A stretch of DNA of 64,000 nt, taken from positions 342,054,001-342,118,000 of the forward strand of contig OZ024742.1 in NCBI GenBank assembly GCA_964016885.1. Reading direction: 5' to 3'. Below, piece by piece: positions 1 through 64,000 of this stretch. This DNA is from Eledone cirrhosa. Its lineage: Eukaryota. A program made the position numbers and the translations under genes. The notes beneath the pieces were generated by a model, which saw only the letters and a list, made by a program, of their open reading frames with translations, searched no databases and had not been told where the DNA came from. The first letter of the stretch is position 1, and each line of letters begins with the position of its first letter.

Positions 1-130
1 GGTCTTGGACATTTTAAGAGTTGCTTCTTACAACTCAGATGGAATATAGAGTACCTATACTAAAAACTAGGACACGTAAAGTATTTGGAATATTTTTTTT
101 TTTTAATAAAAAAAAAATAAAAAAAACTTA

Positions 131-244
<114 letters not shown>

Positions 245-639
245 TCATTTAAAATAAAGCAAATATACATAAGGGAAAATTTTACAAACAAAACAAGTCT
301 TATATCAAGTAGAGCTAATCTTGTCTTAAAGTTGAATCAAGAATATTGTTCATCTCTTTAATCTAATCATGCACCAATTTTTTTTCAACCTATTTCTAAT
401 GAAAAACACTGCCTGGGCAGAGGACTGCCAGAACTGTTAAAGAGTTGGGTGGGATGCTTTGCTGTATTGGATCTGGGTCCACACATTCTGACAAGAGATG
501 CAACCAGCAGATAATATCAGCAATGGAAAGTCCTATGGAAACAATGTTTCTTTGATTCGATTGGATCCTTTATGTATTCAGTTCTAATTTGTAGACAATC
601 TATCCAAGATTGCAAATACAAATGGCCCAAAGGAGGTTC

Positions 640-955
640 CTCTGAAGGGTCTTTGGAGTAATGTTACACAATAGAGTGCATAGCTCGGAGATCAAAGTCA
701 CTCCAGGTAGAGCCACTACATCTCCAATACTATAGGCATGTGCTTAGAATGTTTCAGGAAAGAATCACTGGACAGATGTTATGGTCAAAACCAGATAATA
801 GGAGACCCAGGGGTAAACCCCGAGCAAGATAGTTGGATAAAATCTATGAGCTTGGCTGGTCTCGCTTCAATTGGAGACAGTTGTTTCTGACAGGACCTGC
901 TCGAAGGAGTGTCTGATGATTGTCCAAACAACCCTCTCAGGAATAAGAGAAGACG
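640..955 (+). mobile_element. Decayed RTE LINE 3' fragment in a GAPDH intron
   Basis: 801-910 is clearly similar to 54198-54310 (ggagaccc..gagcaagat..atgagcttggctggtc..ttggagac..tctgacaggacc). Confidence 0.7.
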
Positions 956-1271
956 AATCTGCTATCTCATGTATTGTAATTGTTAGTGTTTACAAAGCTA
1001 GTTCAAAGATTTCCACATATATATCACTAACATCCTTCCATGATTGTATAGGTTAGAGAAGGTGTCACATTATGCCAGACAGGTTACTTAAGTCTAGCTA
1101 ATATGATCTGATTTTGGCTTGGTTGTCTATAGCTAGATACCTTTCCTAATGCCAACCACATTACAGCATGTTCTGGTAGCTTTCTGTCATGGTACCAGTA
1201 TGATGTTAGAAATTCTAACCTCTATTGAATGACCTGACTATGTATTGGACCAACTGTCATTGTCACTATTA

Positions 1272-1484
<213 letters not shown>

Positions 1485-2775
1485 CTAAAAACATTTAATA
1501 TCGCTATTTTTCATAGCGATCTTTGCACAAGCAGAGTAAAGAATAAAGTAGTGTGTGTGTGTAATCAGAGTTGATTTCTACCGTTGAAGATTGTCGTGCT
1601 AATGGGGTTTCATGGGATACATTTATCTTCTTCACTTTAGTTATTTCCCTTACCTCTACTTTTAACTCAAAAGAGTTCACTTTACCTTCCTTTTCCGTTT
1701 TTAAACATCTGAAGTGTTATTTGAAATAGATTTGGTTGAATTCTTTTTTTTTTTTCTATTAATAAAACTTATCTTATAAAAAAAAAAATTATTTTAAATC
1801 CCATATTAAGACTAAATAAAACTAGTGTTAGCAACAAAATGCACCCAGTACACCCAGTAAAGTGATTTGTGACAGGAAAGGCATTTAACCATAAAACAAT
1901 TTGCCAAAGTATCAAGAGTACTCTTCAGTTGTGTCCAAAAACATGAGCTAGAGTTGGTGCAACTATAAAATACACCCGGAACACTAAAATGCAGGAACAA
2001 ATGTCAGCAAAATACAGTCCCCAGCCCAACATAGAGGTCAGTAATTCCTAAAAATTACTGACTGTGGCAACACATTCGATATTAAATGATATATTTAACA
2101 ATTCTCAAAATTAATATATCTTGAGGAACCCTGACATTACTCAGACCCATTTTGGAAACAGTGTTGAGACAGCTAAGCCAAGAAAAGCTATAATTGTTTA
2201 GCTTGCTGGATATTGCAGCTAAACCTCCCTCAAATCAGTGTTCAAAAATTTTTTTTAATTAAAAATATGCAGCTATCACAATTGGAATCCTGAAAAGTCT
2301 ACATGGTCAAAGACATGTCAAATTTTAACAAGATTAAAACCCAATAACCGGTTTTTATTTCTAATGATTTCAAGGAAAGGCAGAATCCATGCTCTTTCTC
2401 AGAACTGGTGAGAGGAAGAGATTAATTTATACTTAAACCATCTGAAAGCCTGGACTAAATGCTTGCATCAAAGAGGAAGTCATTTTATATTACCTAATCA
2501 GTGAATGTTTCACTCAAAATCATATACATTCTGTCATTCTAAGGTCTAGGAAGTACAGGTAACTCAATTCAACCCTCATGTCCAAAATTGTACTTGCACT
2601 ACTGCTTGCCTGCATGCAATTTTTAATCAATTTCAATCTCGGAATCCTTCCCCTTACTTTCCTTGATTCGATTGATCAATGGTGTAAATTTTAATGTATT
2701 TTTTCTATGGGCGGTAGGTGCCTATGTTGTGTTAATATTCTTAACTGTATGAAGATTAATGTTTCAAATACTTAC

Positions 2776-2807
2776 CCGTTGATACCAATGCTGGGTGAAG
2801 GAGCCAT
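2776..2807 (-). CDS. GAPDH: GAPDH canonical start exon (MAPSPSIGING); exon begins at 2819 after a TAG acceptor
   Basis: AAAATGG start context, IGING motif, GG|GTAAG phase-2 donor joining T-TTT-GGC of the next exon. Confidence 0.95.
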
Positions 2808-3853
2808 TTTCTTTGAAGACTACAATAAAAAAGAAAACAGAAATTAAACAATTTTAAATATCTATTACATGATAGTCAGAAAATGATAAAACACTGACGA
2901 CCAACACTGGGGTTGTTTTTAGAAAGCTTTTATTTTATGTATTCAGACATCAAAAGAGTAATATCACCATTTCCCCAACAAATATATTCACATATGTTGC
3001 ATTGGTAAATAAATCACATCTCCATTTTATATGCAATATTTACCATCATCATCGATGTCAAATTTTTCATGTTGGCATGGGTTGGACAGGTCGTCACAGA
3101 CCAACGCCATATTCAATCGGAGCTACTGTCCTTTCACTGGCAGGCTAGAAGCCTACATCTGGCATGGCTTCTACAGCTGGATACCTTTACTATCACAAAG
3201 CACTTTACATAGTATAGTGGGTGTGTTTTATAGTTGCAGCAACACAAAAGAGGTTGACATCTGATAACTGAAGAGTCCTCTCAATCGTTTGACATGGTCT
3301 CTCCAGCTGGATACCCTTCCTTGTGCCAACCACTTCATGAGTGTATTGGGTCCTTGTTTTCATGGCAACAGCACTAAAGATTGGCATGTTCATATACCAT
3401 ATATTTTGAAAGAGTTTTGTAGGTTCAATAGCTATGTTGTCTTTCATGTATTTTGTAGAATTATAAATGGTAATAAACAGACATTTTAAAGTTCCTTTTG
3501 GTTTTATACAAAGTAAATAAAAATACCAATATTCAAATGAGCTGGTTTTGTTTTTTATTTTACTACTAAATAGCTTACAATAAGTAAATCTTAATGACTT
3601 GAATAAAGTGGTAAAATATACCAAATGGGTTAGATATGATTATATATATATATATATATATTGTTCTGGTATCTCAAATTAGTACCATCGAACCACAATT
3701 ATTATAAACACCTTGCATATTTCTACAAGTACTTAGTGCCTGTTGAAGTATTGATCCACTTTTATAATTTTTCTCGTAGAGAACAAAACGTTGAATGCTG
3801 CTAATTTTAGTGGCAATATCAACAGGTTAAAATAAACAGCTATTATCTGTGAC

Positions 3854-3940
3854 CTGATTTTGCGTGTGTCGTTTTAGCGGCTTGACCGCATGCGTTGGGC
3901 AGGAAGCAAAATATTTACTTGCTGTAGGGCTGGCAACCTT
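3854..3940 (-). promoter_or_regulatory. Candidate proximal promoter / non-coding first exon of GAPDH
   Basis: CpG-rich patch about 1 kb upstream of the start exon, GCATGCGT motif at 3888-3895, weak CAG|GTCACA donor at 3853. Confidence 0.35.
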
Positions 3941-4112
3941 ATAGTATGGAAATAAGCTGTCTGAAGATCCATTTCTATCCATTGGAAATTCTCTGGATTT
4001 CCAATTTTTGGAATGGTGAAACCGTCGGTAACAGCAATAGAACAGGTGATTATTTAAATCGTTTTTTAATTTATTTAAGGCATTGTTTGATAACCGGTTG
4101 CTCCGCTCTTTT

Positions 4113-7018
<2,906 letters not shown>

Positions 7019-8675
7019 AAACTAGGTGTTGACGAATGGCTTGTGAGAGCTATACAAGCCATGTATAAAGAAACAGTCAGTAAGGTTAGAATTGACAACG
7101 AATATAGTGAAGAGTTTAGCGTAAAAGTTGGTGTCCATCAGGGCTCTGTTCTTAGCCCCCTACTATTTATTATTGCTCTTCAGGCTATAACAGAGGAGTT
7201 CAAGACCGGCTGCCCATGGGAACTCCTATACGCAGATGATCTAACGCTCATAGCTGAATCAATGACCGAACTAGAAGAAATTCCAAACATGGAAGCACGG
7301 CCTAGAATCAAAAGGCCTTAAAATTAACCTGGCTAAGACTAAAGTTCTAGTTTGTAGGAAAGAAAATAAGGCGGCGGTCCCATCTGGGAAATGGCCATGC
7401 TCAGTGTGTGGGAAAGGCGTAGGTAGAAACTCCATTTTATGTCCCAAATGCAAAGTATGGGTGCATAAAAGATGTAGTGGGATCACAGGTAAGCTAACTA
7501 AGAACATAGATTTTACATGTGGCCGGTGCTCTGGTGCAATAAGTAGCAGCAAGTGCCCACAAAATACTAGCTCCTTCAACTGCGCAGAGGGTTCTATAGA
7601 AATAGTGGACAGCTTCCGTTATCTGGGTGACAAAATCAGCAGTGGGGGAGGGTGCTCTGAAAGTACAGTAGCTAGAGTCAGAACTGGATGGAAAAAGTTC
7701 AGAGAGCTTATACCACTATTAGCCGCTAGAGGGTTCTCCCTAAAAATGAAAGGCAGGTTATACGATGCCTGCATACGAACAGCAATGCTGCATGGCAGTG
7801 AGACCTGGGCATTGTGTGCAGAGGATATACGCAGACTAGAGAGGAACGAAGCTTGCATGCTCCGCTGGATGTGCAATAGTAATATACGTGAACGGCAAAG
7901 CATAAACGAACTAAGGAAAAAATTAGAAATAAGAGGGATCAGATGTTGTTTACTCGAGAGAAGGCTACGTTGGTACGGTCACGTGATGCGCATGAAAGAC
8001 GACAGCTGTATAACAAAGTGCAGGGCAATAAAGATAGACGGTAGCCACGGAGTAGGCAGACCCAGAAAAACATGGGACGAGCTGATAAATTCCGACCTCA
8101 CACGCTTACACCTCTCCAAGACAATGTCACTGGACCGAGACCTTTGGCGGTACTCAGTAATAGAGAAGACCCGCCTTACCTAAATACAAAGTAAAAACCT
8201 ACTAGTCAGTAGGCATCTCTATCAAAACACACCCCTGTCCCACCACCTCCACCCCACCCACACCGCCCCTTTCAATGTAAAGTTATGTTGGTCCCACAAC
8301 ATCCAGGCCGAAACAAATGAGATCGTGTAGGTGTCACGACAAAAAACACACAGTCCACGCTGTAAATGTGGCCGTGTAGGCAACACGGTAAAAACCTCCC
8401 AGCCCCACACTGTAAATGTGGTTGGTGTTAGGAAGGGCATCCAGCTGTAGAAAACCCGCCAGACAGTCCACGCTGTAATGTGGCCGTGTAGGCAACACGG
8501 TAAAAACCTCCCAGCCCCACACTGTAAATGTGGTTGGTGTTAGGAAGGGCATCCAACTGTAGAAAACCCGCCAGACAGTCCTATGCGAGCAAGACAACCA
8601 CTCTTGCCTCAAGTGGGAAAACCCCCGTCCAAACCCATGCAAGCGTGGAACACGGACGCTAATCCTGATGATGAT
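7019..8675 (+). mobile_element. 5'-truncated RTE-clade LINE: RT C-terminal half with PHD insert, 3' UTR and (GAT)n tail
   Basis: [31 protein letters not shown] and GRPRKTW motifs. Frameshift near 7278 (2 bp missing relative to the copy at 62.8 kb); stop at 8183; tail GATGATGAT. Confidence 0.95.
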
Positions 8676-8981
8676 AAATATATAAATATATATAAATAAA
8701 TATATCTATATATCTATATATAAATATATATATATATATATAAATATATATATATAAATATATAAATATATATATATAAATATATATATATATAAATATA
8801 TAAATATATAAATATATAAATATATATATAAATATATATATATATAAATATATAAATATATATATAAATATATATATATATAAATATATAAATATATATA
8901 TATAAATATATAAATATATATATATAAATATATAAATATATATATATATATAAATATATATATATAAATATATAAATATAT

Positions 8982-9020
<39 letters not shown>

Positions 9021-9074
9021 AATATATAAATATATATATATATATATAAATATATATATATAAATATATAAATA
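8676..9074. repeat. (TA)nAA microsatellite
   Basis: Direct inspection. Confidence 0.98.
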
Positions 9075-9297
9075 TCATCATCATCATCAACGTTTAACGT
9101 CCGTGTTCCACGCTTGCATGGGTTTGGACGGGGGTAGTCCCACTTGAGGCAAGAGTGATTGTCTTGCTCGCATAGGACTGTCTGGCAGGTTTGCTACGGT
9201 TGGATGCCCTTCCTAACACCAACCACATTACAGCGCGGACTGTGTGTTTTTTTTGTCGTGACACCTACACGATCTCATTTGTTTCGGCCTGGATGTC
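9075..9297 (-). mobile_element. Short 3'-UTR-only copy of the same RTE family
   Basis: Reverse complement of parts of 8300-8675, with a (GAT)n tail. Confidence 0.88.
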
Positions 9298-9305
9298 GCA
9301 GCACC

Positions 9306-11418
<2,113 letters not shown>

Positions 11419-13910
11419 ATGGATGATTTCTTCCTATCCCAACTGGTGCTCGAACCAACGAGGTGCCACAAAAACGTCCTAGACTTAATTTTCAGCAATC
11501 ACACTGACAATATCCACAATATTGCAGTGGAGAAAACTCTACTCTCTGATCATGACATGGTTCTCTGTGATCCGAGATTCCACCGTCCAATATACAAACC
11601 CAATGTCATCTCTCCTGTCCATCCGTTTGACGCTATGGATTTCCACAATGCAAACTGGGAAGCGATCAGTCATGATCTTGCACATGTCGACTGGTCCTTC
11701 ACGCACACTCATACACCCACTAACATCAAAAAGTCCTGGCAGACATTTGTGGACACTGTTACAAACATATGTGCTAAACACACCCCATTAAGAACTATAA
11801 ACAAATCTAAGAGCAGAATCCCTAGAAATAGAAAAACACTCATCAGAAAAATTAAGAGAACGAACAAAAAAATCAACAAGCTGAAATACCGTCAGCAGCA
11901 ACACATCAACTTGACTGCCATTTCATCACTAGAGATTAAAAAACATAACCTCCAAAACAACATAATGTCCCTCATCAACAATCAGAGAAGAGCTGAAGAG
12001 GCCTGGGCCATTGAGAAGATCAAACTCAATCCCAAAGTGTTCTTTTCATTTGCAAAAAAACACAAAATCACTGGCTCTACTGTTGGCCCTCTAATTAATG
12101 AAAATGGCACTCTTCAAGACAATGCTAAAACCATGGGTGAGATACTGCAGAAACAATACTGCTCTGTTTTCAGCAATCCTGATATGGCCGATCTGGGCTG
12201 TATCGGCGATGTTACTCCCCATTACACCTTATCGGACATAAGGTTTGGCGCCCCTGATGTCTTGGCGGCAATAAAGGAAATCAAGCATAATTCAGCAGTA
12301 GGTCCCGATAGGTTCCCTGCTTGTGTCTTGAAGGCGTGTCAACACCAACTTGCATCTCCTCTTGCCAATCTGTGGCGGAACTCACTGGATGCTGGATATG
12401 TGCCAGAAAACCTATCCCAGTCTGTTGTCCCAGTTTTCAAAAAGGGAAACAAATCCCTTGCCGTGAATTACCGTCCAATCTCACTCACCTCTCATATCAT
12501 TAAGGTATTTGAGAGAGTGGTGAGATCGCAAATGACCCACTTCCTTGAGAGTAACAATATGCTGAACTCCAACCAGCATGGATTCCGTAATGGAAGGGAT
12601 TGCCTGATGCAGCTACTGCATCACTTTGATGACATTTTGAGAGCCTTGGGAGAGGGTTCCAACACTGATGTTATCTACCTTGATTTCAGCAAGGCCTTTG
12701 ACAGGGTTGATCATAACATTCTACTGAGAAAGCTGTCCAATATTGGTGTCACTGGAAAGCTGCTGCAGTGGATCAAGAGCTTCCTGTCAAACAGAACCCA
12801 ACATGTTGTAGTTGAGGGAGTCAAATCCAGCCCAGCCAAAGTCAGTAGTGGGGTCCCACAAGGCACTGTGTTGGGCCCACTTCTCTTCATCTATATTAAT
12901 GACATCACTGACATCATCAAACACAGCAACATTAAAATTTTCGCTGATGATTCCAAGCTCCAAAAGGTCATCAATGGCGTGGATGACCGGATAAGCCTTC
13001 AGTCAGACCTACTGGCTGTTACCCAATGGGCGGAAAAGAACATGTTACTGAACGAAGACAAATTCGAACTGATCCACTTTGGAAAAGAGGATGCTCTGAA
13101 ACTCCCGTACTCCCTTCCCTCCGGGGAAACTCTCGTGGCATCTAACAACATCAGAGACTTGGGAGTAACCGTGGACAGCAACATAAGCTGGACCACGCAT
13201 ATAAACAGCAAAGTTGACATGGCCCGCAGAATGTGTTCCTGGATCCTCAGAACCTTCCAGTCGAGAGATTCCCCGCACCATTATCCTTCTCTTCTCTACT
13301 TTTGCCCGAGCACACCTTGAATACTGTTGTCCACTGTGGTCTCCCCACACGAAACAAAGTATCATGAAACTTGAAGCTCCTCAAAGGGCAATCACGAAAA
13401 AGATAGATGGCATGTCAAACCTTGACTACTGGGGTCGATTACAAAACCTGAAACTTTACTCACTCCAACGTCGCCGTGAGCGTTATATTATCTGCATGAT
13501 GTGGAAAATGTTCCATCATCACTGCCCAAATGATGATGGCATCGCCTTCAAGATACACCCAAGGCTTGGGCCCCGTGCTATCCGTCCCATTCAAAAATCT
13601 AAATCGCAACTCATAACAACAATACGGCACAATTATTTCACCTCAATCGGCCCTGCTCTCTTCAACATCACACCAGGACACGTCAAAACAGAAACTGACC
13701 ACACAAAATTCAAGAAGTCTTTGGACAAATTCCTCCAAGTAATCCCGGACAAAACACCCACACCCGGATATGTCTCCGCAAACAGTAATTCTCTTCTCGA
13801 ATGGGCCATGGTGCCCAAATCCTGAATTGAAAGACTTCGCCAGGTGGTGCTATTAAGTTAGACATGGCCTGGGCAAATACTGGCCAAAACATTTCAAAGC
13901 TATTCAAAGT
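11419..13910 (+). mobile_element. 5'-truncated CR1-group LINE ORF2 (end of AP endonuclease plus RT), one frameshift near 13270
   Basis: LDLIF..SDH endonuclease end; NYRPISLT, QHGFR, YLDFSKAFD, SGVPQGTVLGP, FADDSK and DLGV motifs; LEYC..LWSP and LYSLQRRRER in the shifted frame; embedded in AT microsatellite. Confidence 0.95.
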
Positions 13911-13929
13911 TATATATATATATAAATAT

Positions 13930-13962
<33 letters not shown>

Positions 13963-14116
13963 AATATATATAAATATATATAAATATATAAATATATATA
14001 TATAAATATATAAATATATAAATATATATATATAAATATATAAATATATAAATATATATATAAATATATATATATATAAATATATATATATATAAATATA
14101 TAAATATATATATATA

Positions 14117-14184
<68 letters not shown>

Positions 14185-14198
14185 AATATATATATATA

Positions 14199-14232
<34 letters not shown>

Positions 14233-14256
14233 AATATATATATATATAAATATATA

Positions 14257-14290
<34 letters not shown>

Positions 14291-14309
14291 AATATATATA
14301 TATATAAAT

Positions 14310-14342
<33 letters not shown>

Positions 14343-14343
14343 A

Positions 14344-14374
<31 letters not shown>

Positions 14375-14417
14375 AATATATATATAAATATATATATATA
14401 TAAATATATATAAATAT

Positions 14418-14448
<31 letters not shown>

Positions 14449-14620
14449 AATATATATATATATAAATATATATAAATATAAATATATATAAATATATATA
14501 AATATATATATATATAAATATATATATATAAATATATATATATATAAATATATATATATATAAATATATATATATAAATATATATATATATAAATATATA
14601 TATATAAATATATATATATA

Positions 14621-14656
<36 letters not shown>

Positions 14657-14874
14657 AATATATAAATATATATATATAAATATATATATATAAATATATA
14701 TATATAAATATATATATATAAATATATATATATAAATATATATATAAATATATATATATAAATATATATATATAAATATATATATATAAATATATATATA
14801 TATAAATATAAATATACAAATATAAATATATAAATATAAATATATATATATAAATATAAATATATATATATATA
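13911..14874. repeat. (TA)nAA microsatellite
   Basis: Direct inspection. Confidence 0.98.
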
Positions 14875-15207
14875 TCATCATCATCATCATCATTTCATTT
14901 TACGTCCACTTTTCCCTGCTTGCAAGGTTGGGACGGGAACTGATTCTGGCTTGATTTCTACAGCTGGATGCCCTTCCTAACACCAACCTCATTTACAGTG
15001 AGTGCTGGGTGCTTTTTTGCCGTGGCACCTCCACGAGTGATAGGGATCCCAGTCCCTATAATCTCATTTCTACAGCTGAGTAAACTGGAGCAACGTGAAA
15101 TAAAGTGTCTTGCTCAAGGAAACAACACATCACCCGGTCTGAGAATTGAACTCACAACCTTTCGATTGCAAAGCCAATGCTCTAACCACTAAGCCATGTG
15201 CCTCCAT
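14875..15207 (-). mobile_element. tRNA-derived SINE family A with an RTE-derived 3' tail (other copies about 22090-22360, 23042-23328, 25810-25980, 30590-30815)
   Basis: Minus strand has A-box TGGCTTAGTGG, B-box GAGTTCAATTC and a CCTTGAGCAAGACACTT core. The tail matches 63841-63895 and ends in (GAT)n. Confidence 0.9.
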
Positions 15208-15224
15208 ATAAATATATATATATA

Positions 15225-15258
<34 letters not shown>

Positions 15259-15474
15259 AATATATATAAATAAATATATATATATATATATAAATATATA
15301 TAAATAAATATATATATATATATATAAATATATATAAATATAAATATATATAAATATATATAAATATAAATATATATAAATATATATATAAATATATATA
15401 TATAAATATATATATATAAATATATAAATATATATATATAAATATATAAATATATATATATATATATAAATATA

Positions 15475-15508
<34 letters not shown>

Positions 15509-16130
15509 AATATAAATATATATATATAAATATATATATATATAAATATATATATAAATATAAATATAAATATATATAAATATATATATATAAATATATA
15601 TATATAAATATATATATATAAATATATATATATAAATATATATATATAAATATATATATATAAATATATATATATAAATATATATATATAAATATATATA
15701 AATAAATATATATATATAAATAAATATATAAAAATATATATAAATATATATAAATATATATAAATAAATATATAAATATAAATATATATATATAAATATA
15801 TATAAATAAATATATAAATATATATATAAATAAATATATAAATAAATATATAAATATATATATAAATATATATATAAATATATATATATAAATATATATA
15901 AATAAATATAAATAAATATATATATATATATAAATATATATATAAATATATATATATGAATAAATATATAAATATATATATAAATATATATATAAATATA
16001 TATATATATAAATATATATATATATAAATATATAAATATATATATATATATTTATAAATATATAAATATATATATAAATATATAAATATATATATAAATA
16101 TATATATAAATATATATATATAAATATATA
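15208..16130. repeat. (TA)nAA microsatellite
   Basis: Direct inspection. Confidence 0.98.
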
Positions 16131-16483
16131 TTTCGTTTCTGAATTTGTTTAGCAAGATTCTTTATCTGAAATCGTGTGTTGAAACCGATATTGTTATACT
16201 TTGGGAGGGTCATGTTGCCAATAAGAAACACACGCACCAGTTGCTTTCACTTCAATTTAATTTATTATATATTTATAAATTTACAAATTTATAAATTTCT
16301 GGTTGGTTGGTTGGTTCCACAGCCAGATAGTTGTTTATATATATATAGTCAGTTCTTTCGTCACACTGTGACCTCTTCAGTGACTGGGGATTTCTTTCTT
16401 CGTTTCTGTGCCTTTCCTTTCTTCTATCCTACGCCATTTTGGAGGAATTTGTCCAACATGACCCTCCCAAAGTATAACAATAT
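16131..16483 (-). mobile_element. Penelope-like remnant with a 30-bp inverted repeat and a degenerate hammerhead
   Basis: 16188-16217 is the exact reverse complement of 16454-16483. Minus strand 16385-16347 reads AGTCA CTGAAGA GGTCAC AGT GTGAC GAAA GAAC TGACT. Confidence 0.6.
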
Positions 16484-17110
<627 letters not shown>

Positions 17111-17197
17111 TGTAGGAGGTGAGTTTTATTGTAGTACAATAAAGCAATGCAGATATCGGATAAGAAGCACTCTACAGTTTGTGGGACTGGAGTATGC

Positions 17198-17541
17198 ATA
17201 ATATAAGATCAAAAGATGGTTAAAGGAGTTCAATATATTTTATTATGCGCATTTCAAAAACAAACATCATCAAACAATAATATTTGTGTTTTCATCAGAT
17301 AAAACAGGAGAACATGATATGAAGGCTAAAAAAACACTTGTTGATAGTGCAGTTTTAAATCAACATATATGTTGATTTAAAACTGCACTATCAACAAGTG
17401 TTTTTTTTTTTAGCCTTCATATCATGTTCTCCTGTTTTATCTGATGAAAACACAAATATTATTGTTTGATGATGTTTGTTTTTGAAATGCGCATAATAAA
17501 ATATATTGAACTCCTTTAACCATCTTTTGATCTTATATTAT
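17198..17541. mobile_element. Spacer-less ~344-bp palindrome (Penelope-like inverted pLTR)
   Basis: Centre CAACATA|TATGTTG (17367/17368); the arms differ visibly only in the length of an A/T run. Confidence 0.85.
17433..17503 (+). ncRNA. Minimal type I hammerhead ribozyme (mirror copy 17236-17306, minus strand)
   Basis: TGTTTTAT [stem I] CTGATGA AAA-C-ACAAATATTATT-gttt-GATGATGTTTGT-T-TTT [stem II] GAAA TGCGCA TA^ ATAAAATA [stem I']. Confidence 0.82.
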
Positions 17542-19428
<1,887 letters not shown>

Positions 19429-21750
19429 CCATCCAACCCATTCAAGCGTGGAAAAATAGTGGTATGATAGTGTTTAAACTTTTCCAGTTGAATACATAAT
19501 TTACAACAGCTGGAGAGAGAGCACCAAATCAATACATAGCTACAATAATCAATACAAATGAACAGCTGCAATGGTAGCTAATATGTATCATTATCAATTG
19601 GAATGTTAAATATCTCTCTGAATCATGTGTTGTGTTGTAATGTACACAAGGCACCAGAACAACAAAACAAATAAGACAGAATAAAGAAGAAATCAGTTTT
19701 GGCTACCAAATAAAACTAAGCTTCAAACAGTCTCATGGTTTACACAATTGAAATGGTCACATTTTATGTCATACAGAACAGCCTCACCAATCCCAGCCAT
19801 ATTCAGCAAGGAGTATTTAGGAAGAACAAAACAACAGCCAATCAAATACATCAACTTCTCATAAGACCCAGGTGCTATTGGTGGTGGTTGTGGCAGAGGT
19901 GATAAGCTTATATGCCATGAAATACGATACTTTATTGTCATGAGACTTTACATTAAGATCCTGCCCTATCTTATCTATAACCTTAACCTATTATATCGAA
20001 ACCTACATAGTGTAGGTTGTTGACAATGTTATGACAGTCTTCCTCCCTAACCAATCATTTACAGCCTTAACTCTTTACTAGATTAGTTTTCATACTTTCT
20101 TTTCTCACCACACAAACTGTACAACAAATTTTATATCAGTTTCCCATACTAGATAGGTTGTCACAGTGAATAACCAGGTCTGAGAACCACACATTACTCA
20201 TACACTCCATTCTTAACGCCAACCACTTTGCATTATGTGCCACCATCACTACTACTTCAGAGTATACGGTGTGCATTTTATGACATCAGTACACCTGCTT
20301 TAGTATACTTCATGCAATATATTGTGGTGCCAATGCTACCACTTCAGAGAGTATTGTGTACATTTTACAGTGGCATCAACACTACCACTTCAATGTTCCC
20401 TACATTTTGTAGCACCAACACGACCACTTCACAATCCTCTCTAAGTTGTTACTATCTGATCAACTACTTCACACCATGTACTAAGTACATTTTATTTTTA
20501 ACAAAATTATAAGCAAACAACTTTATTTGATAATGTATTTTTAAGATAAGTTTTTAAACAAAACATGCATAGCAAAAACTATTAAGATTTAAAAACCGAC
20601 AGGAGGAAAAGAGAAAAACAAAACTGCAAATTTTCTAGTTTCACATCAGGAAACCAACAGCTCAACCATTTTAAGTCATTTTAAATTAAACGAAGGTTCC
20701 TGAAAAGAGGGGTGGAGTATGGAAGTTTGCGATGTTCATGCCTTTCCAAGAAGCATTAGTATAAATTAAATCAAGTGAAATGGTTGCAAACAAAAAATAG
20801 AAAATTAGTTGAAAACCTGAAGATTATGTCAATAGGTTTATAAAATAATGGTTTCTAATTTAGGCACAAAGCCAACAATGGTTGAGGAAGAAGAACATTA
20901 ATTTGGTTTTTGTATTGGTGTTCCCCAAAGATGGGTTGAACTAGTTCTAACTAACATATCCATAACACCACAGAGGTCACATCCACAATTACAGACGTCT
21001 GACACATCAGAGAAGTCACAGTTCCGATGGTGGACACCATATACATATGGGAGGGGCTGATATTAGCTCAAGATCTAGCTCGATCATACCAGTCCACATT
21101 TTCATATCTCCCCACCTCATACCAACACAATATAATTGTAGGTAAAACCAAGTACAATGTCCACAACATTTGATGACTTTTTCATAGATTTAATCCTTGC
21201 TATTTACCTTTTTTCTTTTAAAATGTTAAATACCTATTTCAATGGTAAGTAGTGTGGTAGAACTTGCTTAAGGAAACAATACACTACACTGTCAGCAGAA
21301 ATGAAATCCTTACTTTACAAAAAGTCAATTCAGTCACACACACAATGTTGACAATTTTACAGCACGTCACTGCACCACATAAGGTTTAAGAGAAATGAGA
21401 AAAACAGTTGAAACAGATTCACATATGCCTGACTATGTTAACCTTCACCAAAATATTCAGTTATTGTGTTTAAAACCTGTCAACAGCCTGGGGGTTTTGC
21501 TTTATTTCTCTATGTACAACACAGATACGCTTGTGTGCACAAACATACACAGAGGCACATATACCAACAAATACAGAGGCACAAGCATACAGACAGTTAT
21601 TAAATTTAATGCAGTTAACATTCAGATTAGAAAATGTAGTCAACACAATTTAGATAGCAATGCATTTATTTTTAAATTTTAGCAATAATAACCGATATTT
21701 AAAAAAATATCCAACAAATTTATTTACATGTCAAAAACACACACACACAC

Positions 21751-21792
<42 letters not shown>

Positions 21793-22996
21793 TAAGAATA
21801 TTCAGACATGCAACAGGGGAGTGAAGAATGAATAATGTCTATTTTCTGTGTATAAGCTGTACATTTTGCCTCAAATTTGACATCAAAATCTGCACCCAGT
21901 ATACTCTGTAAAGTGGTTGCTGATAGGGAGTCGAGTTCCAGAAGGTATGTAAGCAAGATGTGGCCCCTTTCCCATCTAGTCAGTCGCTCTGATTAAGTAC
22001 TCATTTGATCTGTGATAACCTGTCCAACCCTTGCTGGCAGAGAAAACAAATGATATGTGATTTTGTTGTGAAAAGCTGCTACAATTCATATCTAAAGTCT
22101 GTCTTAAGCCAGAAGGTTCGTTAGGCCAGTGTTTATCCAGTTTCATAGTGGGAGAGTACAAGGCTGCCCCCTTGGATAGAATGCCAGTCTATAACTAGGT
22201 TAAACTCTCAGCTATTGCTAGTACTCATTTTCAGCTGAGTATACTGGAACAACATGAAATGAAGTGTTTTGTTTAAGAACACAACAGACAACCCAGCCAA
22301 TGAATTGAACCCACAACGTTATGATCAAAGGTCCAATACCCTTACCACTAGCCCACATGACCCCATAATTCATAGATCTAGGGACATAGGTGAGGGGTGG
22401 AATGTTAGGACATATATATTACATTTATATGCAGGTAAATTTTGGTGTCAAATTTTGAGAAAAAGAAAGTTTGCCATATAGTGAAAATGCAGTATTATCT
22501 AGTCAAATATTTTCTATCTTTAGAGAAGTTTGCATGAAGGTGAGATTTAGCAGCAAGTCTACCTCAAGTGTATTGGAAATATTTCTATAAGGGTTTTATG
22601 TCTACTTTCCCATGTTGGCATGGCTTGGACAATGATGATTCAAATTAAGACTATCATTTACTGCATTTAGTATGCCTTCAATTATCTCAAATTTAGGCCA
22701 CTGACTCTTCAGTTAGAATTATGCAAATCACCCTTGGTCAAAAACATTCACCTCCTTTTGTATATTACTCAGATCAAATCTAAATAATGTACTGTGTTTA
22801 TGAGGTCAAAGTTTGAACTGAAACATGTCCATAACTGTCTTCCGTTTCCAAAGATCAGATTTTCCTTTTCCAGAAGCATGTTAATTAAAACTTCAATCTA
22901 TACTTAATTTCTTCAAATTATTTCCCCTTCTTCACAGCTTACAATTATATATTTTCCAAGCAGGGAAAAGCAGACGCGCGTGTGTGTGTGTGTGTG

Positions 22997-23041
<45 letters not shown>

Positions 23042-23328
23042 GGGAACTGATTCTGGCTTGATTTCTACAGCTGGATGCCCTTCCTAACACCAACCTCATT
23101 TACAGTGAGTGCTGGGTGCTTTTTTGCCGTGGCACCTACACGACCACTTTGCAGTAGTGGAATGATAGGGACCCCAGTCTATCATCTCATTTCTACAACT
23201 GAGTAAACTGGAGCAATGTGAAATAAAGTGTCTTGCTCAAGGAAACAACACATCACCCGGTCTGAGATTGAACTCGCAACCTTTCGATTGCAAGGCCAAT
23301 GCTCTAACCACTAAGCCATGTGCCTCCA
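23042..23328 (-). mobile_element. SINE family A copy
   Basis: Near-identical to 14933-15207. Confidence 0.9.
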
Positions 23329-23831
23329 TATATATATATGCAGGATACACACACACTAACTGGTGAAATATTGTTTAGCTTGATGAGGTTGATAAAAATA
23401 TTTTGAATATGACTGACACAATGTGGACATCATTTAATTATAAACACAACTCGACAAGATTTAAAGATGTAAGAAAATGGTTTTGGACTTTATTTTGATG
23501 AAAAGACATTGATAGAATACAAATTCTTTGTAACTAACCGACACCAAAATCTAGTAAGAAAATTAAGACAAGACTGATATAACAATAGTGAAAGGTTTTA
23601 TGGAGGAAAAGCTGGAACAAGAGTTTTGATAGACTTTATTATTTCAATCACAATCAAGAACTGTTTATTAAAAAATGCACCATCAAAATATTAAGACTTG
23701 ATTAAGATTAGCAGACTAAACAACAAACAAAGCTACAACTGTTTGTGTTTATAACTTTATATAATCAGATCTCAAATACAACCATGCATCATTATATATG
23801 GTCCCATATTGATGAATTCTTTGTATGTATG

Positions 23832-23892
<61 letters not shown>

Positions 23893-26339
23893 TTCAAGGT
23901 AAGTTTTTGCTACCAATTATCACTATCACTAGAAAATAGATATGAATAATCTGAGGGTTATAACTCCTGCGGCAGAAGAAAGTGGATAACTGCATATTGG
24001 ATTATCTACTTTTTCTGCCTCAAAGGGTTAACACCACCACTCACCCAACCCTGGACTTATTCACAACTATCTTAGTGATAATTCACATTGTGGTTCTTTC
24101 CTCAATAACAAAAGCATACTTTGAAATATCAATCTCCCATTTATATATAGAGCCTATGTATTATATATTATAAAAGCTTGTTACCTAGTTTTAGATTAGA
24201 CTACACTTCAAAACATGCAAGATTTATTTCCCCCTAGAAACGCAGCAGCAGCAATGGGGAGGGTGCAGATACCTACCACAGATACAGCTTCACTGCCTGG
24301 TTTTTGTCCAGATACCTTAGCAAAAAAGTAATGTCACTTAAGTCAAGAATCATCAGTGTAACAGCCACTCGTAACAATCAGAGATACCATAAATACTAAA
24401 AATTACATACCGAATTATTACTACTACTGACATCCCATACCAAAGTGTAAAAGTAAAGTGTCCTAGTAACGTCATGCAAAGAGAGATAATTCAATTTTAA
24501 CGAAGTTATCTCCCTTGCTAACTATATTTAACTAGAACTCGTTACATAATGGTAATAGTGACAACAACATTTGCCGAAGTGGCTAACAAATGCCAGGTCA
24601 TGTTACATAGGTACACGGGTTTTAATTTTTACATTTTTCAAATTTAATGATGCTTATTTCACAAAACAAAAATATCCCTTTATATGACTGGTCATGTTGG
24701 AAACAACTTTTGTCGCCGTAATATTACATCTAATTAATAATTAACCAGTATTCATCATCATCGTTTAAAGCCAATTTCTTCCACGCTTGCATGGGTTAAA
24801 TGGATCGTCCACTTTATAAGTCTGGCCAGTTGGCCAACGCATACCTTGCTCAAACGGAACAATTTTGACTGGGGTTTTTTCTGTCTTTTTAGTGGGAGGC
24901 CCTACCTAATACCAACCACATTTATAGCGTGAAATATACCAATGAGAAATGTACTTTAATGTTTTTATTTTAAAAATTAGTATCTAGATATTTTATAACA
25001 AGCACCATGAAATTTAGAAAATAAAATTGTTTATTATAGATATGCAACACCACCCGATATTTATTTACAGTGGTAAAAGTATATTGCCAACATTAAAACA
25101 CTTATGTGTGTGTGTACATATATACGTGTATATATGTACACACACACATGCACTAATTTGAGAAAGAAAAGAACATATCCACTGATAGGACTTTAACCAT
25201 ATTTTCACTAATAGCTTACCCAAACAGGGTTGCATGGCACCTTAAAAAGTGCCAAGTGATTTGCCAGATTATCTTAGTATCAGGTTTGGGAGAATGATAT
25301 ATTCCATATAGTGGCTATGGTAGCAATATCATACAGCAGGTGATAGTTTTAGTCCTATTAATGGACATTTTGTACCTTTACTATCTCAACTTGATGTTTA
25401 TATCTAACATTATCCACACTTCATACCCATCTATCTAATGCAAAAGCCTAACATCATTCATCACCTACCCCATCCTATTTGGATTAAGCCAATTGTTTGC
25501 CCTTATCTCGTACCCATTTAGAACCGAGACAGTTCTGCACTAAATTTAAATATATTAGTTCTGATTTCAAATCTTGCCAGAATGGTTAACATGAGTACCA
25601 GTAATACAGTTTCTTTAAACTATACCTTCTTTAGTTAAAACATTTTAAAGACATCCAACTTATATGTATACACATACTTTATATAATCCAGGTATGTAGT
25701 GATGTGTTGAATGCCATATACAAACTTTCTTCGTTGAAATTAGCCTCAGTTAAAGGAAAAAACCTGGTGGCAATTGCTAGCAACTCAAGAGAAAAGGGAG
25801 ATAATTTCATGAGTGCTGGGTGCTTTTATGCCGTGGCACCTCCACGACCACTTTGCAGTAGAATGATATGGACCCCAGTCCCTATCATCTCATTTCTACA
25901 GCTGAGTAAACTGGAGCAATGTGAAATAAAGTGTCTTGCTCAAGGAAACAACACATCACCCAGTCTGAGAATTGAACTCAACTCCTGGGAGTGTGTTTGG
26001 CACAGAGTCCTCAGACATGCCTTCAAGAGGGTCCTATTAGAGGCAACCATCTCCAATTGATACAGCTGGATCCTCAAGCGAGACCAACTCAGCTCATGTA
26101 TGTTACCCAACTATCTCGTTGTCTACCTCAGTCTCAATTATTGATACATGTAATTTATGTAACTAGATGGTCTAAGGAAGTATAGCTTTATGTCAATGTG
26201 AACATCCAACAACATTCCAGCCAGGACACTTTAGGTGTGCCCATACTGACCCTTTCTAAAACTATTTCAACTAATTGACGAATCTAAGGGGTGTACTAAA
26301 TAAAGACAGGATCACATCTCACACCTATGTCTACTTTTC

Positions 26340-26408
26340 AGGCTGGCATGTGTTGGACAGGCTGGCATGTGTTGGACAGGCTGGCATGTGTTGGACAGGC
26401 TGGCATGT
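26340..26408 (+). repeat. 19-bp tandem repeat (GGCTGGCATGTGTTGGACA) x ~3.5
   Basis: Direct inspection. The unit resembles the GGCATGGGTTGGACA motif of retroelement tails elsewhere in the window (e.g. 3074, 22616). Confidence 0.85.
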
Positions 26409-26700
26409 TCTGAGTAAGTTAATACTTAGAATTACCCCACCCCAAAGATGTGACAGGATGACCTCTCACAGTTAAGTATTTCTATTTAAACAGATGTAGA
26501 ACCAAATGATTTTGAGAGAAAGAAAGTGATCCGATTCACAATTGGAATATTACTGGTATTTTGTTTTCATCAATCACAGAAATATATGTATCAACATAGG
26601 TGCAATTTGAACTCAGAACAGTGCAATTTGAAATCAACAGTGCAGTATCAAGTCTAAAACAGAACATCCATTGAAACAGCATTATCAGTCACCTCTTTAC

Positions 26701-26731
<31 letters not shown>

Positions 26732-27165
26732 TTTAGAAATAAATATAACACATCAGACAAGTAAAATAATGTGGCATTTGTTCATTTACTGGTAAAACCT
26801 TGTAAATACTTCACATAAATTGTGGTTTATATAAGCACATACTGTTACCACAATTGTATTAAACTGTATATCCTTTGAACCACAATAATCAGTGGATCAG
26901 AAGGTAAATCTAAAAACCTTTTGAGTGCAGTAAACTAAGGCAAACAGTACTCTAACAGAGCGTGAATTCAAATTTATCTTATGTAAAAACTATATTTAAA
27001 ACACAATCAAGCAAGCCATAAAAAACAAGTTACTATATATAAAAATATATATGTATATAATGTACATGTCATTAAAGACAAGTTACAACCCATCCGACTA
27101 TTTGTGCGTGTATTCACTTTATATACATAGTATTTTGATCTACATCAAATATATTTGATCTTTAC

Positions 27166-27276
27166 CTTGCTTCGCAGACGATTGAGCTCTTGTTTGAGAG
27201 GTTCGACTGCCCGGTTAACTTCTTCAGAAACAACAGTTTTAATTGTCTGCAGGAGAACTGGATCAAGTGCTGCCAT
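27166..27276 (-). CDS. GAPDH: Candidate alternative upstream coding exon of GAPDH (MAALDPVLLQTIKTVVSEEVNRAVEPLKQELNRLRSK)
   Basis: ACAATGG Kozak context, in-frame upstream TAG (27304-27306), 37 open codons ending AAG|GTAAAG (phase 0). Joining to 2819 reads TCT TCA AAG AAA ATG in frame. Confidence 0.65.
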
Positions 27277-29397
27277 TGTAGCCACTGGGAACAATACGGC
27301 TGACTAAGTTGGCTTGAAAAGGGTTAATTCCTCACCAGAACTGATTATCAGAACAGGAGTATGTAGGTAAGAGTTAATTTTTTTCTTTTTTTTTTAAGGA
27401 ATGTCTAGTATATTAATAAGGGACTATATACACCAGATAGTGTTAATAACTTTACTACAGTATCAAGCTGTTGTATAGGTTTAGCACAGTAACTAGACAC
27501 CAAAAGAGTTATTAATGCTGCCACTCTACCAGTCTCATGCAGCAAGCAGTTTATACAATAAATTTTGCATACAATTAATGAACTCCACAAATCATTAATT
27601 TTTACAGTTTGCCATTATTTACAGACTAATTCAGCAGTTAAATGAATCATATATTCATATTCCTAAATGTTTTACAATAAAGTAAAAATAAAATCCGATA
27701 TAAAATTCCTCAAACAAGTAAGCTTTTAAAGTTTCCACAAAAACTTTAGTGAGGAAGCTGCAGAGAATATGACGGAAACTGCCACCACAAAAATGAATGT
27801 TTTTTAAAACTACTAAAACAATTATGATGTAATTGTTTCAGTTTCAATGACGGTGCCCCTGCATGGCCTCAGCCTCTTGGCTGGAACATGTAACAGTCTC
27901 AGATCAAGTCACTTGATAAAACATGTATATTATTTTCCTGACATATGTACATTATTCTATGTACTATACATGCACCTTTGATGAGTTGTAGTGCACCTGA
28001 GCACTGTACACAATAATTTCATTATTATTATTATCTCAGATCAAAATCCACAGCCAATCATATTTTAAATACTACAAGCTATTGCAACAAACTTCTTTAA
28101 TCCACGAGCATGGCTCCTCATAAAATACCTGATGTCTATATGTAAGGTTGGTATTACTACTAGCAAAGCAGTTGATATATTAGTCACTCCACAAACAAAA
28201 CCCTACAAAGCATTAGATAAAGCTAACATGTACAATGTCCATTCATATAAAACTTGTAACACACAAAAACAAAAACGTTTTATATATTTAAAAAAACTGT
28301 AGAGCCCATTTAACCAAAGGACTGGATCAGGTCTGAAGTACTGCATCACCCACTAATATATCCAGTTTTCTAAATAGCCCGAGCTAAAGTCTACACCTGT
28401 GTATCTAGCAATCTTGGGAAACCTTGCGTGTATCCACAACTCACAATTAAGCATCATCCCATTTCCCCCAAATAAAACAATTTTAAATTAGTTTGTTAAG
28501 TTGAAACTTTTGACACTTGCTTTAACCATACTAAAATAATTACTCAACCTGGACTTTCAACTACACAGTCCACACAGCCACACCAAATCATGTGGCATGC
28601 CATAACATACAACCCTCCTCACTGCTGCTAGGGGGCAAATATGTTTAAGTGATTAATTTCTTGATCACAGGAAATTATATATCTAAGTTAATTATAAAAC
28701 TTTGTATAAAACTGATCCTTTAAGGTTCAGAAATGTACCTCTGAGGTCTGTATCCTGCATAAAATGGTGGTCTGGTTAGCCTTAATGGAAGCACCAGCCC
28801 TAGCCCTACCTCATTATTTCATCCCAGGTCCTACCACTAATTCACGTATATTCTATCAGTTCTCTTATTCAACACAAACATTCAGGGTTGGTAGATTATG
28901 CTACTTTTCATAACTGCTCTACTAACTATAAGCTATCATTCTAAAGTTAATTTAAAAAAATAAATTTAAGAATCCTATTGAACACCACATTAAGCTATCA
29001 ACTAAAATTAGAACTAATCAAAAACAATCCTTATATTTACTAGCTAAATGTTCATTTTGGGCTACTTTCTAACAATACATTACCTTTTCAAAGATATGGT
29101 ATATATATATATTTTTTTTTTTATTAAATTTATTTGGCAGCATTGTATAGATCTAGTTATAATGGTTTCTAATTTAGGCACAAGGCCAACTAGGGAAGGC
29201 CTTATTTCATCAAACTTGGAAGGATGAAAGGCAAAGTTAACTTCAGCAGAATTTGAACTCAAAATGTCAACAGCTACTTCTAGTCATAATACATGCCCAT
29301 ACCAGTTAGCTCACCTATCTGAATTAACCAACAGTACCTAACAATTTGATTGCATCCTTCAGCTTACCTGCTCACACCTTTTTCATGATCATGAACA

Positions 29398-29630
29398 GAT
29401 CATCATCATCAACGTTTAACGTCCGTGTTCCACGCTTGCATGGGTTTGGACGGGGGTATTCCCACTTGAGGCAAGAGTGATTGTCTTGCTCGCATAGGAC
29501 TATCTGGCAGGTTTTCTACAGTTGGATGCCCTTCCTAACACCAACCACATTTACAGTGTGGGTCTGGGAGGTTTTTACCGCGTTGCCTACACGGCCACAT
29601 TACAGCGTGGACTGTGTTTTTTTTGTCGTA
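29398..29630 (-). mobile_element. 3'-UTR-only RTE copy
   Basis: Near-identical to 9080-9260 and to the reverse complement of 8340-8660. Confidence 0.88.
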
Positions 29631-29737
29631 TATATATATATATCGCACAAATGTTAGTTGTTTGAACTTATTGTCATAACATTACACAAGTCACCAACTT
29701 TGCATCATATACCATATTTGTCTATATTATATTCAGC

Positions 29738-29905
29738 TGGCAGTATCGGTAGAGAGTCGGACGCCATGCTTTCTAGCATAGTTACGTCCCTTTACAGTCT
29801 GAGTTCAAATCCCGCCGAGGTTAACTTTGCCTTTCATCCTTACGGGGTCGATAAAATAAAGTACCAGTAATGTACTGGTAATTGCTGGCCTTGTGCCTCA
29901 AGAAG
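29738..29905 (+). mobile_element. tRNA-derived SINE family B with a Deu/Nin-like central domain (other copies about 43755-44165, 47415-47560, 49850-50185, 54520-55085; minus-strand copies about 29160-29265, 44770-44940, 58870-59220)
   Basis: A-box-like GGCAGTATCGG, B-box GAGTTCAAATCC, conserved GCCTTTCATCCTTACGGGGTCGATAAAATAAAGTACCAG repeated at many loci. Confidence 0.85.
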
Positions 29906-32409
29906 AAAATTATATTCAGCTAGATAAACCTCATCAATACTGCTGATCAGTCACCTTAACCATTTTAATACCAATCCACTTGCTTTATGATACAAATCTT
30001 TATTTTAAAGTATTTATCTAAAAACCGTCATAATTTTATGTAAGAACCTTTATGAAGTTATGCTCCAAACACCAGTAAATCTTCCAAATTATTTGAACTC
30101 ATTGGTAGTGTCCTTCATTAGAAATATAACAAAAGTGTTCACTTCTTCAACTCACCCCAGTTCACATCAAACTTAATTTGTAACAAGCTAAAAAACTAAA
30201 CTGAAGCAAAATAAAAAAAATAAAATCCTCCTGAAAACATGGCCAGACTACCAAACTGCAGAGCATAACAGGTCTTGTTGACACTGCATAAAATACAGTG
30301 CCATCTTGTTTATGTCCCATAACTTAGTAATTCAATGAGTGAAGAACAATGGAATAAGTACCACAAGTAATGCTTGGCATCAGGAAAGGCATCCAGTCAT
30401 AAAATACTGTCAAGTCTCATCCAACCAGCATGGGTTGGACAACAATAACAAAGCCAGTGGGTATAGTATGGCCCTCAACTAGACATATATGGTACATCTT
30501 AAACAATGGACCGGTGGATCATACCTGTCACTGAACCTACAACTGTGACAAAGACCTGCTAAATTCTCTTCTACAGCCTGTCTCAAACCATGAGGCTCAT
30601 CTCGGTTTCTTGACATGAAGCAACTGAGTATACAAGACCCCCGGACACGACACCAGTCCATCACAGGGTTAAACCCCCAGCTATTGCTGATCCTCATTTT
30701 CAGCTGAGTATACTGGAGCAATGTGAAATGAAGAGTTTTTCTCTTCACAACTCACAACCCAACCTAAGAATCTAACCCACAACATTATGATCATAAGTCA
30801 AACACTTACCACTAATACTAAATTCAAGTTATACAGATCAATATTGATTGATTTCAATCCCTTTAATATTACTTCACATGAATATCAATTTTTTAAAACT
30901 TTTCATTATTTTACTTCTAATAAAACACATTGCCTATTTTCAAAATTATTTGAAAACCCAAATCAGGGATTTGAAGGGATTTAGTAATATAACTAACTGT
31001 TCAGTATAACATAAGTGGCATTCCCATTATTAATCTGTAACAAAGGTTTTTTAATAAATATGAACATTTTAAAACAGTTTTGTATTGTAGAGATAGTTTG
31101 AAATGAAAACGTTTGAAAGAAGTTATTTATTAAATTTGTGATAGGGGGTGGAGTGGTATGTTTATACATATTTCATTTCATATTCAGTAAAAACTATAAT
31201 TTAACTGCATTCTGCTTTTATCTCTTTCACACAAACACAGACAGCCAGAAGTAAAACTTGCCACTCCTATGCTTCAATGCCTGTATAAATATATCAAATT
31301 AGCATTTCTACATCCTAAAAAGAACTTTTGACCATAAAACTAGTCAAACAAGAAAGAAGAAAGACACTCTTTGCCCCAAACAATGATTCTTTTGTAAGTA
31401 AACAGGAATGAGCCCAAGAAGAGAAGAGTGCACAGCTTGAGTGAAGGTCTGGGTTTAGCTCCACTAACCCTGTCCTCATATCATGCCACAATGAACTGCT
31501 ATACCTTAAAGTTCACTAACAAGGACGGACGGAAATAGGAGAAAAAAATGGAAGGAGAAAGGTGGGAGAGCACCTAAAATGAGGAGTAGGGGAGCAAATG
31601 AAAAGGTGAAAGAAAAATGATTTGTCCACATCACCCCAAGAGAAAAGGGAGCAGATATGGAAATTGAAAAAGAAAGCAAAGAAATTAGAATAACCAAAAA
31701 GGTGTGATGCGAGAGAAATGGGGAAAGGTGAGATTTACAAAGAGGCTGGGGAAGGAGGGCGACTAATGTAGGAAATGTGGAATGGAGTGGTTAATAATGA
31801 GAGGCAGGTTTAGAAAGAAAGAGTGCAGGGAAGTGAGATGCTAAGAGAAATAGGGGGAGGAACGGGAAGGAAATGGCTAGAAAAAGAGATGCTAAGAGCA
31901 ATAGAGAGAGCGGGGGGCGGGGGGGGATATGCTAATCGCAATAGAGAGGGAGAGAGAAGTAGAGAGATGCAAATAGCAAAAGAGGAAGAAGTTGCTATAT
32001 AAAGATGCAAACAGAGGGGAGGGAGGGGCTATAGAGAATAAAAAGAAGAGGGGGAGAGAGATGTAAATGGCAAACAAGCATCTTTAGAGAGGTGGGGAGA
32101 GGAAACAGCTGACGAGTTGCAGCTTCTATTCATTAAAATCAGTGGAAGGCAGATGAAAATACTTGAATCTTTCAAGCATTACCACTACATATTGATCCGT
32201 TTGTGGACAAACTGGACCAAGCAAGCTATTGCAGCATGCAGCCCTTTGTAGAGAAGGTTACGGGTACTTTACCCATCTCTGCTATAACACACCCCGGGGA
32301 TGCAGAGAGAGAGATAGGGGGAGGGGGGTCAGGGTAAAACAACACATACAAGATAGCTAACAGTGAAAGTGAAGCCGCTTTTCTTTATCTTAACCGGCTA
32401 CAATCTTTG

Positions 32410-33590
32410 CCACCACCATCACTACTATTCCACTCCTATCACCACCACTATGCCACTCCTATCACCACCACTATGCCACTCCTATCACCACCACTATGCC
32501 ACTCCTATCACCACCACTATGCCACTCCTATCACCACCACTATGCCACTCCTATCACCACCACTATGCCACTCCTATCACCACCACTATTCCACTCCTAT
32601 CACCACCGCTATTCCACTCCTATCACCACCGCTATGCCACTCCTATCACCACCACTATGCCACTCCTATCACCACCACTATGCCACTCCTATCACCACCA
32701 CTATGCCACTCCTATCACCACCACTATGCCACTCCTATCACCACCACTATTCCACTCCTATCACCACCACTATGCCACTCCTATCACCACCACTATTCCA
32801 CTCCTATCACCACCGCTATTCCACTCCTATCACCACCGCTATTCCACTCCTATCACCACCGCTATTCCACTCCTATCACCACCACTATTCCACTCCTATC
32901 ACCACCACTATTCCACTCCTATCACCACCGCTATTCCACTCCTATCACCACCACTATTCCACTCCTATCACCACCACTATTCCACTCCTATCACCACCAC
33001 TATTCCACTCCTATCACCACCACTATTCCACTCCTATCACCACCGCTATTCCACTCCTATCACCACCGCTATTCCACTCCTATCACCACCACTATTCCAC
33101 TCCTATCACCACCACTATTCCACTCCTATCACCACCACTATTCCACTCCTATCACCACCACTATTCCACTCCTATCACCACCACTATTCCACTCCTATCA
33201 CCACCACTATTCCACTCCTATCACCACCGCTATTCCACTCCTATCACCACCACTATTCCACTCCTATCACCACCACTATTCCACTCCTATCACCACCGCT
33301 ATTCCACTCCTATCACCACCGCTATTCCACTCCTATCACCACCACTATTCCACTCCTATCACCACCGCTATTCCACTCCTATCACCACCACTATTCCACT
33401 CCTATCACCACCACTATGCCACTCCTATCACCACCACTATGCCACTCCTATCACCACCACTATGCCACTCCTATCACCACCACTATGCCACTCCTATCAC
33501 CACCACTATTCCACTCCTATCACCACCACTATGCCACTCCTATCACCACCACTATTCCACTCCTATCACCACCGCTATTCCACTCCTATC
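32410..33590. repeat. 23-bp minisatellite CCACTCCTATCACCACC(A/G)CTAT(G/T), about 51 copies
   Basis: Direct inspection; only two variable positions per unit. Confidence 0.97.
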
Positions 33591-35702
33591 TATATTAGTG
33601 CTACTTAGATGAAATGTGAGAAGCTAAAAGTGATAGCGAGAAAAAAAGTTCTAAGAAGTCGATGTTAATTATAGAGAAGAGTGATGGGGTGATCGAAAGA
33701 TTTAGGAATAAATTAAAACAATATCGATGTATATTAGATGTGAAGAATGATAAAAACTGAAGACTGAAAGATAGGAAGAGGCATATGAAGGAAAAGTTCT
33801 AATTACTATATTTGTTGAAAATGATCAAAATTTGACGAAATGGAAAGAAAAACTGCGCACTACAGTTTATGGAGCCGCTTATTATAATCACTGCTGTTTA
33901 TTGTTATCAAAACTAGTAGGTCGCAAAACAATTTCTATAATTTGTATAAATGTTATATGCCTATCTTTTTTTTTTTTTATCGAAAAGGCTTCGTCCCAGA
34001 GTAATAATCACAATAAGTGACTTCCATGAGAGAGAATTTCAGATTTACATATACGGGTATATGCAAATCAGAGAGGGCTAGAAGGAAGGAAGGAAGGTAA
34101 AAAGATTTTAATAGAATTAATACATGACAAAGGACAATTTGGAAGAACAAAACTAGTTTGAATATAAGAAATATTTTTTTCTGAATTAAAAGTCATGAAT
34201 CGAGAAGTGAAAATACAATTTATACTGGAACAGTAATTTGAATAAGTGGCCTTGTTAAAATCAACAAATTTGTTACCCATAAATTAACCTGTGTTAGGTT
34301 GATAAAATTGAAAACCAGATTTTTTTTTCTCATTCCTAAATCTGAGGCTAAGTATGATCATAAACATATTCCATTATATAAAAATACAATATTTTTTGTT
34401 GTAATACAGTAGAGAAAAAGAAAAATCTTCCAGCTACAAGGGAAAATATTTTTTCCCCCATAAATTAAAAATTTACAAGAGATTGAAAAAAAAAAAAATC
34501 TTCCAGCTAAAGAAAAACTATGCGAAAATATTTCATGTATATAAATATAACTAGTTTATTGACTTAAGGAAAGGCATGAACTTCACAATCATTTCCATTC
34601 CAGACAAAATAGATATGGTCTTTAGCTCTACAATATCAGTATCTGGTGTCTTGTAAGGGCTACGTTTTCTATTGTGTCCTTCACATTTAAATGTACTTTA
34701 GCTGCTATTTTTAGCAAATTGAGCGACCTTGTCGTAGGCTCACTCATTAAATGGCGTTGGTATCTTTAATGTCCTTGAGAAAGACATCTCATTTCTTCCA
34801 AACATCAACAGAAATGTGGCCGTATTGCTGTATTATTGATAGGAATACAAAAAGGAAAAATATCCCTCCAAATAAAAACATCTAATTTCAAATATTTGTT
34901 TTTTAAATGGGTGCAGCAAACACGACCTCCAAATGACCTTCACCTGAAAGTAGTCAAGGTCGTGTATCCTAGAGTGTTTGGGGCTATTTTTCCTGAAATT
35001 CTTAGAAATACAAACAAAAAGACTTATCAAGTAAATTCGTTAGGATTAAAAGTTAGTATTAATATCAAAGCTGTTAATAGTGGAGAGGACGAAGTAGAAA
35101 AGAAAGTAATGAATAGAGAGGAAACATCACACGCCATTAATGAGGTGTGTACGGAGTACGTGACAGTTGAGGCAGGAACAACACACACAAGAACAATACC
35201 AGACAGGCAATAAATATCACAGAACAAATATATATATATACAATCAATCTTTTAACAATTGATAGTGTGAAAATTAAATAAAAGACCCTTTGTTGTTGAA
35301 TTAATGATCAGAGAGAGAGACGGTCTCGTCGGCCTACTTTCAAAAACGCCTTTTCTCTCAAGGCGGCAGCGATTAACAAAAGTTTAAATGGAGAAAGCAA
35401 ACGACTACACACAACATACGTTATAGAAAGATTATACATACATAAATACAAAAGGCTAGCTCTATTCTTTTCCCTTTTATGAAAAGAAATTTATTCACTT
35501 GGAGAAAGCAACGACAGCACACGAAAAGATTATACATACATACATATATACCTTATATAAGGAATCTACATAAAGATCATGCATACATATGTTAATACAA
35601 AAGGCCAACTATATTCTATTTATACAATCTAAACCATATTCTATTAAATATTGAACCGTAACTCAGTAAAATTAAATTATATATTTCATATTAAGTGTAA
35701 TA

Positions 35703-36075
35703 AAACAAAGGGGTCCTCCAATATCTTAAGGTTTTTAGATCCGGCATCGATTATAACACGTATTAAAATATTAAATTAGATTAAATCTGCAACACTCAAT
35801 GTAATATTTTAAGTTTTTACAAACAGATGTTATTTTAGCTCTGTAAACCAACTTAAAGCCTTCATATTTTAAAATCTTTCATATTAAGTGATATATTTTA
35901 AAATATGAGGGCTTTGAGCTGATTTACAGAGCTAAAATAAATGTTTGTAGAAACTTAAACTATTACATTGAGTGTTTCAAATTTAATCTAATTTAATATT
36001 TTAATGTTATAATCGATGCCGGATCTAGACAGTAAAACCATAAGATATTATAACCTTGGAGAACCCCTTTGTTTA
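35703..36075. mobile_element. Diverged fold-back / MITE-like inverted repeat, ~170-bp arms and ~20-bp loop
   Basis: For example TAGATCCGGCATCGATTATAACA pairs with TGTTATAATCGATGCCGGATCTA; the arms have many mismatches and indels. Confidence 0.8.
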
Positions 36076-36861
36076 AAAATTACACCAAGAGGGTCCTACA
36101 GAGAAAAAAAATTAAACTGCCTAAAATTTCTATTTCCAGGCCCATATAGGATCGTGATGCTGTAAGATTGGTTTTCATTTAGTTTATGTCTAAAAACCAA
36201 CATTAGTTATAATAAACTAAAAATAGCACAACGATCATCATATTTAATGTTTCCTGCTAGTATATATAATTATGTTGCTCTACCAAGTGAACGAAGCAGT
36301 GCTCGGCCAACTGAATATACACTTGGATATTAATTAATAATTATATATATTATATATATATTATACATATGTATATTAACACACACACACACATATATAT
36401 ATATATAATTTATTCAAAATTTCTAGGAAATATGTTTGTAATAAATATATTCAAGCTTTTGTCTAACATTACTTAATATGAGGGGAAAAATACGTTGCAA
36501 ATAAAATGTCCTTGAGAAAAAAGATTTATAGATGCATGAACATCACAAAATCTCATCGCTTTATAAATAGGCGATGAAAATTATATAATTATATATTTGT
36601 AAAGAAATAATTTGTCTTTAAGCTAAATAAATGAAGAAAATAACGGATTATTTTTAAAAATAGAAACAATAATGTTAGCAAGGCGAAGGTATGTCTGTTA
36701 ATTGTCAAGGACGAATGACGTCCGACATCATGTCATGGGTAACGTTAGGAGGAAAATTATATACACACACATTTATATATATATATATATATATATAAAA
36801 CCACAGATATATATATATATATATATAAAACCACAGATATATATATATATAGATATATATA

Positions 36862-36901
<40 letters not shown>

Positions 36902-37326
36902 GCACATACATAGATACATACATACATACGTACGTGTGTGTGTGTCTACGTATACACTTTTAAAATATATATAAATAAATATATATTAAAGATAAATAAC
37001 AAACCGGAATAATTCCAGATACAAAGAGAGAAAGGAGAGAAAAAGATGAATTTTTCCCCTCTTTTCGGGTGGAGTTTCAGGAGTACCCAACATAAATTTT
37101 TTATTACAATTATTTCAGAAATCTACCTTTTTGGTGTTGGGACAATTATAGGACAATTATAATTCAACAAATTTTTTTTTTTTTTTCCAATAAAAAAAAA
37201 AAATAAATAAAAATAAAAAAAAAAATCATCCCATCCCCAGGAACTTTTATTTTGGCTTGGCTGCAATTTCTAGTATGTAGAGCGACCACGCAAGTGCTCC
37301 ATTGTTAGGCCATCCTGCTCTCTCAT

Positions 37327-37377
<51 letters not shown>

Positions 37378-37590
37378 TTGCGGGTATAATGATACTAGAG
37401 AGAGAGAAGGAAAAAAATTTTTCCATAATTTTTTCTTAATTTCATAAAATCCTCAGAAACAAATTATAGAGATATATATATATATATATATAATGTATGT
37501 GTGTATATGTATGTCTGATGAGCTATGAACGAGAAATTAGGGAGTTAAAACGGGTGTAAATAAGAGATAGTTGAGAGAACGTCTCCTTAC

Positions 37591-37730
37591 CTGAACACAA
37601 AGTCGTGATCTGAGCAGGCAGACGTCAGTCGAGCATGCGTACTAGTATACTGTTGGTCGAGTCCACTATAGACTTGCCATACGGGGGTGTGGTAGCATGA
37701 AAAATACAGGCATACCCGGCGTTACGGTAA
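37591..37730 (-). promoter_or_regulatory. Candidate distal promoter / non-coding first exon
   Basis: Locally CpG-rich unique patch ending in a strong CAG|GTAAGG donor (GT at 37590-37589). Contains TGACGTC (CRE-like) and GCATGCG (NRF1-like) motifs. Confidence 0.45.
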
Positions 37731-37758
37731 TCTCACTCTCTCTCTCTCTTCCTCTCTG

Positions 37759-37816
<58 letters not shown>

Positions 37817-37820
<4 letters not shown>

Positions 37821-37889
37821 AAGTGCTTTATATCAGTTATACAATTTTTTAAGCTTGTTGAATCCCAACAAATTAAATATAACCTCTGC

Positions 37890-37925
<36 letters not shown>

Positions 37926-37934
37926 ATATATATG

Positions 37935-37981
<47 letters not shown>

Positions 37982-37982
37982 G

Positions 37983-38042
<60 letters not shown>

Positions 38043-38112
38043 GAGGTTATATTTAATTTGTTGGGATTCAACAAGCTTAAACATTTTTATAACTGATATA
38101 AAGCACTCAACA
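37817..38112. repeat. ~75-bp inverted repeat enclosing a (TA)n/(TATG) tract; the right arm is the extension of the adjacent palindromic element
   Basis: 37817-37892 is the approximate reverse complement of 38038-38112; homologous to 55610-55683. Confidence 0.85.
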
Positions 38113-38130
38113 AATTAGTGGAGTAAATAC

Positions 38131-38454
38131 ACAATATATTAATAAATGGAAACTATATTTATAAAACCATATTTATTTTATTATATATATTTCAAAGGCA
38201 ACCAAGGCAAATTATGGTGCGCTTTCATCAGATAAAATACAGATTTGTTTTATAAATAAATATTGACATATTGACCCGGAAAAAAAGACAACCTTAACGG
38301 TTGGAGCTTCCTGGTATGTCAATATTTATTTATAAAACAAATCTGTATTTTATATGATGAAAGCGCACCATAATTTGCCTTGGTTGCCCTTGAAATATAT
38401 ATAATAAAATAAATATGGTTATATAAATATAGTTTCCATTTATTAATATATTGT
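38131..38454. mobile_element. Palindromic Penelope-like element, 140-bp arms and 44-bp spacer
   Basis: 38131-38270 vs 38315-38454 with about 3 mismatches; homologous to 55700-56054. Confidence 0.85.
38174..38239 (-). ncRNA. Minimal type I hammerhead ribozyme (the plus-strand mirror 38346-38411 has a C>A core change)
   Basis: TATTTTAT CTGATGA AAGCGCACC..GGTTGCCTTT GAAA TATATA TA^ ATAAAATA. Confidence 0.78.
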
Positions 38455-38480
38455 ATATATATATATATATAAACAATATA

Positions 38481-38541
<61 letters not shown>

Positions 38542-38566
38542 GAATATGCATAAATGTTTGTATATA

Positions 38567-38628
<62 letters not shown>

Positions 38629-38688
38629 AATATATATATATACATACATGCATACATATACATACATACAAACATATATAGATAGATA

Positions 38689-39949
38689 TATTTCTTTATT
38701 TACCATAAAGGCATAAAAAGAAGGGACAAATAGAAAGGGGGAGTTTACATATAATCGAGTAAAAAGGGTGTAACATGAAAATAATCGAAAATAACCTCAA
38801 AAGGGAGGCGACGTGATGGGGGTTGCACACACCCCCGAAAAAGTGTGCAATCCTTTGCCCGGGGAGCACATGGAGAAGGTGCTCCCCTCTCCTTTACTTC
38901 TTTACCTACAGGAAGGTATACAGAGAAGGCCCATTTACACGAGCCATTCTCGCCACTATCACCCACCTTTCATAAAACTGCCTGTGGCCAAGCACCTCTC
39001 TCTCCATTCTTATCCTTCTTCCGAAGTGATATCGGAAGAAGTAGACCAGACTATGGCCAGAGAGGAAGTTGCCTGACCTCAGACCTTTCAATCGTGTCCA
39101 CCAAACAACCTCTTTCAACATGGCTATTACGCACAGAAAAACCGCCTTTGCTTCCTTTGTGAAGAGGGGAGGCGGTTTGATTGTCATCACGGACTCGGTG
39201 GTCAATTGAATCGGCGCCACCCGCGACAGCAGTCGTTCGGCGTAGCCCCACAGATCAGCCACGCCCGGACATTGCACCAATGCGTGCGCAACGGTTTCTT
39301 CGTGACGCACGCATCTAGGGCAAATCTTTTTTGAGGGATCCCTGCCCGGGCGCCCGTGTCTGTAGAGCCTCTCTCGAACGGGTAGAGCCCCCCGGTAGCA
39401 CTGCCAGGCCAGTGACTTCTGGAAGTTGTCCATTGGTCCTGGGCCGAAAGTCCTACCGAACAGGCTGGCCAGTTCGTCTTCTTCCATGTCCAGCGACTCT
39501 CCAAGGGTGTCATCGCCCCTGCTAGCCACCAGCCCTCTATAGAATGATGAGGTGGATTCTCCACCGATGGCCTGGCCCGCTTGCCAGAGAGCCCTGAGCG
39601 CCTGAGCACACTCAGTGTGCCAGTCTCCCAGTTTTCCGGATCTTTGCTTGACCCAGGACTGTAGCTCGGTGAGCGAGACGAGTCTCGGAAAGGCTCGTTT
39701 CACGAACGGAGCCCACACCGGTTGACCAGTGAGGAATACCTGTAGGTGCCGTAGCCTTAATGCGTGCCTACGCATCATCAACCACGGCATCCCCAGCCCT
39801 CCTTTCGAAGGTTGTTGGCAGCAGATGGATCTTCTCACCATAGGAGGGCGCTTCTTCCAAAGAAATTGGAAGAGCATGCGTTCCATGGTGGTGAGTGTTT
39901 CCTTAGGGCGAGGCACGACAGTCAGGCGGTAGTAAGTGACGGACGCTAT
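38689..39949 (-). mobile_element. 5'-truncated L1/Tx1-clade LINE 3' end (post-RT region with CCHC zinc knuckle) and a 19-bp TSD
   Basis: FQFLW, KGGLGMP, ALPVRERL and CPRC..ETVAHALVQC motifs; AATAAA near the 3' end; AAACATATATAGATAGATA at both 38670-38688 and 39950-39968. Confidence 0.9.
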
Positions 39950-40219
39950 AAACATATATAGATAGATAGACATTTACTTACATACATGGATACATAAGTA
40001 CATACATACACAACATACATTCATGCATACATTACACACATACACACGCACACATATATATATATATATATATACACTCACACACACACACAACCATCAC
40101 ACATGTTTTCCCCCCTTTCTTCCTCTTCTCACTCTCTATCTTTCTATTTTTATTTTATTTTTATTTCTATCTTTTGATGAAAGACTAATGTCGGAAACGT
40201 AAAGTATTTCACTTCTTCA

Positions 40220-40480
40220 TTGTGTGTGTGTGTGTGTGTGTGTGGATGTGTGTGTGTGGATGTATGTGTGTGTGTGGATGTGTGGATGTGTGTGTGTGTG
40301 GATGTATGTGTGTGTTTGTGGATATACGTGTGTATGTTTGTGGATGTGTGGATGTATGTGTCTGTGGATGTCTGTGTATGTATGTGTGGATGTGTGTGTG
40401 TGTGTGTGTGTGGACGTGTGTGTGCGGGTGTATGAATGTGTGTGTGACTATGTGTTTGTGTATTTGTGTGTATGTGTGTG
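40220..40480. repeat. (TG)n/TGGATG compound microsatellite
   Basis: Direct inspection. Confidence 0.95.
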
Positions 40481-40956
40481 ATCTGTCGTGTAATGGAGAG
40501 GGAGAATGCAGATAAACTATAAGTGATAGGGGGCGCAGTTGTCTGGCAATATGATGTCATTACTATGTATCAAGCCACGGGTTGTATGTGGCCCGTTTGG
40601 CTTTCTGAGTTGCATGCCTAATTTCAAAATTGCCTTGAATTCTTTAGTAGTGCGGCCCGCCTTAAAGTGAGCCTCATCCACTGTGGCCCTCTACTCGAAA
40701 AATGCTGCTCCTGCCTGGTTTATCAGAAACACCAACACAACCTCCATCAACACCAAAACCAATACGACAAACGCCATTACCAGCCCACCAACTACCTATC
40801 ATCATACAGTACTTCCTCTCACCTCGCGCCTTCATCCTTTTAGCTTCTCATTTTCATTCTGACGCCCGTAGAAATAAAACAGAATTCTTTCGCTCTCGTA
40901 AAACAATTCTTTCCTGATGCTATTTTACAGTATATTTGTTATTCTCAGGCGCCATT

Positions 40957-41120
40957 GGGTGTACCTACAATTCGAGACAACTGGAAAGATGGGTGTTCCT
41001 ACAATTCAAGATATCTGGAAAGATGGGTGTACCTACAATTCGAGACAACTGGAAAGATGAGTTTACCTACAATTCGAGACATCTGGAAAGATGAGTTTAC
41101 CTACAATTCAAGATGTCTAG
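40957..41120. repeat. 34-bp tandem repeat, about 4.7 copies
   Basis: Unit GGGTGTACCTACAATTCGAGACAACTGGAAAGAT. Confidence 0.9.
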
Positions 41121-41129
41121 ATAGAACCC

Positions 41130-42620
41130 ATTAAGTGGACGCAAAAGCAATAGTGCTAAAAGAAACCGTAAATGTATTACATTGGGTTAAAATTGATGTT
41201 TTTAAAAAGGTTTCATGTAGGAGAACATATCAGCCACATTGCCAAAACATAACTTACAACGCCTACAAAGGGCACAATATGTGACAATGAAAAGAAAATT
41301 AAGTCAAGTGCTCAAGAGGCTACTTCGTTAACTGCTCAGACATTGTTTTTTCATGGATCTAATGTGATGATTAAAATGGAACAACTCTTGAGTGCATTGG
41401 TCGACAATCAAACTCAAAGTAATGTACTGATATGCATGTTGGTACTCTCGGGTCCCAAATAATAAGGAGCGGAAGATGGTTCCAAGAAAAACAAGAAAGG
41501 TAAAGTGTCAAATCAAAATCCTTTTCTGGCTATTAAAGATTGATTTAAAGGGTTTAAGAAGGGCTTGAATTTGCACGACATTAAAATGTTTGTGAAGGGC
41601 TGGAGATAATGATTGCTTGGAAAGCGATGGGGTTCTTCTGCAGGTAATATATAATTCAAGTCCTTGCCGATATAGCCATCCAAATATATAAGGAATTTTG
41701 AGGGTTATGCAAAGTTTAATCTACCATTGATTTTGGCGTTTCTATGAGAAGGCTTAGATAACAAAGATCCTTTTCAAAGAGATGTTTACAAACATTTTCT
41801 CTTCTGTTGTAGAGGGGTACAGTGCTATAAGGGGATACAGTGCTAGATAAAACACTTCTAATAAAACACTGCTCCTTTTAAACAACGCACCAAACCACCC
41901 AGAGAACCTTAAATAGCTTTCTGATTAAGCAAAATTAGAGTACGAGAGCCGGCTGAAAATTTCATAGGTTGACCAATATACTCTCGTGGAATGACCAAAT
42001 GAGATTTATTTTTCAAATAGTCCCTGGAAAGAGACAATGCAGTTATTAATAAGAAGTGAAATTAATGCATGCAAGATTTCACTCCTTCATAGTCAGCCTA
42101 TGAACTTTTCTACCGACCCTTGTATATCCCTAAAAGCACGTCTTTGCTCCAGCCTTTGCATCAAAGATATATTATCTGAGAACTTTTAAACAATTTATGA
42201 AAGTAATTGATGAGGAAGATAAACCTAGATTCAGGGACTTCTAAAAAACGTTCAATATTATGAATTCTGTGGATAGCATAGCTGAGTCGAGGGATGTAAC
42301 TCAACTTTGAACGGTACTTGGAATAAATATATGGCCAGATTGTATTCGTGATTTTACAAGTTTTTCACAAGCATAAAGTTTACTTCAAACTCGGAAAGAT
42401 ATTGTGATACTTTCAAATGATGTAGTGTTTGAAGCAGTCATAGAAAATGATATGTTTCAGTTTCTAGGATCCCATAGTTTATCTTATGAGCAACTGATAC
42501 TGTTAGAAGAAGAGCAAGCTGAGAATACAATTCCAACAACTCTAGTTAAAGTAACTACAAAGAATATTTCTAAAGGATTGATTCTTTTAGAGGAACGTTT
42601 GTAAGTTTATTTTCTCTTTT
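41130..42620 (+). pseudogene. Highly decayed pogo/Tigger-like transposase relic
   Basis: Broken frames give MEQLLSALVDNQ (CENP-B HTH-like), FKGFKKGLNLHDIK, LLLLNNAPNHPENL and TSLLQPLHQ, which resemble DDE_1 motifs; many stops and frameshifts. Confidence 0.65.
41941..42124. mobile_element. Mariner-type MITE nested in the pogo relic
   Basis: Imperfect ~31-bp TIRs (CGAGAGCCGGCTGAAAATTTCATAGGTTGAC / GTCAGCCTATGAACTTTTCTACCGACCCTTG) flanked by TA. Confidence 0.8.
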
Positions 42621-42985
42621 ATGCCTAAATTAGAAACCATTATTTAATTCTGGTGTTTTACTGTCTTGGTACCAGTGGTTCCAAGGGTTATTTTTTCATG
42701 TAACCCGTCTGTAGTTTTATTTTCTCTTTTTTTTTTTTTTTTTTGCTGATAATGACCCTCGTCGTGAACGTGGCATAAACATTACAAGAGAAGTTTAAAA
42801 TGAGTTGTATAAGGATTGATACGCCATAAACATCAAATAACTTTTGATAAGTTTTTCAGCGATCCCAAAGCAGATGATGATGATTATGATGATGATGATG
42901 ATTGCAGAAAATAATGACCTAGATCCTTCCAGTAACTCTCATTCTATCACCTCCCATCAGTCGTGGTCGAGGTTGTACAGCAGCT

Positions 42986-43140
42986 GAGTCCATCATCCAA
43001 CGGTACCCACATCGTCGGAGTCCATCACCCAACGGTACCCACATCATCGGAGTCCATCACCCAGCGGTACCCACATCAGCGGAGTCCATCACCCAGCGGT
43101 ACCCACATCAGCGGCGTCCATCACCCAGCGGTACCCACAG
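42986..43140. repeat. ~32-bp GC-rich tandem repeat, about 5 copies
   Basis: Unit GGAGTCCATCACCCAGCGGTACCCACATCAGC. Confidence 0.9.
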
Positions 43141-45009
43141 CAGCAGTTGAGAGGACAGCCTCCCCTAATCACCAGCTAGGGGTGCTCAGTCACTCCCATC
43201 AATCAACATCTTTTGTAGTGACGACGTACCCTGTTACGATTCTTATTTATTCCCTAACGTATTTCTCTCCAGATGTTTATATATATTGTACTGTGTGTGT
43301 TCATAAATTGTTATTTTCATTCATAAAAATGATTATGTTAATGAGATACGTTCTGACGTATTTTTTTAACGTAAAAATGAGTCGAAAATTTGTTTCTGGT
43401 ACCGGCAAGATTTTCCGTAACGCGAGCGATTGGTGTAAAGCTGTTGGTCGAATCTATTATATACTTGTGGTCGTGGCTAGTCTATGTGAACATTAGCTAG
43501 ATAATTAATATTTATTTCTCAACGTTTTAGGCACAAAGCCAGTTATTGTTGTTACATTAAATAGCAATGCAGTTTGTCTGAATTGACAAGCTATTTGTAC
43601 TTTACGTTATCGACCCACGAGGGGAGCGAGAATGGTATGCAAATGAGGGAAGGGTGAAGTGAGGCGACAAAAAGCAATCTTAAGTGTCTCGTGATTTAAA
43701 GAGACAAAAAAAAGCAACTAAATTATTGTATTCCATGAAATAATTCTGCTGCAAGGGCGGTGAATTGGCAAAGTTGTTAAAGCGTCGGACAAATGTTTAA
43801 CTGTTTCTTTAGGGTCTTTACTTTCTGAGTTCAAATCCCGCTGAGAATTTTGCTTTTTATCCTTCAGAGGTTGAATAAATAAAGCAACAGTCAAGCACTG
43901 GGGTCTGTATAATCTACTTTCTATTCCCCCAAAATTGTTGGCCTTATTCCTAAATTAGAAACATTATTTAATTCTGGTGTGGCGGTGTATTGGCAGTATC
44001 GGTAGAGGGTCGGACGCCATGCTTTGACGCATAGAGTTACGGCCCTTTCCATTCTGAGTTCAAATCCAGCCGAGGTTAACTTTGCCTTTCATCCTTACGG
44101 GGTCGATAAAATAAAGTACCAGTAATGCACTGAGTAATTGCTGGCCTTGTGCCCAAAGTAGAAACAATTATGTAAAATGTCCCCATTTTGCATCATTTCT
44201 CTCCGTTTTGGAGCACTTTTTTTCATTGTTCTCCCCGTTTGGGTTTTTAGAAGTTGGCAGGTCTGATATATTTGTGTGGGGGTGGGTTATTTTTCTTGGT
44301 TGGGGAAACGATTTCCCCAGCGCATTGGTATCGATATTTATAGTGTCCCACAAGGAAAACATGACTGCAAATCAAATTGTTTATTTTAGACATGGAATAC
44401 AACAAATCCATAAGACATGAAAAATGTAGAATTCACTTCCAATTCAAAACAAGCATAATGTTGTCATTAACATTATATTAATACATGGTTAACAGAAAAG
44501 GAAAGTATTTTCGTAGAATGTTACGTTTAGATGTAATTGAACTTTTAAGCAAGATATTTAATAGAGGCTCTTTTAGAAAGAAACAGATTGGATGCGTGAA
44601 TGTAAACGAGTGAAGAAATTGGATGGATGGACGGACCCATAACTCTTAATAGAGCTGTAGGGGTGCTGTAGTAACATGCAAGGTATCTGGGCAAATTGTT
44701 AAACCTGGTGGATCCCATTTCCTCTCCATGTCTGAACACAACCGATTCAGAGCAAAAGAGTGATAGATAGTCAGTGATAGAGTCGACTTCAGTAGTGGAA
44801 TGGTACTTTTTTAACGACCTCGAAAGAATGAAAAGTAAATTTGACCTCGGTGAGTTTTGAACTAAAAGCTCATAAAGCTAGAGCAAATACCACATTTTAT
44901 TTTATCCGACGTTCAAACGATTCTACCAATTCACCGTCTATATATTCATATACTCATGCACAATGACACAAATATATTGTTATATTCTATATGACTAAAA
45001 TAGAAATAC

Positions 45010-45338
45010 ATTTGTCTCTCGGTATTCGCGGAGGTTACGTTCCTAAAGCACCTGCGAAGCGTGAAAAACCGCGAATATTTGACGTGATCCATAAACGGTC
45101 TATAAACGTCAAAACATAACGTAAAATATAGGCCGAAAAATACGGTATATTGTTGTTAATACTTCAGCGTTAAAAAGCGTGATAAAATATATATTGCCAC
45201 GAAAAAAAAACATCAAAAAATCGCGGAAGTTATTTAGGATTCCGCGAATATGTGGTAGTTTCCACGAACAATTATTAGTTATGTTCTAAGAAAAAATCCG
45301 CGAATAACCGGGACCGCGGATGCCGGAGTACACTGTAT
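45010..45338. mobile_element. Tigger-like MITE
   Basis: CpG-rich island with multiple CCGCGAATA/TATTCGCGG subterminal motifs in inverted orientation, ending CACTG-TA. Confidence 0.65.
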
Positions 45339-45579
45339 AATGTTAAATTGTCTATTGTGCTAATGTAGTTAGTCTTTACTTTTATAATAAATTGTTTCAC
45401 TATTGATACAGTGAAATTGATTTAATCAAGTGACAGAAATAATCAATTTGTACTTCACACAATCCCACTTCTCACGAGGTAGCTTTTTACAGGATGGAGG
45501 AAGTAGTAGCAAAGACCTGTTGTTGCTTATGGAGCAGGAGAGAGGAGATAAACTGGAAACCAGGGCAATAAATGGGCAA

Positions 45580-46095
45580 TTCTTCTTCTTATCGTGTCCA
45601 CAAGTGTCAGCTACAAAGCTTGGTTAGATGTGGTTCCACCACAGCTGAACACATTACTGTCCTTTCTCATTAAACTTGCCAAGTCCATTGCTGCGCAGGG
45701 GTGTTCCAGTAGGGGGCGTATCAGGAAGTGCTGCATAGTCTGTGGTTCTATGCCGCAGTCACACAACGTCCCCATCCTTTAAATATACCCATTTTGTACG
45801 TCCAACACCAGATTTTAGTCTGTTGAGGCATTTCCACACTGCATAGTTTGTATCTGCTCCGGAAGGAAGGGGCGGGGGTGCCTTTCTCACCTTTAGCTCC
45901 ATTGTTGTTACAGACGGGAGGTTGTTACGTTTTTCTTCCCAGCGAGTGACTCTTTCACTACTTATGCTTGATGTTCCAAGGGGCGTGACGCTCTTTAGGA
46001 AACTTTTCCTGAATTTAAAGCGGCTTTTGGCTGGCACATGGCCGAAGACAGGATGTTTTTGATCTGTAGTCTGTTGTTGACGCTCTTTCTTGCTT
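45580..46095 (-). mobile_element. LINE (RTE-like) 3' fragment with a Cys/His motif and (GAA)n tail
   Basis: WKCLNRLKSGVGR followed by CDCG..QTMQH in a shifted frame; ends GATAAGAAGAAGAA. Confidence 0.65.
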
Positions 46096-46234
46096 ACTGC
46101 ACTGATTTGGCAATGATTTGGCCATTGTTGCTGAACCACCAAGAGAGGGCGTTAAGGTTAAGAGTCAAAACATTCAATGAAGGTTGGACGTCGTCGTCAG
46201 ATGTCAATGTCTCCTGGTCAATGTTATGTACATT

Positions 46235-47200
46235 TTTTGTCAACAAGTTATTCCGGTACAATAGACTTCTGAACTTCTGGAGATGATGAATCCTTCCAAA
46301 CAATATTTTGCGGCTGATTGGTTGTTGAAGACATCCTTGAAAGAAACTGTTGAAATGTTTGAAAAAGTGGTGAAAGATCCATTGAATTTTACTGGAAGAA
46401 GCAAAACTTCCTGGTCCAATTCGTTCAATCCTGGAGTGCTGGTTGTACTATATGTGGTCAGAGGTTGTGTAAATTGATTTGGCCTATTCTATGGACCAAT
46501 GTTAAATACACACGTTGGGGTTTATTTTATTCATTTCTTTGATTTCGTGACAATACTTCTCTGCTGTGACTGTTTTGTCAGGATTCAGAAAGCTGTAATG
46601 GATTAATCCGGCTTCGGGCCACTAAACTGTCACCATGACCTTCTTTGGTTCAACTTCAGATTTGTAAGTGTTTAGGAACTTCATCTCGGCTCAACCACTC
46701 AGATGAACGTCATCCGTTGTTGTATATGATCCATCTTTTATTGCAAGTCACGCTGCGATCAAGAAATGGATTGCTTGTGTTAGGCGAAAGAGGCGAAGAA
46801 CAGACTTCATAACGGCGATTTTTCTGGTCTTTATTCAATTCGTGTGGCATTCATTTTTCAAGGTTCTTTGGTTTTCAAATGTGGTTCAAATCTTCAGAAA
46901 TTATTCCTATGCTTACATCTTGCTCTCGCACAAGCTCTCAAAGAGTTGTATGAGGATTTGTTTCCACCGTTGTCAATGACAGATTAACGCCCACGACCGT
47001 TTTTATCTTCAAGAGTGAATTCACCACGATGAAAGTTTTGAAACCAAAGTTGCATTGTGCATTTATTAACTCTTCCTTGGAGCTAAATTTCATTGATGTT
47101 TATAGTCGTTGTACTGCACTGCAGCCGAGTTTAAACCCATAGAAATAAATTTGGCGAATATCTTGTTTCGACAGCTTAGCTTCAAAGATCTGAAAATTGT
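46235..47200 (-). pseudogene. Decayed mariner transposase
   Basis: Fragments: KQDIRQIYFYGFKLG (N-terminal HTH), FLDRSVTCNKRWIIYNN (first catalytic D region), KKVMVTV..GLIHYSFL, HFFKHFNSFFQG..FNNQ. Multiple stops and frameshifts. Confidence 0.85.
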
Positions 47201-47961
47201 CAAAAATGCAATTTATATTTAAAATGGATGGCATAGAAAGAGCATGAAACAATCTTTAAAAAGATACATAATTATACACATCTTGCGTGAGTTTTTATTC
47301 TTTAAAAATATTGAAACAAATAAAAATATAAAACCTTTATGAATTCCTAAACAATCTAATAATTTTTTGTAAGAACTTGTTTTAAAGTTATATTCCGAAC
47401 ATCAACATAATGACGATCTGAATTCAAATCACGCCAAGGTTAGCTTTGCCTTTCATCCTTACGGGGTCGATAAAATAAAGTACCAATGATGTACTTGGGC
47501 CGATTTAATCGACTCTCCTTTTCTCTAAAAATTGTTGGCCTTGTACCTACATCAGAAACCCTTTGTATTTTTGATTATTTCAAAATTAATTGAAAATCTC
47601 AGACATTGTCTTTCATTAGAAATATGGTAATGGAAGGTTTAACGTTAAAAGTGGTCGTGTGCATAGGCCACGTGTTCGTACAGACATATTTTAATATCTA
47701 ATTAAACGTATACGTTTGCTGGATGCTTCCACTTCAATCAAAAGTATTCATGTAATATATTTATGTAAGCCTTGGTTCGTAATATTATAACTAATATCAT
47801 ATCTAATTAAACACGTACGGTTTTCTGGTTGCGTCTATTTCAATAAAAAAACATATTCCTCCAATATATTTATGTAAGCCATAGTTTGTAATATTATACC
47901 ACAACAAGACAAAAATTCTGAAACATATCAGATACGAAAGCTGATATACAGATTCTACTTT

Positions 47962-49430
47962 CAAATATTACCTCATGAATAGACTTTGCTAAAATATTAC
48001 CTCATACATTAATAGACTTTGCTAAAATATTACCTCATACATTAATGGACGTTGTTAAAATATTACCTCATACATTAATAGACTTTGCTAAAATATTGTC
48101 TCATGCATTAATAGACTTTGCTAAAATATTACCTCACACATTAATAGACTTTGCTAAAATATTGCTAAAATATTGCCTTATACATTAATAGACTTTAGTA
48201 AAATATTGCTAAAATATTGCCTCATGCATTAATAGACTTTGCTAAAATATTACCTCATACATTAATAGACTTTGCTAGAATATTGCCTCGTACATTAATA
48301 GACTTTGCTGAAATATTACCTCATTAATAGACGTTGCTGAAATATTACCTCATTAATAGACTTTGCTGAAATATTACCTCATTAATAGACTTTGCTAAAA
48401 TATTGCCTCATACATTAATAGACTTTGCTAAAATATTGCTTCGTACATTAATAGACTTTGCTAAAATATTGCCTCATACATTAATAGACTTTGCTAAAAT
48501 ATTGCCTCATACATTAATAGACTTTGCTAAAATATTGCCTCGTACATTAATAGACTTTGCTAAAATATTGCCTCGTACATTAATAGACTTTGCTAAAATA
48601 TTGCCTCATACATTAATAGACTTTGCTAAAATATTGCCTCATGCATTAATAGACTTTGCTGAAATATTACCTCATACATTAATAGACTTTGCTAAAATAT
48701 TGCCTCATGCATTAATAGACTTTGCTGAAATATTACCTCATACATTAATAGACTTTGCTAAAATATTGCCTCATGCATTTTAATAGACTTTGCTGAAATA
48801 TTACCTCATACATTAATAGACTTTGCTAAAATATTGCCTCATGCATTAATAGACTTTGCTGAAATATTACCTCATACATTAATAGACTTTGCTAAAATAT
48901 TGCCTCATGCATTAATAGACTTTGCTGAAATATTACCTCATTAATAGACGTTGCTGAAATATTACCTCATACATTAATAGACTTTGCTAAAATATTGCCT
49001 CGTACATTAATAGACGTTGCTAAAATATTGCCTCATACATTAATAGACGTTGCTAAAATATTGCCTTATACATTAATAGACTTTGCTAAAATATTGCCTC
49101 ATGCATTAATAGACTTTGCTAAAATATTACCTCACACATTAATAGACTTTACTAAAATATTGCTAAAATATTGCCTCAAACATTTATAGACTTTACTAAA
49201 ACAGTTAAAATATTGCCTCATTAATAGACGTTGCTAAAATATTACCTCATACATTAATAGACGTTGCTGAAATATTACCTCATACATTAATAGACTTTGC
49301 TAAAATATTGCCTCGTACATTAATGGACGTTGCTAAAATATTGCCTCGTACATTAATAGACGTTGCTAAAATATTGCCTCGTACATTAATAGACTTTGCT
49401 AAAATATTGCCTCATGCATTAATAGACGTT
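47962..49430. repeat. 33-bp AT-rich minisatellite AATAGACTTTGCTAAAATATTGCCTCATACATT, about 44 copies
   Basis: Direct inspection; includes 29-bp deletion variants and AATATTGCTAA duplication variants. Confidence 0.96.
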
Positions 49431-51049
49431 TGCTACTCACCATCTGAAAAATACTAACTGCACTAAAATAAACAATACTAACTGCACCAAAAATACAATG
49501 CTAACTGCACTAAAACCAGTATCTCATGTAACACTTCCGTTACCATATTTCTAATGAAAGACATTGACTATGATTGTCGAACAATTATGAAAATAATTAT
49601 CAATTTGAAGATATTTAGTGATGTAACTAACTCTCTCGTTAGGTTTTTGCATGAAATTATGTTGGAAGGTTTTCAAAATAAACAGTTTTGTATGAGAGAA
49701 CCAGCGCTGGTTTCAAACGGTTTGGTATCAAAAGGTTTAAAACAATTTATTTGTACGTTTACTATTTTATTATTCCAGACTTGTCGACTCTCCCCGTCCG
49801 ACGGGAAGATCTCCCAACCACTTTGGGGTGTGTGAAAGTTGTCTTCTCTTTTCATGGTCGATAAAATAAAGTACCAGTTACGCACTGGGTCGATATAATT
49901 GACTTGGACTCTCCCCCAAACATTGTTGGCCTTGTGCCTAAATCAGAAACCATTATTCAGAAAGTTGAGGGTGATGCATTGGCAGAATCGGTAGAGTGTA
50001 GGACAACATACTTTGCGGCATATAGTTGCGACCATTTACGTTCTGAATTCAAAATCCGCTGAGGTTAGCTTTGCCTTTCATCCTTACGGGCTCCATAAAA
50101 TAGAATACCGGTGCATTGGGGTCGATTTAATTAACTTTCTCCTTCCCTTCAAATTGCTGGCCTTGTGCCAAAAGTAGAAACAATTATCAAGAAAGCTGGA
50201 AAATGTTGTAGATTAAAAATGAAGGATCATTCGAATATTGGACAAAATGCCCTGCGGTGTTTAATCCTACTTCATACGTTCCGAGGAGGGGGGTGCACAG
50301 GTGAAATCATATTTGCTCGAAGTCTTTGAGTTGGTACTTTCTTTACGGAACCTGAAAGCTTAGAAGACAAAATACACCCGGCAGAATTTGAATCCCACCG
50401 AGGCCTATTTGAATAATAAGCTTAATCCATGTCTTTGGGGTGGGAGGGGGTATTATTTGTGTGGTCTACATAATTACCAAGCCGTACCACGATATGTGAC
50501 AGGCCTAATAGACCTTTGAATTATATGAATAATCCATCTGATTGGGCTTCCATACACCTTCTGTCTACCAAAACTGGGTGGTAAACTTAAACTGTGGCCA
50601 CTGTATGTATTATTATTAGTGTCAGTCTTCGTAATTACCAAACCTTACCAGCGTGACATATGTGACAGGTCCAACAGACCTTTCAATTATCTGTACAATA
50701 AATCTAATGGGCTTCCATACAGTTTCCGTCTACCACATGTATAGATGAATCTATTCATAGGCTAGATTAAAGACACGTATCCAAGATGCCATGCGGTGGG
50801 ATCGAACCTTAGACATCGGGGTTGCGAAGCGACCTTCTCAACCATTCAACCATGACTGTGTCCAAGGTAGTAGTTTAGTAATAGTTTGGTAGATATACAG
50901 TCATGTGAAGTAATGGTGTTAAAGAATATAATGTTTAGTATATCGAAGTGTACTTTACACCTATTATCTATTGAGTGTAATTATAGGTAGCTACTAGTAT
51001 GTCTATCAGGCTGACTTACCATGCCAGGTAGAAAGGTTGGAAAACAGAT

Positions 51050-51400
51050 TAGTAGGTAGGTAGGTGAGGAGCTAGGTAGGTGGGGAGTTAGGTAGGTAGG
51101 TGGGGAGCTAGGTAGGTAGGTGGGGAGCTAGGTAGGTAGGTGCGGAGCTAGGGAGGTGGGGAGCTAGGTAGGTAGGTGAGGAGCTAGGTAGGTAGGTGGG
51201 GAGCTAGGTAGGTAGGTGGGGAGCTAGGTGGGGAGCTAGGTAGGTAGGTGCGGAGCTAGGTAGGTGGGGAGCTAGGTAGGTAGGTGCGGAGCTAGGTAGG
51301 TAGGTGGGGAGCTAGGTAGGTAGGTGGGGAGCTAGGTAGGTAGGTGCGGAGCTAGGGAGGTGGGTATGCAGCTAGCTAGGTAAGTAGTAGCTAGATAGGT
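51050..51400. repeat. G-rich ~20-bp minisatellite GAGCTAGGTAGGTAGGTGGG
   Basis: Direct inspection. Confidence 0.93.
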
Positions 51401-51477
51401 AACCAACACATTTTTCGAAATACTGCTAAAATACCAAGGTTTCTTGTCTATTTTAGACTATAAATTATTTGCTTTCC

Positions 51478-51533
<56 letters not shown>

Positions 51534-51574
51534 GTGTGTGTGTGTATATATATACACACACACATATATATACA

Positions 51575-51756
51575 CAGTGCCGGATTTATCATTGTGCTTA
51601 CATGTGCTGAAGCTTAGGGCTCCTTTGGCCACGAGGATGGGAGGGGGGGGGGGGGGTCATTTTCCTGCCCCAATTTTTTTAAACCTCCTTCAGAGCCCAA
51701 GTAAGGGACCTCATAACTTAATTAACACAGAACCTCATTTGTCCTAAATCCGACAC

Positions 51757-51758
<2 letters not shown>
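51575..51758. mobile_element. hAT-like MITE
   Basis: 14-bp TIR CAGTGCCGGATTTA / TAAATCCGACACTG (1 mismatch); TSD not resolvable in the microsatellite flanks. Confidence 0.75.
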
Positions 51759-51829
<71 letters not shown>

Positions 51830-51922
51830 AGTTTATGTTGGTTGTATACCAACACCTCAGTATGCAGGCTGGAGCACTCGACGAAGTGCGCAGGTTGGTT
51901 TGGTTACTCCGGAGTAGTGTAA

Positions 51923-52354
51923 AATAAAGTTAAATAAAAGTCAAATGATTAAAATTTAGCTTCGTTTATTACTGCTATATATATTTCAGTGACAGCCATC
52001 TTTGGCTGTGACCTCTTCAGGCAGTTTGAATTAGTATGGTATAGACAAGTACATATGTTGTTTAGGTGTATGATATTGTCAATACTCTGATATGCTCAGT
52101 TCCTTGCTGGGTTGTTAATTCACTGGGGAACTGGAGTCATATGACTCCAGTTCCCCAGTGAATTAACAACCCAGCAAGGAACTGAGCATATCAGAGTATT
52201 GACAATATCATACACCTAAACAACATATGTACTTGTCTATACCATACTAATTCAAACTGCCTGAAGAGGTCACAGCCAAAGATGGCTGTCACTGAAATAT
52301 ATATAGCAGTAATAAACGAAGCTAAATTTTAATCATTTGACTTTTATTTAACTT

Positions 52355-52358
<4 letters not shown>
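51923..52358. mobile_element. Apparently perfect spacer-less 436-bp palindrome (Penelope-like inverted pLTR), with a left extension at about 51825-51922
   Basis: Centre GGAGTCAT|ATGACTCC at 52140/52141; 218-bp arms; right end abuts (TA)n. Confidence 0.9.
52256..52310 (+). ncRNA. Minimal type I hammerhead ribozyme (mirror copy 51971-52025, minus strand)
   Basis: ACTGC CTGAAGA GGT-C-ACAGCC-aaagat-GGCTGT-C-ACT GAAA TATATA TA^ GCAGT, followed by AATAAA. Confidence 0.85.
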
Positions 52359-52442
<84 letters not shown>

Positions 52443-53079
52443 TTATATGTATATATGTATATGTATATGTAGATACATATGCATACACTCACATACATAT
52501 GTATATATAAGTATATATACATTTATATATAGAGATATGTGTGTGTGTGTGTTATAGTGCCAGGAAGGACGTCCAGCTGCAAAACACTGCCTCAAAAGGT
52601 CCTGTCCCAACTCATACCAGCAATGGGGAGGTGAATGTACAAACAATGAAGATGATGTTATATATACATTTACACAATGGCATACAAGTACATAATGTGG
52701 ACTAGGTCATGGCTGAAAGAGTAAGATATTCGTATCAAAACTACCAGGTCATAAGTTCGATCCAACCCGATACCGTCTTGTGCAAGTCTCCTTTACAATA
52801 GCCTAGGCTTGAGAATGCCGCAGTGACAAACACAGGCTGTTATATTTTCATTTGTCTTCTCTTCTTGTTTAGAATATACGGCATATCCATCCAACCAAAC
52901 AAATTAATTATGTTTTGATTAGAAAGTGCAGAGTAAATCTTCTCGTTGTGTGTGTACGTGCGTGTGTGTATGTGATTGTGTGAGTGTGAGATTGCTTTCG
53001 TCAGTTCCAACGAGGAGTGTTCCAGTTGTTTGATCAACATAACACTCTGCGTGTGAAATTAACGTGCAAGTGACTGATC

Positions 53080-54350
53080 ATTCCAGCCATGCAGTACTCA
53101 GCATCAAACCTATCAAGTGCAAGTCGGAGAACACCTTCTGTCGAGTTAAGTAACACCATGTCGTCTGCAAATTGCAACGGAGAGATTTTTCACTCGCCAG
53201 TCATGATACCACTTCCCACCCGAGTGTGCATGTCAATCCTGTTGATGTTAATAAGAACAGGAGAGGTCACAGTTCGACTTAGCAGAGTTCGACTCCCACA
53301 TTGAAAGGTTTCGATTTAGCACCATTTATCCGAACGCAAATACTCAGGCATTCGTATAGAGACATCAGGGCAGCAAGAAGCTGACCATCGATCCCATACT
53401 CCTGCACAACCTTCCACAGTAGGTCTCGAGGAACGCAGTCATATGCCTTCTCACGGTCGACAAAACAACAATATACTTCTTTGCAATACTCCCATGATTT
53501 CTCGAAGATCTGCTGCAGTGTGAATATTTGGTCGGCTGTGCTGCATCCGAGGTGAAATCCACACTGTTCATCAGCTAGCTTAGACTAGACAATCTCCCTG
53601 TATTTCTTTACCAGACACTTAGCTTAGACTTTACCGGGGAGGCTTAGCAAGGAGATCTCTCTGTAATTGGACTTGATAGGTTTGATGTCAGTGCTGTGAA
53701 AACGAAGACACTCGTCCTCACAAGGAAGCCTGCACAGTGCACCCAGCATGTGAATAGAGTTCCACTGAAGGAGGAAGAGAAGTTCAAGTATCTCAGGGTC
53801 GTGTTCACGAGTGTTGGAAGGCATAAAACTGATTTAAGTGCAAGAATTGCAGGAGCTGGTGCAGTAATGCGCCAGCTTCAGCATTCAGAAGAAAAGAGGT
53901 AGGTGTAAAGGCCAAATTCGCTATCTTAAATTCGGTATTTGTGCCAACCCTTACCTATCGTTATGAATCTTGGGTAATGACCGAAAGAATACGATCACGA
54001 ATACAAGCAGCCGAAATGGTATTCCTCCAAAGGTTGTTTGGAATAACGTTACTCGATAAAGTGCGTAGCTCGGAGATCAGAGATCATTCCATTTAGAGTC
54101 ACTACTTCTCCGAATTGAGAGATCACTATGGACATATGGTTAAAATGTGTCAGGAAAGAACCGCTGGACAGATTTTTACGGACAAAACCAACCAGCAGGA
54201 GACCCAAGGGTAGACTCCGAGCAAGATGGTTGAATAACATCCATGAGCTTGGCTGGTCAACCGGATCAGTTGGAGACGGTTGCTTCTGACAGGACCCACT
54301 GGAAGGAGTGTTTGAGGACTCTTCCCTCCAAGACCCTCACAAGAACAAGA
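53080..54350. mobile_element. RTE LINE with an inverted 5' half (about 53080-53670 minus; about 53671-54350 plus)
   Basis: Minus: NYREISLLSLPGKV, EQCGF, FVDREKAYD, FADDMVLL. Plus: KTKTLV, FKYL, RPKGRLRARW. Confidence 0.88.
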
Positions 54351-54519
54351 AAAACTCCTATTTTCTCAATCAGGGCGAACTGGAACATGAAGTAATGTGA
54401 CTTGCGCCGCTAGGAACCGAACTCGATTATGAGCCGAATATCTTAACCACTAAACCAAGTATCTTCTCACTGAGTGCCTTTCACAAAATAAAAGGGCTTA
54501 AGCCAAGGAAACTAGAAGT

Positions 54520-55085
54520 GGTATTCTGCGATTGCAGCATAGAGTTACATCCCTTTATGTTCTGAATTCAAATCCCGCCGAGGTTAACTTTGCCTTTCAT
54601 CCTTACGTGGTCGATAAAATAAAGTACCAGTAATACACTGGGTAATTGCTGGCCTGTGCCAAAAGTAGAAACAATTATTATTGGCAGTGAATTGACAGTA
54701 TCGGTAGAGGGTCGGACGCCATACTTTGCAGCATAGTTACGGCCCTTTACGGTCTGAGTTCAAATCCCCCGAGATTAACTTTCATCCTTACGGGGTCGAT
54801 AAATAAAGTACCAGTCAAGCACTGGGATAATTGCTGGCCTTGTGCCAAAAATAGAAATATTATTATTGGCAGTATCGGTAGAGCATCGGACACCATGTTT
54901 AGCGGCATAATGTTACGTCCCTTTACGTTCTGAGTTCAAATCCAGCCTAGGTTAGCTTTGCTTTTCATTATTACGGGGTTGATAGAATAAAGTACCAGTA
55001 ATACACTAAGGTTGATTTAATCCACTTGCCACCCCTCTTCCTCCAAAAAAAAAATATATATTTTTGGCCTTGTGCCTAAATCAGA
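54520..55085 (+). mobile_element. Head-to-tail array of three SINE family B copies
   Basis: B-box plus central domain repeated at about 54565, 54755 and 54930. Confidence 0.85.
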
Positions 55086-55609
55086 AAGAATGATTATAAT
55101 GACTATTATTGTTGTTGTCATGTGAGAAGTGTTGAGCTAATTATAGAGTAACCTTCACCGAAACATTTGCTGCTGAGCAATGACAACGAGGTGAAGGACG
55201 AAACGCCGTGACGTAGGCAAATACCCCTCTCCCCAACTCCGACCCACACTATAACTACCCCAAACCCCACCACTACCCACCTGCCTGGTTCCAATGGTGT
55301 AATGTCACCGTGTAAAAATATGCTGCAGCAGCTGATATATTTTTTTAGCATCCTCTCTCTCTCATTTTTTCTATTTATCTCCATCTCTCGTATATACACA
55401 CACAGACATATGTGTATATATATATATATATACATATATACATATACTTCCATGGGCTTCCTGATGATTTCTCCGGAATGAAACAGTTCTAGTCATGTAG
55501 AAGCCTTTCTACATTAAATATTTATACTCTGCTTTGTATTGAGTACCTTACTTATTGTGTTTACCCCCGATTGAACCCGGGATAAACTTATATATGTATA
55601 TAAATATAT

Positions 55610-56051
55610 GTGCAAAAGTTTTATTTAAGATTGTTGGGTTACAACGAGTAAATATTTTATAACTGATATAAAAGCACTCAACAGTTTCTGGAGTAGGTTT
55701 ACGATATTAAACAAATGGAAACTATATTTATAAAACCATATTTATTTCGTTATATATATTTCTGGGATATCATATTAAAAATATGGTATGCCTTCCTCAG
55801 ACAAAATACAATACATAAGCTGTTTTATAAATAATTAGTGACATACCTTGTGATAGTGCAACTTCCTTTTAAATCAACTTTTTAAAAGGAAGTTGCATTA
55901 TCACAAGGTATGTCACTAATTATTTATAAAACAGCTTATGTATTGTATTTTGTCTGAGGAAGGCATACCATATTTTTAATATGATATCCCAGAAATATAT
56001 ATAACGAAATAAATATGGTTTTATAAATATAGTTTCCATTTGTTTAATATC

Positions 56052-56054
<3 letters not shown>
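55610..56054. mobile_element. Palindromic Penelope-like element, 174-bp arms (55700-55873 / 55881-56054), 7-nt loop, left extension
   Basis: One visible arm mismatch; homologous to 38038-38454; the centre resembles that of the 17.3-kb palindrome (GATAGTGCA..TTTTAAATCAAC). Confidence 0.88.
55946..56011 (+). ncRNA. Minimal type I hammerhead ribozyme (mirror copy 55743-55808, minus strand); imperfect stem II base
   Basis: TATTTTGT CTGAGGA AGGCATACCATATT-ttt-AATATGATATCCCA GAAA TATATA TA^ ACGAAATA. Confidence 0.7.
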
Positions 56055-56085
<31 letters not shown>

Positions 56086-56623
56086 TAATAAAAACAATGA
56101 AATAAAAACAAAGAACAAGTTCCTTATATTAAATACATCTTCTCTTTTCATGATATTTGGATTACATTGAGTTCTTCATACGGATTGGACACTACCGTAT
56201 ATTTTGGTAGATTTATCTATCTATCTATATATAGGCATTATAATGGCAGTCCTGAGCAAATACAGACACCATCTCGATCGTTCCTTCTTTGAACAGTGGA
56301 ATAATCAGGATGTGATAGCAGGATGGAAAGAGGGCAACACCATCACCTGGAGGTACTTTCTTTATTGACCCAGAAAGGAGGAGAGGCAACTCAGAACTCA
56401 GGACTCCGGAACAAATACCCAACTCCCTAACAACTCAAATCGTCCGCCTAATGTATGCATTCACATTACACAAGCAATGCACTCACTTTACACACGTACA
56501 CACACAGCATCACTGTTCACTCTAATATATGTGAGTGCGTACTTCACACACATTTTGCAACAATCACACAAAACATATTAATGTCCGCACAAGAAATTAA
56601 TGAACTATGAGCTAAATTTTAAG

Positions 56624-57804
56624 TATTCTCGGGTCTTGAATAACCCCCCCCCCCCCGCGTTTATAATTTTTCAGATTTTTTACACCACTCCCGCTCATAT
56701 TCCACCTACCCCCCCCGCTTATTAAATTTTACTAATCTATCTCCAGCAAAATATTATTTTAAGTGGTAGCATTCCTGCAACAATTAATTGTATTTAGACA
56801 TTAAAAAACATTACACATGACAAAAAAGTACATTACTAGAAATCCCATATATTATAAAATAAATAGGATGGGTTGGGGTCCCAATATGTAAACTAAATTA
56901 CTAATTCTTGTTTTTCAAAAAATCAACGGAGACAACCAAGAAATATAACCCCCCCCCCCACACACACACACACTTATTCCAACTCTCCACCCTACCCCCA
57001 TTATTTGAGACTCGAGAGTAAATCCAAAATCTTAAATACTCTCGGGTCCCCAATAATAGGGGTGGGGTGGGGGTGAAATTTGTGAGCTGGGGGGTCAGTA
57101 ATTTTTCTAGGTTGTCTTCGTTGATTTTAAAAACCAGAATTGGTTGTTTAGTTTACATATTGAGACCTCAACTCATCCTATTTATTTTATAATGTATGAG
57201 ATTTCTAGTAATGTACTTTTATGGTCATGTAAAATGTTTTTTTAATGTCTAAATACAATTAATTGTAGCAGGAATGTTACCACTTAAAATAAAATTTTGC
57301 CGGGGATAGATTAGCAAAATTTAATAAGCGGGGAAAGGGTGGAATATGAAGGGGGGTGGGCGATTATTTGCAACCCTGGAGTAGTTTGTTAAATACATTT
57401 CACACAGTTCTTCTCTTAAGTGTAAGGCTTTCTTTCTTTTGATTGTTATTTTAACTGTAGTATAACAATCTGGAAAGCAAGTACTTTTAGCAAGAGTCCG
57501 TGGAAAAAAATGATATAGATGGTAGTGAAAAGTTGCGGAACTACTCTCAGGTCTTGAATAATCATTCCCTCTCCCCGACAAAATTTTATTGTAAGCGATT
57601 CATATTGATACAGCAGCTGGAGAATCTAATAATAATTCTATTTTACATTAAAAAAAAAAAATTACAAGAAATCCGATATTTGCGAACGTACACTAAACAA
57701 TTACCGATACCCACCCCCGTTTATTCCACCCCATCCACCGGTTATAAGAATTTAAGCAAATGTCCAACCTACCCTCATCCCCCTATTATTTGGGTCCCGA
57801 GAGT
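56624..57804. mobile_element. Cluster of three related TA-flanked MITEs (TIR TACTCTCGGGTCYY..AATAA): about 56624-57020, 57037-57385 (inverted relative to the first), 57542-57804
   Basis: TIR pairs are visible; 56740-56945 is the approximate reverse complement of 57105-57325; a lone TIR also occurs at 41443. Confidence 0.78.
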
Positions 57805-58168
57805 AGTCATTAATTCTTTCCATCGGCACGGAATTGGCTACTCTCAGGTGTGAACCTCGTGGGCTGGAGTGGCTCTTCCAACGCCTCTCCCTCACCATCG
57901 TCCGGAGAAACGCCTTCTCTATTCTGTTAGTCAGGACAGCGGGGTAGCCAGCGCTTGGGTTCCCATTTGTATATAATAGTAAGAAATGGGGGAGAGCGAG
58001 AGAGAGACGGAGGCAGTGAGTGAAAGAGAGAGAACATCAACGCACATTTCAAGTGAAGTTACTTGGGTGTTGTTGGAGATGAACAAACACGACAAATACA
58101 ATAATTTTGGTTAGAGACATAACTTTACTTCACTTCTTTATAAAGGAAAAAATATCTGTGTTTATTAT

Positions 58169-58389
58169 CCCTTTAGCATTTAAACCGGCCATATTCGGCC
58201 AGAATTCTCGCAATTCTTTCTGTTCAAACTGGTCATAACTGGCCGCTCAAACTGATGTTGAGGTATTGTTCTCAAAATAAATAACATAAAAATATCCTAG
58301 ATTCGATATTATGTGAGATAATTATGTAAGATAAAGCCTTTACCGCAAAAATACAACAGTATATATAGAGTAATGTAAATGCTAAAGGG
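58169..58389. mobile_element. piggyBac-like MITE
   Basis: TIR CCCTTTAGCATTTA / TAAATGCTAAAGGG with TTAT on both sides (variant of the TTAA target). Confidence 0.8.
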
Positions 58390-59855
58390 TTATGCTACGT
58401 TGATTACAAAGTGACAAGTTGTTTCAGGATGTACATACCAGCATAAGTAGTAGTAAGCTCGCAGTACAACGTAGCTATATGATTCTGTGTAGTTCAAATG
58501 CCGATGGGAGAATTGCTGTTGTGCCCTTGTCGACAGGGCCGAAGTTATTTTGCTAAGTGCTATATCTCGCTAGTGATGCTTCTCTTCCGAGTTACCAGAG
58601 TCGACTGAGAGAAAAGAACTTATTTTGCCTTCACCTCAAGCTGACCACCAAGTCCAGAAAAAATGACGCCCATTGAGATAGATAGAAATAGCAGCCAGAT
58701 GTCATTCGTTTGTCAGTATGTGTGTGAAGAGATTTCGCTACACATTTACCCCTACAGCTACAGATTGATCACAGTATTTGCAGGAGACTGCAGAGGATGG
58801 GGATCTTTTGTTGCTTCCCAATATTCCACGTAGAATGAGAGGACCTAACTAACTAATAACTAACAGTATTTTATTTTATCGATCTCAGCACGATGATAAG
58901 CAAAGTCGACATCGGCGGGATTTGAACTCAGAAAATAAAAAGCTGTAAGAAATACTGCTAAGCATTTCTCCGGCGCTCTAACGATTCTGTCAATCCACGT
59001 CCCTAAATGTAACTAATAATGGTTTCTGAGTTAGGCATAAGGTCAACCATTTGGGAGATGGGCGAAGTTGATTAAATCGATCCCCAGTGCATTACTGATA
59101 CTTTATTTTATCGAGCCTGTAAGGATGAAAGGCAAAGCTAAACTTGGCGGGATTTGAACTCAGAACGTAATTATATGCCGCAAAGCATGTTGTCTGACAC
59201 TCTACCGATATTGCCAATACACAGCCATTAAATGTACTTATAAATTCAAGGCGGTGAATTGGCAGAGTTGTTAGAACGTCGGATAAAACGCTTGAGGTAT
59301 TCTTCTCGGTTCTTTGAGTTCGAAACCCACCGAGGTCTACCGAAATTGATAAAAAAAAGTACCAATCCATTAGAGTAGTCAATTCTTCCTCTTTATCGCA
59401 CTCATTCTCTCTCCTTCTCTGGAAGAAATCGGCTATGTTCAGACGTGGAGGGTGGATGGGCTCCACCAGGCTGAAAATGCCGGTATGTCACTACGGCGCC
59501 CTTACGATTCCACTAGGAAATAGGGGTTCATACACACACTCTATATTCTGTACACAAATACCTTTGTTACAGGAACATTTGCAAAACATAAGAATTGTAT
59601 GCTGACTACAAAAGTTTGAGGAAAGAGTTGAGGGTTGAACTATGTATTTAAACGACACAAAAAAGACAACAAAAAAATGAAATCTGCATAATGGCAGAAT
59701 TTGTGGGAGTTAGGTACATATTAAAAAAATTTATATATTTTAAGGTAATTTTATAGATGTCTTCCACGTATGAAATTATTGAATAAAAAAATAACATTGA
59801 ACATTTATAATATATATATATATATATATTGTGGTCACCCCCGACACACACACAC

Positions 59856-59889
<34 letters not shown>

Positions 59890-59974
59890 ACTCCAGTCGC
59901 ATTTTTGATTTCTTTTCCTTATACTTTCACTCGTGTAGGACATCTCGTTTTTATCATTAAAAAAAAATCATTTT

Positions 59975-60012
<38 letters not shown>

Positions 60013-60399
60013 CGCATTGGAAGCCAATAAATTAAGTAGTACTCAATTTAATAAATTCCGACATTTCCCACTGAATTAAGAAGTCAGTGGAATGGCAGAT
60101 ATTAGTGAACCAGAGTTATGTCCCTTTATAAGGTTAGTTCACTGCAAAGCAGACATTGATTTCATCATTTGATCATAGTACCAGGATCGATATAATAAAC
60201 CTTCTTTACTTATTTATCAACGTTGCAAATATGTTTTAAATATATACATAAATAGCATAACCAATGCGTAAATAACACCAAAAATTGTTCGCAATTCATT
60301 CAGAGGAATAAATAAGTCTAAACCGTGTATAATAAAACAATCATATAAATTCATGAACAAAAATGATAAAGGAAAAAAAGGAGGATGGGGCAGTTCACC

Positions 60400-61170
60400 A
60401 CCAAGTGCGACAATCTGCAACACCTCACACCTTGGGAGTTAACTGTACACTTTCAGGCAAGCCAGCAGGCTCGCAGCATTAGCACTACTATAGGTGATGG
60501 TGAGGCTAAACCGCTGAAATAACCAGGCACCCTCACGGGCATCACCTGACACCTCAGTAAGGCGAGCTGCCAGTGAAGACACTGAACGTCTCGAACGCCA
60601 CAGGCTGGAAAAAATAATTATTTGATAAGTCCTGGTATTTCCGAATTTTGTTTCGTTCGGTAGCTGAAGCAATGACCCCCGCATTCACCGCGGTGTCCAT
60701 GATGTAGGAGGGAACAAAAGAGTCACTGACTGTGACGTCCCAGATGAGGCAGCTACCTCTCACCCAGGGACAAAGGGTAAGACCGTCTGGTCTCTTCTCA
60801 TCACTTCTGGATAAACCAGCCGGTTCCAGAACTGTGGGGATATTAACCCGAGCACGGGCCCGTTTGACGATCAGGTTTAGGGCTCCCACACGAAGTGTAA
60901 TGGAGATGCGGAGTTCGTCCTGACTGAGAATGCTACCAATGTTGGCCACAAGCAGGGCATCAATCCAGTCCACCGAGTACTTGCGCTAGCAGAAAGTAAG
61001 CGGCACATAGAAAATCCATCGGAAAGATCAAAGAGAGAGTTGAACGTTTCCCTCGAACGCAGATTTCCCATGCTCTTTGCTTCCGTCTATCCTCATCAGT
61101 AACTGGGACTGATAAACCCAGCTCTCTCCACTGTAGTAAAGCTTCATCCAACTCCCTGGTGGAACTAGTC
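60400..61170 (-). mobile_element. CRE-clade (restriction-like endonuclease) non-LTR retrotransposon 3' remnant
   Basis: KRPDGLTL.PW..G..LIWDVTVSD...ERNKIRKY..F.PVAFETF matches the PD-(D/E)xK RLE layout; frameshifted. Confidence 0.8.
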
Positions 61171-61371
61171 CAAGTGGGGAAGTATTCAGTTACTTTGATA
61201 AATATAATCGACTATACCCAGGCCAGTTAGTATCAGTTTATGGTTATGAGAAGCAGAGGGGGGTCTATTCCAATCAAATTCTTGTTCTTGTGTTCTGTTT
61301 ATTATCTTCTGTACACACACATATACACACACCTCTATACCATGTATTAAACATGTTACCTGTACTTGCAT

Positions 61372-61497
<126 letters not shown>

Positions 61498-61507
61498 TTT
61501 ATATATA

Positions 61508-63153
61508 TCATCATCATCATCGTCGTTTAACGTCTATCTTCCACACTAGCATGGGAGTTGTCATACTTGAGGCAAGAATGGTCGGGTGACTATGTCTCGC
61601 TCGTATAGGGCTGTCTGGTAGGTTTTCTACGGCTGGATGCCCTTCCTAACACCAACCACGTTTACAGTGTGGACTGGGAAGTTTTTTCCGTGTTACCTAC
61701 ACGGCCACATTACAGCGTGGACTGTGTGGTTTTTTTTTTGTCGTGACACCTACACGACCTCATTTATTTAGGACTGGATGTTGTGGTACCAACATAACTT
61801 TACAGAGAGAGTGTGGTGTTAGTGGGGGGGGGGGGGAGTAGTGGGATGGGGTATATATTTGGTTAAGAGGTGCCTACTGACTGTAGGTTTCGCTTTGTAC
61901 TTACGCGAGGTGGGTCTTCTGTATTACTGCGTAACGCCAAAAATCTCGGTCCAGTGACATTGTCTTGGAGAGGTGTGTGTAAGGTCGGAATTTATCAAAT
62001 CGTCCCAGGTTTTTTGGGGTCTACCTACTCCGTAACTTCCATCAATTTTGATCGCCCTGCACTTTTTTTATACAACTGTTGTCTTTCATGCGCATCACGT
62101 GACCACACCAATGTAGTCTTCTTTCGAGTAAACAGCATCTGATCCTTCTTATTCCTAATTTCTCACTTAGTTCATTTATGCTTTGCCATTCGCATATTAC
62201 ACATCCAACGGAGCATGGATGCTTCGTTCCTCTCCAGTCTGCGCAGATCCTCTGCACACAATGCCCACGTCTCACTGCCATGTAGCATTGCTGTTCGTAT
62301 ACAGGCATCATACAATCTGCCTTTCATTTTTAGCGAGAAACCTTTAGTGGCCAATAGTGGTATTAGCTCTCTGAACTTTTTCCATCCCGTTCTGACTCTG
62401 GCTACTGAACTGTCAGAGCACCCTCCACCACTGCTGATTTTGTCACCCAGGTAACGGAAAGTGTCCACTATTTCTATAGAACCATCTGGGCAATAGAAGG
62501 AGATAGTATCCTGTGGGCACTTGCTACTTATTGCACCTGAGCATCGGCCACATATAAAATCTACGTTATTAGATAGCTTACCTGTAATCCCACTACATCT
62601 TTTATGTACCCATTGTTTGCATTTGGGACATAAAATGGAATTTCTGCCTACTCCATTCCTACACACTGAGCATGGCCATTTCCCAGAGGGTTCCTGTACC
62701 CTATTTTCCTTTCTACATACTAGAACTTTAGTCTTAGACAAGTTAACTTTAAGGCCTTTTGATTCTAGGCCATGCTTCCATGTTTGGAATTTCTTCTCTA
62801 GTTCAGTCATCGATTCTATGAGAGTTAGATCATCTGCATATAGAAGTTCCCATGGGCAGCCGGTCTTGAACTCCTCTGTTATAGCCTGAAGGGCAATAAT
62901 AAATAGGAGGGAGCTAAGGACAGAGCCTTGATGAACATCAACTATTCATCAACACCTAGTTTTCTAAGAGCCCACCAGATAATGGAGCAGGGGACGCTGT
63001 CAAAGGCTTTCTCCAAGTCAACAAAAGCTAAGTATAGGGGTTTACTTTTAGCTAGGTACTTCTGTAGTTGTCGTACAAGGAAAAGAGCGTCCGTGGTACT
63101 TTTACCTGACACAAACCTAAACTGCATTTCATCTAGATCAATTCGTTCTCTGA
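61508..63153 (-). mobile_element. Second copy of the PHD-containing RTE family, with an internal ~87-bp deletion near 62945
   Basis: Homologous to 7019-8675 including the 3' UTR and (GAT)n tail; extends further 5' (FVDLEKAFD). Confidence 0.95.
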
Positions 63154-63157
63154 TTAG

Positions 63158-63189
<32 letters not shown>

Positions 63190-63466
63190 ATGTAATAAAC
63201 AACATAAGGCAATTATTCCATTTACCAGTGGTTTCTTAAAAGCAAAAGGTTTTGCTTTCAATCCTCAGAATGAAAAATCCTGGTTTGTTTATTGAATATG
63301 GATTCTAAAAACAAAAATGCAATCTATATGAAAGTGAGGCTGGAAAAAGGAGAAGGAAAGGAAAAATAAAATAAAATAAAACTACACATGCAAACACACA
63401 CAAAAAAACACAAAAGCATACTAACACATTTATATATCGGACTTTTCTGATGGAATTACTTCATTT

Positions 63467-63568
<102 letters not shown>

Positions 63569-63839
63569 ATATATATGTATATATATATATATATGTATAT
63601 TTATTAAAATAACAGATTAAAGTTTAAGCAAAGAATCGCTGCTTTCACCCTTATATATATGTATGTATATATGTATATATATATATGTATATATATATGT
63701 ATATATATATATGTGTATATATATGTATATATATATATGTATATATATGTATGTATAAATGTATATATATATCTATGTATATATATATGTATATATGCAT
63801 ATATATATGTATATATACATATGTATATATATATACATA

Positions 63840-64000
63840 TCATCATCATCATCATTTTACGTCCGCTTTTCCCTGCTTGCAAGGGTGGGACGGGTTTTAT
63901 TCAGCACAGCATCTCTCCACTTGCCACGGTCCTTCGTCATCTCCACCACGAGCTTCAGCGATCTGAAGTCTGTTCTCACCACCTCCACCCATGTTTTTCG
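63840..64000 (-). mobile_element. RTE LINE 3' terminus (runs off the window); likely partner of SINE family A
   Basis: Minus frame [23 protein letters not shown] then (GAT)n; the last ~55 nt match the SINE tail at 14875-14936. Confidence 0.85.

Follow-up and report, generated by a model that had tools for sequence, protein, structure and literature searches.

How does a perfect palindrome with no spacer, carrying a hammerhead ribozyme motif in each arm, come to stand in the genome of Eledone cirrhosa, and is it peculiar to a single locus? The window analyzed here, a stretch of 64,000 nt, had been described in a sequence-only reading as containing a 436-bp palindrome with faultless arms, and a base-by-base check agreed with that description. 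Complementarity is perfect for 218 nt on either side of the axis between positions 52140 and 52141 (51923–52358), the halves meet without a spacer, and the left arm (51923–52140) and right arm (52141–52358) are 100% identical over 218 nt. A repeat search returned slightly longer arms of 221 nt (51920–52361), in which BLAST placed one mismatch within the outermost 3 nt; no further copy of the arm was found within the 64,000-nt window.

Reading the locus from left to right gave an (AT)n microsatellite at 51760–51824, the left part of the target tract, followed on the minus strand by a tail (51825–51919) that is the reverse complement of the first ~95–100 nt of a retroelement (its 5′ end; CACTACTCCGGAG...CTCAAAAT) and that recurs at other loci at one end of the unit only. 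The left arm (51920–52140, minus strand) is the 3′-terminal unit of the element, the pLTR, from position 221 to position 1. The right arm (52141–52358, plus strand) was assigned to positions 1 to 218 of the same unit from the repeat search, the base-by-base check and other loci; it passes directly and without a tail into (TA)n and then (TG)n (52359–52441, from sequence reading and the repeat search), the right part of the target tract. At the junction of the two 5′-truncated copies lies the axis, a self-complementary hexamer CATATG (52138–52143), marked by an exact 32-nt junction that recurs across the genome. The outer ends of both arms abut (TA)n at this locus, and (TA)n adjoins every family insertion examined. 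Since the left flank at 51825–51919 is the tail in reverse complement, the element is larger than the 51923–52358 first ascribed to it and reaches left to 51825.

The window palindrome is an inverted pLTR pair of a Penelope-like element (PLE), a layout that has already been described. Inverted pLTRs, palindromes at the inverted junction, a one-sided tail, heavy 5′ truncation and (TA)n targets are all reported for PLE insertions in the relevant passages of two earlier studies (PMC3846280; PMC8557442). As those passages present them, insertions of PLEs with an endonuclease (EN+) resemble the present family in their head-to-head copies, junction palindrome, tail on one pLTR and 5′ truncation, and also in partial tandems, (TA)n targets and a hammerhead in the pLTR. 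They have an ORF between the arms, whereas the window locus is a bare inverted pLTR pair; their tail measures 30–40 nt, against ~95–103 nt in this family; and, unlike the insertions described there, the junction studied here is exact and recurrent at many loci.

The retroelement that supplies the arms

The arm is the last 218 nt of a retroelement of ~4.1 kb with an 894-aa ORF. It has hundreds of genomic copies, 98–100% identical (40 scored of 531 candidates), and in non-palindromic copies the sequence runs on upstream of arm position 1 into the conserved element. One full copy (L036) consists of an inverted 5′-truncated copy (1704–3312, 1609 nt), a plus-strand copy (3304–7389) and a tail (7390–7486). 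The plus-strand copy carries the 894-aa ORF and then a 3′ region of ~1.3 kb ending in the 218-nt unit, which is followed by the ~100-nt tail and (TA)n. The tail is the element's own beginning, and in 52 copies it continues into the 5′UTR and ORF.

A structure model of ORF residues 101–520 (pLDDT 87.0) had the telomerase reverse transcriptase (TERT) structure 3du5 as its top Foldseek match (E 3e-10), followed by several more TERTs and then by other reverse transcriptases (RTs). The ORF contains the motifs RWK39, DKT122, YRDD353, CxCX5C754, GIY..YIG without the second cysteine, CKLC852 and CRH880, and in a language-model atlas it lies beside clusters carrying HTH_animal, DUF8422, GIY-YIG and RVT_1, a placement that we treat as a lead only. 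Pfam, including RVT_1, gave no match on the ORF or on three homologues, and a search of the PDB by sequence gave none with either the single sequence or a 30-sequence profile. As these searches recognise neither an RT nor a nuclease, family membership rests on predicted folds together with motifs. On that basis the ORF is predicted to fold as a telomerase-like reverse transcriptase with a C-terminal GIY-YIG nuclease, and the element fits an EN+ PLE.

The element also carries the motif set of the Hydra clade, and its placement there, made by motifs alone, fits. The passages on this clade in Craig et al. (2021; PMC8557442) list RWK, DKT in place of DKG, a CxCX5C linker, no CCHH in the GIY-YIG domain, and CxxC plus CxH near the end, in elements that insert into (TA)n and carry hammerheads. 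Our element matches RWK, DKT, CxCX5C, the absence of CCHH, CxxC/CxH, the (TA)n target and the hammerhead; members of the clade are given there as generally <3 kb (PMC8557442), compared with ~4.1 kb and an 894-aa ORF here. Homologues of ~700 aa cover just 52–57% of the ORF. Between the RT and the nuclease, the L036 ORF (3413–6094) includes ~240 aa of low complexity, with G, P, N, T and R abundant, which the ~700-aa homologues lack and which recall the N-rich inserts mentioned for rotifer PLEs in a passage of PMC3846280.

Other coding traces in the window are LINE-type RT and PHD-finger ORFs at 7275–8183, 11416–13320 and 62172–62945. The first 20 kb (1–19600) consist mostly of microsatellite-like arrays that are open in several frames.

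The hammerhead motif

The right arm holds a minimal type I hammerhead motif at 52256–52310 on the plus strand, found by hand reading and by a motif scan, and its stems I and II are present in the minimum free energy (MFE) fold. By hand reading, stem I pairs ACUGC (52256–60) with GCAGU (52306–10) over 5 bp, the core CUGAAGA lies at 52261–67 and GAAA at 52294–97, and stem II pairs 52268–78 with 52283–93. Helix III is a 2-bp stem with an AUAU loop inside the palindromic UAUAUAUA. U16.1 corresponds to 52304 and A17 to 52305, with cleavage predicted after A 52305, and an AATAAA hexamer (52311–52316, plus strand), which is also retained in diverged subfamily copies, stands directly past stem I. The motif scan placed the mirror motif of the left arm at 52025–51971 on the minus strand, with predicted cleavage after 51976. 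Each arm thus has the full type I core (C3 U4 G5 A6 G8 A9 G12 A13 A14 A15.1 U16.1 H17) between three helices, and the core, cleavage site and AATAAA stand where the sequence-only reading had put them. Its description of this motif as the cleanest hammerhead was generous, given the G.U at 10.1–11.1, a C.C mismatch in stem II and a helix III of 2 bp.

A custom descriptor scan picked out 5 hammerhead motifs in the window, and 100 windows simulated with a Markov-1 model yielded none. The Rfam hammerhead models gave no match at the gathering score over the whole window, nor at E≤10 on 571 nt or 81 nt of it. A hammerhead found by hand can be real as a motif and yet escape every Rfam model.

Two further hammerhead-bearing structures were seen in the window. 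At 17193–17546, a near-palindrome of an unrelated family, flanked by a TA-rich microsatellite, has 142-nt arms at 99% identity and a perfect 80-nt centre, with its axis between 17367 and 17368; its motifs (17441–17495, plus strand; 17298–17244, minus strand) have CUGAUGA, an 8-bp helix I and a palindromic helix III, UGCGCA. At 38124–38461, an inverted pair with 147-nt arms (97%) and a 44-nt spacer contains a hammerhead-like motif at 38231–38182 on the minus strand, and an ORF with a zf-RVT match (38906–39973) adjoins the pair. The A/U-rich stem II of the window's three hammerhead families gave no reliable alignment, and has 3 bp in the descriptor scan.

The G10.1–C11.1 pair is absent in the window copy, where a U at 52293 makes it G.U. 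Genome counts of a 35-mer over this site gave 4387 copies with U and 1546 with C, the latter restoring G–C at 10.1–11.1, and the C variant made up 43% of the word depth in run X1. In a comparison between subfamilies (L074), the 55-nt motif differs at 1 site, the pair-preserving change at 10.1–11.1, against 24 of 166 elsewhere in the unit (Fisher p 0.005); a second comparison (L075), which is not independent of the first, gave 2 differences in the motif against 21 elsewhere (p 0.04). The L073 row was left out as misaligned. No compensatory double change was seen in the motif between subfamilies in these two non-independent comparisons, and a decayed copy at 70% identity has lost G12. At most, the pattern hints at sequence constraint on the motif.

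Cofolding of two motif copies gave –43.8 kcal/mol with an 8-bp intermolecular helix of UAUAUAUA, compared with –16.7 for a single copy and –13.3 kcal/mol when one copy is constrained to the hammerhead shape. A transcript that spans both arms is predicted to fold into a 216-bp hairpin (–387.8 kcal/mol), and the motif, being locked in that hairpin, could act solely in single-arm transcripts. The palindromic context speaks against ribozyme action in transcripts that read through both arms, and in favor of long double-stranded RNA. Cervera and de la Pena (2014; PMC4209133) report that, in vitro, minimal PLE hammerheads with a 2-bp helix III show no activity as monomers and weak activity as dimers. 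The minimal type I hammerheads of metazoan PLEs treated there resemble the present one in their 5-bp helix I, long helix II, pLTR location and tiny palindromic helix III that permits an RNA dimer, but their G10.1–C11.1 pair is called "highly conserved" (PMC4209133), in contrast to the G.U and helix II mismatch found here. For the window hammerhead the prediction is weak activity at most, and solely as an RNA dimer. Hammerhead cleavage was also considered as the setter of the insertion ends and found unsupported: insertions terminate at the tail end or at position 221 rather than at 165/166.

Animal non-LTR retrozymes are reportedly the subject of work by Cervera and de la Pena from 2020. In the part of Li et al. 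(2026; 10.64898/2026.07.22.740005) that deals with them, they are short non-coding sequences derived from PLEs, with type I hammerheads in direct tandem repeats that are thought to yield circular RNAs. The two window motifs, by contrast, lie on opposite strands, so that one transcript holds a single sense ribozyme.

Recurrence of the palindromic junction and variants shared between arms

The 32-nt axis of the window palindrome was found, letter for letter, at 128 genomic loci, with 0 for the control, so the palindrome is not the singular event that it had first been taken for. It shows the standard PLE footprint: two pLTRs in inverse orientation within (TA)n, one of them with a tail. The continuing junction, in which the element runs on upstream, occurs 520 times, and 1318 units hold positions 1–32. 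We examined 25 axis loci, 20 in listing order and 5 already in hand, and 19 of them are full palindromes. The arms are perfect over at least 217 nt at 10 of the 25 and differ by one mismatch at 5 and by three at 1, while in 3 further full palindromes the differences are confined to the outer end or to an assembly gap. The second arm measures just 30–72 nt at another 5 loci of the sample. Variation is located at the palindrome centre, with the outer ends intact. The recent formation proposed for the window palindrome agrees with the youth of the family, whose copies differ by just 0–3 of 218 letters, and because they differ so little, perfect arms need no gene conversion. The arm-to-arm conversion offered as an alternative is therefore unnecessary.

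The tail is present on exactly one side in all 18 assessable full palindromes, and likewise in all 5 partial palindromes and all 4 pairs of unequal arms; under independent arms, the chance of 18 one-sided tails in 18 would be at most 0.5^18. One palindromic copy (L065; G000:C1:432603217-432604616) was excluded from this count for an assembly gap, a run of N that begins inside the outer part of one arm. PLE structures of this kind are said in the literature to trouble assemblers, which the gap at L065 fits.

Single arms and unequal pairs are common in the family. Head-to-head pairs with unequal 5′-truncated arms measured 1332/2466, 757/1386 and 582/1046 nt (L021–L023) and 1609/4086 nt (L036), and were joined directly with an overlap of 1–9 nt. 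Among the first 100 places of the U-form 35-mer, hand reading of pair spacings gave 19 head-to-head pairs, 4 of them at the 218/218 spacing. Direct upstream partial copies were seen in 30 sampled ORF-bearing copies. A diverged subfamily B (87–91% identical) shares the boundary and also forms the one-tailed palindrome (L075).

Both window arms carry the haplotype G34+A45 (at positions 34 and 45 of the unit), which was found in just 4 arms of the assembly: the two of the window and the two of a palindromic locus on contig 12 (G000:C12:28830647-28831082; L001/L004) that likewise has its tail on one side. This twin and the window have no common flank beyond microsatellites, and segmental duplication was rejected as its source on those grounds. 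A variant T56 was found solely in both arms of one locus (L057), and at four others (L059, L061, L064 and L069) rarer variants are common to both arms, two of these occurring at 6 and 26 places genome-wide. The sharing of G34+A45 by both arms and by one other palindromic locus points to one template, and it is likely that one RNA template, reverse-transcribed during a single insertion event, gave rise to both arms. At two loci (L005 and L008), the arms differ at the family's polymorphic site 34, and there two templates or a later mutation must be assumed.

How the inverted pair may form

Taken with the geometry of the locus, these observations make it highly probable that the palindrome represents two 5′-truncated pLTR copies (218 nt) of a young PLE, set head to head in (TA)n with a left tail and likely derived from one template in one event. 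We propose that the nuclease would cut the (TA)n tract and that cDNA synthesis would have two priming points on the template, at its tail end and at position 221. Each cDNA would extend to a discrete 5′ end, position 1 to within 3 nt, where the two cDNA 3′ ends would pair in the self-complementary CATATG and be filled in, giving an axis without a spacer; alternatively, the enzyme might turn back on its own product. The hammerhead would travel as cargo of the pLTR. The second arms of 30–72 nt at 5 of 25 loci fit the turn-back of one cDNA better than two primings and tell against one simple path. Inside (TA)n, no target-site duplication is readable. In LINE-1 twin priming, cDNA synthesis starts from both ends of the cleaved target and microhomology joins the products; that process inverts part of a copy without duplicating it, whereas here both arms are the same 3′-terminal sequence. 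The turn-back of the enzyme on its own product corresponds to a self-priming idea for PLEs raised in a passage of Arkhipova et al. (2013; PMC3846280).

Position 1 is a discrete end. In a sample of 20 junctions that were neither exactly palindromic nor exactly continuing, 13 begin there (within 3 nt), adjoining (TA)n or part of the tail; another 5 are near-palindromes interrupted by a gap at the centre, and 2 are continuing copies that carry a mismatch. At two loci (L060, 640–720; L063, 600–720), a strand switch is seen, or the last ~30 nt are repeated two to three times at the axis, as though the polymerase had shuttled to and fro at the template end. Two accounts of the arm boundaries were set aside. 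That position 1 is the transcription start of an upstream direct pLTR was unsupported, since upstream direct copies start at many points in the 30 copies sampled, and that (TA)n microhomology alone fixes the end of the second arm was likewise unsupported, as the (TA)4 inside the motif is not a preferred end among the head-to-head pairs in the first 100 places of the U-form 35-mer.

In a variant of this explanation, rather than its opposite, the pLTR, tailed or tailless, would be a non-autonomous element that propagates itself: palindromic or solo copies would be transcribed starting at position 1, the PLE enzyme would copy them in trans, and palindromes would beget palindromes. We consider it rather unlikely, although several observations favor it. 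The haplotype G34+A45, confined as it is to four arms of two palindromic loci, is absent from the continuing copies of the assembly; a cross-reading by hand of the first 100 places that hold positions 1–32, together with the 20 sampled junctions, indicated that ~59 of 100 units reaching position 1 stop there; and subfamily B, despite its divergence, retains both boundary and one-tail palindrome. On the other hand, the source copy of the haplotype may be missing from the assembly or lost, and the units are 99–100% identical to the 3′ ends of ORF-bearing copies, which leaves no separate lineage.

Two independent insertions in opposite orientation, back to back in the same (TA)n tract, are very improbable. 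Family copies number in the thousands, (TA)n is their preferred target, and the arms that differ at site 34 (L005 and L008) would suit such an origin, but it requires truncation at the same nucleotide and abutment without one (TA) unit at 128 loci, and it is at odds with the rare and locus-private variants common to both arms and with the strictly one-sided tail of all 18 assessable full palindromes. Equally hard to sustain is an origin at the DNA level, in which a solo copy was later made palindromic by template switching at CATATG, or its arms were kept identical by gene conversion. That the axis is a 6-nt palindrome, and that conversion would yield perfect arms, speaks for it. An inverted duplication would, however, copy the microsatellite flank and sequence past it, whereas the arms end at the element terminus with the tail on one of them, and no arm extending into duplicated flanking DNA was found among the 25 sampled axis loci. 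The same outcome would also be needed at 128 loci, and in so young a family the arms can be identical without conversion.

Perfect palindromes without a spacer are a known class of artefact from fold-back chimeric reads, and one palindromic locus (L065) borders an assembly gap, but an assembly or sequencing error at the window is scarcely credible, the junction being common to 128 loci with unique flanks and lying at an element-specific site. A short-read contig of run X1 crosses the axis over 37 letters with no difference (word depth 1457), one of run X5 (another sample under the same organism label) covers 21 letters on each side with no difference, and one of run X6 (another organism label) covers 15 and 26 letters around it. 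These contigs have 11–24 letters on the shorter side, below the 31+31 bridging rule; since the continuing form has just 3 letters in common with the inverted arm, they are specific for the palindromic junction. With 128 loci in different flanks and contigs from three runs, the family junction is not an assembly artefact. Pieces of the element (window 51826–52361) were also found, with no difference over 106–223 letters, in contigs of X4, X6, X7 and X8 under organism labels B, C, D and E, which could mean that the organisms are closely related, that this very young family goes back to a common ancestor, or that it was transferred.

It is likewise barely conceivable that the palindrome represents a fold-back DNA transposon, a MITE with long terminal inverted repeats or a miRNA-like hairpin-RNA gene. 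Its shape and sub-threshold Rfam matches to miRNA precursor models (mir-1641, 51 bits with gathering 104; MIR8007, 54 with gathering 195) recall one, but the arms belong to an RT/GIY-YIG retroelement, of which they form the 3′ end, many copies stand as single arms or as unequal pairs, and the Rfam miRNA matches, far below gathering, are generic long-hairpin matches.

The object itself is ordinary, the footprint of a known kind of retroelement. Inverted pLTR pairs are under-annotated, and they confuse assemblers and repeat maskers. The family is very young and of high copy number, and it offers hundreds of fresh insertions in which the poorly understood PLE cycle can be read, including its two priming sites, the template end, the turn-around or joining step and the one-sided tail. 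The one-tail rule, the private variants shared between arms, the discrete 5′ end and the twin with the unique haplotype bear on the unsolved mechanism of PLE insertion. Tentatively, and with more doubt than confidence, we suggest that the family may offer genome-scale evidence of how PLEs build their inverted repeats, with both arms copied from one template molecule in an inherently asymmetric process that stops at a discrete 5′ end and is sealed at a self-complementary hexamer, and that the 218-nt end with its tail may act as a self-propagating mini-element, palindromes seeding palindromes, as the haplotype confined to two loci would suggest. If this were true, the long-standing self-priming hypothesis for PLEs would become directly testable in this species.
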